Below, one piece after another: positions 1 through 37,646 of a stretch of DNA of 37,646 nucleotides. This DNA is from a virus. Taxonomy: Duplodnaviria; Caudoviricetes. The position numbers were made by a program, and so were the translations under genes. The DNA lies in IMG/VR virus record IMGVR_UViG_3300013004_000008, positions 1-37,646 of that record; one strand, given 5' to 3'. The notes under the pieces are model-generated. The model was not told the origin of the DNA and did no database searches. It worked only from the letters and a program-made list of their open reading frames with translations. How positions within the stretch are numbered: position 1 is the first letter of the stretch; every line of letters starts with the position of its first letter.

Positions 1-123
1 AGGTTGTCGTTGGGCAAGGCGGGGTCTATTACCCGCTTTTGTTTGATGCTCTAAACTATTTCTGGGCGTCTACTGAAAATGCCGCAAAGGGAATGGCGGA
101 ACGTCTTAACGAAATTTCCAGAG
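1..123. repeat. Terminal direct repeat, left copy (circular assembly overlap)
   Basis: 1-123 is identical to 37524-37646, and the reading frame continues across the join. Confidence 0.97.
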
Positions 124-3100
124 CTAACGGAGGCAAGATTTACATGGCGTTGACATCCGCGCCAATCACTAAGCTTTTCAGCTCGACCACCATGTCTAGC
201 GGAGTGGTGGATATTTTGGCGAAGGTAGCCAAGTATCCAAAACGATATGGCCTAACTCCAGATGATGTTGTTAAAATCATTTCGGTCGCAAGCTCGCTGA
301 AGCTTGAGAAGAAGCTTAAAAATAAAAAGACCGGGGTAACTAGGACGGTAGTCAAGTCATTCACTAATTCAGTTCCCGAAAACGTATCACTTCCAAAAGC
401 CGTTAAACTTATCAAAGCGGAACTTGCCGCTGATAAATCGACGTTTGATATTCGGCATAAGTTCGTCAAGTCAATTGCGGCACAAATTGCCAAAGCCCTA
501 GCTGATAAGCCGGAGCAATCCAAACGATTTGCTAATCTTCTAGTTGGCGAAACCAACGAGTTTGCGAAAGGCCCAATGCGCAAAGGCAAACTTAGCGAGG
601 TGGCAATTCTTCAAGGTCTAGGCGATCTGCTTTCAGAACCATTTTTGAAAACCTTTCAAAACGTCAAGACGGGAGGATATGTTTATGCGGTGATCGAAAT
701 GGACGGGGAGGTCGAGGCAGTTCCAAGCGATCTTCACAAATCGTATCCCTTCGCAATTCGGTCTACATCCAAGAAGAAACCAACCGTTCACCTGATCGAT
801 AAAGCCAGGAAATGGCATGACGTTGTGGGCATCAAAGGCCAAAAGGGATACGTCGCAAAAGAGAACTACACAAAAGTATATCCAACGTCAGGCGTTTCGT
901 CTAAATCTTATGGGACGCTAGTATTCACAAAGCCAAATCCTAAAGGCGAGGAGGGCGTTGATATTACTTCGTTTTCGACCGTCACGCCAGCAGCAGATAG
1001 CAGGGCCGCGAAAATTAAGAAAAAGAATTCCTTGCGCATTCAAATGTCACGCAGTGCCTTGACTGATGCGGCATTGAATCAAGCAAGCTGGCGCGATTGG
1101 TATGACGAACACCAAGAAGTTCTTGATGATTTCTTTGGGGACTATGCGCCATTGTTTCAAGACATTCTTTCGATTACCTCACAAGCGGCAAGCGTTAAAG
1201 CCAATGTTTCTTTGGCACTGAGAGCGTTTGGCTATTATGTGCGAGGTGAAGCCTTTGATGGCACAAAGCGAGGCGAAGAAACTCCTGGCTTTTTGGCTGG
1301 CGTCATTATGAACCTTGATCGCTTGAGAAGCGACAAGCAAATCCAAGGGCAAAAGATTAAAGCTTACAAAGCGAGCAACGATGGAGCAGTGGATCAAGCT
1401 GTAATTGATCGACATATTTCTCGCTTATTGTTTGGCGTTGAAACACCTTCTGCTGCGCAGTTTGCAAAAGCACAAAAAGTTCTATCACAAATTGCCAAAG
1501 AAATTGGGTGGACTGCCAGACAAGTTCAAGCTGCTCTATGGGCGCACTCAATTTACAAAAGCGGAAAAACACCTGAATCATATGGAGCCTACCTCACAAA
1601 ACTTGAATCAAAAAGAACTCTCGCAAAACGAATTGGAGATATTGCTGGAGCAGGCGCAGGCCGCAATGCAGACGGTGGAGGACGGGGGAGATTTGCTCCA
1701 GCTAGCACAACTCCTGGTGAAACAACCCTCTCCGTAATCCGCCCAATCGGCGACATCGACTCCCGCTTCACCGCGATGTTCTCGCCCTTTCAACGCTCGC
1801 CAGAACTGAGGGCGAAGCTTGGTGAGGAGATGCGGAGGCGAGCCTTGGAAATCAGCAAGGTGCTTGCGCCGATCCTTCGGGCAAACCGCACTGCTAAAAG
1901 CATTGATGAGGAGCGCAAGCAACGCTTCGATGCACTGTGGCAGGAGAAGATGGAGGCAAGGATTTCCCCCTCGGAGCTAACTGCCATCGAGGCCGGGAAG
2001 CTCGACGATGCATCCACAAGACCAATCCTTTCGGAGTTGCTTCGCAAGAAGACTTACAGGCGAAAGGACGGCAGGACGGTAGAGTATTGGGCTGGATCGT
2101 TGATGTCCAAGGCGGAAGCAAAAAGGCGCGGCATGGATACAACCTCCGGCGAATGGGACGACATACCAGAGGGTCTACCTAGCTACGTTTACGGTGGAGG
2201 GCTAGCCCCAGATCAGGCGGCAAGCATGTTTGGGTTTGATTCAATTGCGGATTTTTGGTCCGCACTTGAAAATGAAATCGCTTCTTGGAAAAACGTTGAA
2301 GCAATCAGCGAGAGAATTAGTCGCGAGATCGCGGACATCACTCGCGAAGCTAGGACTGAGGCGAGAGCATGGGCAACGCAAGCACTGAAAGAACGCAGCA
2401 CTATTGGTAGTGATCGCGCAACGCTGATCGGATTCTTGCGCACGCTCGATGCCATCCAGAGAACGCTCCCGGTCGAGGTGCGCGGGAAGATCGGTGGGTT
2501 CGTTGCGCTCGCGAAACTTACAACTCCTGCCGCGATGCTTGATGAGATCGAGCGTCGAGTTGAGCGGATCGACTCAGAGCTTGAGAAATACCTCAAGAAA
2601 GAAGCAGAGGTTCGCAGGAAGAAACTCTTCAAGCTGACAAAGCCAAAACGGGAAGCCGGGAAGAAACCCAAGGGCAAGGCCGGGGCGGATATCCATGACC
2701 TGTTCGACCGTCTCGCGGAGGCAATGCTTTGGGATGGCACTAAAGCAGAGGGATGGGCAACAACGCTTGAGGCTCAGATTGCCAGTGGAGACCTTTCGCC
2801 GGAAGCTGAAGCTCATGCCAAGATCGAGGCTAACCTGGTCCGGTTGTTCTCCGATTGGAACGATACCTACATTGATACGGGGAAGAAAGGGAAGAACGGC
2901 AGGCGCATCGTCAAGCTCAACAGTCGGGGGGCAGGTGCCGCTCGACGCACTGCTGCGGTTGAAGCGGCAGAAGAAGTGTGGAAAGCGGGATATCTGGCAG
3001 AGCAAACGCGCATCGCAAAGGAGCGGGAGCGTCGAGCGCAAATTCGGGCGGATATCATCGCCGGAACCGGGAAGCTTGGGAGCCGTCCTGAGCGAGTGGC

Positions 3101-5054
3101 AAAGTCGCAGAAGGACGCTGGTCTCTCGGGACAGTGGAAGGAGTGGTTCCTGTCGCTCTTTAATTTTGAACAGGTTCTCGGATTTGCCTTCGGTGATAAT
3201 TCCAAGTGGAATCAGTGGTTCTCGGATCAGCAAAGAACTGCGGAGAATCAGAAGCTCGATGAAATTCAAACCGTCCTCGATGGGCTGGATGCCCTGTTCC
3301 GCAAGCTAGGCGGATCGCGACTAGGTGGGGAAAAGCTTCAATGGAAACTCTCGCAACCGTCGTTTGAAACCAAGAAGGGCGGGAAGATGTCGGAGCTAGA
3401 AGGCATCACCGCAATCCTGATGTGGCGGCAGGAGGACGGCAAGCGGCACATGGCAGGCAAGCGAGATGAGAACGGAAAGATCACCTCCACCTGGGCCTAC
3501 GATCAAGCGTTTGTCGATGAGATCCAGAGCAAGCTTTCTGCCGAAGCTTTGGAGGTGATGGACTACCTTGTTGATCAATATGCAGGGGAATACGAAACGC
3601 TGAATCCGATCTTCCGCGAGATCAACGGGATCAATCTCCCGCGCAACGACAAATACTCTCCGTTGTCGGTCAAGCCGCAGCAAGCTCCGAACGGCCAGAC
3701 AACAGATCCCGTCACTGGATCGACCATGAGCAACGGCAGCATGACTCCCGGCAGTTTGAGGACTCGGGCGCAGGTTGTTGCCGAACCGGACTTCCGCAAC
3801 GCCATCGAGGTCTTCGTTGGGCATAAAAAGCAACTGGCGCACTGGAAAGCGTATGCCGTCTTTATACGCGATGCGCAGGGAGTTCTTGGGAATCGTGAGG
3901 TCAGCAACTCAATCGAAGCGTCAAGCGGACAGGAAGCTGTGCGCGTGATTCGGTCATGGCTGGATCTGTTCGCTCAGGGCGGAGTTCGCGATGCTGGAGC
4001 GCACCTTGCTCTCACTAAGGCTCTGAGTGGCGCAATGGGGCGAGCCTCTGCCATCCAGCTTGTCGGGCGACTCGGGACTCTCGCAATTCAAACAACTCAG
4101 CTAGGGGCGGCGTCTGCGAAGATGCCTTTCATTTCCTACGCTTCTCGCCTGTCAAAGCTCCTTACCGGGAGGTTGTCATGGGCAGACGCGTTGAACTCTC
4201 CCTACATTCAGCGACGACTTGCGCAGATGCCGCCATCCGTTCAAATCGCAATGGAAGGACTTCGCGCAGGAAAGCCGAACGCAGTTAAACACGCAGTGCA
4301 ACGGATCGGTCGCCTGTTGGCGGGAACGGATGCGCTCTTCACCGCAGGAACCTTTGCCATCGTTTACGACTATCAACTGACAAAGTCGCTCAAGGCTGGA
4401 GTCGATCCCGTTACCGCAGCAGAGGTCGCTCGAAACGAAGCGGAGCGCATTGTCGATGAGATCGCGCAACCTACAAGGCAGGGAACGCGCAGTCTTTTTG
4501 AGTCCACTACAACCAATCCCCTTGGTCGAGTAGCGTGGGCGTTTGCATCCGAAGCTAGGAAGAACATGGCACTGGTTGCCTACACCGGGGCAAAGCGTCC
4601 AGTTGGCGAGCTTTCCCGCGCATTGCTTTACGTCATTGTTTTCAATGGAGTTCTCTCTTCGTTGATCAGGACGGCATGGAAAGACCTGCGCGATGACGAC
4701 GAGGACGAGGACGAGTGGAGCCTTCAACGAATCCTTTTGAGCGTGGCCACCGAACCGCTTTACGGATTCCCAGGCTTTGGTGAAATCGCGCAGGATGCGA
4801 TCTTCGCCGCAGCAGGTGAATACACACCATCCGGTTCGATTCTCGACGCACCGAAGAAAATTCCGACAGCAATTGTTCGCGCACCAGAAAATTTCCAGAT
4901 GCTCCTCGAGGGCGACCTTGAGCAACCTCTCAGGGATCTCGAAACTCTCCTAATGGCGGGAGGTCTGTTCAACGACAACATCGCAGCAGTCTCTTCCCTC
5001 GCGCATATCGTTCGCGATGCCGAAGCTCTTATTCGTAACTTTACCCAAGACTAA
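3..5054 (+). CDS. C-terminal part of the giant polyvalent/ejection (gp16-position) protein that starts at 32861
   Basis: The frame is open from base 3. Base 39 corresponds to 37562, which is in the same frame as ATG 32861. Contains an unknown module, a WY...VIDRH...QVQAALW module and a long helical C-terminal region with a hydrophobic segment. Confidence 0.9.
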   Translation, partial: VVVGQGGVYYPLLFDALNYFWASTENAAKGMAERLNEISRANGGKIYMALTSAPITKLFSSTTMSSGVVDILAKVAKYPKRYGLTPDDVVKIISVASSLKLEKKLKNKKTGVTRTVVKSFTNSVPENVSLPKAVKLIKAELAADKSTFDIRHKFVKSIAAQIAKALADKPEQSKRFANLLVGETNEFAKGPMRKGKLSEVAILQGLGDLLSEPFLKTFQNVKTGGYVYAVIEMDGEVEAVPSDLHKSYPFAIRSTSKKKPTVHLIDKARKWHDVVGIKGQKGYVAKENYTKVYPTSGVSSKSYGTLVFTKPNPKGEEGVDITSFSTVTPAADSRAAKIKKKNSLRIQMSRSALTDAALNQASWRDWYDEHQEVLDDFFGDYAPLFQDILSITSQAASVKANVSLALRAFGYYVRGEAFDGTKRGEETPGFLAGVIMNLDRLRSDKQIQGQKIKAYKASNDGAVDQAVIDRHISRLLFGVETPSAAQFAKAQKVLSQIAKEIGWTARQVQAALWAHSIYKSGKTPESYGAYLTKLESKRTLAKRIGDIAGAGAGRNADGGGRGRFAPASTTPGETTLSVIRPIGDIDSRFTAMFSPFQRSPELRAKLGEEMRRRALEISKVLAPILRANRTAKSIDEERKQRFDALWQEKMEARISPSELTAIEAGKLDDASTRPILSELLRKKTYRRKDGRTVEYWAGSLMSKAEAKRRGMDTTSGEWDDIPEGLPSYVYGGGLAPDQAASMFGFDSIADFWSALENEIASWKNVEAISERISREIADITREARTEARAWATQALKERSTIGSDRATLIGFLRTLDAIQRTLPVEVRGKIGGFVALAKLTTPAAMLDEIERRVERIDSELEKYLKKEAEVRRKKLFKLTKPKREAGKKPKGKAGADIHDLFDRLAEAMLWDGTKAEGWATTLEAQIASGDLSPEAEAHAKIEANLVRLFSDWNDTYIDTGKKGKNGRRIVKLNSRGAGAARRTAAVEAAEEVWKAGYLAEQTRIAKERERRAQIRADIIAGTGKLGSRPERVAKSQKDAGLSGQWKEWFLSLFNFEQVLGFAFGDNSKWNQWFSDQQRTAENQKLDEIQTVLDGLDALFRKLGGSRLGGEKLQWKLSQPSFETKKGGKMSELEGITAILMWRQEDGKRHMAGKRDENGKITSTWAYDQAFVDEIQSKLSAEALEVMDYLVDQYAGEYETLNPIFREINGINLPRNDKYSPLSVKPQQAPNGQTTDPVTGSTMSNGSMTPGSLRTRAQVVAEPDFRNAIEVFVGHKKQLAHWKAYAVFIRDAQGVLGNREVSNSIEASSGQEAVRVIRSWLDLFAQGGVRDAGAHLALTKALSGAMGRASAIQLVGRLGTLAIQTTQLGAASAKMPFISYASRLSKLLTGRLSWADALNSPYIQRRLAQMPPSVQIAMEGLRAGKPNAVKHAVQRIGRLLAGTDALFTAGTFAIVYDYQLTKSLKAGVDPVTAAEVARNEAERIVDEIAQPTRQGTRSLFESTTTNPLGRVAWAFASEARKNMALVAYTGAKRPVGELSRALLYVIVFNGVLSSLIRTAWKDLRDDDEDEDEWSLQRILLSVATEPLYGFPGFGEIAQDAIFAAAGEYTPSGSILDAPKKIPTAIVRAPENFQMLLEGDLEQPLRDLETLLMAGGLFNDNIAAVSSLAHIVRDAEALIRNFTQD

Positions 5055-5056
5055 CC

Positions 5057-5479
5057 ATGCTCTCATCCACAACAACCCAGACCGGACAACTCACTGGCAA
5101 CGCATCCACCAGCATAACCTACGCGATTGGCTTTCCGCTTGCGGATGCAGCAGACATCCAAGCAATCACTAGGGTTACCGCTACAGGAGTCGAGGCAACA
5201 TTGACATCCGGTCAGTTCACGTTCACCCCAACGATCACTTCCGGCAGAATCACCGGAGGCACTGCAACGACCAATCCGGCGATCCCAATTACCTCGACCA
5301 TCCGCTTCCGCCGCGTGACTCCGCGAACGCAGACCTTCGACGTTGTCCAAGGCTCCCGCTTTTCCGCCGAAGCACTGGAGTCCGCGCTCGACAAAATGAC
5401 AATGATCTTGCAGGAGATCGAGCGTGACTACCTTGCGGCGGATGTTGCCATCGACACTCGACTCGACGCACTTGAATAA
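5057..5479 (+). CDS. T7 gp17-like tail fibre N-terminal adaptor domain, stand-alone (140 aa)
   Basis: TGNASTSITYAIGFP...IRFRRVTPRTQ...GSRFSAEALESALDKMTMILQE matches the podovirus fibre attachment domain pattern. It follows the large ejection protein and stops after a short coiled coil. Confidence 0.75.
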   Translation: MLSSTTTQTGQLTGNASTSITYAIGFPLADAADIQAITRVTATGVEATLTSGQFTFTPTITSGRITGGTATTNPAIPITSTIRFRRVTPRTQTFDVVQGSRFSAEALESALDKMTMILQEIERDYLAADVAIDTRLDALE

Positions 5480-5484
5480 TCCAG

Positions 5485-5509
5485 TTGACGGTTCGCAGTT
5501 TGACGCAAA
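5485..5509 (+). promoter_or_regulatory. Putative late promoter motif ahead of the lysis genes
   Basis: TTGACG-N8-TTTGACGCAAA, with 11 nt to ATG 5521. The same architecture occurs at 14317, 17192 and 20727. Confidence 0.65.
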
Positions 5510-5520
5510 TCCCTTGATCT

Positions 5521-5691
5521 ATGAACGCTCCCATTATCCTCGGTCTTGTTCGCCACATCCTCACCATTGGCGCAGGTGCGCTCGCTTCTCGCGGCGTGAT
5601 CGGCCACAACGAGATTGAGATCACCGTTGGTGCAGTTGCCGCTCTTGCCGGGATTGCTTGGTCCGCAATGGAAAAAAAGCGCCGCCAATGA
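5521..5691 (+). CDS. Putative holin (56 aa, two hydrophobic segments; not in ORF track)
   Basis: MNAPIILGLVRHILTIGAGALASRG...VGAVAALAGIAWSAMEKKRRQ: two TM-like segments, basic tail, ATGA overlap with the endolysin. Confidence 0.8.
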   Translation: MNAPIILGLVRHILTIGAGALASRGVIGHNEIEITVGAVAALAGIAWSAMEKKRRQ

Positions 5692-6332
5692 TCGACATCA
5701 AAAGCCTCTCGCAACCGGATGCTGTCATCGTTCAGCATGGTCTCAAGGCGTTGGGCTTTTATGACGGCACTACCAACGGCAATCCCGGTCCACTAACGCA
5801 GGATGCCTACAGTCGCTACCTCAAGAGCTTGCTGGTTGTAGAGCAACCGGGGAACAGTTTGGCGGCAAAGCTTGTCGGAATTCTTAAACGCGAGGAGGGA
5901 GTCCGCGAGCAACCCGTCAATAGCAACCGGGGCGCGAGAGTTCAAGAGTATCAATCCGCGACCTGGCTTCCCGGCTCCGGTTGGGCATGGTGCGCTGCAT
6001 TCATCTGCTGGGGCATCCGCGAACTCGAAAAGCTCGCAGACCTGCCGTTCCCGCGACCTTTGACCGCAGGCGCATGGGATTTTGAGCGTTGGGCAAAGGA
6101 GGACGCAGGTCCAACCGTCAAGCTGTTTAAACCGCAGCAGGAGATCAAGGCAGGCGACATCGTGATCTTTACCTTTTCCCACATTGGTCTCGCCATCGAG
6201 GACGAGAAGAACGGGATGGTCAAGACGGTCGAAGGGAATACCTCGACAAGCGGATCTCGGGAAGGTGGAGGAGTTTACATCCAAGATAGGAAGACTTCGC
6301 TGATTCGGTCGCACATTCGCTTGTTTGCATGA
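5688..6332 (+). CDS. Endolysin: peptidoglycan-binding domain plus CHAP amidase/peptidase
   Basis: N-terminal VQHGLKALGFYDGTTNGNPGPLT (PG-binding-like); WCAAF, AGDIVIF..SHIG and TVEGNTS CHAP motifs. Start placed at the ATGA overlap. Confidence 0.88.
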   Translation: MIDIKSLSQPDAVIVQHGLKALGFYDGTTNGNPGPLTQDAYSRYLKSLLVVEQPGNSLAAKLVGILKREEGVREQPVNSNRGARVQEYQSATWLPGSGWAWCAAFICWGIRELEKLADLPFPRPLTAGAWDFERWAKEDAGPTVKLFKPQQEIKAGDIVIFTFSHIGLAIEDEKNGMVKTVEGNTSTSGSREGGGVYIQDRKTSLIRSHIRLFA

Positions 6333-6445
6333 TCCCGTCCGCTATCTTCGGTAGCTTGCTCATGATCGCGGCATTCGTCCTTGTGCTAAAATGCGCGAAG
6401 GACAATGACGATGACTTCCCAGACTTCCCTGACGGTCACAGGTGA
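6329..6445 (+). CDS. Small single-pass membrane protein (38 aa), possible lysis accessory
   Basis: MIPSAIFGSLLMIAAFVLVLKCAKDNDDDFPDFPDGHR; start and stop overlap the neighbouring genes. Confidence 0.55.
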   Translation: MIPSAIFGSLLMIAAFVLVLKCAKDNDDDFPDFPDGHR

Positions 6446-6735
6446 TGCCGCTTCCTGCCTGCCTCTGTTGCCCCCAAGTCGATTTTGTTTGCTCCTTACA
6501 CAAGGACGCACCTGCTGATCCTCCCGCCCCTAGCAGCAAATTGGGCGTTGACTGTCCTTGGAATCCTGATGATTTGCCGGAACGCCTGCGAGGATACGGG
6601 CATCGCGGAGCCGATCAGGACGGTTACGATGGCGAGGAGTGGGTCACGCCGCAGGAGGATCTTGAGGCTCAGATGATCGAGGCGACTCGCGTTCTCCTTG
6701 ATGCGGTCGAGATCGAGGTGGCAGAAGGGCTTTAA
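6445..6735 (+). CDS. Hypothetical protein, Cys-rich N-terminus and acidic C-terminus
   Basis: TGATG overlap with the preceding ORF; fills the gap before the intergenic promoter region. Confidence 0.5.
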   Translation: MPLPACLCCPQVDFVCSLHKDAPADPPAPSSKLGVDCPWNPDDLPERLRGYGHRGADQDGYDGEEWVTPQEDLEAQMIEATRVLLDAVEIEVAEGL

Positions 6736-6753
6736 GCTTTTCTCCCTCGACAT

Positions 6754-6793
6754 TAAAAAAATCCCTTGCGAAGTTTAAGTGAGGCGATATCAT
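6754..6793 (+). promoter_or_regulatory. Putative sigma70-type early promoter
   Basis: A-tract, then TTGCGA (6766-6771), 16 nt, TATCAT (6788-6793), in the intergenic gap ahead of the small early genes. Confidence 0.55.
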
Positions 6794-6836
6794 GCCCATG
6801 TCGAGCGGATGATCCGCCGACGAAAACAAAACGACC

Positions 6837-7076
6837 ATGACAACGAGTTACCTCACCGAAAGCCAAATGGAAAGTCTGATGACCGAATGCCGGAATCTCC
6901 GCAAAGGCCACAAGCTTCAAGGCAACCGCAAACCATACACCGTGATTGTGGATGGAGATCACCACTACTTTAGCACCACGACCAGCCTGAGTAAGTTTCT
7001 GTCTTGCTGCACATTTCCCGAAAACTTCCGCACCTTCCGCAACTTTGACAAGGGAGTCACTATCAACCTCGACTAA
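6837..7076 (+). CDS. Hypothetical early protein (79 aa)
   Basis: First ORF after the putative early promoter; A/C-rich leader. Confidence 0.6.
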   Translation: MTTSYLTESQMESLMTECRNLRKGHKLQGNRKPYTVIVDGDHHYFSTTTSLSKFLSCCTFPENFRTFRNFDKGVTINLD

Positions 7077-7085
7077 TAAATTAGC

Positions 7086-7487
7086 ATGAGAATCAAACTC
7101 AACATACAAAACAACTCCGCGATCAACGCGGAACTCCTCAAAATCAACGGCAGGGCGGAATCGTTTACGATCTCCTGCACCAAGCAAATCCTTGAGGCGA
7201 TCAAGAAGGCGGAGGAAAAGCTTGCCGTCCTCCCGAAGTCGCAGTGGCAGGGGATCGTCTTTTCTTACGTTCCCGCCGGACCAACTGCGCGATCCTACAA
7301 ATTCAACGCCACCTCGACCGTCGTTCGTGTTGAGAGGGGAGCCTCTGATTGGTTCTTGGTTGCTATCGGCAAGGTCGCGGTTAGTCCCAAAGAGCGCGAG
7401 CGACTCTCGATTGAAATCACCCCTGATCAATCCTCTGAGATTCAACGCCGCGCAGTCGCGGAATTTTACGTTAAACCCAAAGCATGA
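7086..7487 (+). CDS. Hypothetical early protein (133 aa)
   Basis: Tiles with neighbours; globular protein-like composition. Confidence 0.75.
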   Translation: MRIKLNIQNNSAINAELLKINGRAESFTISCTKQILEAIKKAEEKLAVLPKSQWQGIVFSYVPAGPTARSYKFNATSTVVRVERGASDWFLVAIGKVAVSPKERERLSIEITPDQSSEIQRRAVAEFYVKPKA

Positions 7488-7654
7488 AGATCCTAATCGA
7501 CATTGATGATACGGAGGGCGAGGTGCTTGACGCTCTCGCCGCAGAACAAAGCAGGAGCCGAACAGGGCAAGCTCGACACTTGCTCCTCAAGGCAATCCGC
7601 GAGGCAGTTGCCCAACCTCAACCCCAGCCGCAACAGGAGGAGGAGCAAGCATGA
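7484..7654 (+). CDS. Ribbon-helix-helix (Arc/CopG-like) DNA-binding protein (56 aa; not in ORF track)
   Basis: MKILIDIDDTEGEVLDALAAEQSRSRTGQARHLLLKAI shows the strand-helix-RS-helix pattern; ATGA overlaps on both sides. Confidence 0.7.
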   Translation: MKILIDIDDTEGEVLDALAAEQSRSRTGQARHLLLKAIREAVAQPQPQPQQEEEQA

Positions 7655-7848
7655 CCGCAGTCGCCGATCTGCTCCTCGATATGTCCGCAAGGGATGTCAT
7701 TGGGACCAAGATCAAGTTCTTGTCGCCCAAATCCATGCGCGTTCGTCGCGGCATCGTTCGCGGGATCTCCGCAACCGGAGTCCGCGTTGTTACTCCTACG
7801 GGAGATCCCTTCATCCTCCTTTGGTCCGAAATCCTTGAAATTCTATGA
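7651..7848 (+). CDS. Hypothetical protein (65 aa, small beta-barrel-like)
   Basis: ATGA overlaps at both ends. Confidence 0.65.
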   Translation: MTAVADLLLDMSARDVIGTKIKFLSPKSMRVRRGIVRGISATGVRVVTPTGDPFILLWSEILEIL

Positions 7849-8126
7849 TCGACATTCTCCACAACCGTAAGCTCGACAACCGTGAGTCGAGACTCATCGA
7901 GTTCCTCCGCTGGCATTGCCTGCATGGCACTTCGGATGAACTCCGCGACATCATTGACCGCGCCTTTGAAGCGGGAGTCGCCGCCAAGTCCGACGCTGAC
8001 TTTGCGCAACGGATGCACCAAGCTGACATCGCTGAGATGATCTCTGCGATCCATCAAGCTCGCCCTGTCGCGATGAACGTCAAACCTGGTGGCATGATCG
8101 CTCTGCTCCGAAAGGAGGGCGCATGA
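7845..8126 (+). CDS. Hypothetical protein (93 aa)
   Basis: ATGA overlaps at both ends. Confidence 0.65.
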   Translation: MIDILHNRKLDNRESRLIEFLRWHCLHGTSDELRDIIDRAFEAGVAAKSDADFAQRMHQADIAEMISAIHQARPVAMNVKPGGMIALLRKEGA

Positions 8127-8320
8127 GTTCCTCCGGTGTAGTCCAACGCTACCTTCTTGAGGGGCCGCACGCCGAAAGGTTTGTTACGCTTGAGATCGAG
8201 CGGGGCGAAGTGGTCGCAGTTGTCTGCAACGAGACGGGCGAGGAACTCCCGGTCGAGTCCATCCTGCGGGAGGATTACGATTACGCGATTGACGAACTTT
8301 TACAGAAAGCACTTGTATGA
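8123..8320 (+). CDS. Hypothetical protein (65 aa)
   Basis: ATGA overlaps; GGAGG upstream. Confidence 0.65.
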   Translation: MSSSGVVQRYLLEGPHAERFVTLEIERGEVVAVVCNETGEELPVESILREDYDYAIDELLQKALV

Positions 8321-8541
8321 CACTCGACCACCTTATGGCCCGGCACGGGATGGAAACGGAGAAGCTCCTCGCTGAGATCCGCCAGTTCCGCCAATCCCGC
8401 CGCACGTCCTGCGATGCGCTCGTCTACGACGGGTTCGATGCGCAGATCCGAATGCTGGAGAACCTAGGCCTGCGTCTGTATGCGGTCGAGGAACTCCAAT
8501 CCGAACTCAAGAAACTCTCTGACGAACTCTTCCCTCAGTGA
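8317..8541 (+). CDS. Hypothetical helical protein (74 aa)
   Basis: ATGA overlap with the previous gene. Confidence 0.65.
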   Translation: MTLDHLMARHGMETEKLLAEIRQFRQSRRTSCDALVYDGFDAQIRMLENLGLRLYAVEELQSELKKLSDELFPQ

Positions 8542-8563
8542 GGGACTAACCCAAAAAACGAAA

Positions 8564-9232
8564 ATGAAAAACGAAATCGCTACTACTGAGACTCCAAGGT
8601 CTCGCCAATCCGCCCTCGCCACTATGGCGACCAAATACAACGTCGAGCCTGCTGCGCTCCTCACAACCCTAAAGGAAACTGCCTTCAAGGGCGCGACCGA
8701 TAGCCAGATGATGGCACTCTGCGTCGTTGCCAACGAGTATGGTTTGAATCCCTTTACGAAGGAGATCTACGCCTTCCCTGACAGCAAGAGCGGAGGCATC
8801 GTCCCCATTATCGGCGTTGACGGTTGGTATCGCATCGTCAACGACAATCCTGCCTTCGACGGTTGCGAGTTCGACGTGAACCAGGCTAGCGGCAAGCTCG
8901 AAAGCATCACCTGCCGGATCTACCGCAAAGACCGCGCACGCGCCGTCGAGGTCACCGAATACCTTGACGAGTGCAAGCGTAATACGCCGCCATGGAACAA
9001 TCAGCCCGTCCGAATGCTTCGGCATCGAGCGTTCGTCCAGTGCGCTCGCGTTGCATTCGGTTTGTCCTTTATGGACCCCGAAGACGCAGAACGGATGCGC
9101 CAGTGGACGGCAGAGTCTCCTCGGGATCGCGCAGAGCAGGAAGCCGCGAAAGTTTCGTTTGCTCCTGCCGCCCCCATCGCTCCCGCCATCGAGGCGCAGG
9201 CCGAAGTCATCGAAGAGGGAGGTGCAGCATGA
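8564..9232 (+). CDS. bet: Lambda Red-beta/RecT-family single-strand annealing protein
   Basis: TLKETAFKG.TDSQM.AL.VVANEYGLNPFTKEIYAFPD..GGIVPIIGVDGW.RI and RMLRHRA..QCAR.AFG are Bet hallmarks. Confidence 0.95.
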   Translation: MKNEIATTETPRSRQSALATMATKYNVEPAALLTTLKETAFKGATDSQMMALCVVANEYGLNPFTKEIYAFPDSKSGGIVPIIGVDGWYRIVNDNPAFDGCEFDVNQASGKLESITCRIYRKDRARAVEVTEYLDECKRNTPPWNNQPVRMLRHRAFVQCARVAFGLSFMDPEDAERMRQWTAESPRDRAEQEAAKVSFAPAAPIAPAIEAQAEVIEEGGAA

Positions 9233-10038
9233 TCGACAAACTTTCCTACAACGGCATCGAAGTGTCGTTTGAGCAAACCTCACGCGAGATTTGCGAGAAG
9301 TGGCTTTCCGCTTTGCCGGATTTCCAACGGAACCTCAAGCCGGAATTCGTCAAGATGGCAGTCCGCGACATGACCAACGATAGATGGTTGTTTACGGGAG
9401 ATGCAATTCGGTTCGATTGCAATGGATCGTTGATCGACGGGCAACATCGAATCAAAGCGTTTTTGGAAGCCGGGTTTTTTCCAATGGTCCTCGTCGTTCG
9501 CGGACTTGATGTGAGGTGCTATCCATTAATCGATGGCGGAACTCCACGCACCTATGCTGACGCATTTAAATACGACGAGATCGCCAACTACACTACGAAG
9601 TCGAGTGTCGCTAAAATGTGGATGAGTTACTCAGACGGCAAGAATCTCGGCAACCGTCGATTCTCAAAGACCGAAGTTCTTGATGCGTATTACCATCATT
9701 ACCAATCCATCGAGTGGGCAATCGAACGGTGGAATGTGCTAGAGGGTCTGGTCAGCAAAACGCGCAAAACCTTCTTCGCATCTCTCGCTCTTGAGCGAAT
9801 TGGGCAGGATAAAACCGAATCGTTCTTCAACGGAGTCGAGACCGGAATCGGGAGTCCTGGTGCAGTGGCATTCCGAAAGATCTTGATTCGCGAGAGCAAC
9901 AAGACGCGAGGTAAATTCTCGCAACATGAGATCGCCGCACTCGGAATCAAGGCACTCAAGGCCCATGCAGAAAACAAGCCCACAACCATTCTTAAATGGG
10001 CATTCGATGAAAGCTTCCCAACACTTGAACAACTATGA
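9229..10038 (+). CDS. ParB/Srx-fold (DGQHR) protein
   Basis: FQRNL...W...GDAIRFDCNGSLIDGQHRIKA and IDGGTPRT; true start at the ATGA overlap 9229. Confidence 0.8.
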   Translation: MIDKLSYNGIEVSFEQTSREICEKWLSALPDFQRNLKPEFVKMAVRDMTNDRWLFTGDAIRFDCNGSLIDGQHRIKAFLEAGFFPMVLVVRGLDVRCYPLIDGGTPRTYADAFKYDEIANYTTKSSVAKMWMSYSDGKNLGNRRFSKTEVLDAYYHHYQSIEWAIERWNVLEGLVSKTRKTFFASLALERIGQDKTESFFNGVETGIGSPGAVAFRKILIRESNKTRGKFSQHEIAALGIKALKAHAENKPTTILKWAFDESFPTLEQL

Positions 10039-10673
10039 ACGAATTCTTCCCTGACTGCCATATCCTCCACATGGCGCAACGATCTGACGCATGGTTCGCC
10101 GCTCGCAAGGGAGTGCTGACCGCAAGCAACTTCGGTCCTTGGTTGCTCAACTCGGGCAAGGTCGCAGAGCAAGCTCGCGAACGTGCGATCTGCAAACTGA
10201 TCGCTGAGAGAGCGAACTGCGAGTCCGCGCCTAACTACGAAAACTGGGCCATGCAGCGAGGCACTGAACTGGAACCTCAGGCAGTTGCTGCTTTCGAAGG
10301 CGAGACCGGGATCAAGGTCGCGGATGTCGGATTCTGCCTCTCAAAATTCGGGCGCTTCGGATGCTCACCGGATGGTCTGATCGTTGGTCAGTCTGTCGGT
10401 TTCGAGGGCAAAGTCCCAGTTCCCGAAACGCATATCCGATACCGTCGCGCAAACGAACTGCCGGAAGAATATCGTTTTCAAATTTATGGTTCGCTCGCCG
10501 TGACAGGAGCCACAGGAGGATGGTGGTTCCAAAGCTGGAATCCCGGTCTCGCTCCGCTCCGCATCCTCGTCGAGCGGGATGAGTTTACCGAAAAGCTCAA
10601 GGCCGCACTGATCTTGTTCTCGGAGCAATACGAAGAGGCATGGGAGCAGGAGATCGCAGCAAACAAGCGATGA
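10035..10673 (+). CDS. YqaJ/lambda exonuclease
   Basis: QRSDAWFAARKGVLTAS, AMQRGTELEP, GCSPDGL, EGKVP, Y.FQ motifs. Confidence 0.95.
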   Translation: MNEFFPDCHILHMAQRSDAWFAARKGVLTASNFGPWLLNSGKVAEQARERAICKLIAERANCESAPNYENWAMQRGTELEPQAVAAFEGETGIKVADVGFCLSKFGRFGCSPDGLIVGQSVGFEGKVPVPETHIRYRRANELPEEYRFQIYGSLAVTGATGGWWFQSWNPGLAPLRILVERDEFTEKLKAALILFSEQYEEAWEQEIAANKR

Positions 10674-10987
10674 AACAATCCCCCACCGCTCGCAGTCTGG
10701 CTCACCTGCGGAAGACCTGCCAGTTGGTCCAGGTTGTTGAGCGGTGGAATTCCTTCACCAAAACCCGTCACGATCTCTTCGGAATCATCGACATCCTCGC
10801 GATCCGCGATGGCGAGACCGTTGCAGTGCAAAGCACCAGTTGGTCGAATACAAAAAGCCGCATCAACAAGATCAACGAATCGGATGCCTTGGAGCATTTA
10901 CGAGCCGCCGGATGGATCTTGCTGGTTCACGGGTGGCGGAAGAACAAAAACGGAAGATACGAACTTAAAGAAATCGACATATCATGA
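10670..10987 (+). CDS. Small PD-(D/E)xK-type nuclease, Holliday junction resolvase-like
   Basis: VERWN...DLFGIIDILAI...AVQST; size and position in the recombination module. Confidence 0.7.
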   Translation: MKQSPTARSLAHLRKTCQLVQVVERWNSFTKTRHDLFGIIDILAIRDGETVAVQSTSWSNTKSRINKINESDALEHLRAAGWILLVHGWRKNKNGRYELKEIDIS

Positions 10988-11841
10988 GCATTTTTGACCC
11001 ACCACCACCAACTGAATACAACTTTCTTTCCCTTGGCGCAGGAGTCCAATCGTCAACCTTGGCGTTAATGGCAGCAAAAGGAGAGATCGGTCCTATGCCG
11101 GATGCCGCAATCTTTGCTGACACTCAAGCGGAACCTGCGAGCGTTTATGAGTGGCTGGATTGGCTTGAGGGGCAACTGCCCTTCCCAGTAATCAGGGTTA
11201 CGCATGGCAACCTCGCTGAAATGGAACTTGTGATGAAGGTCTCAGGCCGATCAGGCAAGACCTATCGCAAATCGCACATCCCGGCCTTTGCGCTCAAGCC
11301 TGATGGGACGAAGGGGATCATCAGCAGGAAATGCACTGCGGACTTCAAGATTCGTCCGATCACATCATGGGTGCGAGGGGCCGCCAAGATTACGCACGGG
11401 CAAAAAGCGGTCACAGTCACGCAATGGATTGGAATTAGCTGGGATGAAACGCAGAGGATGAAACCTCTTCGCGAGTTTTGGCAGCAAGGTCGATGGCCTT
11501 TGATTGAGAGGAAGATGACACGGCGCGACTGTAAGGCATGGATGGCCGCTAACGGTTACCCTGAGCCTCCCCGGTCCGCATGTTCATTCTGTCCATTTCA
11601 CGATGATAACGAGTGGAGAAGACTGCGGGACGATGAGCCGGAAGAGTTTGAAAAAGCGATTGAGTTTGAGAAGCGGATGCAAGCAGCGTCAGCCAAGGAC
11701 GAGACCGCGACTTCAAAACCGTTTCTTCATCCCTCGTTGATTCCGCTTGGTGAGGTCGATTTTCGCACTGACGAGGAAATGGGTCAAATGCAGCTTTGGA
11801 ACACAATTCAAAACGAATGCGCCGGAATGTGCGGAGTATAA
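10984..11841 (+). CDS. PAPS reductase-like / adenine nucleotide alpha-hydrolase family protein
   Basis: SLGAGVQS PP-loop, FADTQAE, RKCTADFKIRP, WIGISWDE, SACSFCP, C-terminal ECAGMCGV. Confidence 0.85.
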   Translation: MSIFDPPPPTEYNFLSLGAGVQSSTLALMAAKGEIGPMPDAAIFADTQAEPASVYEWLDWLEGQLPFPVIRVTHGNLAEMELVMKVSGRSGKTYRKSHIPAFALKPDGTKGIISRKCTADFKIRPITSWVRGAAKITHGQKAVTVTQWIGISWDETQRMKPLREFWQQGRWPLIERKMTRRDCKAWMAANGYPEPPRSACSFCPFHDDNEWRRLRDDEPEEFEKAIEFEKRMQAASAKDETATSKPFLHPSLIPLGEVDFRTDEEMGQMQLWNTIQNECAGMCGV

Positions 11842-11862
11842 CTAAACTTAAAACCAATTTAC

Positions 11863-12042
11863 ATGAAAGACTACCTTATCGGAATTCTCTGCCTGATCAC
11901 GGGACTTGGCTACGGACTTGCCTTCTACTTCGCCCTCGAAATGGGCGAGCAGCGGGACGAGAAAGATCGGGCCATTGCGGAACTGACTGAGGTCAGGGTG
12001 ATGGCGGAATGGTCACGCTTTGAAGAGGGGAGGGTGAAATGA
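11863..12042 (+). CDS. Small membrane-anchored protein (59 aa; not in ORF track)
   Basis: MKDYLIGILCLITGLGYGLAFYFALEMGEQ...; A-rich leader and ATGA overlap with the next gene. Confidence 0.65.
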   Translation: MKDYLIGILCLITGLGYGLAFYFALEMGEQRDEKDRAIAELTEVRVMAEWSRFEEGRVK

Positions 12043-12434
12043 CACAAGAACAAATGCGATTTGAGGCGGCGAAGGCGGCAATGCAGTCCATTGTCCTAAA
12101 CTCGCGATGGGACAGATGCCACTGGGACGTTATTGCCGAAGCGGCGGTAGATGCCGCAGACTGCTTGCTGGAAGCTCTTGCCAAATACCCATCTAACGAG
12201 GAATCCTCAGTAGCTCCAGACGATGATGGGTGGGTTCATCGCGCCCCAGGTGATCCCGTGCCTAGTAATGAGTTCACGAATGTTGAAGTCATGTTTCCTG
12301 ATGGGGAAATCCTAAGTGGCACGGTTGGATATTGGCGCGGCGACGGGCGCGACCCTAAAAACCCCGTTGGGAACTGGAGCAAGTGCGAAGAAAACCCAAA
12401 TGACGCGATCATCGCATGGAGACCTTCATTATGA
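12039..12434 (+). CDS. Hypothetical protein (131 aa)
   Basis: Overlapping start and stop; AAKAAMQ...AVDAADCLL and IIAWRP phage-type segments. Confidence 0.7.
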   Translation: MTQEQMRFEAAKAAMQSIVLNSRWDRCHWDVIAEAAVDAADCLLEALAKYPSNEESSVAPDDDGWVHRAPGDPVPSNEFTNVEVMFPDGEILSGTVGYWRGDGRDPKNPVGNWSKCEENPNDAIIAWRPSL

Positions 12435-12670
12435 GCAAAAGCCTCTACCACGATCAAATCCTCGATCTCCTGTCTGACGGTCTGGAGCGCACGGTCGAGG
12501 AGATCCGCAAGGCAGTTGACGCTCCAGCCGGGGCGCGAATGCATCACATTCTTTCGGAGATGCTCACGTTCGCCAGCCAACGGAGATACCCGTATCGCCT
12601 GCGGTCGAGGAGGATCTGCGGGAAGATTTACTACCGTTACGTTACCCGTACGCAAACTAACGCAAACTAA
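12431..12670 (+). CDS. Putative winged-helix DNA-binding protein (79 aa)
   Basis: ILDLLSDGLERTVEEIR helix pattern and terminal beta hairpin (RRICGKIYYRY); its stop lies inside the repeat array. Confidence 0.55.
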   Translation: MSKSLYHDQILDLLSDGLERTVEEIRKAVDAPAGARMHHILSEMLTFASQRRYPYRLRSRRICGKIYYRYVTRTQTNAN

Positions 12671-12714
12671 CGCACCGTAACGCACCGTAACGCACCGTAA
12701 CGCACCGTAACGCC
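12651..12714 (+). repeat. Tandem 10-bp repeat array (CGCAAACTAA x2, CGCACCGTAA x4), iteron-like
   Basis: TAACGC at 12658, 12668, 12678, 12688, 12698 and 12708, abutting the initiator ATG at 12715. Confidence 0.95.
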
Positions 12715-13584
12715 ATGTCATACATAAAGCTCTTTTCCTCGCTCGTAACGTCCACAATCTGGATGGAAGACGACAAGACGCGCATCGTCTGGATCACCAT
12801 GCTCGCAATCGCCGACAAGAACGGAGAGATCCAGGCATCGATTCCCGGCCTTGCTCGCATCGCGGGAGTCCCGGTTCCTGATGTCGAGGTCGCGATCAAG
12901 AAGTTCCTTGCGCCAGACGAACACTCGCGAACTCCTGACGATGAGGGGCGTAGGATCGAAAAGATCGACGGTGGATGGTCGCTTCTCAATCATGCGAAGT
13001 ATCGGGCGATGGCATCGAAGGACGAGTCCAAAACCTCCAACGCGGAGCGTCAACGCCGACATCGCGAGCGTCAAAAGCGTAACGGTCGCGTAACGCTTAG
13101 TAACGCTCCCGTAACGCCTAATAACGCTACAGTAACGCATGACAGGGACATAGCAGAAGCAGAAGCAGAGAATAAGAATATGATCGAGCAAGGCTCTCTC
13201 AATTCTTATTCTGCGGAGGAATTCGATTTGTCGGATTCCCAAGTCCTTGCTCGCGAAGGAAAGGGACTCGAAAGCCTTGCCGCTCGCATCAACCTCGATC
13301 CGAACGAGATGCTGAAATTCGCCAAGGAGAACATGATCCCAGAAAAGATCGTTAGGACTTGGGCATCCTCCCGCGTTGTCAACGGATGGAAAACTAAGAA
13401 CAAAGTCGCAATCAACGCTGACAACTGGAGGCTTGATCTAGAAAACTTCACAACTGTTGCTGAAACATTTACAAAAACGAACAATGGAAAAAATCATTCA
13501 TCTCACAACCGCAACGATGGCACAGCTAACGCAGGTCGAGCGAGTGCCTTCGGTGACCTTGGAAAGCGTCTGCCCGAACTATGA
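12715..13584 (+). CDS. Phage replication initiator (lambda O-like architecture)
   Basis: N-terminal YIKLFSSLVTSTIW...VWITMLAIAD HTH-type domain, AERQRRHRER helix, internal iterons, followed by a DnaC-like ATPase. Confidence 0.85.
   Translation: MSYIKLFSSLVTSTIWMEDDKTRIVWITMLAIADKNGEIQASIPGLARIAGVPVPDVEVAIKKFLAPDEHSRTPDDEGRRIEKIDGGWSLLNHAKYRAMASKDESKTSNAERQRRHRERQKRNGRVTLSNAPVTPNNATVTHDRDIAEAEAENKNMIEQGSLNSYSAEEFDLSDSQVLAREGKGLESLAARINLDPNEMLKFAKENMIPEKIVRTWASSRVVNGWKTKNKVAINADNWRLDLENFTTVAETFTKTNNGKNHSSHNRNDGTANAGRASAFGDLGKRLPEL
13079..13212 (+). repeat. Putative replication origin inside the initiator gene
   Basis: RTAACG at 13079, 13090, 13100, 13111, 13121 and 13132 (spacing 11/10/11/10/11), then an AT-rich perfect inverted repeat AGAATAAGAAT (13169-13179) / ATTCTTATTCT (13202-13212). 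Confidence 0.8.
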
Positions 13585-14071
13585 CCCTAGCTTTCATTCT
13601 GAGAGCGCGGGAGCAGTGTCCGCTGTCCTGACCTTCCTCGACTCTACAAACGCAGGAGACGGCAAATGGTGCGCGTTAACGGGGGTCTCAGGGGTGGGGA
13701 AGACAATGCTGGCTCGATCAGCGCACCAGTTTCTGAAAAAGAGGGGAATTCGGTCCAACTTCCTGCGGTGGATCACTATCGTGGACTACATGAGGAGAGG
13801 TGACTTCGGAGTGATCGATCACGTCTGCGATGCCCAGGTGGCGTTTATCGACGATATCGGCGCGGCTTATGAGAGCGCGTTGTCGAAGGCGAAGATCTTG
13901 GAGATCGCGGAACGTCGCATGGGGAAGGCGACATTTTGGACTTCTAACCTGACGCTCCAGCAGATCGCGGAGCAGGTCGATGTTCGCGTTGCCTCTCGGA
14001 TGGTGCGGGATGGGAATCGCGTGTTTGAGTTTAGGGATTGTCCCGATTGGTCCTTGGCGAATTACAAGTGA
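13484..14071 (+). CDS. DnaC/IstB-like AAA+ helicase loader
   Basis: Walker A GVSGVGKT, Walker B FIDDIG, TSNL, RVASRM. The start is uncertain (13484 or 13517). Confidence 0.9.
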   Translation: MEKIIHLTTATMAQLTQVERVPSVTLESVCPNYDPSFHSESAGAVSAVLTFLDSTNAGDGKWCALTGVSGVGKTMLARSAHQFLKKRGIRSNFLRWITIVDYMRRGDFGVIDHVCDAQVAFIDDIGAAYESALSKAKILEIAERRMGKATFWTSNLTLQQIAEQVDVRVASRMVRDGNRVFEFRDCPDWSLANYK

Positions 14072-14084
14072 ACGGGAGGACAAC

Positions 14085-14315
14085 ATGGGAAGACATCTTG
14101 AACCAGGACCAGTGCATCGCGAGACCTTGAGAAGGCGAAGGCTTCGCGCCGAAGGCAAGTGCGTTGACTGCATGGACCCTGCCTACAATGGCGGATCAAG
14201 ATGCCAGCCCTGCGGTCTGCGGTTGCGCGAGGAGAGCCGCATCTACAAGCGACTCGGGACGAATACTAAGCCGGATGCTCCGCTCTTGGTGCGAAGCGGG
14301 AAGCGAATTTACTGA
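14085..14315 (+). CDS. Small basic Zn-finger protein
   Basis: GKCVDC...RCQPC with Arg-rich flanks; GGAGG upstream of ATG 14085. Confidence 0.7.
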   Translation: MGRHLEPGPVHRETLRRRRLRAEGKCVDCMDPAYNGGSRCQPCGLRLREESRIYKRLGTNTKPDAPLLVRSGKRIY

Positions 14316-14316
14316 C

Positions 14317-14340
14317 TTGACAGGTTGCGTTTGACGGTAA
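14317..14340 (+). promoter_or_regulatory. Putative late promoter motif ahead of the terminase block
   Basis: TTGACA-N7-TTTGACGGTAA, with 11 nt to ATG 14352. Confidence 0.55.
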
Positions 14341-14351
14341 GCATGAAAGAA

Positions 14352-14522
14352 ATGAGCGACGACAGCAACAAGTTTACTTGGGAGGAACTGGATCTGATCC
14401 GTTACTACCTCGTTGAGAATAAGAAGGAGTTTACGGAGTTCGCCACTGAGTTTGGCGATGATGAGGACGTTGTCGAGGAGATCCTCTCGAAACTCTGGGG
14501 AGCGATGGAAGAACTGGTATGA
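14352..14522 (+). CDS. Small acidic hypothetical protein
   Basis: ATGA overlap with TerS; the start could alternatively be 14343. Confidence 0.6.
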   Translation: MSDDSNKFTWEELDLIRYYLVENKKEFTEFATEFGDDEDVVEEILSKLWGAMEELV

Positions 14523-15010
14523 GCATTCCCGGCGACAGCAACCTCACCGTGAGGCAGGCGCGATTCGCCGAACTCTACCATCGATACGGCAATGGAACTC
14601 GGGCGTATGGGGAAGCCGGGAACATCGCAAAAACTGACGAAGGCAACTACCCTTCATGGGTAACGGTCGAGGCGCATCGTCTCCTCAGAAATCCCAACGT
14701 TAAGGAAGAGATCAATCGGCTCATTGGAGACGCGCAAGCTCTTGCGTCGATGACCGTGGACGAACTGCTCGATTTTCACGCAACCGTTGTGAGGACTCCG
14801 GTTGGCGAGGTTGGGCCGGATTCGCCATTTTGCGAGGAGTATGAGGTCAAGCCAGACGGCACGGTCAAGGTGAAGATGGTTTCAAAGGTCGCATCCTCGC
14901 GGGAGATCGCTCGACTCACTGGTATGGACTCACCGCAGAAGGTCGAGATCTCCGCTGAGAACGAGTTCCTCGGGATGCTCGCGGCTTTGACACAATCGAA
15001 AAACGATTAA
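14519..15010 (+). CDS. terS: Terminase small subunit
   Basis: LTVRQARFAELY...NGTRAYGEAG...AHRLLRNPNVKEEI HTH pattern; upstream of TerL. Confidence 0.9.
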   Translation: MSIPGDSNLTVRQARFAELYHRYGNGTRAYGEAGNIAKTDEGNYPSWVTVEAHRLLRNPNVKEEINRLIGDAQALASMTVDELLDFHATVVRTPVGEVGPDSPFCEEYEVKPDGTVKVKMVSKVASSREIARLTGMDSPQKVEISAENEFLGMLAALTQSKND

Positions 15011-15012
15011 TT

Positions 15013-15288
15013 ATGGCAATCAAAAGAACGCACGATGTAGTAGCCACTGTCGGAGTCTACAAGGACCGGGACGGCAAGGAAAAGAAACGATACGTCAACT
15101 GCGGCTCCGCATTCCTCGATGACTCAGGCCGGATGTCGATCAAGCTGGACACGATCCCGGTCTCGCCGGAATGGTCTGGCTGGATCTCGCTCTATGCGGT
15201 CGAGAAGCGGGATGCCCCTGCGCCTGCTACCGCTGATCGGTATCGAGGAGCGCCGGATGGGCCGGATGGTGAGGACATTCCGTTTTGA
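15013..15288 (+). CDS. Small single-stranded DNA-binding-like protein
   Basis: Short beta-rich body (YKDRDGKEKKRYVNCG.AF, IKLDTIP) with an acidic tail ending EDIPF. Confidence 0.75.
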   Translation: MAIKRTHDVVATVGVYKDRDGKEKKRYVNCGSAFLDDSGRMSIKLDTIPVSPEWSGWISLYAVEKRDAPAPATADRYRGAPDGPDGEDIPF

Positions 15289-15290
15289 CC

Positions 15291-16904
15291 ATGTCGCCTG
15301 AGATCCAGGCATTGAAGGATCGCCTGTCTAACAAGGATTGGCGGATGCGCCACCTGTATCTGATCCTCGACGAGGAAGGCAGGACCGTTCCGTTTGTGAT
15401 GCGGGGCGAGCAGGAGCAGTTCCTGCGGGAGCGGCACAACCGGAACTTCATTCCGAAAGCTCGAAAGCTTGGGATGTCTACTGCCATCGTGCTAGCGAAC
15501 CTCGATGACTGTATTTTTAACGGCAATCTCGCGGCAGGGATCATCGATCTAACCAAGGATGACGCGTTCGCGAAGCTGTCGATGGCAAGGTTCGCATGGG
15601 CGTCTGGACCGTTGCATCCAGATCCCGCTATCGGTGCGCTTTGGAAGTCATTACACAAAGCCAATCCGCTTGAAAAGGATGCCGGGGGCGAGATGGTCTG
15701 GCGCAATGGATCGCGGATCACGGCAGGTGTAGCGTTCACCGGACGCACTCCGCAACGCCTGCACATATCGGAATTCGGGCCGATCTCAGCGAAGTTCCCG
15801 GCCAAAGCTACAGGGATCAAGCGAGGCGCATTCAATTCGCTTCCTCCCGGCGGGATCATCGACATCGAGACAACGATGGAAGGTGGACAGTGGGGCGAGT
15901 GCTACAGCATTTTCCAGCTATCCCTTGAGGCAGCAAAGTTCGATGCGCTCACGCCATTGGATTGGCGACTCCACTTTTTCCCTTGGTGGGGGCATCCTTC
16001 CTACGTCCTGCCGGGGGTCAAGCCTGGTAGAGCGGAGACCTTCGAATATTTCGAAGGACTGAAGGCGAAGTACGGCATCGAGATCCCGCTCGACCGTCAG
16101 GCATTCTACGAGCGCAGGAAAGCAGAGCAGGGCGAGGAGATGTGGCAACAGTTCCCGTCTGTCATTGAGGAGGTGGATCGCCAGATTGTTCCCGGCCAGA
16201 TCTATCCTGAGATGAAGACGTTGCGCTCGACCAAGCGGGTGTCTGAGTTCGCGCAGGAGAAGGGCTATCCGATTTTCACGGCATGGGATCTGGGAAGCTC
16301 CGACAACATGGCAGGGTCGCTGATCCAGCCAGCCGGGAAGGCACACAATTTCCTTGCCGGATGCGTAGGGGAGGGCGCAGGAGCGGCAGGAGTCGCGGAG
16401 GTGATCCGCAAATGGGAGGAGGAATTTGGCCCGATCCTCACGCACTTCCTCCCGCATGATTGCGAAATCACCGACAAGGGGAGTGGGAAGACTTACCTCC
16501 AGCAATTGGTCGAGTGCGGAATCCCGCGCAAAAACATTGCCGTTGTCCCGCGCATTCCCGATCTATGGGTAGGCATCGACGAGGTCAGGCGCATCCTCCC
16601 GAACTGCTGGTTCCATTCCCGCATGGATGAGCCGATTTTCTCGGAGTCCGGCGCAAAGCTCCCGTCCCTAGTGGGAAGGCTGGAAGGCTACCGGAAGAAA
16701 CTCGACTCCTCGACCGGGATCGTCAGGGATGTCCCGGTTCACGATCTTTGCTCGCACTACGCCGATTCTGTCCGCACTTACGCCGAAGCACTGTCGAGGG
16801 GATTGGTGCGCGGGAACGTCCAACGAGTTGCTGCCGCGCAGGTAGTTAGTGGCTTTCGAGGTGCGGCACAACCACAACGAAAACAGGCAAGAGTCCTATC
16901 ATGA
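15291..16904 (+). CDS. terL: Terminase large subunit
   Basis: PKARKLGMST Walker A, LHISE Walker B, AWDLG, LPHD and HD..SHYAD nuclease motifs. Confidence 0.95.
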   Translation: MSPEIQALKDRLSNKDWRMRHLYLILDEEGRTVPFVMRGEQEQFLRERHNRNFIPKARKLGMSTAIVLANLDDCIFNGNLAAGIIDLTKDDAFAKLSMARFAWASGPLHPDPAIGALWKSLHKANPLEKDAGGEMVWRNGSRITAGVAFTGRTPQRLHISEFGPISAKFPAKATGIKRGAFNSLPPGGIIDIETTMEGGQWGECYSIFQLSLEAAKFDALTPLDWRLHFFPWWGHPSYVLPGVKPGRAETFEYFEGLKAKYGIEIPLDRQAFYERRKAEQGEEMWQQFPSVIEEVDRQIVPGQIYPEMKTLRSTKRVSEFAQEKGYPIFTAWDLGSSDNMAGSLIQPAGKAHNFLAGCVGEGAGAAGVAEVIRKWEEEFGPILTHFLPHDCEITDKGSGKTYLQQLVECGIPRKNIAVVPRIPDLWVGIDEVRRILPNCWFHSRMDEPIFSESGAKLPSLVGRLEGYRKKLDSSTGIVRDVPVHDLCSHYADSVRTYAEALSRGLVRGNVQRVAAAQVVSGFRGAAQPQRKQARVLS

Positions 16905-17326
16905 CTCCGCTCGAAACGGCAAGGGAAACGCATGAGCGGTATGGCGTTGAACCGTTCCACCAGGCACTCGCCGCACATCTAGCGCATGGGGTTGTCATCT
17001 CGACACCGGAGGTTTTCCTGCTGATGCGACCAGTAAATACCGCAGGCAGGCGCGAAAAGTTCGATGATCCAGGCTATATGTTCGACAATCCTGACTGCTG
17101 GCACTGCTACCTAGCCTCGGGCGATCTGTCCCAATTCGGTCGATATATCCCCTATTTCTTGCCGTTTATATCCTATGTGCGAAAAAATCAGTTGCGCGTT
17201 CGACCTTTGACGCAAACACGATTTCTTCATGGGTGGAAAACAGAAACTCGCAGATGCGCAGTCGAAAGCGGCACAGATCGCTCAACAGACTGCGATGAAA
17301 CAAGCGAAGGCAGCACGCGCTGCTAA
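16901..17326 (+). CDS. Hypothetical protein between TerL and portal
   Basis: ATGA overlap with TerL; the 3' end overlaps the next gene by 98 nt. Confidence 0.65.
   Translation: MTPLETARETHERYGVEPFHQALAAHLAHGVVISTPEVFLLMRPVNTAGRREKFDDPGYMFDNPDCWHCYLASGDLSQFGRYIPYFLPFISYVRKNQLRVRPLTQTRFLHGWKTETRRCAVESGTDRSTDCDETSEGSTRC
17192..17216 (+). promoter_or_regulatory. Putative late promoter motif ahead of the portal block
   Basis: A-tract, then TTGCGC-N8-TTTGACGCAAA, with 12 nt to ATG 17229. Confidence 0.65.
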
Positions 17327-17567
17327 CCGCGTTGCAGTCCGAACCGCATCACAGGACCGTCGAGTCGGGGCGCGACAGAATGCTGCACTGATTGCCGCCG
17401 AACGGGATAGTGCTGCCGCTCTTGCCGCTCTTGATCAGGGCAATGTGCAGACTGAGTTCATCGAGGACGATGAGATGATGCGCCGACAGGGAGGTCGAAA
17501 AGGGGCATACTCATTCGGCAGGCCCATGTCTACCATGCTCGGCGGTGGCGATACCCGACTGGGATGA
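17229..17567 (+). CDS. Small Ala/Gln-rich protein preceding the portal
   Basis: MGG start and ...LG end, as in small pre-portal podovirus proteins; ATGA overlap with the portal. Confidence 0.75.
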   Translation: MGGKQKLADAQSKAAQIAQQTAMKQAKAARAANRVAVRTASQDRRVGARQNAALIAAERDSAAALAALDQGNVQTEFIEDDEMMRRQGGRKGAYSFGRPMSTMLGGGDTRLG

Positions 17568-19195
17568 CTGACGCGAAGCAGATCCTCCAACGCTACAAAG
17601 CCGCCGAATCTATTCGGTTGGCTATGCACAGCATTTGGAGGGATGTTGCCGTTCATGCCGATCCGCTCAACCGGGAGATCGGAGTCGATACCGCTACAGG
17701 CTGGACTCCATCTGTTACGGGCCAAGCCGCGATCTTCGACTCGACAATCAAGGAAGCGGCAAGGGTCTATGCTGCGGGATGCATGTCATGGATGACGCCT
17801 AGCGAGAGCAAGTGGTTCGCGTTCAACGCGCCCCGCATGTTCAGACAGGACGATGTCATCAAGTCATGGTATTCCGAATGCACCGACATCGCGTCTGAGA
17901 TCCTGGTGGGAACGAACTTCTACTCGGAGATCCACGATGTCTACGCGCAGGACGGTCCATACGGAACCTCCGGTTTGTTCATCCGCGAGAACTCCACCTA
18001 CGGATTGCACTTTGAGTCCTTCCAGATCGGAGAATACTCGATCCTTGAGAACAATCTGGGCGACATCGACACGGTTTTCCAGGTCAAGAAGTTCAGTCCT
18101 CGGCAGTGCTTGCAGGAGTTTGGCGAGAAGAAACTCACCGAAAGCATCCTCAAGAAACTGGAAGATCCCCTGACGGCAGACGATGAAACCATCGAGATGC
18201 TTCAGTTCATTGGTCCGCGCAATGAGCGGGACAGGTTCAGCAGGACGATCCAGAACGCTTCCATCGCATCCGTTTGGATCGAGAAAGCTAGCCAGACCAT
18301 CCTAAAGGAATCCGGTTACTACGAGAGTCCATTCGCCATTCACCGACACTTGAAGTGGGGACGTTGCCCTTACGGACGATCTCCCGGCATCGAGGCACTG
18401 TATGATGCGCGGCAGTTGAACTACATGCAGCAGCAGTTGGACACGCTTGTCGAGAAGCAAGTCACTCCTCCTGTCGTTGCCCCGGCTGAGTTTGAGGGCG
18501 TGATCGATCTGCGAGCTTCGGGCGTGACATTTACAACGGACATGGCTAACCGTCCGCAGTATTTCGGCAATCCCGGCAACTACCTGGTGGGCGAGGACCG
18601 CACTGAATTCCGCAAGCGGCAGATCAACAACTGCTTCCATGTCGAGCTGTTCCAAGCACTCGCATCCGTTCCGGTTGGCAAGCAGATGACGGCAGAGGAG
18701 GTCCGGCAACGCAGGTTCGACCGTGTTCCCAACTTCTCTCCTACCTTCGCTCGCAAGACTAGGGAACTCAGCGATCCGATCATGCGGCAGGTCTTCTCGA
18801 CATTGCTGCGACTTGGGGCATTCCCGCCAGCACCTCGACAACTGGTTCAACCTTTGGCTAACGGTGACGTATTTATTCCGCCACCGAACATCGTCTACAG
18901 CTCCAAGATGGCACTGGCGTTGCAGTCGATCCACAACGACGCATTCTTGGAAACGCTCAACCTCGCGAGCAACATCGCGCAGGCTCGACCGGACATCCTC
19001 GACAACCTGGATCTCGACGACGGGTTCCGCAACTACGCTCGCAATGCTGGCATCCTAGAGTCCTCCCTTGTGCCGGAACGGTCGCGGGATCAGATGCGGC
19101 AGCAACGGGCGCAGGCGCAAGCACAAGCGGAACAAGAGGCGGCAATGCTTGAAGAGAGCGATGCGGTGGCGAAGCTCGCAGGCGCGGCTAAATGA
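17564..19195 (+). CDS. Portal / head-tail connector (T7 gp8-like)
   Basis: 543 aa; IFDST, TP....WF, NFYSE, YGTS, PYGRSPG, MTAEEV, R.QRAQAQ motifs. Confidence 0.95.
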   Translation: MTDAKQILQRYKAAESIRLAMHSIWRDVAVHADPLNREIGVDTATGWTPSVTGQAAIFDSTIKEAARVYAAGCMSWMTPSESKWFAFNAPRMFRQDDVIKSWYSECTDIASEILVGTNFYSEIHDVYAQDGPYGTSGLFIRENSTYGLHFESFQIGEYSILENNLGDIDTVFQVKKFSPRQCLQEFGEKKLTESILKKLEDPLTADDETIEMLQFIGPRNERDRFSRTIQNASIASVWIEKASQTILKESGYYESPFAIHRHLKWGRCPYGRSPGIEALYDARQLNYMQQQLDTLVEKQVTPPVVAPAEFEGVIDLRASGVTFTTDMANRPQYFGNPGNYLVGEDRTEFRKRQINNCFHVELFQALASVPVGKQMTAEEVRQRRFDRVPNFSPTFARKTRELSDPIMRQVFSTLLRLGAFPPAPRQLVQPLANGDVFIPPPNIVYSSKMALALQSIHNDAFLETLNLASNIAQARPDILDNLDLDDGFRNYARNAGILESSLVPERSRDQMRQQRAQAQAQAEQEAAMLEESDAVAKLAGAAK

Positions 19196-19485
19196 GCATC
19201 GACGATATTATCTTTGGGCGCCATCCCGGCGAGGCAGACGATGCCTACGCTTCGCGAGTCGATGAGATTCAGCGAGCATTCCGCAACGTTCTCGCAAGCC
19301 TTGAGGGGCATAAGCTTATCGCACTCCTCACGCAGGCAATAAACCCAATCAAACCTCGATTCGGCGCAGGAGTGTCCCCTGAGATGGCAGCATTCCGCGA
19401 TGGGCAGGCGGATGTCATCGCAACGCTTTTAACCCGTGGGACGAACCTCGGGATGTCCAAACCAGACAACTACCACAACCAATGA
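19192..19485 (+). CDS. Post-portal protein (Bbp19-like)
   Basis: FRNVLASLEG...MAAFRDGQADV pattern and position. Confidence 0.75.
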   Translation: MSIDDIIFGRHPGEADDAYASRVDEIQRAFRNVLASLEGHKLIALLTQAINPIKPRFGAGVSPEMAAFRDGQADVIATLLTRGTNLGMSKPDNYHNQ

Positions 19486-19826
19486 CAACCGAAGAAAAAC
19501 GAACGGAGCTTGAAGCGGCAGGCATCAAAGTCCGAACCAATGCCTCGCCTGCCAGAGTAGACGACCTTTACGCCGAATACCAGGCTATGGTCGAGGAGCA
19601 TGGGCCGATTGTCACTGACGACATCGAGCCTGTCGAAGAGATCGCGCCAGTGAGGGTTGCGGTAACTAGTTCCGGCGACGATAGCATGGCTGAGTTCTAC
19701 AGATTCATGCTCGCGAACGGCAGCAAAATGTCTGGCGACAAGACTCCCATCGTTATCGAATGGGCGCGGCGGAACCTCACCGAAGAACAGTTCAACTCGC
19801 ACTACAATGGGAGGGTCAGCAAATGA
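19482..19826 (+). CDS. Hypothetical protein (114 aa)
   Basis: ATGA overlaps on both sides. Confidence 0.7.
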   Translation: MTTEEKRTELEAAGIKVRTNASPARVDDLYAEYQAMVEEHGPIVTDDIEPVEEIAPVRVAVTSSGDDSMAEFYRFMLANGSKMSGDKTPIVIEWARRNLTEEQFNSHYNGRVSK

Positions 19827-20644
19827 GCGAAGAAGCAACACTTTCCGCCCCGGCAGCAGTCGAATCTTCGGCAGCATACGGCACAACCGTATCGCCTGTC
19901 GATACATCGGCCACAACGGCGGCATCGACGGCATGGTATGGGCAATTGCCCGAAAGCCTCGCAGGCGACCAGAAGTTCTTCGATCAGTTCAAGGATCAGG
20001 AGTCGTTCATGCGATCCGCCAAGGAAACGAAGAGCGCACTCTCCCGCAAGATGGAAGGATACGTCAGAATTCCCGGCGAGAACGCGAGCGAGGACGACAT
20101 CGCTGCATATCACCAGGCTATCGGAGTTCCCGAAGATCCATCCGGCTACGAGATCTCAGCGGAGGAGGCAATCAACCTTCCCGGTTTTGATCCCGAAGCA
20201 CTCGGCCCGATCAAGGAAGCCGCGCATTCCCTTGGCCTTTCCGCTCAACAGTTTGAGGGACTTGTTGCCGCGCAAGCTCGCATCGAGTCCGCTCAGATCG
20301 CTGAGATGACACGGGCGGAAGAGGCACTCGTCAACCAGTGGGGCAACGACTTTGAATACAAGGTGATGGACATTCAGCAACGAGTAGGGGAAGTCCTCGA
20401 TCTTGATCAGATGCTGATGCCTCGGGCGGATGTCCTTCGCGCCCTAGACTTCCTTGCCGCAGATTTCCGGCAGGACACAACCGCAACTGGTCGCGCATCG
20501 ACTAGCGTGTCGAGCATCGAAGAGCAGATCGGCTCCATCCTGCAAAGTCCCGCCTACCGAAACGGGACCGACAAGGCAGCACGGGAGCGATTGCACGGTC
20601 TATATCGCGAGCAAGCAGCAAGAGAAGCAGCAACGCGAAGATAA
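19823..20644 (+). CDS. Capsid assembly scaffolding protein
   Basis: Acidic and helical; IPGENAS.DD...Y..IGVPE...Y, AHSLGLS..Q, L..QWG..F; directly before the capsid gene. Confidence 0.88.
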   Translation: MSEEATLSAPAAVESSAAYGTTVSPVDTSATTAASTAWYGQLPESLAGDQKFFDQFKDQESFMRSAKETKSALSRKMEGYVRIPGENASEDDIAAYHQAIGVPEDPSGYEISAEEAINLPGFDPEALGPIKEAAHSLGLSAQQFEGLVAAQARIESAQIAEMTRAEEALVNQWGNDFEYKVMDIQQRVGEVLDLDQMLMPRADVLRALDFLAADFRQDTTATGRASTSVSSIEEQIGSILQSPAYRNGTDKAARERLHGLYREQAAREAATRR

Positions 20645-20679
20645 TTTCCACCGCAAGGAATCGCTACCTAGCAATGGAG

Positions 20680-20724
20680 TCCCCACCCCGGTTTGTCGTT
20701 TTTCTGGGGTGGGGATATTTTTTT
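20680..20724 (+). terminator. Rho-independent terminator after the scaffold gene
   Basis: TCCCCACCCC...GGGGTGGGGA stem followed by a T7 run. Confidence 0.8.
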
Positions 20725-20726
20725 AC

Positions 20727-20751
20727 TTGCACAACTAGACTTTGACGCAAA
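20727..20751 (+). promoter_or_regulatory. Putative late promoter motif ahead of the capsid gene
   Basis: TTGCAC-N8-TTTGACGCAAA immediately after the terminator. Confidence 0.7.
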
Positions 20752-20771
20752 GGCATTAAGATAGTTCTTCA

Positions 20772-20842
20772 AATGGCCCCATGAAATGGGACTACCGGGA
20801 GAAGGCGAGCAACCAACGAATGGCCCCGCGAGGGATTACCGG
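20772..20842 (+). repeat. Tandem stem-loop repeat in the capsid 5' leader
   Basis: AATGGCCCC-atgaaat-GGGACTACCGG (20772-20798) and AATGGCCCC-gcga-GGGATTACCGG (20819-20842). Confidence 0.8.
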
Positions 20843-20885
20843 ACGGCAGGTGCAACACCTAAACTTCTAAACCCATTTCAAAATC

Positions 20886-21812
20886 ATGGCACTATCTATT
20901 GCCCACGGCATCCCAGAAGAATTCCGCCGCGAATTCACCAACAACCTCGAGCATGAGGTTCAACAGCTCCTCTCCAAGTTCTCCAGCCGCATCAAGGTTG
21001 AAGGCTTTGAAGGCAAGGAAAACATCTACAACTCCCTTGAGCCGCGTTCGTTCAAGAACCGCAACGGGCGACTTCAACAGTCCGCTCCTACGGAAGCCGA
21101 ACTTCACGCTCGCAAACTCACGAAGGTTCCGTTCTACGATCAGGCGATCTTCGACAAGTGGGACAAGGAGTTCCTTGGCAAGCTCGCCCTCCCTGACTCG
21201 GAAACGATCCAGGCGATGAAGGCTGCCTACGCTCGTCTCATCGACACCGAAGTCTGCAAAGCCGCAGACGCCACCGTTTACGGAGGTCAGGAACCGTATG
21301 TCACCGCTATCGATCTGCCGGACACGCAGAAGGTTAGCGTTCAACTTGGATCAAGCCCTGCTGCCAATATCGGACTCACTCCCGACAAACTGGTCAAGGC
21401 AATGCAGATCTTCAAGGAGAACGACATCTATCCCGAAGAGGAAGAGTTGATCCTTGCCATCAATCCGAAGGCAGAGCAAGACCTGTATACCTACGTCAAA
21501 AACTCAAGCAATGACGTATATGCAGCGATGATCTCCCGTTGGTTGGAATCCGGCGGATCGACCAAGCTGTTTGGTTTCACCGTGATCTGCACCAACCGGA
21601 TCGTGAACACTACCGCTACTGACATCGACAGTTGCTTCGCTTACTCGGCCAAACGTGGACTCTACATGGCTCCCGAAAAGCTTGAGATCCACATGGATGT
21701 CCTTCCAACTCAACAACATGCCTTGCAAATCAGCGCATATGCGACACTAGGCTTTATGCGACGTTTCGAGAAGGGTGTCGTTATGATCCCCTGCGACCGC
21801 AGTCCTGCCTAA
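20886..21812 (+). CDS. Major capsid protein
   Basis: 308 aa after the scaffold; VQQLLSKF, DKWD, AYARLID, G..KLFGFTVI..NR, R.EKGVV.I.C pattern of podovirus HK97-fold capsids. Confidence 0.93.
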   Translation: MALSIAHGIPEEFRREFTNNLEHEVQQLLSKFSSRIKVEGFEGKENIYNSLEPRSFKNRNGRLQQSAPTEAELHARKLTKVPFYDQAIFDKWDKEFLGKLALPDSETIQAMKAAYARLIDTEVCKAADATVYGGQEPYVTAIDLPDTQKVSVQLGSSPAANIGLTPDKLVKAMQIFKENDIYPEEEELILAINPKAEQDLYTYVKNSSNDVYAAMISRWLESGGSTKLFGFTVICTNRIVNTTATDIDSCFAYSAKRGLYMAPEKLEIHMDVLPTQQHALQISAYATLGFMRRFEKGVVMIPCDRSPA

Positions 21813-21843
21813 TCAATTCCACCACTGAAAGGAAAACCATCTC

Positions 21844-22317
21844 ATGGCATCTATTAATACCGCAGAACGAACCGCACAACTCGAAACGCTTTACAAGCGT
21901 GAGGTCTCTCCTTCTTATCGGCAGCTTCAAGCTCCCTTGAGAATCGCGAGCTATGAAACGATCACTCTCACCGCAAGCTCCGTTACCGCAGGCGACACTA
22001 TCGTCCTCGGAACGCTTGGTTGTGGCGGGCGAATCATCCCAGAGCATTGCCGGATTGTCGGCACGGGCGGAAGCGTTCAAGGAACCGTCAAGGTTCAGAA
22101 GGTCAATTCCGAAGGAACTGCTACTGATGTCACTGGCCTTGCTACGCTTGCCACTGATGAAACGGCAGTTCCGTTCCTCAAGAGGTCCGGTGCGCGCACG
22201 CTTGCCGATTTTGAAGCAACTGATTACCTTCAGTTGACAATCGGCACTGCGACCGCACTTGCTGCTGGCGACACTGTTGAGCTTTATCTGGCTTACTCGT
22301 CAGACGAAGCTTCCTGA
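21844..22317 (+). CDS. Probable capsid decoration / minor virion protein
   Basis: Beta-rich, Thr/Ala-rich 157 aa gene between the capsid gene and its terminator. Confidence 0.7.
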   Translation: MASINTAERTAQLETLYKREVSPSYRQLQAPLRIASYETITLTASSVTAGDTIVLGTLGCGGRIIPEHCRIVGTGGSVQGTVKVQKVNSEGTATDVTGLATLATDETAVPFLKRSGARTLADFEATDYLQLTIGTATALAAGDTVELYLAYSSDEAS

Positions 22318-22330
22318 TCCACTTCAACAT

Positions 22331-22364
22331 CCCGCTCATCCTTCGGGGTGAGCGGGTTTTCTTT
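22331..22364 (+). terminator. Rho-independent terminator after the capsid genes
   Basis: CCCGCTCATCC-TTCG-GGGTGAGCGGG followed by TTTTCTTT. Confidence 0.92.
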
Positions 22365-22368
22365 GAAT

Positions 22369-22439
22369 CGCGGGATAGTCTAGAGGTATGACGGGAGGTT
22401 CATATTCTCCAAACACGGGTTCGATTCCCGTTCCCGCAA
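22369..22439 (+). tRNA. tRNA with CAU anticodon (Met/fMet-like, atypical)
   Basis: Acceptor CGCGGGA/TCCCGCA, D-arm GTC/GAC, anticodon arm GGAGG-TTCATAT-TCTCC (CAT at 22401-22403), T-arm ACGGG-TTCGATT-CCCGT; CCA not encoded. Confidence 0.88.
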
Positions 22440-22451
22440 TCTACTGCGAAC

Positions 22452-23027
22452 ATGGCTGATGTAGACATCGCGAACCTAGCCCTCTCCCATCTGGGAGCGC
22501 AAAGGATCGCGTCACTGTCTGATACCAGCAAGAACGCTATCGCCTGCCGCCTGCATTACGACACGGTTCGCGACTCGCTACTCAGAACCAGGCTTTGGAA
22601 ATTCGCCATCGTCCCGGTCAAACTGTCGAAGCTTGCGGATGCTCCCATCTTCGGCTGGAGCAACGCATTCGTCCTCCCGCACGATTTCCTGCGTGTCGCT
22701 ACGTTCAACGGTTTCGAGGTCGATCTCCGCGCCTCAGAGTTCCGCATCGAGGGACTCACGCTACTGACTGACGCTGATGAGGCGCAGATCACCTACGTTC
22801 AGCGAGGAGTTTCCGCAGATCGCTTCGATTCCAACTTCGTCGAGGTGCTTGCCTACCGTCTCGCGGCAGCAATCGCGATGGAGATCACGCAGTCCGCCGA
22901 TCTCCGCAACATGATGGAGGCAATGGCGGCAGAGAAGCAGAAAAAGGCAGGACATGTCAACGCCGCACAAGGACGCTCGACCGTGATCTCGGGACCGTCT
23001 GACGCAGCATTCGGGAGGCACTATTAA
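22452..23027 (+). CDS. Tail tubular protein A / adaptor (T7 gp11-like), copy 1
   Basis: VDIANLALSHLGA..I.SL, YDTVRD.LL....WKFA, F.LP.DFLR, FD..F..VLA..LAA.IA. Confidence 0.9.
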   Translation: MADVDIANLALSHLGAQRIASLSDTSKNAIACRLHYDTVRDSLLRTRLWKFAIVPVKLSKLADAPIFGWSNAFVLPHDFLRVATFNGFEVDLRASEFRIEGLTLLTDADEAQITYVQRGVSADRFDSNFVEVLAYRLAAAIAMEITQSADLRNMMEAMAAEKQKKAGHVNAAQGRSTVISGPSDAAFGRHY

Positions 23028-26000
23028 TGGCTACACCTACCGACATCTGCAACATGGCGATCTCACGGTTGGGGCAACCGAAGATCAACGATATCGGCGA
23101 GAACTCAGCGGCAGCAATCGCTTGCCGCGATCACTTTGAACCAGTTCGGGATGCTCTCCTGCGCGGACATCCTTGGAACTTCGCGACCGTTAGGGCGGAT
23201 CTTGCTGAAGGTGCGACTCCCGAATACGGCTGGAGCAGATCCTTTACCCTGCCGGATGACTTCCTGCGACTCAATACCGTCAACGGAGTCGAGGCATCGA
23301 GGTGCGAGGCAGACTACTCCCTGACGTTTAGAACGATCTACAGCAACGCGGACACGCTCCAGGTTACCTACGTCAAGCAGATCGAGGACACTACCCTGTT
23401 CGATCCTCTGTTCGTCGAGGCATTCGTTCTTAAGCTTGCCGCAGCAATCGCTCCCAGCATCGCAGATCCCACTGAGAAGAGCGCGATGGAGGGACTGTCC
23501 GCTAGCAGGCTAAGGGATGCCGCCTTCGCAGACGCGAGCGAAAACCGCTCGATGATCTCGACAACGTCGATGGGCGCGGCATCCCGCTACTATCGACCGC
23601 AGGCAGTAGCATTCGACGCATGGGGACCGTCCGTTGGGATCAAGGGGGGGGACGGCTGGACTCCGCTGATTAGCCTCGTCAATGACGCAGGCAGGGAGGT
23701 TGTCTACGTCTACGATTGGACGGGCGGCGACGGCATCGCACCGAAACCGGGAATCGGCTACGTTGGCAGATACGGGATTGTTTCAAACATCGCGGATGCG
23801 GTTAGCATTCGTGGAACTAATGGACCCAACTCCGTCACTACGTCCACAACCACTAATATCTCGGGACTTCTGAAAGGTAATGGCAATGTCGTCTCTGCGG
23901 CTACTGCCGGAACCGATTATGCTGCCGCAGAACACACTCACGATGGGGATACACTCGGATTTGTTGAGAAGATTCAGTTCGATACGACTCCCACGGGAGT
24001 TGCTACAACCGTTGGGGATTTGATCTGGAATGTCGAGGAAGAGACGCTCGATCTACAGTTAGACGGGTTTTTGATGCATATCGGGCAGCACCTGATCTAC
24101 CATGCGCAAAATCAATCGGGATCGCCAATTGCCAAGGGCACTCCGGTCATGTTCGATGGAACGGATGGAGGTAGCGGAAAACTTCTCATCAAGCCCTGGG
24201 ATGGGACAGGTCCGGCAACCCTATTCATGGGGATAACCGGAGAAACATTTGCAAATGGACATCAAGGTAGCGTAGTGGCTTTTGGAAAACTCAGAGACAT
24301 CCAGACCAACGGCGCGAACTACAGTCAAACGTGGGCAAATGGAGAAATTATTTATGCAGGGACCAACGCAGTAAAACTGACAAATACAAAACCTTCTGCG
24401 CCAAATCCCATAGTTGAGGTGATGGCAGTAATCCGATCCCACGCTAACGCTGGGATTGTTTTTGTTCGCCCGAATTATTTCACTGCGGATGTCTTTGGAC
24501 CGTCGAGCGCGACCGATAACGCCATCGCTAGATTCGACGGGACGACCGGGAAGTTGATCCAAACTGGTGGCATCACCATCGCTGACGGGGCTACAGGCAC
24601 TTTGGCTGGGTCCAACTCCGGTGACGTTACGCTAACCGGAACCCCGAACTACCTGACTATCGCGAACCAAGTCATCACCCGTAACAACGTAAATCTGGGT
24701 TCCCACGTTACCGGGACTCTCCCTGTCGCGAACGGTGGCACTGGGCAAACTTCCCTTGGCGCGATCAACGCAGCCGACTTTGGGTCTGGCGCAGCAGCCG
24801 ATAACTACGTCCTCACCGCAGATGGCGCAGGAGGAGCGGCATGGGAAGTTTCGGGAGCGCCCATAACGGGGACGGGACTTGCTTACGTTCGCACGGGAGG
24901 CGATAACTCAACCGCAGTGATCGGCAATCCCTCAAAGCCTTATTCAACCGGACAGGCTGCGTGGAACGCGAACGCGACTAGTTTCGATTTTGGTCCCGGC
25001 TCATTTTCAATTGATGCGGCTTTTGGTAGCGGTGGGTATTCTTTGCCGATTTATGTGCAAGGCGCAGGTATTTCGGCCTCCACTCTTACATTTACATGGA
25101 GAGGGGAGGATGGAGTAGAGCAGAACGGATTTACCGCGCCGGATTTAAATCTTTCATCAGATAAAAGCGTCTACTTGATAGTCGCCATTGAGGGCGGGGA
25201 CGGAACATCCGCCGTATCAGACCCATATAACGGTGGAAACGTCGCCAATCATTATTTTTCTAATTGCTACATTAGCACATTGTCACTTACGCAAGGCGCA
25301 GGATGCAACGGTGGAACAAGCGGAACTCAAGCAACCTCTTCTGGTGCTGAGTTCACGACCATCGTCACGGGGGCACTTCAAGGCTCAACGATTTACAAAA
25401 ACGCAATCCTTGAGGCTGGAGTCTTTTCTCCTGACAAGCTAACAGATGGGAACAAGGGCAATATTACCGTCTCTGCATCAGGAACCGCATGGAGCGTAAA
25501 TCAAAACTCCTTACAGCTTGACACGCTTGTTGCCGCAACTGCCAAAGGGAAAATTATCGGAAGAAAAACCGCAGGGGCTGGCAATTTTGAGGAATGCGAC
25601 ATCTCTGATTTTATTACAATTACACCCCCCGCTGCAACAACATCTAACATCACAGACAACACAAACACTGTTTCCAATATTACCGGAATGTCCTTTTCTA
25701 TTGCTGCTAACGAAAAGGTTACGGCAATTTTTAAAGGTTTCTGGGCTACAAACACCTCTGGGTCTGGATTCAAATATGCGTTCACTGGCCCAAGTTCACC
25801 GACTGCCGTGCAGATTGGCGATTTTTGCCTTACGTCCGCGACTGCGGGTAGGACAGAATCCGGCATGACCGCATTCGGCACTGTCGCAACTCAAGGAGGT
25901 GGCACTCTGTTAAACAGTGCCATGCCGATCATGATTCAGATTTTTGTTAACAATGGGTCAACTCCCGGCACTGTTCAATTGCAAATGAGCGGAGAGGTCA

Positions 26001-26059
26001 ATGGCTCCACTTTCACGCTTTATAAAGGTTTCACGATGCAAGTCCTCAGAATCCCATGA
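23027..26059 (+). CDS. Tail tubular protein A copy 2 (aa 1-~189) fused to a long tail-fibre-like region
   Basis: The N-terminus aligns by eye along all of copy 1. The remainder is Gly/Thr/Ala/Ser-rich with common fibre segments (SATDNAIARFDGTTGKLIQ, VTGTLPVANGGTG, DGNKGNITVS). Confidence 0.88.
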   Translation: MATPTDICNMAISRLGQPKINDIGENSAAAIACRDHFEPVRDALLRGHPWNFATVRADLAEGATPEYGWSRSFTLPDDFLRLNTVNGVEASRCEADYSLTFRTIYSNADTLQVTYVKQIEDTTLFDPLFVEAFVLKLAAAIAPSIADPTEKSAMEGLSASRLRDAAFADASENRSMISTTSMGAASRYYRPQAVAFDAWGPSVGIKGGDGWTPLISLVNDAGREVVYVYDWTGGDGIAPKPGIGYVGRYGIVSNIADAVSIRGTNGPNSVTTSTTTNISGLLKGNGNVVSAATAGTDYAAAEHTHDGDTLGFVEKIQFDTTPTGVATTVGDLIWNVEEETLDLQLDGFLMHIGQHLIYHAQNQSGSPIAKGTPVMFDGTDGGSGKLLIKPWDGTGPATLFMGITGETFANGHQGSVVAFGKLRDIQTNGANYSQTWANGEIIYAGTNAVKLTNTKPSAPNPIVEVMAVIRSHANAGIVFVRPNYFTADVFGPSSATDNAIARFDGTTGKLIQTGGITIADGATGTLAGSNSGDVTLTGTPNYLTIANQVITRNNVNLGSHVTGTLPVANGGTGQTSLGAINAADFGSGAAADNYVLTADGAGGAAWEVSGAPITGTGLAYVRTGGDNSTAVIGNPSKPYSTGQAAWNANATSFDFGPGSFSIDAAFGSGGYSLPIYVQGAGISASTLTFTWRGEDGVEQNGFTAPDLNLSSDKSVYLIVAIEGGDGTSAVSDPYNGGNVANHYFSNCYISTLSLTQGAGCNGGTSGTQATSSGAEFTTIVTGALQGSTIYKNAILEAGVFSPDKLTDGNKGNITVSASGTAWSVNQNSLQLDTLVAATAKGKIIGRKTAGAGNFEECDISDFITITPPAATTSNITDNTNTVSNITGMSFSIAANEKVTAIFKGFWATNTSGSGFKYAFTGPSSPTAVQIGDFCLTSATAGRTESGMTAFGTVATQGGGTLLNSAMPIMIQIFVNNGSTPGTVQLQMSGEVNGSTFTLYKGFTMQVLRIP

Positions 26060-26493
26060 TCGCGACAATCCACGACATCCTTTCGATTGCGTGGCCTGAC
26101 CGTGGGGGTTGGCGCGTCTACGGCGAAGAGATCACCGCAGGAGACGGTGGACCCGTCCCAACGATGGAGGAGATCGAAGCGGCACGACCTGCTGCTGAGA
26201 TCCTCCATGCCGCGCACCTGGCAGCAGCTACCCTTGCAAATACACGGGCGAACTTGATCCTGACCCGCGCGCAATTTGGTGAGATGCTGATCCGCCGTGG
26301 GATCAAAGCCACCGTCCTTGCCGCCATTGCCGCGATCCCAGATCAGACCACTCGCGACATTATGACCGAATGGTTTGAGTATGCCCCCACCGTTCGCAGG
26401 ACTTCTCCAAAAGTCGAGGCGATCCGCCAGCAGTTGATGATCGATGCGGATGACGTTGACCTTTGGTTTACGGAAGCAATGTCCTACGAGTAA
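26056..26493 (+). CDS. Tail fibre assembly chaperone-like protein
   Basis: Directly after the fibre; LTRAQF...WFEYAPTVRRTSP.V...DVDLWF.EA pattern of post-fibre proteins. Confidence 0.65.
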   Translation: MIATIHDILSIAWPDRGGWRVYGEEITAGDGGPVPTMEEIEAARPAAEILHAAHLAAATLANTRANLILTRAQFGEMLIRRGIKATVLAAIAAIPDQTTRDIMTEWFEYAPTVRRTSPKVEAIRQQLMIDADDVDLWFTEAMSYE

Positions 26494-26499
26494 TTACAA

Positions 26500-29400
26500 A
26501 TGAGCCTACACGTTCACCGCAACAGCTTCAACGCAGGCGAGCTATCTCCGCTCATGGATGCTCGCGTGGACGATGCGAAGCATCCGTTCTCCTGCCGGAT
26601 CATGGAGAACTTCCTACCGAAGATTTACGGAGGAGCGTTTCGTAGGCCGGGAACTATGTATCTGGGGACGTTGCCAACGGTTGAGAATTGGAGTCAAACC
26701 ATTGCGCCAAACAACTTAGACGGCACAAACACTGTGCCAAGCGCAACTGACGACACTCCTACTTACCAGATTGGCAGCCTGTGGTTGCGAAATGTCCAGA
26801 TTCCCTACCGTTGCTCAAACGCAACTGCCGCAAGCGCAGTTTGGGGACAACTAGGAGTGAGGCATGATCTTGTCCAAGTAGGAACTCCAGGGAACGACCA
26901 AAACTCAAGCGTTGGATACGGAGTCCACTCACTTTGGGTAGCTGGCGGAACAATTTACAAATGCACCGCAGTAACTGCTAATAGTGCAACTTGGTCACAA
27001 GTAACCGTATTCTGCAACCTTACTGCAACGCTTGCTCCAACGACTAGCAACTACGTCAGCATCGTTGTCGGGTCTTTGTGGCTCATCCCAGATACTGGAG
27101 CCTTGTGGGAATGCACTGCTCGACCGACAGGGACTACTGCGACTTGGGTAAGGCGCACCGCCCCGGTTCTTAAAGAGATCCCACAAAGCACTGTTCATGT
27201 TGCCACAAAAGGTTTCGACGTGGGAGACTTTGCGATATACAAAGGATTTGCTTGGAAGTTGACGAGTTTAGGCCCAGGGAGCGCAACGTGGACACAGCAA
27301 TTGGTGAAGCATTCGACCGAAGAAGAACGTAACCCAATTTCCACCGACGACACATTGGACGGATTTTCGGTTGAATCAATTTGGGTGCAAAACATTCGGA
27401 CTTTGTATGTTTGCAATAGCGCAACGGCAAACTCTGCGGTGTGGGTAATTGATACGGATGCAAATGAACTCAACGCCACAAGAGATCCCATTGGATCTGA
27501 CGTTGAAAACTATTGGATAAATGCAAGCACCAAAACAGGTTGGGTTCGCGGCGCGGCATCGACTACCCCCGGCAGGCTTATCGACTTTAATTTCAGCGCA
27601 ACAGAAAGACGAGTTGTTGAACTTCGCGAAGGGTCTGTCCGGTTTTGGAAAGATGGAGGAACACTTGTTCCAAGGCTTAGCGATAGCGAACCGTTGGAAC
27701 TTACCACCCCATATCTTGAGACGGACTTGTTTGAGGTGCAAATCGCGCAGTTGGGCAACATAGCTTACCTTTGCCATCCAAATCATCCACCACAAAAACT
27801 TGAGCGTTTATTCGATGCCACCATCCAAAAAGAAACTTTTACTTGGTCTGAGGTGGAATGGTCATTCCCGGCATTTCGCGACTTAAATATCAGCAACGTA
27901 ACGGCAAGGCTATTGAATTCTTCTTCTGGATTTACGCAAATTGCCTTCACGGGAAATCCATTTACTGAATCTTTAAGCCCCACCGACTACAAAGACGCGA
28001 GGATTATGCTTCGCCATAAGCGAACTGAGAGTCACGTTTCATTGGCCTTGAACTCAACAGGTAACCTCTCTTCAGAAATCAAAATTCTTGGAGATTACCA
28101 AGTATATACCTACGGAACATTTGTAGGAACCTTATACGTTGAGCAAAAATCCTTGTCTGGAGATTGGCTTCCAATTAAAACGTTTCAGTTTGCCAATGAA
28201 ACAAACGGGCGTCAGATCGTGTATTCGTCCTCAACTAAGGAACCTTTAGTGCTTCGGTTGCGCGTTGTAACATCAACAGTTGCTTCAACCCCAGCGCAAA
28301 TCGCATACCTAGAAGCAGGAGACGCAAACGTAATAGGATACGCCAGAATTATTGACGGCATCAACCAGGTTGGTGAATCCCCGGTCGTTGATTGTGCAGT
28401 TGAGCTTGCGTTTAACTCTACAAGCCCTACAACCGAATGGGCGATTTCCTCATGGGCAGAATACGCAGGATATCCGCGATCTGTATGTTTCCATGAGCAA
28501 CGCCTGTGGTTTGGAGGAACAAAGCTACAACCGAACACAATCTGGGCAAGCGCAGTAGGCGACTACGAAAATTTCCGGCTAGGCGCATTCGATTCCGATT
28601 CTCTTGCGTTCACGCTCGCGGCACAAGAGGGGAGCGCGATCCAGAGCATGGTTTCGCATGAGTCGCTTGTAATCTTTACGCAGTCCGAAGAGTGGACGGC
28701 AGCAACGTCGCAACAGACGATCATTACGCCTTCCAACATCTTCGTTCGCCGACAATCCCGATTCGGATCTGCCCACAAGCAAGCGTTCATCGCCGCAAAC
28801 AACCTGCTATTCCTGCAACGCGGAAACCGAAAGCTTCGGCAGTTCACGCATGGAGCAGCAGGAGGGGAAGAGCAAGCGTCCGATCTTTCTGTCTTGGCGG
28901 AACACATTACAATCGGAGGGATCAAGCAACTCGCGTTCCAACAGCAACCGGACCCTATTGTTTGGATGATCCGCAACGATGGGGTTCTGATTTCGATGAC
29001 CTACGAGCCGGACCAAAGCGTCATCGCATGGGCACGGCATACGTCAGGGAGTGGACTGTTTGAATCGGTCGCAGTCATCTATGGTGCGGACGGTGATGCG
29101 GATCAGGTCTGGTTCGTTGTCAATCGCGGCGGCACTCGCAGCATTGAGAGATTCGATCCATCCCATTTTTCCAAGCTAGAGCAAGGGACGTTCGACAAAC
29201 TCGTCTACGTTGATTGCGCCAAAATGGCAGAAGGGACGAACCTGACCTCACTCACCGGACTAAACCATCTCAACGGGCAATCAGTCGCGATCCTCGCAGG
29301 AGGAGGAGTCGAGCCTTTGCAGACCGTTACGTCCAACCAAGTGACCGGAATCCCTGCGGCAAGCGTCATTATCGCAGGATTGCCATTCACCTCCCGACTG

Positions 29401-29727
29401 CAACCGTCGAAGATCGAGGTGGGCATGGCGGATGGCACTTCGCAAGGCCGGAAGCATACGTCCAAACGGGCAACGGTTAATCTGTGGAAAACCTATGGGG
29501 CGCAATATGCCGACAGTCCTACCGCAGATGAGAACAACTGGTTTGAGATTCTCAACCGCTCTACTGAAACCAACTCCGGTTCACCAGAGCAATTGTTCAC
29601 CGGACTTGTTGACATTAACAACCTTGACGCACATAGAACAAGTGTCGATTTGACGATTCGGCAGACCTTGCCTTTGCCGTGCAATGTGCTGGCTATCATC
29701 CCGAAAATTGAGGTTCTTGGAAAATGA
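26500..29727 (+). CDS. Tail tubular protein B / nozzle (T7 gp12-like) with a ~300 aa repeat insertion
   Basis: NSFNAGELSP, GGAFRRPGT, YP.SV.FHEQRLWFGG, IWAS..GDYENF, LFLQRG, DLS.LAEH, AWARH, YVDC, AGLPF. Confidence 0.93.
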   Translation: MSLHVHRNSFNAGELSPLMDARVDDAKHPFSCRIMENFLPKIYGGAFRRPGTMYLGTLPTVENWSQTIAPNNLDGTNTVPSATDDTPTYQIGSLWLRNVQIPYRCSNATAASAVWGQLGVRHDLVQVGTPGNDQNSSVGYGVHSLWVAGGTIYKCTAVTANSATWSQVTVFCNLTATLAPTTSNYVSIVVGSLWLIPDTGALWECTARPTGTTATWVRRTAPVLKEIPQSTVHVATKGFDVGDFAIYKGFAWKLTSLGPGSATWTQQLVKHSTEEERNPISTDDTLDGFSVESIWVQNIRTLYVCNSATANSAVWVIDTDANELNATRDPIGSDVENYWINASTKTGWVRGAASTTPGRLIDFNFSATERRVVELREGSVRFWKDGGTLVPRLSDSEPLELTTPYLETDLFEVQIAQLGNIAYLCHPNHPPQKLERLFDATIQKETFTWSEVEWSFPAFRDLNISNVTARLLNSSSGFTQIAFTGNPFTESLSPTDYKDARIMLRHKRTESHVSLALNSTGNLSSEIKILGDYQVYTYGTFVGTLYVEQKSLSGDWLPIKTFQFANETNGRQIVYSSSTKEPLVLRLRVVTSTVASTPAQIAYLEAGDANVIGYARIIDGINQVGESPVVDCAVELAFNSTSPTTEWAISSWAEYAGYPRSVCFHEQRLWFGGTKLQPNTIWASAVGDYENFRLGAFDSDSLAFTLAAQEGSAIQSMVSHESLVIFTQSEEWTAATSQQTIITPSNIFVRRQSRFGSAHKQAFIAANNLLFLQRGNRKLRQFTHGAAGGEEQASDLSVLAEHITIGGIKQLAFQQQPDPIVWMIRNDGVLISMTYEPDQSVIAWARHTSGSGLFESVAVIYGADGDADQVWFVVNRGGTRSIERFDPSHFSKLEQGTFDKLVYVDCAKMAEGTNLTSLTGLNHLNGQSVAILAGGGVEPLQTVTSNQVTGIPAASVIIAGLPFTSRLQPSKIEVGMADGTSQGRKHTSKRATVNLWKTYGAQYADSPTADENNWFEILNRSTETNSGSPEQLFTGLVDINNLDAHRTSVDLTIRQTLPLPCNVLAIIPKIEVLGK

Positions 29728-30542
29728 TGATCTTACCGACATTGATTTCCGCCATTGGGAGCGGATTGGGCGCACTGGGACTGTTCGGTAGCGCAGGTAG
29801 CTACGCCAAAATGGCGGAGATCAACTACGGAATCGACAGGTCCAACGCTACCTTGGCGAGATCCTCCTCGATGGACCAGTTGCGCCTGGGGCGGATCGGG
29901 ATCGGCATGGAGCGAGGAGCGAGCAGGACGAACCTCACGCTTGCCCTTGCGGATGCGGATGCGTCTGCTCGCAATGCGGAACGGATGCGGCAGTTCGCCG
30001 AAACCAAATCGGCGGCAGGCCGGAAAGCGATTCAGCGGAACCTCACGATCTTCGACGAGTTCCGCAGCAAACAAATCTCCGCTACCGCAGCAAGTGGCGT
30101 CGAGATGTCAGGAAGTCCCCTAGCAGTCATGGCAGAGTCCGCATCGCAGTTTGCGCTACAGCTACAGGACCAGCAGGACGAGGCTAACTACGAGCGTCAG
30201 GACATCCTCGCACGGGCAGGCATGGCGGAATCCGCCAGCATCCTCGGGGCAGCAAAGGCTCGCGCAGACTACGGAATGTCCCAACGCGGGGCGGCACTGT
30301 CGATGGCAGCAAACAAGCTTGGTCGAATCGGGGCGCAGACGGCATATCAATCCGCGATCCAGCAGGCAGAGATGCGCAGGCTCTCGGGAATGGATGCTGC
30401 GCAGGGAGCCTCGATGTCGGCGTTGGGATCTGTTATGACCGGGATCGGTGGCGCAATCCAACAGACATCCGTTTCCAACCACCTCGGCATGAACATTCCG
30501 CAGTCCTACGCGAAACCAGCGGGAGCTGGAATCTTCAGATGA
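29724..30542 (+). CDS. Internal virion / ejection protein (gp14 position)
   Basis: Ala/Gly/Ser-rich, hydrophobic N-terminus, AASGV.MSGSPL.V motif; follows the nozzle gene. Confidence 0.8.
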   Translation: MMILPTLISAIGSGLGALGLFGSAGSYAKMAEINYGIDRSNATLARSSSMDQLRLGRIGIGMERGASRTNLTLALADADASARNAERMRQFAETKSAAGRKAIQRNLTIFDEFRSKQISATAASGVEMSGSPLAVMAESASQFALQLQDQQDEANYERQDILARAGMAESASILGAAKARADYGMSQRGAALSMAANKLGRIGAQTAYQSAIQQAEMRRLSGMDAAQGASMSALGSVMTGIGGAIQQTSVSNHLGMNIPQSYAKPAGAGIFR

Positions 30543-30925
30543 GCATTCACATTGAGGCGATGAGCGAGCAGGAGAACACTGAATTTTTCGAGGCACTGGA
30601 GCGGATCAATCACGCAGGCAATGCGGTGAAGGTGATCGCATGGGCGATGACAGGGATGGCAGTTGCCGGGATCTCAGTTGCCGGATGGGTTTTTACCGTG
30701 AACCAGGTTCAGACTGAGCATGGCGAGGAGATCCGCGAACTCAAGCCGAAGGTAGTCCAACTTGAAACGCGAGCAGTCCGATTCGATGCCGCACCTCCTC
30801 CATCGCAGGCACAATTTCACGATATCGACAAACGGCTCGACCGCACTGAGGTCCAGTTGCTCGACATCCGCGAGCAGACTGAAATGATCCTTGAGTCAGT
30901 CAAGAAACTTGAAGCGAGACCGTAA
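30539..30925 (+). CDS. Membrane protein with C-terminal coiled coil
   Basis: TM-like VIAWAMTGMAVAGISVAGWVFTV followed by heptad-like helices; overlaps both neighbours. Confidence 0.7.
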   Translation: MSIHIEAMSEQENTEFFEALERINHAGNAVKVIAWAMTGMAVAGISVAGWVFTVNQVQTEHGEEIRELKPKVVQLETRAVRFDAAPPPSQAQFHDIDKRLDRTEVQLLDIREQTEMILESVKKLEARP

Positions 30926-32859
30926 TGCCAATCATCCCACAATTTAGAGCAGAGGGACCAGCACAACCTGTGGCTCCCGGCATGGAGTCGCCAGCAGGAC
31001 TCCGCGTAAACGCTACAACCGCACTTCGCGGGATCGCAACGCTCGCGGATTCGCTGGGCAACGTCACGCAGGACATGCCGAACGCTCCTGCCGATCTCGG
31101 GCAAGGAGTCGCTCGCGGGATGCAGGCAATCGGTGAAGGGATCGGCAATGTAGGCGAGGTGATGTTCGACATCCGCAAGCGTCTGGCGGATGCTTGGAAC
31201 TACCGCAAGGTATCGGAGGCACAGGATGCCATGTATGGCGAGGTGGCGAATTTCGAGAAGTGGAAGCTATCTGAGCCAAACCCAACCAAGTGGGAAGCCG
31301 AATGGAACGGTCGCATGGAGCGGATGAAGAACGATCTGATCTCCGGTGAGGATCTTTCCCCTGCCGCAAAGGAGCAGATCGGGACACGGGTAATGAGTTT
31401 CGGAACGCGGCATGGTTTCCAAGTCGGAGTCGAAGCGGCGAAGAAGGTTGTCGATCTCGCCAACGAATCGAACTCCGCAGAGATCATGCGAGCGATGCAG
31501 GCAGGGGACATGCCTTTGGTCAAAGAGTTGACGCAACTCGCAGTGAATGAAGGATGGCAGGGCGCGGATTGGGCGGAGCAGACCAACTGGCGAGCGTCTG
31601 AGTCGATTCGCAAGGACGCAATCGACAGTGCCAGAATGCAAAGCGATACCTACGCAATTCGCGGCATGTTCTCGGAAGGCAGACAATTGATCGCAGACGC
31701 TCCTTGGGAAACGGAGGAGCAGAAGCAGTATGAACTCGCTCGCTACGACAAGGATGTCACCTCGCGAGGAATCCAGTTTGAGATTTTAAAACGCGCACAG
31801 AATGGCGAAGACGTTGACGTTCTCATGGAGGAACTCACCGCAACAAACGAGGACGGCACGTTTAAAAACCATGACGGCATTCTTTCTCCCATGATGCGCG
31901 AGGAAGCATTGATACCTTTGCGTCAATTCCAGAACGAACAATACAAAACTCAGGTTGAGCTAGCGGAGCAATACGTTGCAGCGGGGAGAATCAACTCCGA
32001 AGAGGAACTAAACGATTTTTTCCAAGGCAAGCCGATTGATGCAGTGAACCGCAACATCCTTGTGTCAAAGATCGACAAGACGTTCAAGGAGACGCAAGCA
32101 TCCCAAATGGATCTGATGTCGAAAATTGTTACCTACGATGTTAGCAAGGATATTGGCGGGGCGCAGGCAAAGGCTTACGAGGCAGCAATTGTTCAAACCT
32201 TCCCGTCGCATTTCGCAAAACCTCCATTTAAAAACGAATACAATCCAATGGCAGTGAAGGCAGTGGAGGTGCTTGAAAAACTCAAGCGTGGGGAATCGTT
32301 GACGTTATCAGAGGAGCAAGCCGCGACCGCAAAAAAAACATTGGACCAAACCTACCGTGCAGCGGAAACCCTAAGCGTTAGGGCGAAGGACTTAGACAAG
32401 CGCGAAGTGAATGGCAGGGTTGTGTTTGTGGATTTTACGCAAAAGCCAGAGCTTGGTGATCCGCTAAGGTTTGAAGAAGAGCGAGCGCATTGGTTTAAAA
32501 ACCCCACGCAAAATGTTGGTCGAGTCATTCAACTGAATCAACAAGATTACGAAGCGGCACTTGCTGGAAAGGATGTTTATGTCACCGACATGACCAAGGA
32601 ACAGGACGTTGCTGCCAAGGTTGCAAAAGATACGGCCGAACTGCAACGTCGCATTGACGTTGGGGAGGTAACGCCAGACAACATTCAGACAACCATCCAA
32701 GGACTTCAATTACCCTACCAAGAAGCAGCATCCGACAAAATGCTGGAAAGCTCTCTTTTTCCAGAAACCGCTTTTCCCAACGCGCAGTCTGAAACTGACG
32801 ACAAGATTCAAGCAATTAAAGAACGCGCAAAGCAATTGAAAGCATCCGCCACTTTTTGA
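30925..32859 (+). CDS. Internal virion / ejection protein (gp15 position)
   Basis: MP.IP start, helical 644 aa, between the gp14-like gene and the giant protein. Confidence 0.75.
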   Translation: MPIIPQFRAEGPAQPVAPGMESPAGLRVNATTALRGIATLADSLGNVTQDMPNAPADLGQGVARGMQAIGEGIGNVGEVMFDIRKRLADAWNYRKVSEAQDAMYGEVANFEKWKLSEPNPTKWEAEWNGRMERMKNDLISGEDLSPAAKEQIGTRVMSFGTRHGFQVGVEAAKKVVDLANESNSAEIMRAMQAGDMPLVKELTQLAVNEGWQGADWAEQTNWRASESIRKDAIDSARMQSDTYAIRGMFSEGRQLIADAPWETEEQKQYELARYDKDVTSRGIQFEILKRAQNGEDVDVLMEELTATNEDGTFKNHDGILSPMMREEALIPLRQFQNEQYKTQVELAEQYVAAGRINSEEELNDFFQGKPIDAVNRNILVSKIDKTFKETQASQMDLMSKIVTYDVSKDIGGAQAKAYEAAIVQTFPSHFAKPPFKNEYNPMAVKAVEVLEKLKRGESLTLSEEQAATAKKTLDQTYRAAETLSVRAKDLDKREVNGRVVFVDFTQKPELGDPLRFEEERAHWFKNPTQNVGRVIQLNQQDYEAALAGKDVYVTDMTKEQDVAAKVAKDTAELQRRIDVGEVTPDNIQTTIQGLQLPYQEAASDKMLESSLFPETAFPNAQSETDDKIQAIKERAKQLKASATF

Positions 32860-32860
32860 C

Positions 32861-35800
32861 ATGCCCATTTCTCAACTAGAACTAGACGAAGCGATTGCGT
32901 TGTCCGAACAAAATCCCAACGACCTTGAGCTTGCTGAAGCGGCGATCACTATTTCAGACGCTTTTAAATTTGAAAAGCAACAACGGCAGGATGTAACGCG
33001 AACTCTATTCACTGATCCGAATCATGGCTTGTCTAGCGACCAGCTTTCGGATCTGACAAACATGGTCAACGGTGACGAAGAGAGGAAATACAAACTCTTT
33101 AACAAGCGTTACTTTGAAGAATTTGGAGGACTTCCAAAAGATCAAGTCGATCTCAACATCGACCAACTGATCAACGCTTACGGCGTGCAAGAATTTAAAA
33201 AGCCGATCTCTACGCACAAGGAGTTCCACGATGCCATCAAAGGAGACTTTCTTGCAGAAGATCAAGTTGCCGCAATGGCGCGGGAATTTACCCTAGCCAA
33301 GATGGGTCCGCTCGATTCGGAAGCGCAGTTCCGCGAACGGATGGAAAGCGTTCCAGGCTATGCTGGGCGCGAGGCGAAGTGGGGGCATGAGTTCTTCAGA
33401 ATCAAGGATTCCTTTGAGTCACGCCTTGATCCGCATCGCACAACCGTCAAGCTACTGTCCGCTTCCCTCAAGCAACGCGAGGGCGTAGGAGCAGACAGAT
33501 CGACGCTTGAGGCGGCAACAACGGCACGGGAGGAAATGCTCGCCGCTCCAAGCTTTGAGGAAATGACTCAGCTAGTCATGGGAGTTCCCGCCGAAGACCG
33601 GAAGCTGGTCATCGCGGCAGCAATCGCTGAGAGCGCAAACGATGAAGCAGGCAGGAAGTCTGTTCTACAGGGTCTCCTAGAAAGCTTTGATCGCGGCGTC
33701 GAGGGCGGCGTTGCGAACATCAAGGGGACGGCAAGCCGCAGTGTCTCAATCGCGATTCAGCGGGACATCGAGAACGGAGTCGAGGTTCCGGTTGGCAAGG
33801 AAGCATCCCCAGAGGAATACTTGGAGGCAGTTCGCCTGCGAGTCCTTGGGGGAGAGGCTTACGAACTGCAAGCAGGAGTAATGGGTGCGGTTGCCGGTAA
33901 GCAGTTCGCAACGCCATCCGAAGAGGTCAAGCAACAGGCTTTGAAGTTCGCAAAGGACGAGTTTGAAGTGGGGGAGCTTGCGGACGAACTGCGATCTGCC
34001 GCACAAAACCAGATCGATCCGATCACTTCCGATTTCATTGCTGTTCGCGGATTGTATTCCGCCGCGCAATCGCTCCCATATCTTGCAACCTCCCTAGCAA
34101 GAGGAGGCTTTGCGCTCAACTCGATGGCACTGGCAGGGGACTCCTATCGCTCCCTGCGCGAACGGAATCCCACGATGACCGCAGAGCAGGCGCAGACGAT
34201 CTCAATGATTGCTGGGCCTGCGCAAGCCTACGTCGAGCAAATCAGTGGGAAGCTACTCACGTCAAGGCTCCCTGCCTTCAACCGTTACTTCAACCAAATC
34301 ATTGGGACCACGGGATCTATTCCCGCTCGTTTTCTCGCGAGAACTCCTGCGATCTTGGGCGCGGAGATGGTGCAGGAGAACGTGCAGGATATTACTCCGT
34401 TTGTGGTTCAAGGCGCACTTTCCGCGCTCAGCGAGGACATGCCGAACGTCCCGGTCGAACTGCTCTACAAGGAGATGCTTGCCCAACAACCGGAACTGTT
34501 CTTCGCAGTTCTGCCGCTCGCGATCATGGGAGGTGGCGCGGGAGCGTATTCGGATTTCCGCAACGGTCGAGAGTTGCTCTCTTCCTACGACGAACTTCGG
34601 GCGCAAGGCGTCTCTGAAGCAAGGGCGGCAGAGATTCGTTCGCTCGCAGTGCGTGGCGATCTGGACGGTGCGCAATCGCTCCTGCGCGAGGAGTTCAAGA
34701 CTTTGGGGCAGGACCAAAAGTCCGTTCAAGAGGCGCGAGCAGAGGCGATTCCGAAACTGGTCGCAGAGCAGAAGGCGGCACTCAAGGCAATGCAGGACGG
34801 CATTGACATAGACATCCTGCCAGCAATTCTGAATGAGCGCGGCAAGTGGACCCTGCGATACAAGAACGGAGAGACAACTCAATACGAAACGCACAAGGAA
34901 GCGATGGAACGGTTTGATGCGATTGCGTCTTCTGCGCTTGTCTCGATGCACATCGACCAGGTTGCTGCCGCTCGGTTGACGACTTCGCAGATTGAGGAAG
35001 GGCGCGAGATTAAATTCATCCTTTCGCCACTTCGACCAACGACTGAGGAAATACAGGCGCAGGGCGTTGCAACTGAGGAGCAGTTGGCGAAGCGGAAAGA
35101 GATCGAGGAGTTGGACAAGGGTATCACGCCAAAGGACGAAGAGCGAAGGGCGCAGGTGCTTGCGGGAATGGCAGCAAATTCCTCTGAGGCGCGAGTCGCT
35201 TCATCCTACGTTCTTGGAAGCTCCCAAAATACTGAGGCGGCGCCGGATTCCTTTGGGGATCGCGTCATCAGAACCACCGCTCGGCTTTACGCTGGGGCGA
35301 CTGCGTTTACGGTCATCGAGGAAACCGCAGAAGGAGATGTAAAGTTCATGCTTCAAGAAGGAGGAATTCCGCGAAAGTGGCTGATTAGCGCACTGCGACA
35401 ATGGGAATCCACCACTGGCGATGCGCTTTTCCGCAAAAGCATTACTGACGACACGCAGGTCGAGAACCAGGATATCGTTGAGGCTTACTCGAAAATGGTG
35501 GTCAGTTATTTTGCGGGACGGGCAAAGGCCGGGGATCAGGGCCGGATCTTCTCCAAAGAATTCCGCAAGGAAATCGCTGATGCTTTGCGTGGCGACATGG
35601 GTGCGGTCATGTCTGGATACGGTAGTTTCTATGAAGCGGTCTACCGTCGAGCCGCGATGATCGAGAAGGCGCGAAAAGAAGGAACGCTTCCCGCCGATCT
35701 CGAAAGCTTCCTCGCGAAGTCCGCAGGGATGAGTCCACAGAAAGTCTTTGAGCGCGAGGTGGTCAAGGAGGGCGAAGGTATCGCCGAGGACATGGGTGTT

Positions 35801-37646
35801 GAGTTTGTGGATGAGGAGACCTTCTCGACCATGACTCCCGCCCAGGTAACCCCACAAGGCAAGCGTCACGCGGAGCTTGAGGACAAGTTCAACGCAGGGA
35901 CGATCACCGAGGAGGAGACTGCGGAGGCGCAACGGTTGGTGGATGAGCGTGCGAAGAATGCGGGATATAATCAAGAAGCTTGGCATTATAGCGAGCGGAA
36001 GTTTAAAGCCTTTGATATTGATTTCGCCAGAACGGCTAGCGACATTCAGGCTTTCTTTTTCAAGGATGTCAAAGATCCGAATAAAGAGTACGGGCGGAAT
36101 GAATATCACGTTTATCTAAAATTAGAAAATCCCGCGACATACGCTCAGGCGGTAGAGGGTTTCTCCCCAGCCGAAACTGACGACGCTGGAATCCGCCAAC
36201 GCAACAAACTGATTCAACAGGGTTTTGATGGGGCTATCGTTTCCCGCGAAGACGGTGGCATGGATTACGCGGAAATTATTGCCTTCAACCCCAACCAAAT
36301 CAAATCCGCAGATCCCTTCACCGGAGTCCCGCTCGATCAACGGTTTGACCAGACGAGGGATGAGATCACGTTCTCGACCATCTCAGACTTCTCCAACTCC
36401 CGCGCAATCCCAGCCAATGCCGACACTGTCACCGTCCTGCCAGACGGTGCGCGCCTAGTTGGTCCGACGACCTTCTCGATCATGTCCTTCCACGGGACTC
36501 CGCACAAGATCGATCCGCGTGAAGGGTTCCGCATGGACAAAATCGGGACCGGGGAGGGGGCGCAAGCCTACGGGTGGGGGCTTTATTTTGCTGATTCAAT
36601 AGCTGTCGCTAAAGAATATCAAGAAATTCTTGCAGGAGCAAACAATCGCAGCTTGGGAGTGCAAGGTGAGGGCAAGTATATAGTTATTGAGGAGCAATAT
36701 GGCGATTTTGCTATTGGATTCCGCAAAAGTGAGCGCATGTCTAGGCAAACTGGACTTGCTGTAGAAATATATAAATCTGGTTTTGATTCATTGTCAGAAG
36801 CTTTAGATTGGGCAAAAAATAAAAAGTGGATAACCTCCAATGCAAAATTGGCTTTATATGGAAACAATGGATTTGAACAAGCAAACGAAAATGACGTGTT
36901 TTCAGAAGGCGCGCAGATTGTTGCTTATGATCCAGGCAACCTCTACACCGTCGAACTCTTGCCAAATGAAGAGGATTTGTTGGATTGGGACAAGCCTTTG
37001 AGTGAGCAAAGCGAAAAAGTGAAGGCGGCGATTCTCAAGATCATGGCTGGCGGCGATCAGGACTTGGAGGCGATTTTGGATCTGTCGCCAGATGGCATGA
37101 TGATGATGGGAATGATTCCATCGGCCAAAGGCTCTGCCGCATACGCAACCATAGGTGATCCTCAAAAAGCATCTGAGCGACTCCTTGCCGCAGGCATCCC
37201 CGGCATCCGCTACCTCGACGGCAATTCTCGCAATACTGGTGAAGGCACTTACAACTACGTCATCTTCGACGATAAGCTGATCAAGATCATTGAGGAAAAT
37301 GGCGTGCGTGTAGATGAGGGTTCGACCTTCTCGACCATCACGCCAGATCCTAGCGAGCATGTTTTTGAAGCTGTATATCTCAAACATGAGAAACGGTTTA
37401 AAAAAGCAATTCGCGATGGTCGAGCCAGGTTAGGAGTTTCGATTGAGCAGTTCATTAAGAAAGCAGTTCTGCTGCACCAACCGGACACGGCAGTTTCTGG
37501 ATCGGTCGCCTTTGCAGGCGAGGAGGTTGTCGTTGGGCAAGGCGGGGTCTATTACCCGCTTTTGTTTGATGCTCTAAACTATTTCTGGGCGTCTACTGAA
37601 AATGCCGCAAAGGGAATGGCGGAACGTCTTAACGAAATTTCCAGAG
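32861..37646 (+). CDS. N-terminal part of the giant polyvalent/ejection protein (~3238 aa in total, continues at 3-5054)
   Basis: ATG 2 nt after the previous stop (MPISQLELDEAIAL...). No stop was met in the parts I translated, and its absence from the ORF track fits a frame running off the end. Contains two ADP-ribosyltransferase-like modules at about 35840-36367 and 36485-37324. Confidence 0.9.
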   Translation, partial: MPISQLELDEAIALSEQNPNDLELAEAAITISDAFKFEKQQRQDVTRTLFTDPNHGLSSDQLSDLTNMVNGDEERKYKLFNKRYFEEFGGLPKDQVDLNIDQLINAYGVQEFKKPISTHKEFHDAIKGDFLAEDQVAAMAREFTLAKMGPLDSEAQFRERMESVPGYAGREAKWGHEFFRIKDSFESRLDPHRTTVKLLSASLKQREGVGADRSTLEAATTAREEMLAAPSFEEMTQLVMGVPAEDRKLVIAAAIAESANDEAGRKSVLQGLLESFDRGVEGGVANIKGTASRSVSIAIQRDIENGVEVPVGKEASPEEYLEAVRLRVLGGEAYELQAGVMGAVAGKQFATPSEEVKQQALKFAKDEFEVGELADELRSAAQNQIDPITSDFIAVRGLYSAAQSLPYLATSLARGGFALNSMALAGDSYRSLRERNPTMTAEQAQTISMIAGPAQAYVEQISGKLLTSRLPAFNRYFNQIIGTTGSIPARFLARTPAILGAEMVQENVQDITPFVVQGALSALSEDMPNVPVELLYKEMLAQQPELFFAVLPLAIMGGGAGAYSDFRNGRELLSSYDELRAQGVSEARAAEIRSLAVRGDLDGAQSLLREEFKTLGQDQKSVQEARAEAIPKLVAEQKAALKAMQDGIDIDILPAILNERGKWTLRYKNGETTQYETHKEAMERFDAIASSALVSMHIDQVAAARLTTSQIEEGREIKFILSPLRPTTEEIQAQGVATEEQLAKRKEIEELDKGITPKDEERRAQVLAGMAANSSEARVASSYVLGSSQNTEAAPDSFGDRVIRTTARLYAGATAFTVIEETAEGDVKFMLQEGGIPRKWLISALRQWESTTGDALFRKSITDDTQVENQDIVEAYSKMVVSYFAGRAKAGDQGRIFSKEFRKEIADALRGDMGAVMSGYGSFYEAVYRRAAMIEKARKEGTLPADLESFLAKSAGMSPQKVFEREVVKEGEGIAEDMGVEFVDEETFSTMTPAQVTPQGKRHAELEDKFNAGTITEEETAEAQRLVDERAKNAGYNQEAWHYSERKFKAFDIDFARTASDIQAFFFKDVKDPNKEYGRNEYHVYLKLENPATYAQAVEGFSPAETDDAGIRQRNKLIQQGFDGAIVSREDGGMDYAEIIAFNPNQIKSADPFTGVPLDQRFDQTRDEITFSTISDFSNSRAIPANADTVTVLPDGARLVGPTTFSIMSFHGTPHKIDPREGFRMDKIGTGEGAQAYGWGLYFADSIAVAKEYQEILAGANNRSLGVQGEGKYIVIEEQYGDFAIGFRKSERMSRQTGLAVEIYKSGFDSLSEALDWAKNKKWITSNAKLALYGNNGFEQANENDVFSEGAQIVAYDPGNLYTVELLPNEEDLLDWDKPLSEQSEKVKAAILKIMAGGDQDLEAILDLSPDGMMMMGMIPSAKGSAAYATIGDPQKASERLLAAGIPGIRYLDGNSRNTGEGTYNYVIFDDKLIKIIEENGVRVDEGSTFSTITPDPSEHVFEAVYLKHEKRFKKAIRDGRARLGVSIEQFIKKAVLLHQPDTAVSGSVAFAGEEVVVGQGGVYYPLLFDALNYFWASTENAAKGMAERLNEISR
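37524..37646. repeat. Terminal direct repeat, right copy
   Basis: Identical to 1-123. Confidence 0.97.

What the first reader, a model, noticed from the sequence alone, without database searches (positions are those of the whole stretch)
22452..26059. Duplicated tail adaptor (gp11-like), with the second copy fused to an ~820 aa fibre
Seen: two adjacent genes share the whole tail-tubular-A pattern (DIANLALSHLG / DICNMAISRLG; VRDSLLRTRLWKFA / VRDALLRGHPWNFA; FVLPHDFLR / FTLPDDFLR; LAAAIA in both). Copy 1 ends GRHY-TAA. At the aligned position copy 2 reads SRYY-CGA (23594-23596, one substitution from TGA) and continues into fibre-like sequence, followed by a fibre-chaperone-like gene. Established: in T7-like tails gp11 is a single dodecameric ring and trimeric fibres dock on it through the gp17 N-terminal domain. 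Inference: here the receptor-binding fibre is covalently built on an adaptor paralog, implying a mixed or stacked double adaptor ring. I do not know of a described tail with this arrangement.
Basis: partly seen in the sequence, partly recalled or inferred. Interest (0 to 1): 0.85.

Follow-up and report, generated by a model that had tools for sequence, protein, structure and literature searches.

The report
Phage neck ring carrying fused fibre
An uncultured short-tailed lake phage has two neighbouring genes for the ring protein that joins head to tail, and the second continues in frame into a long, swappable, predicted three-stranded tail fibre, so its likely host-gripping fibres would grow straight out of an extra neck ring instead of being clipped on as separate proteins.

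Summary
Observation confirmed. The two genes are 40% identical over 187 aa, both match phrog_394, and copy 2's N-terminus folds like the Carin-1, LME-1 and T7 gp11 adaptors. The CGA junction is intact in independent assemblies. In close relatives the adaptor part is nearly constant while the extension varies (585-1010 aa). The extension is a mosaic of tail-fibre modules with a predicted trimeric tip (0.87, best control 0.00). One complete related genome has both adaptors fibre-fused and no plain copy, so fused domains must build the neck there. Poly-adaptor relatives with 5, 7, 8, 9 or 16 polarised repeats favour stacked rings, which would give four fibres per ring; a mixed ring is not excluded. 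A trimeric fibre fused to an adaptor paralog was not found in 10 literature searches. Verdict: new variant of a known kind, interest 0.68.

The parts
22452..23027 (+). Adaptor copy 1, plain gp11/epsilon15-type (191 aa), with the I-x-S-L loop typical of single-copy adaptors
   Evidence: phrog_394 E 2.4e-49; 8ck1_E E 1.3e-9; pN far below pS among 4 strains; loop comparison
23027..23593 (+). Adaptor domain of copy 2 (aa 1-189): helix bundle, beta fibre dock, C-terminal arm
   Evidence: phrog_394 E 1.4e-45; model of aa 1-265 mean pLDDT 85.9; 8ck1 Z 18.6, rmsd 3.1, 180 aligned; 9efk Z 17.9; T7 gp11 7box E 2.5e-6
23567..23638 (+). Low-confidence linker (aa 181-204) holding the CGA junction; few synonymous changes, significance inconclusive
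   Evidence: pLDDT under 50 at 181-204; 5 of 21 versus 185 of 367 variable codons, scan-corrected p 0.72
23636..23812 (+). Conserved first fibre module (aa 204-262), shared with tail fibres of other phages; followed by Gly-X-Y repeats in several relatives
   Evidence: Caulobacter, Edwardsiella, Vibrio phage tail fibre matches, 43-54% identity
23948..24550 (+). Exchangeable middle fibre module (about aa 308-508)
   Evidence: Nitrincola 1M3-16 tail protein E 4e-24, Pseudomonas Rollin tail fibre E 5e-14; absent in some close relatives
24878..26059 (+). Distal fibre (aa 618-1010) shared with fibres that have unrelated N-terminal anchors; ends in a jelly-roll knob (aa 867-1010); aa 780-1010 predicted trimer
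   Evidence: Up to 86% identity to P0167-P0187, none with an adaptor domain; weak TNF/C1q/needle-knob likeness, best Z 6.4; trimer score 0.87, best control 0.00
26056..26493 (+). 145-aa gene after the fibre, XkdW-like lead, possible fibre assembly factor (untested)
   Evidence: phrog_6034 and 14311, unknown function; Atlas 0.94, XkdW in 22% of cluster members
26500..29727 (+). Nozzle (gp12-type) with an insertion of about 300 aa near its N-terminus
   Evidence: phrog_376 E 1e-156 from aa 355; insertion has no PHROG match
5057..5479 (+). Stand-alone 140-aa fibre-anchor domain (gp17/epsilon15-type N-terminus) with no fibre attached
   Evidence: Matches only N-termini of 11 PHROG tail or fibre families; kept at 61% and 95% identity in G001 and G004
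22368..22441 (+). tRNA-Met(CAT) directly upstream of adaptor copy 1, behind a terminator-like hairpin at 22331-22356
   Evidence: tRNA-Met also in 8 of 10 related loci scanned, one of them the window's own record

Best explanation
The phage has two adaptor genes, the second fused in frame to a variable tail fibre, and the two proteins most likely form two stacked 12-subunit rings between portal and nozzle, from which the predicted three-stranded fibres would project directly, about four per fused ring. Shown: the two genes, the adaptor fold, the open junction, the mosaic fibre. Predicted: the trimer of aa 780-1010. Inferred: each paralog makes its own ring; three neighbouring ring subunits bring their extensions together through the flexible linker (aa 181-204); copy 1, with the usual nozzle-side loop, is the nozzle-facing ring and copy 2 the portal-facing ring, so fibres leave near the capsid; the fibre binds host surface receptors; and the 140-aa anchor still fills the six adaptor-nozzle sockets as a structural part or a hub.
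For: Fold and family. Constant anchor with variable extension in 10 proteins; distal half shared with fibres that have other anchors. Trimer: 0.87 against best control 0.00, runs agree in at least 89% of contacts, pLDDT at least 87; the mark was reached by 20 of 30 solved pairs and 1 of 23 single chains, counts only rough here. Collagen, tail-collar and beta-helix domains on other fused adaptors. G001 (100% complete) has 2 adaptor matches, both in fibre-length frames, so fused domains must be ring-competent. Stacking: 102 of the 150 top profile hits have 2 or more adaptor domains in one chain, 19 of them with 5, 7, 8, 9 or 16, which do not divide 12. In 74 such proteins the first domain best keeps residues 11-30 and only the last keeps the C-terminal arm (gap fraction 0.85 first, 0.88 middle, 0.31 last, 0.15 in 87 single adaptors). 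This matches solved polarity: C-terminal helix on the portal in T7 (PMC6702177) and residues 15-26 on the muzzle in crAss001. Three genomes each pair one S-L loop type with one D-I type.
Against: No direct evidence on ring geometry in this phage. Both copies keep both the loop and the arm, which a mixed ring would also need. In L203 both copies are of the D-type and 61% identical. The stacking argument comes from other, single-chain proteins, and the profile ranking favours repeats. The first-domain signal may partly reflect alignment edge effects. Four trimers on a 12-fold ring mismatch the six-fold nozzle and have no precedent that I found. The full-length model was poor (pLDDT 35.6), so aa 265-780 are structurally untested. 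Host and receptor are unknown.
Confidence: 0.55

Rival explanations
1. One mixed ring: copy 1 and copy 2 alternate (6+6) in the two non-equivalent positions over each nozzle subunit, giving two trimeric fibres (two plus two in the double-fused relative).
For: Both copies keep the portal arm and the nozzle-side loop; 37-40% identity and weak grouping in one clade, SH-aLRT 83; L203 copies 61% identical; a 12-to-6 interface has two positions; proposed as an open option for PhiGT1.
Against: Poly-adaptors with repeat numbers that do not divide 12 and with end-specific features; crAss001 paralogs each form their own ring.
Confidence: 0.25
2. Only part of the copy 2 subunits carry the fibre: a recoding event or proteolysis at the junction yields a short adaptor that fills most positions.
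For: Few synonymous changes at 23570-23637 (5 of 21 codons versus 185 of 367, Fisher p 0.023, window chosen after the fact); none in X10 among the rows shown; a small hairpin recurs in 4 of 4 strains; both shifted frames stop soon after the junction; disordered linker.
Against: Scan-corrected permutation p 0.72; folding z-scores only -0.4 to -1.7; the G8 run is not conserved; strains are mosaic, which can give such patches; phiVC8's extended adaptor was found at full 74.1 kDa in virions.
Confidence: 0.1
3. Copy 2's adaptor domain is only a peripheral anchor that docks a fibre trimer on the outside of a normal copy 1 ring.
For: A plain copy 1 exists; copy 2 scores below typical single adaptors over part of the beta dock (columns 91-110).
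Against: G001 has no plain copy; VP2-like phages carry the extension on the adaptor gene in the usual position before the nozzle; copy 2 keeps the whole helix bundle under purifying selection.
Confidence: 0.08
4. Assembly error or a recent loss of a stop codon in one strain.
For: CGA is one base from TGA.
Against: Junction intact in independent assemblies, in 4 of 4 strains and 10 of 10 proteins; many distant fusions.
Confidence: 0.01

Closest known systems
Single-ring podophage adaptors: Carin-1 connector (8CK1), LME-1 orf17 (9EFK), T7 gp11 (7BOX, 6R21), epsilon15 and HTVC010P-type tail tubular protein A (phrog_394)
   Same: Sequence family, fold and position between capsid genes and nozzle
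   Different: One gene of about 190-220 aa, with fibres docked as separate trimers. None of 180 and 238 GenBank phage records had a second matching place.
Dual tubeA phages PhiGT1 and Bcep22-like (PMC10386132; abstract, passages and section 4.1 read)
   Same: Two adjacent adaptor genes; same open question of two rings versus a mixed ring
   Different: Those pairs are extremely divergent and arose by recombination of ancient lineages; here 40% identical. No fibre fusion is mentioned in the passages read.
Crassvirus tail barrel (PMC10172136; section on the tail barrel and passages read)
   Same: Paralogous adaptor-fold proteins; the model also matches crAss001 ring chains (Z 7.6 and 7.1)
   Different: Fibres attach through 12 separate hub trimers, not by fusion; three or four ring genes; unrelated virus lineage.
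Vibrio VP2, QH, K292 and phiVC8 741-750 aa tail protein (phrog_9239)
   Same: Adaptor domain with a long covalent C-terminal extension; the 74.1 kDa phiVC8 protein was found in virions (PMC4802629, passages)
   Different: One matching place per genome; extension is Ig domains plus a Gly-rich domain; the shown receptor-binding fibre is a separate gene, gp20 (PMC8101328, passages). The passages read call it a tail protein and do not identify the adaptor domain.

Membership tests
gp11/epsilon15-type podophage adaptor | Sequence profile match | tested here: met
   phrog_394 E 2.4e-49 and 1.4e-45. Pfam PF17212 not hit by either copy at E 0.01 but hit by relatives.
gp11/epsilon15-type podophage adaptor | Helix bundle, beta fibre dock and C-terminal arm | tested here: met
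   Modelled for copy 2 only. Copy 1 by sequence.
gp11/epsilon15-type podophage adaptor | Gene between capsid module and nozzle in a portal-bearing podophage | tested here: met
   Portal, capsid and nozzle matches
gp11/epsilon15-type podophage adaptor | Single short gene, fibres attached non-covalently | tested here: not met
   Two matches in the complete genome, one in a 1010-aa protein
gp11/epsilon15-type podophage adaptor | Dodecameric ring on the portal | not testable with these tools
   Needs a large-complex model or cryo-EM
PhiGT1/Bcep22 dual tubeA | Two adjacent adaptor genes | tested here: met
PhiGT1/Bcep22 dual tubeA | Pair drawn from extremely divergent ancient lineages | tested here: not met
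   40% identity; both in one weakly supported clade, SH-aLRT 83, quick tree
Crassvirus multi-ring barrel | Each paralog forms its own stacked ring | not testable with these tools
   Indirect support only
Crassvirus multi-ring barrel | Tail hub proteins carrying the fibres | not tested
   No search for THA or THB was run
VP2-like Ig-extended adaptor (phrog_9239) | Ig-domain extension | tested here: not met
   No Pfam match in P0002 versus Ig_3 E 1e-23 in VP2; alignment limited to aa 1-163
Phage tail fibre | Mosaic modules shared with annotated fibres behind a constant anchor | tested here: met
Phage tail fibre | Homotrimer | tested here: met
   Prediction only, aa 780-1010: 0.87, best control 0.00
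Phage tail fibre | Binds a host receptor | not testable with these tools
   Host unknown

The most novel reading that the evidence does not exclude
A widespread uncultured podophage group uses the head-tail adaptor as a stackable, fibre-bearing module: each ring of twelve subunits grows four covalently attached trimeric fibres or spikes, two rings can display two different fibres (as in G001), and ring number is set by gene or domain copy number. This would be a tail whose receptor-binding fibres have four-fold rather than six-fold symmetry and are wired directly to the portal-binding arm that may signal DNA release.
Probability: 0.4. Interest if true: 0.85.

Novelty: new variant of a known kind. 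Interest (0 to 1): 0.68.

Why it matters
In solved podophage tails the fibres are separate trimers clipped between adaptor and nozzle. Here the fibre is part of the adaptor chain, at the end that grips the portal in T7. That predicts an unusual count (four or two fibres), a different path from receptor binding to DNA release, and a direct test of the open two-ring versus mixed-ring question raised for PhiGT1, because the fibre marks one paralog in any image. It also shows that long 'tail fibre' or 'hypothetical' proteins can hide the adaptor, which matters for annotation, and that the adaptor C-terminus tolerates large appendages in nature.

Tried and rejected
Full-length AlphaFold2 model: pLDDT 35.6, unusable except for a weak C-terminal jelly roll (best Z 6.4 is under the tool's caution line of 8). 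Programmed frameshift at the G8 run near 23643: not conserved. Overlapping signal at the junction: inconclusive; the X10 probability was computed after the fact and ignores mosaicism, so it is not used as proof. No promoter or terminator match at the junction; no Rfam match there. Pfam and NCBIfam gave nothing for either copy. Locus scans with P0013 and P0015 returned only fibre-module matches, so whether those fusions have a tandem partner is unknown; 74 of 79 loci from P0014 were not full-length matches. L280 lies in a Microbacteriaceae MAG, possibly mis-binned; not used as host evidence. Runs with a small share of words were not used except X15, laid. The careful tree did not finish; the quick tree has 48 of 107 forks open. 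No c1-c2 complex was modelled; the single job went to the fibre trimer. Earlier-finding searches returned nothing. Supplements of the cited papers were not read and could mention such fusions.
Full report
Setting. The window is a complete phage genome with a 123-base terminal repeat, found in lake and freshwater runs. It encodes terminase, portal, capsid and a gp12-type nozzle. Its adaptor relatives among cultured phages are the HTVC010P-like and epsilon15-like podophages.

The observation. Genes 22452-23027 (191 aa) and 23027-26059 (1010 aa) are 40% identical over 187 residues, E 2e-39. Both match phrog_394 and the Carin-1 connector. A model of copy 2 aa 1-265 from 101 sequences has pLDDT 85.9, with a low-confidence linker at 181-204; it matches Carin-1 (Z 18.6, rmsd 3.1, 180 aligned), LME-1 (Z 17.9) and T7 gp11 (E 2.5e-6). 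The genome has exactly two adaptor matches. The CGA codon is intact in assemblies from other studies (contigs, not raw reads), in 4 of 4 strains and as R190 in 10 of 10 proteins. Both adaptor domains show far fewer amino-acid than silent changes. An artefact is excluded.

The extension is a fibre. Among 11 hits, ten cover the adaptor domain at 90-100% identity, with lengths 585-1010 aa; the extensions diverge after about aa 262. Aa 204-262 and about 308-508 match annotated tail fibres and tail proteins in 29 GenBank records. Aa 618-1010 is up to 86% identical to proteins with unrelated N-termini, and 0 of those 24 has an adaptor domain. Aa 780-1010 is predicted to form a trimer: score 0.87, best of 3 controls 0.00, runs agreeing in at least 89% of contacts, pLDDT at least 87; in calibration 20 of 30 solved pairs and 1 of 23 single chains reached the mark, and those counts hold only roughly for three copies. 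The tip has weak likeness to TNF/C1q-type knobs (best Z 6.4). Receptor binding is inferred from this constant-anchor, variable-tip pattern.

The arrangement is a lineage trait. Of 279 loci held, 179 had an adaptor domain and 19 showed a tandem gene, a repeat or an extension. These 19 reduce to about six phage types: the window's close lineage (9 loci, including duplicates and the window's own record), L095-L099 (one phage), L202, L203/L204, L066 and L086. Short loci may hide a neighbour. L280 adds another close-lineage pair. L202 and L203 have a short copy followed by a fused copy. L099 has two fused copies, 861 and 758 aa, with collagen, DUF5907 and tail-collar domains; its complete record G001 has only these two matches. 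L066 joins three adaptor domains to a pectate-lyase-like spike. In the 150 best profile hits out of 21,407, 13 have one adaptor domain plus more than 200 further residues and 5 have several domains plus more than 300.

Stacked or mixed. 102 of those 150 hits are chains of 2 or more adaptor domains, 19 with 5, 7, 8, 9 or 16; the ranking favours repeats, so this is no frequency estimate. Such numbers cannot tile a 12-member ring. In 74 chains scored against 87 single adaptors, the first domain best keeps residues 11-30 and only the last keeps the C-terminal arm. In T7 the C-terminal helix grips the portal (PMC6702177, passages; also the PhiXacm4-11 preprint, passages), and in crAss001 residues 15-26 of the last ring bind the muzzle. 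This polarity fits an axial stack. For the window itself the evidence is weaker: both copies keep loop and arm. The window, L099 and L202 each pair an S-L loop type with a D-I type, but L203 has two D types. I put stacked rings at 0.55 and a mixed ring at 0.25. Twelve chains give four trimers; six give two. The phage also keeps a 140-aa fibre-anchor domain with no fibre, conserved in G001 and G004, which suggests that the six ordinary sockets are still filled.

A possible short form. The junction has few silent changes (5 of 21 codons against 185 of 367), but the scan-corrected p is 0.72, folding is unremarkable and the G8 run is not conserved. I leave this open at 0.1.

What is known. Dual adaptor genes are published for PhiGT1 and Bcep22-like phages (PMC10386132; abstract, passages, section 4.1). 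Stacked paralogous rings are solved for crAss001 (PMC10172136; one section and passages), and a 2026 paper lists crassviruses as the only type lengthened by tandem adaptors (PMC13730344, passages). Vibrio VP2-like phages have a 741-750 aa adaptor with Ig domains, and the phiVC8 protein was seen in virions at 74.1 kDa (PMC4802629, passages); VP2's shown receptor-binding fibre is another gene (PMC8101328, passages). PMC4819975 (passages) mentions no such fusion. Ten searches of an open-licence library found no report of a trimeric fibre fused to a podophage adaptor; subscription journals and supplements were not covered. None of 180 and 238 GenBank records had two matching places, though very divergent pairs such as PhiGT1's would be missed. 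Earlier AI notes of this scan report poly-adaptors and adaptor fusions in other genomes; they are unchecked and were seen after my result.

Verdict. Real and conserved; a new variant of a known kind. The duplication has precedent and so does a long extension. The combination, an adaptor paralog carrying a swappable trimeric fibre, with some relatives built only of such fusions, appears undescribed and makes a sharp structural prediction. Interest 0.68.

Noticed in passing
window 22331-22451: A terminator-like hairpin and a tRNA-Met(CAT) gene sit directly before adaptor copy 1, which has no obvious Shine-Dalgarno; tRNA-Met occurs in 8 of 10 related loci scanned.
   Followed up: partly
window 26662-27564: The nozzle carries an insertion of about 300 aa of repeated units with no PHROG match; it varies in L099 and L280 and may be a second binding module.
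   Followed up: partly
window 5057-5479: Stand-alone 140-aa fibre-anchor domain without a fibre, conserved in relatives.
   Followed up: partly
proteins P0018-P0164: Poly-adaptor proteins with 2 to 16 tandem domains; P0068 and P0072 have about 1100 extra residues at the N-terminus, P0068 with Ig domains.
   Followed up: partly
L066:3891-7892: Three adaptor domains fused to a pectate-lyase-like beta-helix spike; P0022 and P0035 have four.
   Followed up: partly
window 23570-23637: 68-base stretch at the fusion junction with few silent changes and a small recurring hairpin; not significant after correction.
   Followed up: yes
window 25150-25292: Runs X5 and X6 carry a dense patch of differences inside the distal fibre, suggesting recent exchange of a fibre segment.
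   Followed up: no
L005:6359-7432 and L280:8270-9325: Relatives with the shorter fibre carry an extra 351-357 aa gene of no known family before the nozzle, perhaps a separate tip protein.
   Followed up: partly
L014-L017: Single adaptors of 272 aa with an internal insertion of about 80 aa.
   Followed up: no
L391:9329-11554 (Vibrio phage VP2): The 741-aa protein annotated as Hoc-like or major tail subunit begins with the adaptor domain.
   Followed up: yes
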